Assembly: GCA_031362565.1 (NCBI GenBank)
Contig: JANLSU010000002.1
Location: forward strand, 1 to 17,474
DNA: 17,474 nt
From: a bacterium
GTDB lineage: Bacteria > Krumholzibacteriota > Krumholzibacteriia > G020349025
Direction of reading: 5' to 3'
Below are positions 1 through 17,474 of the stretch, piece after piece. Made by a program: the position numbers and the translations under genes. Positions within the stretch are counted from its first letter, which is position 1, and the number at the start of each line of letters is the position of its first letter. Under the pieces are notes generated by a model, which searched no databases, had not been told where the DNA came from, and saw only the letters and a program-made list of their open reading frames with translations.

Positions 1-618
1 GGCGATCGCCGGACGGGTGAAGCCGTGGTGATCGACCCCGCCTACGACATCCAGGGCCTGCTCGACGTGCTCGTTGCGGACGGCATGCGCCTCACCGGCG
101 CCCTCGCCACGCACTACCACCCGGACCACATCGGCGGCGCCATGTTCGGTTTCGAAGTCGAAGGACTGCCGACGCTGCTCGCAACGCGGCCGGTGCCCAT
201 TCACGTGCACGCCGACGAAGGCCCGGGGGTGCGCGCCGTGACCGGCATCTCCGAGAACGATCTGGTGCGGCATCGCGGCGGTGATGAAGTCGCCGTGGGC
301 GGAGTGCGCGTTCAGTTGTTGCACACGCCAGGACACACGCCCGGCAGCCAATGCTTTCTCGTCGACGGCAAGCTGGTGTCCGGCGACACGCTCTTCGTAC
401 AAGGTTGCGGCCGGGTGGATTTGCCGGGCGGCGATCCGCAGGAGATGTACCGCACCCTCACGCAACGTCTGGCATCACTTCCAGACGACACGATGCTCTA
501 CCCGGGGCACGACTACGCCGACCGCCCCACATCGACATTCGCGGATGAACGCCGCACCAACTCGGCACTGCGCGCCACGAACCTCGACGATTGGCTGCGC
601 AGCATGGGTGCTTTTTGA
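1..618 (+). CDS. MBL-fold metallo-hydrolase (glyoxalase II-like), 5'-truncated by window edge
   Basis: Frame is open from base 1 (GDRRTGEAVVIDP). It has the metal-binding motifs THYHPDH (HxHxDH), HTPGH, GDTLF and PGH. Confidence 0.92.
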   Translation, partial: GDRRTGEAVVIDPAYDIQGLLDVLVADGMRLTGALATHYHPDHIGGAMFGFEVEGLPTLLATRPVPIHVHADEGPGVRAVTGISENDLVRHRGGDEVAVGGVRVQLLHTPGHTPGSQCFLVDGKLVSGDTLFVQGCGRVDLPGGDPQEMYRTLTQRLASLPDDTMLYPGHDYADRPTSTFADERRTNSALRATNLDDWLRSMGAF

Positions 619-622
619 GCAG

Positions 623-646
623 TGCGATCATCGAATTATGATTGCA
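623..646. promoter_or_regulatory. Near-perfect palindrome upstream of porin gene, candidate transcription-factor operator
   Basis: TGCGATCAT-CGAATT-ATGATTGCA (9-bp arms, 1 mismatch). It is AT-rich in a GC-rich context and lies ~95 nt before the porin start. Confidence 0.4.
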
Positions 647-741
647 ACGAATCCGCATGTCGGGCAGGATTCCGCGCTTGCACGAAGCGCCGCGGACATG
701 AAAGTTCGCGCGCATTCAACGCACCTTGGAGGTGTTCGCTC

Positions 742-1857
742 ATGCGGAAGGTGACGACCGGGCTCATGGCTCTCGTCGCCCTGGGGCTTGGCGCACGCAG
801 CGCCGGCGCCGTGGAGATCGATTCGAAGGCCGAGAAGATCACGATCACCGGCCGGATTCAAACCGGCTGGTACACATCGACGATCAAGGGCGATCCGGGC
901 AACGAGTTTCTCGTGCGCCGCGCACGCATGGCCTTGAAGCTCAAGATCAACAATTGGCTGAGCGGCGTGATCGAGCCGGATTTCGCTTCCGGCGTTTCCG
1001 TCGACCTCAAGGACTGCTACGTCAAAGGCGAACTCTCCGACAACGTCGACATCATCCTGGGGCAGACGAAGCGGCGCTTCGACCTGTTCGAATTGACGTC
1101 GTCGACACAGATCCTGGTGATCGAACGCGATGGGCGCATTGGGCGCAGGGTGTTCCCGACGCTGTCGTCGCTGACCGAGGGCTTGAACTACTCGGACCGC
1201 GACGTCGGGGTGTTCGTGTTGGCGCACGATAAGGATGAGCGCTGCCTGGTCGAGGCCGCGGTCACGAATGGCGTCAAGACGAATACGAAGCCGCAGCTCG
1301 GGGCGAAGGCGTTCCAGGGCCGCGTCTCGGTGCAGCCGATGAAGGAGAACGACCTGACGCTGAATGCCGGCGTCAGCGTGAAACCGTTCCGCACCATCCG
1401 CACGGTGAGCGGCGTGCAGGACTCGGCAACGGCCTACGGTTCGGCATTCGAGGGTTCCGTCGAGTGCGGCAGCTTCAAGGCGGGTCCGCACCTGCAGGCG
1501 GGCGTTGTCCTCGGCACGAACGACACGACCTACGACCCGGTGGCCGATGAATCACAGAAGTTCTTCGCCGTGCAAGCCATCGCGACCTACAAAAAGGAAC
1601 TCGCCAGCAACAAGTGGTTCGAATCCGTCGAGCCGCTCGTCCGGATCGGTTTGGCGGACCCGAACACCGATACGGATGCCTCGGTCACAAGCGTCGGTGG
1701 ACTCATCATTACGCCGGGCGTGAACCTGTTCGTCGCGAACCGGAGCCGTCTGTCGGCGAACATCGACATCTACTTCCCCGAGGAACAAAACGTCGCCGTG
1801 CCGCCGGACCACGACACCCAGATCAGCTTCAAGGCCGCGAGCTGGATTTACTTCTGA
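742..1857 (+). CDS. Outer-membrane beta-barrel porin, phosphate-selective porin OprO/OprP-like
   Basis: ATG at 742 follows GGAGG (728-732). Signal peptide MRKVTTGLMALVALGLGARSAGA, FLVRRAR motif, alternating beta-strand pattern and C-terminal aromatic signature WIYF. The track start at 622 is an upstream extension. Confidence 0.8.
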   Translation: MRKVTTGLMALVALGLGARSAGAVEIDSKAEKITITGRIQTGWYTSTIKGDPGNEFLVRRARMALKLKINNWLSGVIEPDFASGVSVDLKDCYVKGELSDNVDIILGQTKRRFDLFELTSSTQILVIERDGRIGRRVFPTLSSLTEGLNYSDRDVGVFVLAHDKDERCLVEAAVTNGVKTNTKPQLGAKAFQGRVSVQPMKENDLTLNAGVSVKPFRTIRTVSGVQDSATAYGSAFEGSVECGSFKAGPHLQAGVVLGTNDTTYDPVADESQKFFAVQAIATYKKELASNKWFESVEPLVRIGLADPNTDTDASVTSVGGLIITPGVNLFVANRSRLSANIDIYFPEEQNVAVPPDHDTQISFKAASWIYF

Positions 1858-1882
1858 TCGCACCAAGCAGAGTTCGACCGCA

Positions 1883-1907
1883 AGGGCACGGCACCACGCC
1901 GTGCCCT
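1883..1907. terminator. Hairpin between convergent genes, probable terminator
   Basis: AGGGCACGGC-ACCAC-GCCGTGCCCT is a perfect 10-bp stem between the stops at 1857 and 1934. U-tails are weak. Confidence 0.6.
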
Positions 1908-1933
1908 GCGTGCTTTCGGTGCCAGTCGCTGGA

Positions 1934-2812
1934 TCAGTGGCCGAGATCGAGCGGCGGTGACCAGCGCCACCGTGCGAGCTGCGCGGCGCGTGCCGCCGGC
2001 GACCAGGCTTGCAGGCGGCGCAGCAGATCGGCATCGGTGCTGAGGGCCGCTTCTTTGAGCGTCAGGGCCGGTGGATCGCGCCTTGCGGTGGCGCCGTCGG
2101 GCGGCGCAAGCGGGCCGGCGTCGTGGGGTGGTGCGTGCCGCAACGCGCAGACGTAGAACGCCAGATCCCAGCGCTCGGTTTCTTCGAAGAGTTCGAAGCT
2201 CGCCATTGCGGTGCCGGGGATGCCGAAGGTGATCGCCGAAAAGACCGAATAGGGTGACAAGTGCGCCGCCATGCTGCGGGCGCGGAAATCACCGGGCCGC
2301 GGGTGCAGCGGCCGTGCGGCCGGAGTGCGGCCGCCGCCATCGGCAGCATGGCAAACAGCGCACGCCTGGGCGTACAACAAGCGGCCGACGGCGATCGACG
2401 GCACTTGGCGCGGCGCAATGTCGAGACGAAATTCAGCTACGAGATGCGCCTGCAGGGCCCGGAAGTGCGGGATCACTTCGGATCCCGGGCGCCGCGCTTC
2501 GCATTCGGCGCGCAGGGCGCGCAGTTCGCTCAGGAGTGCGGGCGAGCGATCGCCGAGTGCGGCGGTGAGCGCCGTGGTTGCCTCTTGCATGAACCCGGCT
2601 TGCTCGTCGTATTCCTCGCGATCGCGCAGCGTGCCGTCCGGTCCGACCGCGGTGTTGTAGTCCCCCGCGACATACTCCAAGAGCCCGAGTGCGCGCTGGA
2701 CATTGCGCGTCGTCGCCGCGTCGTGCGCCGAGTTCGGCGTGCCGGCGGCCGCTGACATGCTGCACCAGAACACGAGCGCCGCACTCGCGACCGCTCCCCG
2801 ACAACGCAACAT
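1934..2812 (-). CDS. Exported c-type cytochrome similar to the N-terminal periplasmic region of cytochrome c/FTR1 iron permeases
   Basis: ATG at 2812 follows GGAGG. Signal-peptide-like N-terminus, LLEYVAGDYxxAV...EEYDEQ helix motif, CAVCH haem site, GIPGTAMASF distal Met motif and ERWDLAFYV. Confidence 0.8.
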   Translation of the reverse strand: MLRCRGAVASAALVFWCSMSAAAGTPNSAHDAATTRNVQRALGLLEYVAGDYNTAVGPDGTLRDREEYDEQAGFMQEATTALTAALGDRSPALLSELRALRAECEARRPGSEVIPHFRALQAHLVAEFRLDIAPRQVPSIAVGRLLYAQACAVCHAADGGGRTPAARPLHPRPGDFRARSMAAHLSPYSVFSAITFGIPGTAMASFELFEETERWDLAFYVCALRHAPPHDAGPLAPPDGATARRDPPALTLKEAALSTDADLLRRLQAWSPAARAAQLARWRWSPPLDLGH

Positions 2813-2845
2813 GCCCTTGCCCTCCCCCATGCCACACCGCGACGG

Positions 2846-2855
2846 ATGATATACT
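2846..2855. promoter_or_regulatory. Overlapping divergent -10 elements
   Basis: The plus strand has an extended -10 TGaTATACT (2847-2855) and the minus strand has TATCAT (2851-2846). Both lie in the gap between divergent starts 2812 and 2930. Confidence 0.4.
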
Positions 2856-2929
2856 GCCCGAGCCACACTCGGCACGCCGTGATTTCCTTGCACCCGCATC
2901 GATTCAGGCCTCCCAAGGAGACCCGGGCT

Positions 2930-4531
2930 TTGGACGCAGCACTCGTACAGCGGTTTGCGACGCTCTGCGGTCCGGCGGCGTCATCGGCCACGGTGCGCCG
3001 CGTGGTGCGCACGGCGGACGGGCTCGTTCTCGTGCTCCATGACGGCGGCCGTGAACTCGAATTGGGCTTCGCCGCACCACGTGGCACCGCGTGGGCGTGG
3101 ATGCTGCGCGGCGGCGAGCGCGCCGCGCTCACTGCAGCCGTCGCACGTTCCACGCCGCAACTCGTCGAATCGCCGCTCGCCGGGTGGCGCGACCCGAATG
3201 CATCGCCACTCGATGCGTTCCGGCTCTGGCTGTTGCGGCCGGGCGGCGGCGCCGGGCCGTGGCTGCGCCTCGAGGGGACGCAAGTGACGGGCGTGCATGC
3301 CCGGCCGGGCGACCGCGTCTTCGAACTGCAGCTCGAGCAACGCGATAATCTGGGCCGGCTGGAGCGTTTGCGCCTGGTCGCCGAGCTCTTCGATCATGCC
3401 GCGAATCTTCAACTCTTCGATGGCGACGACACGGTGGTCGCGAGCTGGCACGATCGGGCTCCAGTCGCGGCGCGCGTAGTCGCGGCGCGCGCCAGCGCGC
3501 CGCAATCCGGTCACTCCTCGCCGGCCACTGAACCAGACGCTGCGGCGACCTCGTTAGACCGCATGAATTCCGTGGACCTCTGCGCCGCCGCCTGGCTCGC
3601 CCTCTCCCAGAGCGCCGCCGATGAACTCGTCCGCGGCCGCCATCACGCGTGGCGGCGCGCCATCGCGCATGCCGAACGGCTGATCGAGAAACTCGCCGCC
3701 GAAAGCGCCGACACCGATACCGCGGCGCGGTGGCGGCAGGACGGCGAACTTCTCACCGCCAACCTGCATCGCATCAAACGCGGCCAGAGCCGCGTGACGG
3801 TCGAGGATTGGTTCGAGAATGGTGCGCAACGCGACATCGAACTAGATCCCACCGCATCGGCACAGGAGAACATCGCACGCTTATTCAAACGCGCCCGGCG
3901 CACCGCGCGCGGCCGCGACACGGTCGCGATACGGCGGAGCCAGGCCGAAGCGCAAGCCAGCGCGGCGCGCGCCGCGCTGGCCGCCTTGCCGGCCGATGCG
4001 GCTTGGGATGTGGTCCTGGGTGCGGCGCCCGAAGCCTTGCTGGCGGCGTGTCCACGCGCCGCTTCAAGTGCGGTACCGGCGCTCTGGACTCCCGGTGGCC
4101 CGGCAAGTACTGCGCCCGAGGTGACGCGCGACGCCCCACAACGCCCCACCGGCCCCGGCCGCGCCTTCCAACTTCCCGGCGGCTGGGAGGTGCGCGTCGG
4201 GCGCAGCAACGCCGACAACGACGAACTCACGCATCGCTTTGCGCATCCCAACGACGTGTGGTTGCACGCCAGCGGCGTGCCGGGATCACACGTCGTACTG
4301 CGCATGCAGGGTCACGACGGCAATCCTCCGCGCGAAGTGCTCGAAGTCGCTGCGGCGCTGGCCGCCCGTTTCAGCAAAGCCAAGCACGCCGGCACCGTGC
4401 CGGTCATTTGGACCCGCAAGCGCTACGTGCGGAAACCGCGCGGCGCCGCCCCCGGCCTCGCCGCTTGCACGCACGAGAAAACCGTTTTTGCAAAACCGGC
4501 GCTGCCGGAAGGAGTGGAATCCGATGACTGA
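2930..4531 (+). CDS. rqcH: NFACT family protein (RqcH/Rqc2/FbpA-like ribosome quality-control factor) with C-terminal NFACT-R (DUF814) domain
   Basis: TTG at 2930 follows AAGGAG (2915-2920). NFACT-N motifs GDRVFEL and LVAELF..ANL; middle region GELLTANLH...ELDPTASAQENIARLFKRARR; NFACT-R motifs VGRSNADNDELT, DVWLHA..VPGSHVV and YVRKPRGAAPG. Confidence 0.82.
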   Translation: MDAALVQRFATLCGPAASSATVRRVVRTADGLVLVLHDGGRELELGFAAPRGTAWAWMLRGGERAALTAAVARSTPQLVESPLAGWRDPNASPLDAFRLWLLRPGGGAGPWLRLEGTQVTGVHARPGDRVFELQLEQRDNLGRLERLRLVAELFDHAANLQLFDGDDTVVASWHDRAPVAARVVAARASAPQSGHSSPATEPDAAATSLDRMNSVDLCAAAWLALSQSAADELVRGRHHAWRRAIAHAERLIEKLAAESADTDTAARWRQDGELLTANLHRIKRGQSRVTVEDWFENGAQRDIELDPTASAQENIARLFKRARRTARGRDTVAIRRSQAEAQASAARAALAALPADAAWDVVLGAAPEALLAACPRAASSAVPALWTPGGPASTAPEVTRDAPQRPTGPGRAFQLPGGWEVRVGRSNADNDELTHRFAHPNDVWLHASGVPGSHVVLRMQGHDGNPPREVLEVAAALAARFSKAKHAGTVPVIWTRKRYVRKPRGAAPGLAACTHEKTVFAKPALPEGVESDD

Positions 4532-5048
4532 CAACGTGCGTGAGATCCATCGTGGACGGATCATCCATTTGTTCGTCGAGTCGGTGACGCTGCCGAATGG
4601 GCACCGGCTCGATCTCGAAATCGTCCGGCACCCCGGCGCGGCGGCGATCGTCGCGCTCACCGGCCAAGACGAGGTGCTGTTGGTGCGCCAATTCCGGCAT
4701 GCCGCCGGCGGCTATATCTACGAAATCCCCGCCGGCAAGCTGGATGGTGAAGCGCCCGATGTGTGTGCGCGCCGCGAACTTGCGGAAGAAGCCGGCGTCG
4801 AAGCGGCGGCCTGGGAACCCCTCGGCAGTATCCTCACAACGCCAGGATTCTCGGACGAAGTGATTCATCTTTTCCTGGCGCGCGAGTTGCGGCCCGTGCC
4901 GCAGCGCCTCGAGGCCGACGAAGTGCTGACTGTGGAGCGAGTCCCCTTCGCGCGCGCCTTGGAGATGTGTGCCTCGGGTGAGATTCGCGATGCCAAGTCG
5001 ATGTGCGCGCTCTTGCGTGCGGACCTTTACCGGCGCGGCATTCACTGA
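4524..5048 (+). CDS. nudF: Nudix hydrolase, ADP-ribose pyrophosphatase (NudF)-like
   Basis: ATG at 4524 overlaps the upstream stop (ATGACTGA) and follows AGGAG. Motifs EIVRHPGA, LVRQFR, EIPAGKLDGEAPDVCARRELAEEAGV (Nudix box), TPGFSDE and IRDAKS. Confidence 0.85.
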   Translation: MTDNVREIHRGRIIHLFVESVTLPNGHRLDLEIVRHPGAAAIVALTGQDEVLLVRQFRHAAGGYIYEIPAGKLDGEAPDVCARRELAEEAGVEAAAWEPLGSILTTPGFSDEVIHLFLARELRPVPQRLEADEVLTVERVPFARALEMCASGEIRDAKSMCALLRADLYRRGIH

Positions 5049-5051
5049 GCG

Positions 5052-7793
5052 TCACGGGCCGCCGAGCAGCGGTCCGATTTCGCAGGCTTTGGCCGCGGGC
5101 GTGACGATGTAGGTGTCCGAGCCGGCGGTGAACAACGAACGCCTGGTGATGGCAATGCGATCCTGCATGGCGGTGCAAAGAACCAAGGAGCGGCCGGGGA
5201 ACTCCGGATTGGCGACCGCGACGGCGACGCCGAATTTCTCGGCCCGATAGCCCTTGTTGTTGACGATCACGGCGCCATCTTCCCAACGTACCGGCAAGCG
5301 CGACGCCCAGCGCGCGATCCACGAGTTCGAGTCCGGCGTGCCGACCAACAATAGATTCATGCTCTGCGCCATCGGCTCCGTGAGCGCCGAGTCGGCGATG
5401 AGGCGCGGCTCGCCCAGGAACCGGCGCCGCCATTCATCAGCGACCTGGCGGGCGGTCGTGGCGTCGGATTGCGGTGGATGGAGCGCGATCGCCTCCGGGG
5501 CCGGTTTCGTATCGGCAGCCGCAGCCGGTGTAGTCCGCGTGCCGTAGACGATCGCGAACGGCCCGCGCGCGAAGACATCACACAGCGGGCCGCCGTTCGA
5601 TGCAAACAGCGCAGCGTTCGGCGCGCCGCCCGTGGCGAGGGTATGGGCGGCGAGAAATGCGCCGGTCGCATTGAGCTGCGCATCGAAAAACCGCGGGCCA
5701 TGATCGCCGCTCTGGTCGAGCACGAATTCGTGGGCGATTCCCAGCTCCTTCAGACGTGCGTCCATGATCCGCGCGTGCACCGGCGACACCACGGCATCGT
5801 GTTCGCCGTGCACGATTCGAAACGCCGTTCGTGGCGCCGCGCGCAGCAAGCGCACCGGGTTGTGGGCGTCGAACCAGCCGCGCTCCGCCGGCTGGAACTC
5901 GAGCAGTTTGAAGATGTCGCTTTGATCGAGATCACCATACGCGGCGATGGGATTCGCGGCCGCGAACAGCCCCGGATGGCGCAGCGCCAAGAGCCAGGTT
6001 CCAGTACCGCCCATGCCGTCGCCGGTCAGGTACAGGCGCCGCGCATCCACCAACCCATCCGCACGCACCGCTTGCAAAACCTCGAGCACATCGCGCTCGC
6101 CGGCCAGCGTGTATCCCGAATTGCCCCGGCCGTAGGGGCACACCGCAATCCAGCCGCGCTCTTGACACTGGACCGCGAGTGTCGAGTTGTCGAAGAGCGC
6201 CGACTCGTTCTGATCGAGGTCATGCAACGCCACGAGGAGCGGCGCTTGCGAAGCGACACCATGCGGCACGAACATCGTGAAGGGCTGCACACTGCCGTCG
6301 AGAGACGAACGGTGGCCGCGCAGCAGAACAGTATCGACGGGCAAGTTGCCGTGCACCCGTTGCGGCCAAAGTTCCGCGAGGCGCGCCACGGCAGCAGGCT
6401 CACCGCGCCGCACGCCGGCGAGGACTTCGGCCTCGTCGAGATTCGCCTCGACGGCGCTCCATGCCGCCATGCGGTAGGCCAGGATGCCAGTCGGATGAAA
6501 CTTGCGGTCGTCCCATACCCCGAGGGCGGCGGCGTCACGGCGGGCGCGTTGGAAGCGCACCACGACATCGGGCCCGGCGGGAAATGCGGTGCTCGTGTCG
6601 CCCAAAGCGGCGGCCTCGGCGGTTGCGAGCGCGGTCCCGAGCATCTCATCGGACGGCGCGAGCAACATCGTGCTGCGCTGCACGGGTGACGTGGCGCCGG
6701 TCAGCGTCACATCGACCGAAAATTCGCGCCCCGGGCCTGACACGGCCTTGGCGCCGGGCAGTGACCGTACGCAGGCGAAGAACGGCTGATGGGGTGCCGC
6801 GGCCCGTAACGGGCGCGTGCCGCGCAGCGCTCCAGTTGGAAATTCGAGGCTGAGCGTGTGCGCGTGCGCCGCGCCCGTGGGCGGCACCACCAGCCATTCG
6901 CAGAGCGACTCGGCGTACGGCCCCTGCGGGATCGTGAACCAGGTGTCGGGCCCCGGCCCACCCGTTGCATCGAAAATGCCCCAACTGGGGAGCCGGCCTT
7001 TGGCGCCGGCACCGACCGACCACGCGACGCGCTTGGCGATGCCGGCTTCGAAATCGTCCGCCATGACGTTGCACAGGAGCTTGGCATCGGCGCGCGGAAA
7101 AGCGGGATACAACGCCGCCCAGGGTATGAAGAGTTCGAAATCCAAGCGCCCGGCGGCCGCGGGATCGCGCCGCACCGCGGCGCGCACGCCGAGCGCGGTC
7201 GCATCGAACGGTTCCCGCCGCTTGTTGCGCAACAGCGTCCAGGCCTCGAGGCGGCCATCGGCGCGCACGCGCAGGCTGCGTGAACCGCCCATCCAGTAGC
7301 GCTGCACGACGTGCGACTCGGAGGCGAGCGCCAACGTGACGGATTCGCGTTCGAGCCCGGGCGCGCTCGGCGCTGAAAGCGAGTCGTCCCGCATTTGGGC
7401 CGCGAACCAAACGCCGCCCGCGTTCCACTGCATCGCAAAGCGCACCGCCAGGTCGGCGTCGCCATGCCAGTCGCCGGCGAGGCGAGCCTGCGGCCCGGCA
7501 ATGTCATACCAGCGTTCGAGGCGCCATTCGGCGAGATCGCCATCGATCGCGACCACTCGTTCGGCCCAGTGCACGAACGCCCGCGCCCGGTTCGCCGAAC
7601 CAAGCGAATCGGGGGGATAGACTTGGCTGGCGAATTTATCGCCGGGCGGGTAGATGGGCGGCAGGAGTGATTCGTCCCACGGCCGCACGTCGAGTGTCAG
7701 CGGCGGCGCGGCCCAGGCTCCGGGCACCGCGCTCCCTACGAGAGTCGCAGTGAAGACCATGGCCGCAAACAACGCTGTCGTCGGTCGCCGCAT
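5052..7793 (-). CDS. Large secreted protein: CBM9/DOMON-like domain + alpha/beta-hydrolase (S9 peptidase/esterase-like) fold + C-terminal domain; nucleophile Ser absent
   Basis: Signal peptide MRRPTTALFAAMVFTATLVGSAVPGAWA. CBM9-like IDGDLAEW...VWFAAQMRDD...FELFIPW. Hydrolase motifs SSLDGSVQPF, PYGRG, GERDVLEVL, RLYLTGDGMGG, HGEHDAVV and GDHG. Start could alternatively be 7826. Confidence 0.78.
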   Translation of the reverse strand: MRRPTTALFAAMVFTATLVGSAVPGAWAAPPLTLDVRPWDESLLPPIYPPGDKFASQVYPPDSLGSANRARAFVHWAERVVAIDGDLAEWRLERWYDIAGPQARLAGDWHGDADLAVRFAMQWNAGGVWFAAQMRDDSLSAPSAPGLERESVTLALASESHVVQRYWMGGSRSLRVRADGRLEAWTLLRNKRREPFDATALGVRAAVRRDPAAAGRLDFELFIPWAALYPAFPRADAKLLCNVMADDFEAGIAKRVAWSVGAGAKGRLPSWGIFDATGGPGPDTWFTIPQGPYAESLCEWLVVPPTGAAHAHTLSLEFPTGALRGTRPLRAAAPHQPFFACVRSLPGAKAVSGPGREFSVDVTLTGATSPVQRSTMLLAPSDEMLGTALATAEAAALGDTSTAFPAGPDVVVRFQRARRDAAALGVWDDRKFHPTGILAYRMAAWSAVEANLDEAEVLAGVRRGEPAAVARLAELWPQRVHGNLPVDTVLLRGHRSSLDGSVQPFTMFVPHGVASQAPLLVALHDLDQNESALFDNSTLAVQCQERGWIAVCPYGRGNSGYTLAGERDVLEVLQAVRADGLVDARRLYLTGDGMGGTGTWLLALRHPGLFAAANPIAAYGDLDQSDIFKLLEFQPAERGWFDAHNPVRLLRAAPRTAFRIVHGEHDAVVSPVHARIMDARLKELGIAHEFVLDQSGDHGPRFFDAQLNATGAFLAAHTLATGGAPNAALFASNGGPLCDVFARGPFAIVYGTRTTPAAAADTKPAPEAIALHPPQSDATTARQVADEWRRRFLGEPRLIADSALTEPMAQSMNLLLVGTPDSNSWIARWASRLPVRWEDGAVIVNNKGYRAEKFGVAVAVANPEFPGRSLVLCTAMQDRIAITRRSLFTAGSDTYIVTPAAKACEIGPLLGGP

Positions 7794-7905
7794 CGCGGTG
7801 TTTGGCTCGGGGCTCGAACGCACCATGGCGCTGAATATGGCGTGCCGCGCCGCCAAACGCTACCCAGCCCGCCCCGCGGCCGGCAGGCGTGGGTGTGCTT
7901 GCGAC

Positions 7906-7963
7906 AAGAAATCGAAAAGAGTGCCGAAAGGCGAACGAGGCGCTCGGAGAGAGCGCCCCGTTC
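7906..7963 (-). terminator. Probable 3' end/terminator of the ncRNA
   Basis: 13-bp stem GAACGGGGCGCUC-UCUCC-GAGCGCCUCGUUC, then a small GCC-UUUC-GGC hairpin and UCUUUUCGAUUUCUU. The U-tract is not directly adjacent to the long stem. Confidence 0.45.
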
Positions 7964-8268
7964 AATGGTGTCGCCGCCTCTGCGCCCAGAACCATGGCCA
8001 GAACGCCTTGCGTGGGAGGGACAAGGCGTAACGCTCCGTTGGCCACCCGGACCGGCGACACCCGCCGAGTCATGGCAACGAACGTTGGCGTTGAGGATCG
8101 GTGCGGATTCTGGAGTCGAGTCGTGATGTGGTACCGGGTCCGCACGGCTCCCTGGAGTCAGGGTCCCGAGGAGGGGGCAGAACCCCCTCCCCGGATTTCC
8201 TGTTGCTCGTTGTCCCCTGGCAGGTTACCAGGTGACCGCGAGCTCTCCGCCGTTGCTCGTTGCACCCT
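7910..8268 (-). ncRNA. Putative sigma54-dependent structured non-coding RNA (~360 nt), family not recognised
   Basis: No credible ORF. At least six stem-loops (8236-8212, 8194-8166, 8163-8150, 8145-8101, 8062-7967, 7963-7933). Several contain G-U pairs that would be A-C on the plus strand. Upstream -24/-12 promoter and U-rich 3' tail. Ends are approximate. Confidence 0.6.
8202..8262 (-). repeat. 11-nt direct repeat CAACGAGCAAC x2
   Basis: Plus-strand GTTGCTCGTTG at 8202-8212 and 8252-8262, exactly 50 nt apart. Confidence 0.85.
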
Positions 8269-8278
8269 CTTCTTCCTT

Positions 8279-8295
8279 TGCAGGGTTCATGCCGT
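8279..8295 (-). promoter_or_regulatory. sigma54 (RpoN) -24/-12 promoter
   Basis: Minus strand ACGGCATG-AACC-CTGCA vs consensus YTGGCACG-N4-TTGCW, with exact GG-N10-GC spacing. Confidence 0.7.
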
Positions 8296-8321
8296 CTTCT
8301 GGCACTAGTCCTTCTTCCACG

Positions 8322-8334
8322 CAACTCACTGTTT
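8322..8334 (-). promoter_or_regulatory. IHF-like binding site
   Basis: Minus strand AAACAG-TGAG-TTG vs WATCAR-N4-TTR (1 mismatch). It lies between the -24 element and the candidate enhancer boxes. Confidence 0.45.
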
Positions 8335-8351
8335 TTCAATGGATAGGGCTC

Positions 8352-8389
8352 AAAAAGACAGGGTCCGGCGCGACTCGCCGGACCCTGTC
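8352..8389 (-). terminator. Rho-independent terminator of the 8811-8449 gene
   Basis: Perfect 14-bp stem GACAGGGTCCGGCG / CGCCGGACCCTGTC with a 5-nt loop, followed by TTTTT on the minus strand. Confidence 0.88.
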
Positions 8390-8393
8390 AAAA

Positions 8394-8427
8394 GGCAAAT
8401 TTTTTAACAACCGTTAATTCTCTGGAC
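8394..8427. promoter_or_regulatory. Candidate tandem upstream activator sequences (GTYAA-N5-TTRAC-like)
   Basis: GGCAAATTTTTTAAC (8394-8408) and GTTAATTCTCTGGAC (8413-8427), ~125-160 nt upstream of the predicted start site. Related boxes occur at 13467-13499. Confidence 0.5.
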
Positions 8428-8448
8428 GCCTCGTTTGAGTCCAGGCGG

Positions 8449-8811
8449 TTATTCCGTGTTCTGAGGTCCGGTGCGTTTGTCGATATCGCCGCTCTCCAGC
8501 GAGAACGGGACGGGCGTCGCGCCGACCGAAATCGTCGTGGTGATGTTCCGATTCACCCATCGGATCACGACCTGGACCGGTTCGGTGCCGGAAGTCCGGA
8601 CGGCCTCGCCTTTGACTCGGATGCTCGAGATCTCGATGAATGACACTTCGGCCGGGCCGTAGGTGGTGACCTCGACGATCTGCCCGTTCGCCAGGCGCGT
8701 CGAACTCGTGCCGCCGCCCACCGAGGGCGGAATGATGGTCTCCTGCGCAGAAGCCGCCACCGGCACAAGTGCCATGGCGCAAATCAACAGGCCAAAGCAA
8801 AGCTTTTTCAT
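8449..8811 (-). CDS. Small secreted beta-rich hypothetical protein (120 aa)
   Basis: Classic signal peptide MKKLCFGLLICAMALVPVAASA-Q. It has its own sigma70-like promoter and a strong terminator. Confidence 0.85.
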   Translation of the reverse strand: MKKLCFGLLICAMALVPVAASAQETIIPPSVGGGTSSTRLANGQIVEVTTYGPAEVSFIEISSIRVKGEAVRTSGTEPVQVVIRWVNRNITTTISVGATPVPFSLESGDIDKRTGPQNTE

Positions 8812-8851
8812 CGCATGCCCCGATCCCTTGGGGAACTACCCGAGTGAGCGA

Positions 8852-8880
8852 AGTATACGCCGCGCGGGGCCGAGCGTCCA
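8852..8880 (-). promoter_or_regulatory. sigma70-type promoter for the 120-aa gene
   Basis: Minus strand TGGACG-17 nt-TATACT, ~40 nt upstream of ATG 8811. Confidence 0.65.
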
Positions 8881-8894
8881 CGCCATTCTGAAGG

Positions 8895-8911
8895 CTGGCA
8901 CGGACCTGGCG
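8895..8911 (+). promoter_or_regulatory. sigma54-like -24/-12 element pointing antisense into the bEBP 3' end
   Basis: CTGGCACG-GACC-TGGCG: perfect -24 box, GG-N10-GC spacing, and TGGC at -12. Confidence 0.4.
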
Positions 8912-8954
8912 CCGGCGGCGCTGCCGGACCCTACCCGCCCCGGGGACGGGGGGG

Positions 8955-11900
8955 TCACTTCAAGCGCGTGTAGAGGGTCGGCTTGCTGATTCCGAGCATT
9001 CGGGCACTCAGGGTTTTCTCGCGGAATTTGTCGACCGCGGCCCGGGCCAGCGCTTTTTCCAGGCTTTCCATGAGTGGGTCACGGATCGAGTAGGCGGCGT
9101 GGTCGAGGATCCAGCGCGCCACTTCGTCGATCGACGCCTCGCCGGGCGTTTCGCCGCCCTCGCGGCCGCGCAGCACTGCCGTCGGCAGGTCTTCCGGCAA
9201 TAGGACGTCGCGATTCGAAAGCACCAGGCTGCCCTTCATGGCGTTTTCGAGTTCGCGAATGTTGCCCGGCCAGGCGTAGCGCATCATGATGCGCAGCGCC
9301 TCACCCGACACCGTCTTCGGACGCAGGCCCATGAGCCCGGAGTGCATCTTCAGAAAGAACTTCGCCAGGTCGGGAATATCCTCGCGCCGTTCACGAAGCG
9401 GCGGCATGGTGAGTGCGAGGACATTGATGCGATGAAAGAGGTCGCGCCGGAACCGGCCGGCTTCGACCGCCGCCTCGAGTTTTTGATTCGTTGCCGCCAC
9501 GATCCGCACGTCGACGCGGGTCGGCTCGGTCGCACCGACCCGGGTGATCGTCTTGTCTTGCAGCACTCGCAAGAGTTTGGTTTGCATATCCCAGGGCATG
9601 TCGCCGATCTCGTCCAGGAGCATCGTGCCGCGGTGTGCCGCTTCGAAGAAACCCTTGCGCGACTCGTGCGCATCGGTGAAGGCGCCCTTTTCGTTGCCGA
9701 ACAACTCGCGCTCCCACAGCGCTTCGGGAATCGCCGTGCAGTTGATGCTGATGAGCGGAAATCCGCGGCGTTTGCCGGTGCCATGAATGGCGCGTGCGAC
9801 GACTTCCTTCCCGGTGCCGTTGTCGCCCATGAGCAACACCGTGGCGTCCAAGTCGCGCACCTGGCGGACGAAATCGACGATGTGCTGGCGCGCCGAGCTG
9901 CGGCCGATGATGCTGTCGAGGCCGGTTTCGTCCGCCGCCGGCGCCAAGGGGCTCGCATCGCCGGCCGTCGACATCTTCCGCATGCCCGGCGCCGATTCGC
10001 GCTCCAGAACGAACGCAACGTGCTGGGCAATCGTGCGCAGTACCGGCATTTTCGCTTCTTCGAGTTGCGGTGCGCCGAGGTCCCATTCCAAGTAGATGCA
10101 ACCGACCGCGACGTCGGCGGCCTCCAGCGGCAGCACATAGAAAGGCCGCGCCGGCTTCTCGCCCGGCACGTCGTCGGATCCGAACGGCACGAGCATTTGG
10201 AGAGCGCGGCCGACAAGGCGCGGATGATCGAGAATCGCCGGTGGCTCGACACCGGGAGCGTGATCGGTCACCGACGCACGATGCGGCACCGAGTCGGCGC
10301 CGACGACCACGACGTGGCGAGCACCAGAGACGGCGCGCAACTCCTGGAGAATCGATTCGAGCGCCCGGCCATCGCTGCCGGAACTCGCCGCGAGGGCCGC
10401 GGTCCGGCACAACGCATCCACGAGCCGCGTGCTGTCGGCGCCTTCCACGGCCGTAACGTTGGTGCCGAGCACCGCCTCGAGGTCCACGAGTTGTTTCGGT
10501 GTGACGCCGGCGCCATCGCGCGCGAACATCGGACGCGCCCGCTCGACCAGGTCGCGGGCCCGGGATTCGACGCCGCTGTCGTGATAGAGCTGGGCTGCTT
10601 TCAGGAACACTTCGGCAGCCCGGCGGGTGTTCCCCAGACGCGCCAAATTGTTCCCCGCATGCTCGTAGGACAACGCCGCCTGGCGCAAATCGCCTTGGGC
10701 ATGGCGCAACTCGCCGTGCGTCAGATGCCAGTTCGCCTCCTCGAGCGGTGAACCGGCACTCGACAGATACTCTTCCGCCTCCCGCAGACGCTGCTCGGCG
10801 TTGTCGAGGTGGCCGCTCCGCAGTTCCAGGCTGGCGAACTTGCGCAAGTTCACGAACAACTCGGCCATGTCGCCGAGGGCCCGCGTTTCGTCGATCGCTT
10901 CCTGCAAGACGGCGCGCGCTTCCGGCATGCGTTCCTGCAGCAAGTAGATCTCGCCCAGCAATCCTTTCCCAAGCGCCCGGGTACTTGGAACGCCCAGATC
11001 GTCGCCCAGGCGGCAGGCGCGGATTGCATGCTCCTCGGCTGTGTCGAGATTGCCCATCTCGAAGTGCACCCACCCGAGATTGACGAGATTGCGTGCTACC
11101 CCTTCCTCGTCACCCAGCTCCTGGCGAATCGCGACACTTCTCTGATGATGCTCGAGCGATTCCGGGAAGCGGTGCATGGCGCGGTACAGAACGCCGAGGT
11201 TGTTGTACACGCGCGCCACCGCGAGCCGGTCGCCGATTTTCTCGCGCAGCGCCAAGCAGGTCGAAAAATATTGTTCGGCTTCCTCGTAGCGGCTGGTCTT
11301 CCAGCGGATCGAAGCCAGCGCGCTGTAGACCTGCGCGACGTCCTTGGCGTCATCGCGCGCGTCGAGCAGCTTGAGCGCCACTTGGCAACGGTCCTCGGCC
11401 GCATTGAAGCGGCTCAACCGCAGCTCGCAATACGCCTGCTCCGAGAACAGGCGGCCGCGGTCCGAAGCGCGCAAGCGGTCGCCGAAACGTTCCAAGAACC
11501 GCTGCACGAGGTCGAGAGCCCGCGCCGGCCCCACCCGCCGCTCCAGAAGATCGGCATGTGCCAAGATCATTGCGGTCACGTTCTCGAAGTCGAACCCGTC
11601 GGCCTCGTTCTCCGCCGACTGGAACAAGCGTTCCGCCGCGCGCTCATAGTAACTTTGGCCTTCGCTGAACTTGCCGTGCTCGACTTCCCAAGCACCGAGC
11701 CGTTGCAGAAGCCACAGCAAGCGCGGCAGCGGCACGTGATGGACGAGGTTCGAACTCACCAGTTTGCGCTGCACGGCGCGGCATAGGGTGTCGAGACCGC
11801 GTTTTTCCGCGGCTTTGAGCAGCGGTTCCGCGGCGATCACCGCATCTTCCCAACTGCCGCCGGCAAAGAGATGATGAAACCGCAAGTAGCGCTGGCCGAG

Positions 11901-13451
11901 CGATTGCGCGTCGGAGTGTTCGAGCAGATGTGAAATGAGCAGATGCAACTCTTCACGGCGTTCCGGGGTCAGCGCCGAACGCCGCGCCTCGAGCACGTCG
12001 GGACGCAAGGCGCGCAGCACGAGCCGTAACTCGGAACCCCACCAACCGCCGGAATCCAGTTGCCGGCGGACGTGCCCGGCCCGCTCCAGTTCGACGATCG
12101 CCTCGGGCAAACTTGCTTCCTGGCTCGGCAGCGCTTGGCGCAACATGGCGGCCGTCGCATCGACTTCCAGCACACAAAGCAGATCCAGCAAATGCCGGGC
12201 GGCAGGCGATGTCGGTGGCGCCGGGTCCGCGAACGCGGCGTCGACGATCGATACCGTGCGCACCGCGACGTCGGCGCCGCAGCACGCCCGCGCCCAGGTC
12301 GCGACATCGCCACCGGTTGAATCCGGCAGGACCGCTCCACGCCGCATGCCGACGACGGCCAGGAAAGGCCGCACCCGGTCCCACTGCAGCGTGGCGAGCG
12401 GCAAGAGTTGGGGCTCGCCCGGCTGCTCGTCGGGCACCAACAGAACATGGCCGCCATCGCCCACGAGATCGCGCGGCTCCCAAGCACTCAGCGCTTCAAT
12501 CCAGGTCACACGCGGCCGCTCGGTGAGAAAGGACAACCGTTCACGCACCCGGAAGAAGAGCTGCTTCAGGCCGGCGCCGTTTGCCCCACCCTCGATCACC
12601 ACGACGCTGCTGCGTCCGGCTGCGAGTTGTTCCAAACACGCATCCATCGCTTCGATGACAGCCGACTCACTGGCGCCGAATGCGGTGACGCGCACATCGG
12701 ACAGGCGTTCGACACTGCGCCGCAGGGGGTCGGCGTTGACCGGCGCAAAGGGTTCGTCGAGTTCGCGCGCCAATACATCGGGGCCGGTGCGCAACTCGGG
12801 TTCGAGGGCCAGCATGCGCATGACCCGCGGCAGCCATTCGGGAGCCGCATCGTTGCCGCGATCGACGATCGCTGCCAGCACCGCACCGAGCATGTATCCG
12901 TCGGTGGTCGAGGCGAACAAACCGGCGTGCCGCAGTTCCGGCGGTTGGTATGGCGACCGCGCGCCTAAGCGCGCCAACATTTCGAACGGCAGCACCCACG
13001 CTCCGGGCAGCACCACGAAGCGGTCGCCCTGCCACGCCAAGTACTCCGGCCGCAAATTGAGGATGTGATCGCCGCCGGCATTCGCCGCCGCGAGATCGAC
13101 GAGTAGTGCTTGCAGGGCATGGGTATCCGGCAATCGGGTCGGCGCCAACCCGTGGAGCGCGAGGTCGTCGTCGGTCGAATACACATAGTAGGGGCCCTGG
13201 GACCAGGATCCGACCGCGAGGACCGGCACAAAACTCGGCAGCGCCGCAAACCGCTCGATGCGGTTCCGGAGCGCCGGCAGCCAGTCTTCGGTCCAGCGCC
13301 CCGCAATCCGGTCGAAGCCGTCGGCCGCCGGGCATTCCAGCACGTCGATCCGGCCGCGAATCAGGTCGCTGGCCCGATACCGGGTGCGCCCGGCGAGCTT
13401 GGGCAAGGGCTCGAGGATCCGGAACTTGGAGTCGACAATCGTCTCGGCCAC
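8955..13451 (-). CDS. Giant sigma54 enhancer-binding protein: degenerate protein-kinase-like domain + degenerate P-loop domain + TPRs + GAF-like + AAA+ + Fis-type HTH
   Basis: GTG follows GGAGG. AAA+ motifs GDNGTGKE, INCTAIPE, ELFGNEKGAFTDA, LLDEIGDM, AATN, FRRDLFHRIN and WPGNIRELEN. HTH ARMLGISKPTLY. TPRs such as ARVYNNLGVLY and ARNLVNLGWVH. N-terminal kinase remnants LNLRPEY, YQPPE and DGYMLG. Confidence 0.9.
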   Translation of the reverse strand: MAETIVDSKFRILEPLPKLAGRTRYRASDLIRGRIDVLECPAADGFDRIAGRWTEDWLPALRNRIERFAALPSFVPVLAVGSWSQGPYYVYSTDDDLALHGLAPTRLPDTHALQALLVDLAAANAGGDHILNLRPEYLAWQGDRFVVLPGAWVLPFEMLARLGARSPYQPPELRHAGLFASTTDGYMLGAVLAAIVDRGNDAAPEWLPRVMRMLALEPELRTGPDVLARELDEPFAPVNADPLRRSVERLSDVRVTAFGASESAVIEAMDACLEQLAAGRSSVVVIEGGANGAGLKQLFFRVRERLSFLTERPRVTWIEALSAWEPRDLVGDGGHVLLVPDEQPGEPQLLPLATLQWDRVRPFLAVVGMRRGAVLPDSTGGDVATWARACCGADVAVRTVSIVDAAFADPAPPTSPAARHLLDLLCVLEVDATAAMLRQALPSQEASLPEAIVELERAGHVRRQLDSGGWWGSELRLVLRALRPDVLEARRSALTPERREELHLLISHLLEHSDAQSLGQRYLRFHHLFAGGSWEDAVIAAEPLLKAAEKRGLDTLCRAVQRKLVSSNLVHHVPLPRLLWLLQRLGAWEVEHGKFSEGQSYYERAAERLFQSAENEADGFDFENVTAMILAHADLLERRVGPARALDLVQRFLERFGDRLRASDRGRLFSEQAYCELRLSRFNAAEDRCQVALKLLDARDDAKDVAQVYSALASIRWKTSRYEEAEQYFSTCLALREKIGDRLAVARVYNNLGVLYRAMHRFPESLEHHQRSVAIRQELGDEEGVARNLVNLGWVHFEMGNLDTAEEHAIRACRLGDDLGVPSTRALGKGLLGEIYLLQERMPEARAVLQEAIDETRALGDMAELFVNLRKFASLELRSGHLDNAEQRLREAEEYLSSAGSPLEEANWHLTHGELRHAQGDLRQAALSYEHAGNNLARLGNTRRAAEVFLKAAQLYHDSGVESRARDLVERARPMFARDGAGVTPKQLVDLEAVLGTNVTAVEGADSTRLVDALCRTAALAASSGSDGRALESILQELRAVSGARHVVVVGADSVPHRASVTDHAPGVEPPAILDHPRLVGRALQMLVPFGSDDVPGEKPARPFYVLPLEAADVAVGCIYLEWDLGAPQLEEAKMPVLRTIAQHVAFVLERESAPGMRKMSTAGDASPLAPAADETGLDSIIGRSSARQHIVDFVRQVRDLDATVLLMGDNGTGKEVVARAIHGTGKRRGFPLISINCTAIPEALWERELFGNEKGAFTDAHESRKGFFEAAHRGTMLLDEIGDMPWDMQTKLLRVLQDKTITRVGATEPTRVDVRIVAATNQKLEAAVEAGRFRRDLFHRINVLALTMPPLRERREDIPDLAKFFLKMHSGLMGLRPKTVSGEALRIMMRYAWPGNIRELENAMKGSLVLSNRDVLLPEDLPTAVLRGREGGETPGEASIDEVARWILDHAAYSIRDPLMESLEKALARAAVDKFREKTLSARMLGISKPTLYTRLK

Positions 13452-13466
13452 GGGACGGCCCTCCGC

Positions 13467-13500
13467 GTTAAAAAAAGGCCCACCGTCAATATTTTTAACA
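13467..13500. promoter_or_regulatory. Tandem GTYAA-N5-TTRAC-like boxes at the bEBP promoter (candidate autoregulatory site)
   Basis: GTTAAAAAAAGGCCC (13467-13481, half-site) and GTCAATATTTTTAAC (13485-13499). The latter plus the following A is 13/16 identical to 8394-8409. Confidence 0.5.
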
Positions 13501-13526
13501 CGTAGGGAGGGTCTGGTTCAAGTTCG

Positions 13527-13555
13527 TTGCCCGGCGTAGGGGCCGCGCCTATTCT
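13527..13555 (+). promoter_or_regulatory. sigma70-type promoter for the two-component operon
   Basis: TTGCCC-17 nt-TATTCT, 36 nt before GTG 13592, with GGAGG near 13580. Confidence 0.55.
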
Positions 13556-13591
13556 GCCCCTCAACGCAGAAGGTGGCGCGGAGGCCGGTCA

Positions 13592-14944
13592 GTGTTTCGA
13601 ACGAATTCCAGACGAACTCTATTGATCGCCGCCCTGGTCGGGGTCGGGGTGATCGTATTGAATGTTGCCCTCGGCCTGCTGTACCGCGAGTCGCGCCGGG
13701 GCGTCGAAGCCGAACTCGGGCGCCGCCTCGAAGACGTCGTTAGCGTCTTGGGCCGGTTCCTCGATCCGAACTTGGTGCAACGTGCCGCCACCGAGGCCTT
13801 CGCACCGGTCGACTCGGCGGGCGGATCCGGTCCGCCGGCGCCGCGGCCGGCCGCCGATTCCTTGCGTGCGATTCTGAACGAGGTCGCCGATGCGACCGAC
13901 CTGGCGAACGTGCGGGTCTACGACGCAGTCGGTGTGGCATTTCTCGATATCGCCGGACTCGGGCACAGCGACACCGCACCCGAAGCACTCGATCCCGCCG
14001 GAGTCACTGCCGCGCTCACCGGCTCGACCGTGCACAGCGAGCCCTTCGAGTCGGGCGGCGAGTTCTTGATGGCCGGATACGCGCCGGTCCGCGACGCTGC
14101 CGGCGTGCCGGTCGCGGCGGTCGCCGTCGAGGCCGACGCGCGTTTTTTCGAAGCCGTGCAGCGGTTGCGTTTCGCGATGATCGGCAGCGCCGTGCTGAGC
14201 GCGCTCGTCCTGATCGGGCTCGGCGTGACATTCGCGCGCGTGCAAGCGTCGCTGCAGCACGCCCAGGCCGCCATGCAACAGGCCGAGACGCTGGCCGCCA
14301 TGGGCCGCATGGCCGCCGGCATCGCCCACGAGATCCGCAACCCGCTCGGCATCATCAAGGCCACCGCGGCACGGCTCAAGAAGCGTTATGACGACAGCGC
14401 CAATCCGGACGAGCGTTTCGATTACATTTCCGACGAGGTCGAGCGCCTGAATGCCATCTTGACCGGCTATCTCAGCTTCGCCCGCGACGAACCGTCGGTG
14501 CGCACGGCGCTCGATCTCACGCTGCTCGTGCAACGCAGCATGCGGCTCGCGGCGCCGGAACTGGAGAGTGCCGGCGTCCAGGTCGAAGTGCAGACGCCGC
14601 CCGAGTGCACGGTGCTGGGCGACGCGCAACGCCTGCAGCAAGTGGTTTTGAACTTGGTGCTGAACGCGGCCCAAGCGATGCTGCAGGGCGGCAGCCTCGT
14701 GGTCCGGCTCGAGGCCGCCCACGGAATGGCACGACTGAGCTTCGAAGACACCGGGCCGGGGCTGCCGCCGGGCGCCCGCGACCGGCTCTTCGAACCATTC
14801 GTGACGACCAAGGAGAAAGGCAGCGGACTCGGCCTCGCGGTGGCGCAACGCATCGTCGAGGAGCATGAGGGCCGCATCACACTGGGCGACGCGGCGGGCG
14901 GCGGCGCCCGCGTCGAAGTCGCACTGCCACTCGCAGCCGGTTGA
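13592..14944 (+). CDS. Membrane sensor histidine kinase (NtrB/ZraS/AtoS-like)
   Basis: Two TM segments flank a periplasmic Cache-like region (GYAPVRD). H-box AHEIRNPL, N-box QVVLNLVLNA, G1 DTGPG, F-box LFEPFVTTK and G2 GSGLGL. Confidence 0.95.
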   Translation: MFRTNSRRTLLIAALVGVGVIVLNVALGLLYRESRRGVEAELGRRLEDVVSVLGRFLDPNLVQRAATEAFAPVDSAGGSGPPAPRPAADSLRAILNEVADATDLANVRVYDAVGVAFLDIAGLGHSDTAPEALDPAGVTAALTGSTVHSEPFESGGEFLMAGYAPVRDAAGVPVAAVAVEADARFFEAVQRLRFAMIGSAVLSALVLIGLGVTFARVQASLQHAQAAMQQAETLAAMGRMAAGIAHEIRNPLGIIKATAARLKKRYDDSANPDERFDYISDEVERLNAILTGYLSFARDEPSVRTALDLTLLVQRSMRLAAPELESAGVQVEVQTPPECTVLGDAQRLQQVVLNLVLNAAQAMLQGGSLVVRLEAAHGMARLSFEDTGPGLPPGARDRLFEPFVTTKEKGSGLGLAVAQRIVEEHEGRITLGDAAGGGARVEVALPLAAG

Positions 14945-14960
14945 AGCACTGGAGACTCGC

Positions 14961-16334
14961 ATGACCGACATCCTCATCGTCGACGACGAGAAGCGCATGG
15001 GCCTGCTCCTCAAGGAGGAATTGCAGGACGCCGGCTACACGGTGGATGTCGAGTCGACGGGCGCCGGCGCGCTGGCACGGCTCGACGCCCAGCACTACGC
15101 GCTCGTGCTGTCCGATATCCGCATGGCGCCGCCCGACGGGCTCGAGATCCTGCGCATCACGAAGGAAAAATCGCCGTCGACGGACGTCATCATGATGACC
15201 GCGTATGCGTCGACGCAGACGGCGGTGCAAGCGATGAAACTTGGCGCCTACGACTATGTCATCAAGCCCTTCGACATGGAGGAAGTGCGCCTCATGGTGC
15301 AGCGGGCGTTCGAGCGCCAGGGATTGACGCGCGACAAGGCTACCCTGGCGCGCGAAAACGCCACGTTGCGCGATCAGCTGGCCGGCGTGCACCGCTCGAC
15401 GATCGTCGGCGAAAGTGCCGCGATCCAGGAATTGCGCCGCCTCATCGTTTTGGTGGCCGAATCCGAGGCGACCGTCTTCGTGAAGGGCGCGAGCGGCGCC
15501 GGCAAGGAACTCGTGGCGGCCGAGATCCACGCCCAGAGCCGGCGCGCCGGTGCGCCGTTCGTGGCCGTCAACTGCGCCGCCATCCCCGACACGTTGCTCG
15601 AGGGCGAACTTTTCGGTTCGGAAAAGGGCGCCTACACCGGCGCCGACGCGCGCAAGATCGGCCGCTTCGAGATGGCGCAGCACGGCACCATCTTTCTCGA
15701 CGAGATCGGCGAGATGGGTGCCGGCGTGCAGGCCAAACTGCTACGCGTGTTGGAGGAGCGCAAGATCACGCGCTTGGGCGGCAGCGGGCCCATCGATGTC
15801 GACATTCGCATCATCGCCGCTACGAATCGCAACCTCGAGGACATGATCCGCGACGGCCGCTTTCGGGACGACCTCTTCTACCGGCTGAATGTCTTTCCGA
15901 TCGAAGTGCCGCCGCTCGCGGCGCGCCGCGCCGATGTGCCGCTCTTGGCGGAGTTCTTTCTGCGCGAGCTGCGTTACGCACATTCCAAGTTGCCGTTGGA
16001 TGCGATCGAGGTCTTGCGGGCCCACGATTGGCCGGGCAACGTCCGCGAGTTGCGCAACGTCGTCGAGCGGGCCACCATCTTGGCGCGCGGGGGGCCGATC
16101 GAAGCGCTGCATTTCAGCCTGCCGCGGGCGCCGGGCGCCGCGGCCGCCAACGGCCCGATTTCGCTCGAGATGGACGTGCCGGAAGGCGGCATCGATCTCG
16201 AGCAGCTCGAAAAAAACCTCATCGGTAAGGCCTTGGTGCGGGCCGGCGGCAACAAATCGCAGGCCGCCCGGTTGCTGGGGATGACGCGCCGTACCTTGTA
16301 CAGTCGCATGGAGAAGCATGGGATCCAGGACTGA
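14961..16334 (+). CDS. sigma54-dependent response regulator (NtrC/AtoC/ZraR family)
   Basis: ATG 14961 follows GGAG. Receiver motifs VDDE, SDIRM, MTAY and KPF. AAA+ motifs GASGAGKE, GAYTGA, FLDEIGE and WPGNVRELRN. HTH GNKSQAARLLGMTRRTLY. Confidence 0.95.
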   Translation: MTDILIVDDEKRMGLLLKEELQDAGYTVDVESTGAGALARLDAQHYALVLSDIRMAPPDGLEILRITKEKSPSTDVIMMTAYASTQTAVQAMKLGAYDYVIKPFDMEEVRLMVQRAFERQGLTRDKATLARENATLRDQLAGVHRSTIVGESAAIQELRRLIVLVAESEATVFVKGASGAGKELVAAEIHAQSRRAGAPFVAVNCAAIPDTLLEGELFGSEKGAYTGADARKIGRFEMAQHGTIFLDEIGEMGAGVQAKLLRVLEERKITRLGGSGPIDVDIRIIAATNRNLEDMIRDGRFRDDLFYRLNVFPIEVPPLAARRADVPLLAEFFLRELRYAHSKLPLDAIEVLRAHDWPGNVRELRNVVERATILARGGPIEALHFSLPRAPGAAAANGPISLEMDVPEGGIDLEQLEKNLIGKALVRAGGNKSQAARLLGMTRRTLYSRMEKHGIQD

Positions 16335-16458
16335 CGCCGTCCCGGCAGGGGCGCATGGGCGCCGGATTTTGTACCGGATGGGACGCCGGGGCCCGGCAGC
16401 GAAGCACGTCGGAATCTGCAACCGGCTGAAACGGAATGACTTGCGCTAGCCGGTCCGG

Positions 16459-16475
16459 GTGGACTGCGGCTTGCA
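16459..16475 (+). promoter_or_regulatory. Possible sigma54 promoter for the downstream gene
   Basis: GTGGACTG-CGGC-TTGCA: GG-N10-GC spacing, perfect -12 and atypical -24. Confidence 0.4.
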
Positions 16476-16559
16476 GTCCGAAGTGCGAGCCGAACCATAT
16501 GCACCGGGGACGGCTTAGGGGCAGGATCGACGCGATCCCGGCTTTTCCAGGAGACGGCC

Positions 16560-17474
16560 ATGAGACTCTGGTTCCGACATCTGCCGCAGGCGATCGCCAC
16601 CGCGGGCGCAGTCTGCGTACTGCTCGCCTGCTCGGGTGTGGCGGTAGTGCGAGCGCAGGGGCCGGGTGGTCCCATTGGGCCCGATCCGACGCAGGTGCGG
16701 GCGGAACTCGAGCGCACCGACCAACTGCTGCAGCGCGCCCACGAGGTCGTCCAGGCCTCCGGCAATCCGCGCGCCGTCGAGCAGCTGCAATTCGCGCGGC
16801 AGTCGCAAGACGTGGCGTGGAATCAATTCAATCTGGCCCGCTATCGAATTGCGTTCGATGCCACGCTCCGCGCCCGCGACCAAGCGGAGCGCGCCATTCG
16901 CCTCGCCCAACAGCAAGGTGATCAGGAGCAGCACGCGCGGCGCGCCGTCGAAGACGCGAGCCGGGCCCTCGAGCGCACCCAGCAGTGTGCCGGCGATGCG
17001 CCGTCCGAGAATCAGCGCCGAATGTTGGAGCTCGCCCAGCAGCAAGTCGGACAGGCGCAGGAAGCGCTGCAGCAAATGCGCTGGGAGGTCGCCCTCGGCC
17101 TCGCGCAGCAAGTCTTGAACACCGTGCGCCTGGTCTGCAGCCAGCAGCCTTGCCCGCGCGTCGGTGAAATGCTGGACGACGTGCAGCGCCTGTACGACCG
17201 GGCCGCGCACGACGTGCCATCGGATGACGCGCGCACCCGCGACATTCTGGACCGCGCCCACGAACTCGTGGACCGCGGCCGCGAAGCCTTGCAACGCGGC
17301 GCCTGCGATGCGGCCTTCATGCAGGCGCGCCAAGCGCGCGACATGATTCTGCGGGCGCTCCGCAGTCACGAGGGTGAGCCCGACGCCGCGGCCGTGGATC
17401 GGGCCATCGACGCCACCGCGGCCTTCATCGAAACCGTCACGCAGCGCGTGCCGGCGGAAAGCGGCGCGGCGCGG
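16560..17474 (+). CDS. Secreted alpha-helical repeat protein, 3'-truncated (absent from ORF track)
   Basis: AGGAG RBS then ATG 16560: MRLWFRHLPQAIATAGAVCVLLACSGVAVVRAQGPGGPIGPDPTQVRAELERTDQLLQRAHEVVQ... The frame stays open to the window end with ~70-aa helical repeats. Confidence 0.85.
   Translation, partial: MRLWFRHLPQAIATAGAVCVLLACSGVAVVRAQGPGGPIGPDPTQVRAELERTDQLLQRAHEVVQASGNPRAVEQLQFARQSQDVAWNQFNLARYRIAFDATLRARDQAERAIRLAQQQGDQEQHARRAVEDASRALERTQQCAGDAPSENQRRMLELAQQQVGQAQEALQQMRWEVALGLAQQVLNTVRLVCSQQPCPRVGEMLDDVQRLYDRAAHDVPSDDARTRDILDRAHELVDRGREALQRGACDAAFMQARQARDMILRALRSHEGEPDAAAVDRAIDATAAFIETVTQRVPAESGAAR

Follow-up and report, generated by a model that had tools for sequence, protein, structure and literature searches.

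What is encoded on the minus strand between the gene for a small secreted protein and that for an esterase-like enzyme in this 17,474-nt stretch of DNA (the window, by which we mean the whole stretch analysed)? The DNA belongs to an uncultured soil or sediment bacterium of the Krumholzibacteriia, a group known from metagenomes only, whose 5.4-Mb genome is 100% complete with an A+T content of 34.7%. A preliminary description had proposed a structured regulatory RNA under sigma-54 control. It is likely that the locus is just that: an independent gene, reading on the minus strand from near 8268 to near 7910, for a structured non-coding RNA some 350 nt long that is transcribed by the sigma-54 RNA polymerase and constitutes the output of the adjacent activator. 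Comparative sequence evidence establishes the RNA gene together with its promoter, strand, structure and linkage.

In every locus that reaches far enough, the minus-strand order is activator gene, small secreted protein gene, enhancer-like boxes, promoter and RNA. The predicted RNA covers 7905-8268 (about 335-365 nt, with the start taken from the promoter and the end from a terminal hairpin and U-rich tail). BLAST, an exact motif and a covariance model agree that it is single-copy in all seven genomes of one Krumholzibacteriia family, and metagenome contigs add 13 further distinct variants. Short matches to DNA patterns (2/7, 9/26 and 8/16), which came without the promoter and the remainder of the RNA, were set aside as chance.

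The promoter is the best-defined of the control elements. With GG-N10-GC, resembling TGGCACG-N4-TTGCW, as the criterion, the element CGGCATGAACCCTGCA lies on the minus strand at 8294-8279 (-24 GG at 8293-8292, -12 GC at 8281-8280) and agrees with 9 of 12 consensus positions; the predicted +1 at 8268 is read off it. The same element occurs in all 29 related loci, with 8-11 of the 12 positions matched, that is, in 20/20 loci carrying the window's type of RNA, which bears out the promoter originally proposed, and in 9/9 of a sister type considered below. It is followed by an invariant sequence block at a distance of 13-17 nt in the window's type and of exactly 12 nt in the sister type. The genome encodes RpoN, which is found on contig 38 and scores 213 bits with Sigma54_DBD.

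In a sigma-54 unit, activator binding is expected some 80-200 bp upstream of the promoter. The tandem palindromic boxes that had been claimed are found on the minus strand at 8417-8394, about 100-125 bp 5' of the -24 element, where the palindrome TTAACGGTTGTTAA (8417-8404) overlaps GTTAAAAAATTTGCC (8408-8394); T-rich TTWAC / GTWAA boxes can be seen by eye at the same position, right after the stop codon of the small gene, in the homologous loci. Between these presumed enhancer boxes and the promoter stands an intrinsic terminator for the small-protein transcript (8389-8352, minus strand), with a 14-bp stem of 11 G-C pairs, a 5-nt loop and TTTTT, which had been recognised before and which a consensus scan also calls. 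The IHF site placed at 8334-8322 has fared less well: the weak minus-strand candidate AAACAGTGAGTTG differs at two positions from WATCAANNNNTTR, a match equalled by 42% of shuffles of the spacer and thus no better than chance. Sites with at most one mismatch occur in 14 of 28 related loci, the enhancer-promoter spacer is about 50% A+T as against the genome's 34.7%, and the genome contains five genes of the HU/IHF family.

The activator itself (8955-13451, minus strand) is a bacterial enhancer-binding protein of 1498 aa, in which an N-terminus of about 620 aa is followed by a MalT-like TPR region, a sigma-54 AAA+ domain, an AAA lid and a C-terminal helix-turn-helix (Pfam matches to Sigma54_activat at E 1.3e-63, TPR_12, TPR_MalT and AAA_lid_14; no NCBIfam equivalog at its cut-off). 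Full-length orthologues, 52-59% identical, are found in five of five relatives. The N-terminal 620 aa match no PDB sequence and no recognised family; by eye, they could be read as a pseudokinase and a degenerate STAND-type NTPase. Directly 5' of the gene, on the same strand, are two operator-like boxes, GTTAAAAATATTGAC (13499-13485) and TTTTTTTAACGCGG (13476-13463), which are probably autoregulatory binding sites. The box GTTAAAAANNTTG has only two sites in the 5.4-Mb genome, one in the RNA enhancer and the other directly 5' of the activator gene; the pattern was derived from these very two sites, and what is independent of that choice is that there is no third site and that the boxes are conserved in relatives, a GTWAR-N4-6-YTWAC box standing directly 5' of the activator start in the 5/5 family relatives examined. 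A box unique in the genome to these two places ties RNA and activator together, so that the earlier suggestion that the RNA is the output of the neighbouring activator gains a support beyond mere adjacency.

The gene that lies between them (8449-8811, minus strand) encodes a small secreted protein of 120 aa with a signal peptide, a seven-strand beta domain and a conserved C-terminal tail, LE(G/S)GDxDKR. It is found directly 5' of the RNA in 18 of the 18 loci that reach far enough, with 148-225 nt from its stop codon to the invariant block. The core of its AF2 model has pLDDT >90; neither Pfam nor NCBIfam has a family for it, and Foldseek found no PDB structure resembling it at E <= 0.001. A consensus scan assigns the gene a sigma-70-like promoter of its own, TGGACG-N17-TATACT (8852-8880, minus strand), and the TGGAC/TATACT pair is visible by eye, though uncounted, in most of 17 loci. 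One RNA-library run contained a 40-nt piece with about 85% likeness to 8656-8695.

That the stretch beyond the promoter encodes a structured RNA, and does so on the minus strand, is argued by folding and by comparison. As minus-strand RNA, 7905-8270 folds at -180.3 kcal/mol (z -5.99), and as plus-strand RNA at -170.0 kcal/mol (z -3.73); in each case none of 100 shuffles does as well, so that both strands fold beyond shuffles and the minus strand does so better. The first case for the minus strand had been made from G-U pairs, and the homologues agree with it: among 18 of them, 96.4% of the pairs in the 3' domain are canonical when read as minus-strand RNA versus 88.8% as plus strand, with G.U accounting for 52 of 609 cells, and controls in which the pairing was slid reach 36-49%. 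RNAalifold finds 27 of 53 pairs compensated by changes on both sides. In a hand-set model of the 3' domain the same is true of 15 of 34 pairs, the cells with changes on both sides number 57 as compared with 15.9 in shuffles, and none of 500 shuffles reaches the observed values. The alignment was made with MAFFT and not fitted to structure, and compensatory change so far above the shuffles establishes that the structure is conserved.

The RNA would begin, 2-6 nt from its predicted 5' end, with the invariant block UGCAACGAGCAACGGCGGAGAG, 22 nt long (8243-8264), identical in 18/18 aligned homologues and in 7/7 genomes. No conserved intramolecular partner for it was found: in 17 of the 18 its duplex energy with the rest of the molecule is within about 1 sd of shuffles, or weaker, while in the window's own RNA it is about 1.8 sd stronger. 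A closing helix with a partner GCUCGUU, which inspection by eye suggests for some 11 of the 18, was considered and dropped, since the energies are mostly no better than those of shuffles. The 5' domain continues (8166-8243, minus strand) with two hairpins, H1 (8243-8205), the pairs of which covary (alignment columns 25-64), and H2 (8194-8166), with a G-run/C-run stem, which appears in the minimum-free-energy folds of most homologues and is absent from a short subgroup (genus g2 and locus L027).

The long 3' arm (7967-8062) has a closing helix of 8062-8053 with 7976-7967 and an apical hairpin at 8029-8003 with the loop CCCUCCCAC. Helix 1 of the arm has 10 pairs and is 99.4% paired, and the apical helix has 8 pairs, 5 of them changed on both sides; between these paired parts, the bulge GCAGAGG (7983-7977) and the internal loop GGAGCGUU (8037-8030) are unpaired and invariant. 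A covarying terminal hairpin (7962-7934; 12 pairs, 5 changed on both sides, 98.6% paired) and a U-rich tail (7933-7905) follow and form the probable 3' end. The series of minus-strand stem-loops and the U-rich end that had been described are thus all present, though the U-run starts more than 10 nt past the terminal hairpin and is not called as a terminator by a simple scan. A covariance model of the 3' arm and terminal hairpin (R1, 131 positions), which matches the window at 8066-7930, finds one match in each of the seven family genomes.

None of the 4227 models of Rfam 15, among which Pxr, CrcZ, Qrr, GlmY and CsrB/RsmZ should be found if that release has them, matches the window at its gathering score. 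The best row below threshold, McaS with 27.2 bits against a required 42, covers the terminator region and lies outside the RNA; a scan of the window by E-value returned chance-level rows only, and seven related loci likewise gave no match. With a conserved, covarying structure, no match to a known family and, as set out below, no coding signal, the RNA is as new and unannotated as it was first taken to be.

Metatranscriptomes offer some hints of expression. Words of the RNA stretch occur in 19 RNA-library runs from 15 studies, and the matching contigs come from soil, sediment and ice samples. Contigs were placed from 4 of 22 listed RNA runs, small word shares elsewhere not being counted; in these four studies 5 of 6 pieces fall inside 7916-8258. 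None crosses the promoter and none enters the esterase gene; the one extending furthest upstream stops at 8258, 10 nt short of the predicted start, and one reaches 7916. Assembled contigs say nothing of strand, of transcript ends or of abundance, and DNA may be present in an RNA library, so the start at 8268 and the end near 7910 remain predictions; the empty flanks outside 7916-8258, for their part, are not evidence that those flanks are silent.

Sister families possess the same module with other RNAs. A model of the 3' domain run on L067 and L068, from other families, gave only noise (best E 0.032), so that the sister RNAs are not detectably homologous in that part. In the RNA of the sister family the loop AUGGGGAC is invariant and GAGGAGUGGU is unpaired, and one sister-family genome carries two convergent copies. 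Between families, either another RNA has taken the place of the module's RNA or the latter has diverged until no likeness is recognisable; the operator motif stayed.

How would such a module work? The activator would bind the boxes at 8417-8394 and the sigma-54 RNA polymerase would then transcribe the RNA, which would be the activator's dedicated output; the region ahead of the activator gene is probably bound by the activator as well. We infer this activation, like the two transcript ends, from the arrangement just described. For the RNA, we lean tentatively, and somewhat short of an even balance, toward a trans-acting regulator whose invariant and apparently unpaired 22-nt 5' end pairs with one or a few mRNAs, while the conserved 3' arm would serve stability or a protein partner. 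The search for such partners yielded no target. Allowing up to three mismatches, the complement of the 5' block occurs nowhere but in the gene itself in 7/7 genomes; a scan of the window's own genome with 11-mers gave 108 word matches as against about 30 from a rough uniform-frequency estimate, at places with at most 13 matched bases, none of which could be linked to the start of a gene. A search of the 100%-complete genome did not find Hfq. The invariant block could instead have its role in the DNA, or be a protein-binding site. Feedback by pairing with the mRNAs of the small protein or the activator was examined and rejected: RNAduplex energies against 1.3 kb of upstream sequence were near those of shuffles and no site was conserved, and three sister-family duplex matches near the start of the small gene overlap its -10 box, which is not transcribed.

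Rather unlikely, though not without support, is an RNA that binds or titrates a protein, CsrA or another RNA-binding protein, through the loop GGAGCGUU, the GCAGAGG bulge and GGAGAG in the 5' block. Several invariant unpaired segments contain GGA or AGG, conserved internal-loop sequence in a long arm typically reflects protein or tertiary contacts, the sister RNA retains its invariant loop and unpaired segment, and the genome has csrA where Hfq was not found. Yet GGA occurs 8 times in the window's RNA versus 6.1 expected, hardly to be told from the control TCC (10 versus 6.7), and in most of the 30 RNAs counted the GGA excess is about that of TCC. The genome also has fliW, whose product is the protein that usually antagonises CsrA in bacteria other than the gamma-proteobacteria. 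A CsrA sponge of the CsrB/RsmZ type was rejected, GGA not being clearly enriched.

A bolder and improbable idea is that of a self-contained circuit, in which the secreted protein or a peptide from its tail is the cue, the TPR or N-terminal part of the activator the sensor, and the sRNA the sole output, as Qrr is for LuxO. The cue would be sensed directly or after re-import, the peptide being cut from the conserved, disordered C-terminal tail. What suggests it is the strict co-occurrence of the parts, the separate and conserved promoter of the secreted protein, and the family-specific character of the components: the tail (LEGGDxDKR in the window's family, VTGHNEK in the sister family), the N-terminal 620 residues of the activator and the 5' block of the RNA are each conserved within a family and differ between the two. 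Such a circuit would resemble RRNPP quorum sensing in Gram-positives, with its TPR peptide receptors. Against it stands the well-folded beta domain of the secreted protein, unlike typical pro-peptides.

Very improbable is the proposal that the stretch is a structured 5' leader of the downstream gene (5052-7793, minus strand), which encodes a secreted esterase/peptidase-like protein (Peptidase_S9 and Esterase_PHB matches), such that the activator controls the enzyme and the folds act in cis. RNA and esterase gene share a strand, only about 110 nt separate the U-rich tail from the first ATG, an esterase homologue lies 3' of the RNA in the window and three of six relatives, and a terminal hairpin without an adjacent T-run leaves some read-through into the esterase gene possible. 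However, in the other three relatives an argC-like gene takes that place, with an AT-rich stretch before it that could be a promoter for this gene (a similar AT-rich motif follows the RNA in L027), and because the downstream gene differs between genera the RNA is not a leader. In many homologues a second, canonical terminator can be seen by eye past the conserved hairpin, and the RNA of the sister family ends at a strong intrinsic terminator, with what we read from the sequence as a convergent gene beyond. The esterase gene, moreover, has its own TAnnTTTG-like motif just 5' of the ATG in three relatives and at 7862-7853 in the window, and none of the RNA contigs extends past the RNA into that gene; it is probably a separate transcription unit and not part of the RNA.

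Hardly credible, finally, is an mRNA for a small protein with a GUG/UUG start inside the invariant block and a peptide beginning VQRATAE, for which it can be said that GTG or TTG stands at nucleotide 3 in 18/18 aligned sequences with the first 8 codons invariant and that several homologues have long open frames, but at 65% G+C chance alone should give such frames, the codon proposed for initiation is not AUG and lies at the extreme 5' end with no Shine-Dalgarno sequence seen, the peptides are unrelated past codon 9 and in several homologues the frame stops after 10-35 codons (10 in two genomes, 33 and 35 in others), most indels break the triplet frame, lengths of 1, 2, 4 and 5 nt being common, the variable columns (28/27/26 over the three phases) have no codon periodicity, and Pfam finds nothing in the three open reading frames that overlap the stretch, all of which agrees with the original judgement that there is no credible ORF.

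It is thus as a regulatory RNA gene that the locus invites comparison with known systems. The CrcZ RNA of Pseudomonas, about 400 nt long and sigma-54-dependent, lies just after cbrB and is the main output of CbrB, and the window's RNA resembles it as a large sigma-54 RNA just past an activator gene. CrcZ, however, carries repeated A-rich AANAANAA motifs bound by Hfq/Crc, whereas the RNA here, with 17% A, has none in 364 nt, and a CrcZ-type Hfq/Crc sponge was rejected on this ground and for want of Hfq in the complete genome; Rfam, too, gave no match. The Qrr RNAs of Vibrio, transcribed by sigma-54 with LuxO, are about 100 nt long, Hfq-dependent and encoded beside luxO, in some genomes in several copies; their most conserved part is the unpaired base-pairing stretch. 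Again there is a likeness, in the sRNA beside its activator, in the conserved unpaired stretch and, if one sister-family genome is considered, in the multiple copies, but the RNA here is about 350 nt long, has no Rfam match and no targets found, in a genome where Hfq was not found.

Another such system is Pxr of Myxococcus xanthus and relatives, which is encoded directly 3' of the activator gene Nla19 on the same strand, with an enhancer and a sigma-54 promoter predicted between the two genes, several stem-loops, a gene of 108 nt and a far-side neighbourhood that varies between genera (PMC5568312). The two share an sRNA beside the activator gene, its own enhancer and sigma-54 promoter, stem-loops and a variable far side; unlike the 108-nt Pxr, the RNA here reaches about 350 nt and includes a long 3' arm that covaries. 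Its activator, a TPR protein of 1498 aa, is not a response regulator as Nla19 is, and activator and RNA are always separated by the gene for a small secreted protein, which has a promoter to itself. Nor did the window's RNA match Pxr in Rfam, provided that Pxr is among the Rfam 15 models. GlmY of Enterobacteria is likewise a sigma-54/bEBP sRNA, adjoining the GlrR two-component genes, and works by protein mimicry rather than base pairing (PMC4152352); the likeness there is in the sigma-54/bEBP sRNA beside activator genes, for in sequence and size the two are unrelated and Rfam gives no match.

The regulatory design, then, is one already known from Pxr/Nla19, CrcZ/CbrB and Qrr/LuxO, and it is the RNA itself that is new. 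Those titles and abstract openings examined from papers that name Krumholzibacteriia mention no RNA regulator, and this would be the first well-bounded regulatory RNA for the group, complete with promoter, probable operator, activator and covariance model. Its practical value is modest, namely one or two candidate Rfam families and a regulon, apparently made up of a single RNA, that lends itself to testing. In a wider sense, the finding extends the design of an activator gene with a private sigma-54 sRNA to the FCB-group phyla, where it is elaborated into a three-gene module of giant TPR activator, secreted beta-sandwich protein and sRNA, and the module would provide a natural system for following the evolution of an sRNA under a fixed transcriptional input.

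The source genome, a metagenome assembly of 5.4 Mb and 65.3% G+C, is 100% complete, and the window is one entire contig of 17,474 bases. On its minus strand a sigma-54 enhancer-binding protein of 1498 amino acids (8955-13451; TPR region, Sigma54_activat and AAA lid) is followed by a small ORF of 120 amino acids (8449-8811), the translation of which shows a typical signal peptide, then by a gap of 655 nt and the gene of a secreted esterase/peptidase-like protein of 913 amino acids (5052-7793). On the plus strand (13592-16334) lie the genes of a histidine kinase and of a second sigma-54 regulator, a response regulator of NtrC type; they diverge from the giant activator, and the 140-nt intergenic region with its operator-like boxes is common to both sides. 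Two sigma-54 activators thus lie within 8 kb.

The preliminary description had placed in the gap a structured RNA of the minus strand with its own control elements, and its boxes, terminator, promoter, hairpins and U-rich tail all lie at the positions it gave. In minus-strand order they are a box palindrome TTAACGGTTGTTAA (8417-8404) overlapped by a second box, GTTAAAAAATTTGCC (8408-8394); a terminator with a 14-bp hairpin and T-run (8389-8352), also called by a consensus scan; the sigma-54 promoter CGGCATGAACCCTGCA (8294-8279), from which an RNA start at 8268 is predicted if the C of its GC is taken as -12; hairpins at 8243-8205, 8194-8166 and 7962-7934; and the U-rich tail (7933-7905). The IHF-like site also proposed there is weak, with two mismatches and with 42% of shuffled spacers scoring as well.

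The RNA had further been proposed as the output of the adjacent activator, and this is supported by matching boxes at the RNA enhancer and the activator gene. By eye, the box motif across the family is TTTTTTAC-N5-GTAAA-N2-3-TTTTTTAC, with TTAAC/GTTAA in the window genome, and the 5' region of the activator gene has a box of the same kind, GTTAAAAATATTGAC (13499-13485, minus strand). Genome-wide, the loose pattern GTTAAAAANNTTG has just two occurrences, at the RNA enhancer and at the box upstream of the activator; as it was built from these two sites, its independent content is the absence of a third. Equally independent is the finding in all five relatives compared that 5-6 kb hold a single GTWAR-N4-6-YTWAC box, immediately ahead of the activator start codon. 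The simplest reading of these sequences is that the activator would bind both before its own gene and at the RNA enhancer, the RNA being its single sigma-54 output. The activator's upstream region also holds ACCCTCCCTAC (13510-13520, minus strand), a near copy, not a complement, of the RNA apical loop CCCUCCCAC, which may be due to chance.

BLAST of the gap against 41 relatives gave matches in all six other genomes of the family (four other genera) and none in 34 genomes of seven other families. The order at the family loci is activator C-terminus, small ORF, T-rich boxes, TGGCAC-N5-TTGCA, an identical 22-nt block (8243-8264 in the window) and a conserved 3' domain made up of a long arm and the terminal hairpin. 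Exact-word scans added five true and two chance matches from the genome collection and 17 true and nine chance matches from the metagenome collection, with 20 distinct RNA variants after removal of duplicates; public relatives carrying the element are labelled Candidatus Krumholzibacteriia and, in one case, Candidatus Latescibacterota. In the 18 sequences aligned (leaving out L030, cut at 197 nt, L041, with runs of N, and L034, of 79 nt only) no position of the block UGCAACGAGCAACGGCGGAGA varies; column identity averages 58% over the remainder. With a covariance model of the 3' domain, each of the seven family genomes shows exactly one copy and, under Infernal's stricter filters, 144 genomes of eight other families show none. 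The RNA belongs to no Rfam family, in line with the novelty that had been supposed: Rfam 15 gave no match at the gathering score, and a permissive scan returned chance-level rows only.

The minus-strand fold is borne out as well. The stretch 7905-8270 folds far better than its dinucleotide shuffles, at -180.3 kcal/mol (z -5.99) as minus strand and at -170.0 (z -3.73) as plus strand. RNAalifold on the MAFFT alignment gives 53 pairs, at 27 of which one or more sequences have both partners changed with pairing preserved. The helices of the 3' domain (10-bp closing helix, 4-bp continuation, 8-bp apical hairpin and 12-bp terminal hairpin) were set by eye and then scored on a newly made MAFFT alignment: pairing holds in 96.4% of 609 cells, vs. 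89.5% in shuffles, with both-side changes at 15 of 34 pairs vs. 7.4 +/- 1.7, and none of 500 shuffles equalled the observed pairing and compensation. Pairing falls to 36-49% when the partners are slid by one to three columns. In the short continuation helix it reaches only 76%, owing to a 1-nt bulge that MAFFT puts in the wrong place. The earlier argument from G.U pairs is supported, since 52 cells are G.U and the same pairs are thus 88.8% canonical when read as plus strand. Two invariant unpaired segments, GGAGCGUU (8037-8030) and GCAGAGG (7983-7977, both minus strand), lie between these helices.

In RNA libraries, words of 7900-8300 occur in 22 runs among the matches listed, 19 of them recorded as RNA, from 15 studies, with a best share of 0.33. 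Contigs of four runs from four studies were compared with 7400-8900 at a minimum of 85% likeness, and five of six pieces fall within 7916-8258 (7916-8134, with two differences and one gap; 7956-8258; 7967-8227; 7995-8149; 8001-8042); the sixth, 40 nt of low likeness, lies inside the small gene. At just 168-326 nt in length, none of these contigs extends to the promoter, the 3' end of the small gene or the esterase gene. Since neither strand nor ends can be read from such contigs, and this same stretch served to select the runs, their placement gives only a hint of a short, abundant RNA.

As to function, 2-6 nt separate the block from the predicted 5' end, and the RNA holds no conserved partner for it, as would be expected of a seed or of a site recognised by a protein. 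Its extended complement occurs nowhere else in any of the seven family genomes, and none of the short complement matches in the window's own genome is tied to a gene start. Hfq was not found in the complete genome; csrA and fliW are both present, the GGA motifs of the RNA are not clearly enriched, and it has no A-rich Crc/Hfq motifs. Because of these results we lean, tentatively and at somewhat under even odds, towards a trans-acting, Hfq-independent regulator that would act by base pairing on few targets. Binding of a protein by the conserved loops is a good deal less probable.

The remaining probability is divided among control of the esterase gene by read-through, a very small peptide and a role of the block at the DNA level. 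The downstream gene differs among relatives, being the esterase in the window and three relatives and argC-like in three genomes of genus g2, while the activator is constant; the RNA thus travels with the activator and not with the following gene, and a leader of the esterase gene was rejected. An AT-rich stretch ahead of the argC-like gene in g2, with a similar motif after the RNA in L027, may be that gene's own promoter. A TAnnTTTG-like motif (TAGGTTTGG / TAGCGTTTGG) lies 5-30 nt ahead of the esterase start codon in the window (7853-7862, minus strand) and three relatives (L002, L003, L004), and is similar to the -7 element, TAnnTTTG, of housekeeping promoters of the Bacteroidota type; it would fit an FCB-group affiliation and suggests nearly leaderless mRNAs. 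A GTG/TTG within the block opens a frame in every homologue, but past eight invariant codons its peptides are unrelated, with stops in four genomes after 10, 10, 33 and 35 codons; most gaps measure 1 or 2 nt, variable columns are even over the three phases, and the RNA indeed has no credible ORF.

The small protein, by an HMM of 18 sequences, is present in 21 of 208 genomes of the class: all seven of the window's family f1 (own genome included), 9/12 of the sister family f5, 3/23 of f4, 1/10 of f6 and 1/91 of f2, with none in f3, f7, f8 or f9. Neither Pfam nor NCBIfam has a match for these secreted proteins of about 120 amino acids, nor does the PDB have a matching fold at E <= 0.001. They consist of a signal peptide, a seven-strand beta domain (core pLDDT >90) and a disordered tail, which is conserved as LEGGDxDKR or, in f5, as VTGHNEK. 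The gene sits between activator and RNA (window 8449-8811, minus strand; L002-L007, L024-L043, L076-L089), and a conserved TGGAC-N17-TATACT (8852-8880, minus strand) looks like its own promoter. An activator C-terminus is directly upstream in 11 of 14 loci outside f1. Two full-length f5 activators share the length and the TPR, AAA+ and HTH architecture of the window's, aligning over residues 625-1498 only (34-36% identity); the N-terminal 620 residues do not align between the two families. For residues 1-620 (11592-13451, minus strand) neither Pfam nor the PDB sequences gave a match; by eye, a degenerate domain like that of protein kinases and then a degenerate P-loop NTPase seem to precede a MalT-like TPR region, which would make the whole a STAND-like sensor joined to a sigma-54 AAA+ module.

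All nine f5 loci continue past the small gene with a terminator hairpin that has GTAAA-N5-TTTAC in its stem, plus TTTTTTTAC, then TGGCAC-N5-CTGC and, precisely at the predicted +1, an invariant block of another sequence, UGCCCGAGUAUCCGGUAU. The f5 RNA (146-166 nt) has an invariant loop AUGGGGAC, unpaired GAGGAGUGGU and an intrinsic terminator, past which the sequence looks like a possible convergent gene; an exact-word scan found this type in eight species genomes, eight further matches being chance. In L076-L087 the hairpin with its palindromic box lies about 20-60 nt past the stop codon, and the same sequence would seem to act in the RNA as terminator and in the DNA as enhancer. In some copies the box is TGTAAG-N5-CTTACA, close to the GacA box of gamma-proteobacterial RsmY/Z promoters, probably by coincidence. 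One of the eight genomes (L104, 'bacterium isolate Gpa_5', positions 401-728) carries two convergent f5-type copies about 300 nt apart, each with its own sigma-54 promoter and with adjoining terminators between them. By eye, box-like sequences and a -24/-12 element also lie past the distant small-protein homologue in f4 (L084/L085), f6 (L088) and f2 (L089), with hairpin-rich, terminator-ended stretches of 170-290 nt unrelated in sequence to the window RNA; L084/L085 have no activator gene within 1.5 kb upstream. With seven related loci scanned, Rfam gave no match to these f5, f4, f6 and f2 stretches.

CrcZ with CbrB, Qrr with LuxO and GlmY with GlrR follow the same logic as this activator-RNA pair. 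Among the papers listed that name Krumholzibacteria, no title or abstract opening concerns an RNA regulator. Of the described cases, myxobacterial Pxr, encoded behind nla19, comes closest (PMC5568312): its genes stand in the same order, its sigma-54 promoter is intergenic, its RNA forms several stem-loops, and the neighbours on the far side vary.

These observations support a real RNA gene and its interpretation as a regulatory RNA. As small protein, activator and sigma-54 RNA recur across families, the window RNA is the largest version of a class-wide module, in which the secreted-protein partner and the giant TPR activator are most worth attention.

Follow-up and report, generated by a model that had tools for sequence, protein, structure and literature searches.

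A sigma-54 activator with a pseudokinase and a dead STAND-type NTPase, and its candidate peptide ligand and probable small RNA output

The window analysed here (17,474 nucleotides, from an uncultured bacterial lineage) encodes a 1498-aa sigma-54 activator in which a pseudokinase is followed by a dead STAND-type NBD, a winged helix, a TPR array, a GAF domain, an AAA+ domain and an HTH. Residues 1-510, which span the first three of these, were modelled as a single confident folding unit, and computation showed that the usual kinase chemistry and the STAND nucleotide cycle are both impossible for this protein. Together with a neighbouring, predicted exported protein and a small RNA, the activator looks like a peptide-sensing circuit that has not been described previously. 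In the complete three-part circuit, a heptapeptide would bind the TPR, the activator would be released and the small RNA would be transcribed; we put this whole chain at not far short of an even chance.

Domain organisation and constraint of the activator

The original prediction read a kinase-like sigma-54 activator from an open reading frame at 8955..13451. That frame was recovered, on the minus strand (the prediction gave no strand), and the motifs cited in it were found at residues 130-137 (ILNLRPEY), 170-172 (PPE), 184-189 (DGYMLG) and 283-297 (VVVIEGGANGAGLKQ). The parts of the gene are:

8955..13451, minus: sigma-54 enhancer-binding protein, 1498 aa, GTG start (ORF call, Pfam, alignment, model)
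12741..13451, minus: pseudokinase, residues 1-237 (model, Foldseek, VIA, profile alignment)
12237..12689, minus: degenerate P-loop (AAA_16/STAND-type) domain lacking the Walker A Lys, residues ~255-405 (relatives and modelled secondary structure suggest the fold)
11922..12218, minus: winged-helix-like domain, residues ~412-510 (modelled secondary structure and conservation; name inferred)
10482..11921, minus: helical arm and TPR array, residues ~511-990 (Pfam, alignments)
11052-11354, minus: TPR core, residues 700-800, with R736, N750, N751, S772, G784 and N791 invariant (47/47)
9987..10439, minus: GAF-like domain, residues ~1005-1155 (Pfam matches in the family)
9153..9911, minus: intact sigma-54 AAA+ domain with GDNGTGKE, GAFTDA, LLDEIGD and arginine fingers (Pfam and motifs)
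8958..9068, minus: Fis-type HTH, recognition helix ~[KR]PT[LI]Y across relatives (Pfam and alignment)

Pfam matched TPRs at residues 680-965, Sigma54_activat at 1181-1347 (PF00158, E 1e-63), AAA_lid and, weakly, HTH_8 (E 0.03), but the full-length protein had no match to Pkinase, GAF or an N-terminal AAA_16. The TPRs, GAF-like region and AAA+/HTH that had been predicted are present, the GAF chiefly by way of relatives: GAF_2 scored E 0.067 in the activator itself, while 14 of 26 members matched GAF at E<=0.5 (best GAF_3, 1.5e-8). The AAA+ domain has the GAFTGA-type loop, Walker A/B and Arg fingers of a sigma-54 bEBP. TPR families above the Pfam cut-off supply the C-terminal repeat sensor of STAND/NLR proteins; a TPR_MalT match fell below the cut-off.

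An AlphaFold2 model of residues 1-570, made from a 47-row alignment, had a pLDDT of 93.1 and a pTM of 0.92; single-sequence AlphaFold of residues 1-680 (pLDDT 39.5) was uninformative. A sequence search of the PDB with alignment A2 gave weak or spurious matches only. With the N-terminal model, Foldseek returned at least 500 PDB matches at E<=1e-3, kinases throughout among the matches listed, and VIA aligned 216 residues (range 6-237; Z 18.3, rmsd 3.2 A). Profile-profile comparison with 34 intact kinases encoded by the host genome gave probabilities of 97-99%. These results uphold the predicted kinase layout as a bilobed fold from which every catalytic motif has disappeared. The Gly loop is gone, the beta3 Lys is E39, the alphaC Glu is Arg (R62 or R64), the HRD Asp is N132, the Asn is Y137 and DFG reads P149-G-A in the profile alignment, whereas PPE, the alphaF D184 and R221 are retained. 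An active Hanks kinase has the VAIK Lys, HRD Asp and DFG Asp; E39, N132 and P149 stand in their places here. In two overlapping 47-row alignments the beta3 column held Lys in 0/94 rows, and the DFG-Asp column was Pro in 47/47 and 46/47. The HRD Asp was kept in 5/47 rows of one alignment, all five without either the Lys or the DFG. D29, R64, L148 and P149 are conserved class-wide, and the C-lobe is truncated in family f3 and in some f5 members. A charge-swapped salt bridge between E39 and R62 or R64 is possible from the alignments, in f1 only (Glu in 16-17/47 rows).

AAA_16 matches at E<=1 came from 23/47 alignment members (best 3e-6), the activator not among them. Its Walker A (GxxxxGK[ST]) reads GGANGAGL: corrupted, as predicted, and without the Lys. 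Walker A is absent in f1, f2, f4, f5 and f6 but kept in 13/47 relatives (f3, f7, f9 and part of f8), which indicates erosion of the NTPase lineage by lineage. The degeneration is conserved among homologues, the kinase being dead family-wide. In the model the winged helix begins ~15 residues past the last NBD strand, which fits NBD plus WHD and would leave no space for helical domain 1. The fold searches were filled by kinase-domain matches, and the nearest Atlas clusters were kinase plus NB-ARC/AAA_16 proteins.

Across five pairs, dN/dS was 0.10-0.32 for the kinase, 0.15-0.53 for the NBD and 0.009-0.087 for the TPR core, with the NBD highest of all domains in 5/5 pairs with complete values. 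Judged by these ratios, the pseudokinase is under purifying selection, and among the sensor parts it is the TPR core, not the dead domains, that is most tightly constrained.

The original prediction was of an NLR-like switch; in a model of this kind the pseudokinase/NBD block would be the sensor or an oligomerisation switch driving hexamer formation. Selection on the pseudokinase, its four class-wide residues, the nearest Atlas clusters and the surviving Walker A of f3, f7, f9 and part of f8 suit that model. However, NLR/STAND switching is an ADP/ATP cycle, and with the Walker A Lys missing and helical domain 1 apparently absent such a switch is unsupported as worded. Walker A loss in five families, the truncated C-lobes and the fastest-evolving domain being the NBD also count against it; erosion this uneven, with the enhancer retained, is unexpected of a conserved sensor, and we consider the model quite improbable. 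Of the predicted decay into a "scaffold or sensor", scaffold is preferred because the NBD lacks the Walker A Lys, evolves fastest and keeps Walker A in only some relatives. The N-terminal 510-residue block would then rather probably serve as a structural scaffold, helping to keep the AAA+ domain inactive, with the sensor lying elsewhere.

The predicted exported protein, the promoter and the small RNA

The original prediction missed a candidate ligand, in the 120-aa, predicted exported neighbour, and the probable output, a small RNA. The elements beside the activator are:

8852..8880, minus: small-gene promoter of sigma-70 type (TGGACG-17-TATACT), a form shared by 7/7 f1 loci
8449..8811, minus: small protein of 120 aa, signal peptide of Sec type assigned by eye, beta-rich body (ORF call and alignment)
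8476..8496, minus: heptapeptide ESGDIDK, residues 106-112, candidate ligand (conservation)
8394..8427, no strand assigned: two degenerate GTAA-N7-TTAC predicted enhancer sites, 8427-8413 and 8408-8394 (sequence pattern)
8349..8389, minus: small-gene intrinsic terminator, lying between the enhancer sites and the sigma-54 promoter
8322..8334, minus: weak IHF-like site, 2 mismatches
8279..8294, minus: sigma-54 -24/-12 promoter, GG 8293-8292 and GC 8281-8280 (pattern and matrix)
7933..8267, minus: structured small RNA, ~300-335 nt (conservation, metatranscriptome contigs)

A signal-peptide-like N-terminus (basic-hydrophobic-AxA, by eye) runs across alignment A6 of the small protein, whose members are 113-130 aa long with a conserved beta-rich body in which W85 is nearly invariant. 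No family match was found for the 120-aa protein, and Atlas gave no usable match. The heptapeptide is ETGYAEK in 14/14 f3/f7 proteins, encoded by 14 different DNA codings amid 31% body identity, and [VI]TGHNEK in 9/9 f5 proteins; by this pattern it is under selection. It lies at the C-terminus or within 3 residues of it in most families, and 6-8 residues follow it in f1.

The sigma-54 site is kept in 6/6 aligned f1 loci, and a promoter matrix trained without the window ranked it 1st of 797 genome candidates (20.4 versus -2.8). The enhancer sites, repeated with a 19-bp period, lie at -133 and -114 relative to promoter position 8294. Those of the window are themselves degenerate; the exact palindrome occurs at -134 to -149 in 10/15 loci, against at most 1 in shuffles. 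The promoter predicted at 8295-8279 thus exists, at 8294-8279, and on the strength of the conserved site, the palindromes and the matrix rank it is the likely target of the activator. An HTH paired with a predicted upstream enhancer at a -24/-12 promoter is also what a sigma-54 bEBP has. In 6/14 f3/f7 small-gene loci there was no promoter or RNA downstream. From these patterns, binding of the HTH to the tandem GTAA-N7-TTAC sites and opening of the promoter by the AAA+ domain are very probable, and the activator probably switches on the small RNA.

It is extremely improbable that the promoter is instead driven by the adjacent NtrC-type response regulator (14964-16334), with the large protein acting elsewhere. 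The HK/RR pair does adjoin the activator in the window and in 3/5 other f1 loci, but the kinase gene (searched with a single query) occurred in 51/91 f2 and 0/12 f5 genomes and does not track the cassette, whereas the large activator does.

The small RNA comprises an invariant 5' block (8264-8243), a conserved 3' domain (8062-7967) and a closing hairpin (7963-7933). Metatranscriptome contigs lay on it in 4/4 studies (7973-8256, 7967-8227, 7995-8212 and 7916-8134); the studies were selected by a match to this stretch, and the contigs are those of relatives and carry neither strand nor true ends. One extends to 7916, beyond the closing hairpin. None covered 8340-8423, an absence that alone proves nothing. 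The RNA sequence differs between families except for short motifs. No match reached the Rfam gathering score: window positions 7800-9000 gave three sub-threshold matches and 10 relative loci none. A coding gene was rejected, the 5'-end reading frame varying from 10 to 165 codons in 7 loci; a 9-codon leaderless peptide may still be encoded. Nor is the RNA a CsrA sponge (CsrB/RsmZ-type), because f4 and f8 genomes keep it without CsrA (0/23 and 0/13, respectively). In the host genome, no start codon had a convincing complement of the RNA nearby and Hfq was not found. The leader of the activator itself showed no conserved pairing in 6 f1 loci, and the invariant f4/f8 RNA segment had no second exact match in 5 genomes. 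Base pairing is the most likely mode of action of the RNA.

Distribution of the cassette and the nature of the signal

Activator orthologues were found in 112/208 genomes of the phylum, a count in which related genomes are not independent and the profiles were partly built from genomes later counted. Searches beyond the phylum found no full-architecture relative outside the activator's own family. The order activator, small gene, enhancer, promoter, RNA was fixed in 6/6 f1 and 9/9 f5 loci examined and was also seen in f6 and f2. The activator and the small gene are adjacent in the window and in f1, f2, f5 and f6 and apart in f3, f4, f7 and f8; the enhancer-plus-promoter pattern search recovered the cassette, unlinked to the activator, in f4 and f8. 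The small protein is found together with the activator (in f2, the same 4/91 genomes have both), and no further gene among those tested tracks them. A conserved dedicated protease or importer was not found at the locus.

That the activator responds to "protein or peptide binding", as the original prediction put it, is plausible, and conservation points to the TPR core as the place. The signal would, on a slightly favourable view, be the heptapeptide bound in the Asn-lined TPR groove, whose Asn ladder is invariant. By analogy with RRNPP systems, the small protein might be exported, the peptide excised and then re-imported by an oligopeptide permease, in which case the circuit would report peptide accumulation; the host, which we take to be diderm, encodes 8 family-5 solute-binding proteins, a non-specific finding.

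The size of the small protein (113-130 aa) with its conserved body, the absence from the locus of any conserved, dedicated protease or importer and the unlinked activator in four families speak against a peptide model. Unlike short RRNPP propeptides, the conserved beta-rich body suggests that the whole fold has a job.

Two other readings bear on the ligand. The same TPR-heptapeptide contact could serve as a secretion monitor, the ligand being precursor that fails export; Sec or envelope stress would then be reported and no importer would be necessary. The small gene's own sigma-70 promoter suits a steady reporter substrate, a heptapeptide at or near the C-terminus needs no cutting, and the missing protease and importer fit. 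Such a monitor has no need of a conserved beta-rich body, and in f1 the heptapeptide is not terminal; we think it unlikely. Alternatively, the heptapeptide may be recognised by something else (a sorting enzyme or a periplasmic or membrane receptor), the input to the activator being a cytoplasmic protein or metabolite detected by its TPR or GAF, with the small protein a pathway member and not the ligand. This would account for the fold-like body, for an exported protein opposite a cytoplasmic TPR and for the GAF-like domain of the family, but few domains are less conserved than the GAF (47% within f1) and no further tested gene tracks the cassette, the histidine kinase included. We rate it as rather unlikely.

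On the heptapeptide-TPR reading, the cassette would represent lineage-wide peptide communication outside Bacillota, in which a lineage-specific heptapeptide, set free from an exported protein, is sensed in the cytoplasm by a TPR on a dead kinase-STAND scaffold and relayed by sigma-54 to one small RNA, in family-specific dialects. We advance this tentatively, with the balance somewhat against it.

Comparison with known systems

Titles and abstract openings of the papers found (few of them subscription papers) describe neither this architecture nor this circuit. MalT and AfsR-type STAND transcription activators have the order NBD-WHD-arm-TPR. The activator shares that order and has the sub-cut-off TPR_MalT match, but its Walker A is missing, helical domain 1 is apparently absent and its output runs through a separate sigma-54 AAA+ domain.

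Bacterial CP1 (pseudo)kinases are summarised as a kinase joined to a COG3899 ATPase and FhlA/GAF or PAS, with 34-37% lacking the Lys or HRD-Asp and 17% the DFG-Asp (PMC12599244; bioRxiv 10.1101/2025.01.12.632604). The activator resembles them as outlined there in its pseudokinase fused to a STAND-type ATPase (AAA_16 in relatives only, 23/47) and GAF/FhlA-like part, and a CP1 architecture is probably ancestral to it. In contrast to that outline, its family has lost the catalytic triad throughout, the protein itself falls below Pkinase detection, and in this lineage the ATPase is dead too. The CP1 passages of those two sources do not mention a TPR sensor, an exported partner or an RNA output. 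The family is a kinase-STAND signalling protein that loses both enzymatic switches stagewise while the fold is kept. Bacterial pseudokinases are, in the summary of a 2025 review, experimentally largely unexplored (PMC12599244); for one of them a candidate ligand, enhancer sequence, promoter and RNA output are now proposed, and a 7-mer peptide and an E. coli reporter would be enough to test every link, with no need to grow the host.

RRNPP receptors of Bacillota are given as 250-500 aa, with propeptides of 10-100 aa and validated ones of 21-50 aa (PMC10075063). Set against that outline, the cassette has a cytoplasmic TPR regulator adjoining (in the window, f1, f2, f5 and f6) a small gene whose product begins with a signal-peptide-like segment and bears a short conserved peptide towards its C-terminus. 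It differs in its 1498-aa receptor, a 120-aa partner with a beta-rich body, a sigma-54 and RNA output and a peptide binding that is putative.

The pairing of a sigma-54 activator and a small RNA of its own is also known, in outline, from Nla19-Pxr of Myxococcus, where pxr lies just downstream of nla19 (PMC5568312), and from LuxO/SypG-Qrr1 of Vibrio (PMC10162802). As presented there, Nla19 and LuxO/SypG are response regulators, whereas the input here would be a TPR on a pseudokinase-STAND scaffold, and the small RNA has no Rfam match in a host genome in which Hfq was not found. If the peptide link is true, intracellular peptide sensing, so far Gram-positive in the literature found, reaches another lineage and sigma-54, and an RRNPP-type input is joined to a LuxO/Qrr-type output.

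The pseudokinase activator

Features of the window discussed here are:
13451 to 8955, minus strand: activator ORF, 1498 aa
8449 to 8811, minus strand: 120-aa small protein, Sec-type signal peptide by eye
8427-8413 and 8408-8394: enhancer sites as placed by the matrix
8294-8279, minus strand: sigma-54 promoter
7933 to 8267: structured RNA
8896-8911, plus strand: sigma-54-like GG-N10-GC site
13592-16334, plus strand: divergent histidine kinase and NtrC-type regulator
16560-17474, plus strand: helical exported protein
5055-7856, minus strand: 934-aa protein with a Peptidase_S9/esterase domain
2846-4531, plus strand: NFACT/RqcH-like gene

That a real pseudokinase-STAND sigma-54 activator heads a three-part cassette is well supported. 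Pfam placed TPRs at activator residues 680-965 and a sigma-54 AAA+ domain at 1181-1347 (E 1e-63) with all motifs intact, in agreement with the original prediction; the AAA+ lid is present, the Fis HTH match is weak, and residues 1-570 had no Pfam match. The window's genome contains rpoN. Residues 1-620, used as the query of a homologue search, retrieved 16 proteins, all but one about 1500 aa long; source labels on two read Krumholzibacteriia and Latescibacterota. A TPR-GAF profile at E ≤ 1e-40 detected the activator in 112 of the 208 genomes searched from the phylum, at one locus each, sometimes split across contigs. By family (f1 being the window's own), it occurs in 5/6 f1, 4/91 f2, 41/43 f3, 22/23 f4, 11/12 f5, 9/10 f6, 7/8 f7, 11/13 f8 and 1/1 f9 genomes, plus that of the window.

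The activator N-terminus is a pseudokinase. AlphaFold2 modelled residues 1-570 from a 47-row alignment with a pLDDT of 93.1 and a pTM of 0.92, and two fold searches matched protein kinases over residues 2-237 (best match Z 18.3, rmsd 3.2 Å, 216 aligned). The window's genome encodes 34 intact Hanks kinases and about 22 sigma-54 AAA+ domains, and profile alignment to these kinases assigned the catalytic positions: E39 stands at the β3 Lys, Arg at the αC Glu, Y137 at the metal-binding Asn and P149 at the DFG Asp, while N132 replaces the catalytic Asp. The Gly loop is lost. The kinase fold proposed from sequence is thus present, with the catalytic Lys and Asp both replaced, and the degeneration is conserved. 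Across two overlapping 47-row alignments, no row of either has Lys in the β3 column, the DFG Asp is Pro in 47 rows of one and 46 of the other, and Asp in the HRD column occurs in no row of one and five of the other. Five pairs yielded a dN/dS value, all within 0.10-0.32 (the sixth pair was saturated), so the domain is not drifting.

The second domain was recognized as an NTPase through its relatives: 23 of 47 alignment members match AAA_16 at E ≤ 1, and the clusters nearest in the Atlas are of proteins that join a kinase to NB-ARC or AAA_16 (scores 0.90-0.91). The corrupted Walker A holds for this protein but not as a family-wide state, GK[ST] being retained in 13 of 47 rows (f3, f7, f9 and 5/7 f8); no fewer than three changes are needed to explain this on a quick tree, which in other respects follows the families but has two unsure long branches. 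Among the domains, dN/dS is highest in the NBD (0.15-0.53), and in the AlphaFold2 model the winged helix begins about 15 residues after it, so that helical domain 1 seems to be absent. The activator's NTPase is eroding. Since Walker A is lost, the NBD evolves fast and helical domain 1 is apparently missing, a nucleotide switch is unlikely in this protein, which argues against the NLR-like switch first proposed. In the TPR core (residues 700-800), dN/dS is 0.009-0.087, the lowest of any domain except in one of the five pairs, where only the AAA+ domain is lower, and R736, N750, N751, S772, G784 and N791 are invariant in 47/47 rows. Asn ladders bind peptide backbones.

Several variants were seen. 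The first Asp of the AAA+ Walker B is Asn (LNEIG) in f3/f7/f9 activators (L023, L025-L027, L029, L030, L032, L079), where the STAND-domain Walker A is retained; the motif reads LDD[IV]N in f4/f8. An f6 activator (L145, G021:C2) has a single in-frame TAA within its TPR array; either the gene is broken or the sequence is in error. At six loci (L023, L025-L027, L029, L079) the activator is followed after about 200 nt by a 271-276-aa metallophosphatase-like ORF with an abrupt MARW/MARR start, possibly with an upstream part containing a recoded UGA. The site at 8896-8911 points at the activator gene's 3' end; its conservation was not seen in an alignment of six f1 loci.

Exported protein, promoter and RNA

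The small protein had profile matches in 104/208 genomes at E ≤ 0.01; setting aside six that cover only the signal-peptide end leaves 98. In f2, full matches occur in exactly the four genomes that have the activator, and next to its gene. The small protein's heptapeptide follows the pattern [EDV]-[TSG]-G-x-x-[ED]-[KR], apart from variants in f6. It reads ESGDIDK in the window, ETGYAEK in 14/14 f3/f7 proteins, [VI]TGHNEK in 9/9 of f5, and E[GS]G[FW]TEK or EGGFVDR in 14/15 of f4/f8. Since the heptapeptide is more conserved (identity 0.70-1.0) than the body (0.31-0.42) and nearly all DNA codings differ, selection acts on the peptide rather than the enhancer, which in f8 overlaps the small gene's stop codon. 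The heptapeptide is retained without the RNA downstream at 6/14 f3/f7 loci.

Six f1 loci, aligned over the DNA 3' of the activator, share the small gene, a conserved -24/-12 site, a block of 22 invariant nt where the RNA is predicted to begin, and a conserved 3' structure; the gene beyond varies. A 15-nt core occurs exactly, once per genome, in 7/7 f1 genomes and nowhere else among the 208. The order is the same in 9/9 f5 loci, with a different RNA. The palindrome GTAA-N7-TTAC, a motif derived from these loci, lies 134-149 nt upstream in 10/15 (at most one in shuffles). Genome-wide, the enhancer and promoter pattern matched in 38/208 genomes; among matches inspected, most from f4, f8 and f6 turned out to be this cassette, its tandem sites spaced 19-20 bp apart; in f4 and f8 it is not linked to the activator. 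Several matches, including both from f2, are unrelated. With the window left out of its training, a matrix placed the 8294 promoter at the top of 797 candidates in the window's genome (20.4 vs -2.8). Of 50 promoters, 11 have an IHF-like site with no more than one mismatch, against a mean of 0.9 and a maximum of 4 in shuffles; the site in the window carries two. At one f5 locus (L070), a second copy of the RNA lies roughly 1 kb downstream of the activator, in opposite orientation and facing the first, with a sigma-54 promoter of its own.

The window RNA folds with a z of -4.6. In an alignment of only six related sequences, one truncated, three 3' helices are paired in 98% of cells and six pairs changed on both sides. 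Neither it nor the relatives' loci matched Rfam. Four of six RNA runs were examined; all four, retrieved by this sequence, gave contigs from relatives (7973-8256 and 7967-8227, entirely on the stretch; 7995-8212; 7916-8134), from which strand and ends are not readable. The window's genome has CsrA, and Hfq was not found in it; searches of f4 and f8 genomes did not recover CsrA. There was no convincing complement near start codons in the window's genome, nor conserved pairing with the activator's own leader in six f1 loci. In the f4/f8 RNAs (L132-L155), a 3' block of some 35 nt hardly varies. Its complement resembles a ribosome-binding site with an ATG, and five genomes contained no further exact copy of the block.

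Flanking genes

Presence of the neighbouring histidine kinase does not follow that of the cassette; the kinase lies with the regulator and helical exported protein beside the activator in 3/5 other f1 loci. The Peptidase_S9 gene is downstream of the RNA in 6/6 f1 loci compared, an arg operon intervening in genus g2. Because f1 is the family whose heptapeptide carries a tail (6-8 residues), its product might, speculatively, process the f1 small protein. At six f3/f7 loci (L187, L188, L194, L195, L199, L200) a convergent gene resembling NFACT/RqcH by eye follows the small gene; with the similar gene near the window's cassette, this suggests an old linkage.

Proposed mechanism and known systems

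The proposal starts from features computed here, namely the kinase fold with its catalytic loss, the intact AAA+ domain, the co-occurrence of activator and small protein, the conservation of enhancer and promoter, and the presence of the RNA in relatives. The activator very probably drives the 8294 promoter, where it would act with sigma-54 to make the RNA. The dead kinase-NTPase block is probably a scaffold that helps autoinhibition. We lean slightly toward binding of the heptapeptide in the TPR groove, to which the six invariant residues belong. The exported peptide could reach the cytoplasmic TPR by re-import after cleavage or through failed export.

The cassette is assembled from known parts, the heptapeptide is a candidate ligand only, and the most interesting link is the putative one. 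Literature searches brought up no title or abstract opening that describes a pseudokinase activator combined with an exported protein and an RNA. In the available portions of the sources, the closest architecture is that of the CP1 (pseudo)kinases (PMC12599244; bioRxiv 10.1101/2025.01.12.632604), a likeness of architecture. The activator and small protein would work like an RRNPP pair, yet lie outside two of the five size criteria in the text accessible from PMC10075063. As far as the accessible texts go, the output resembles that of nla19-pxr (PMC5568312) and of LuxO-Qrr1 (PMC10162802).
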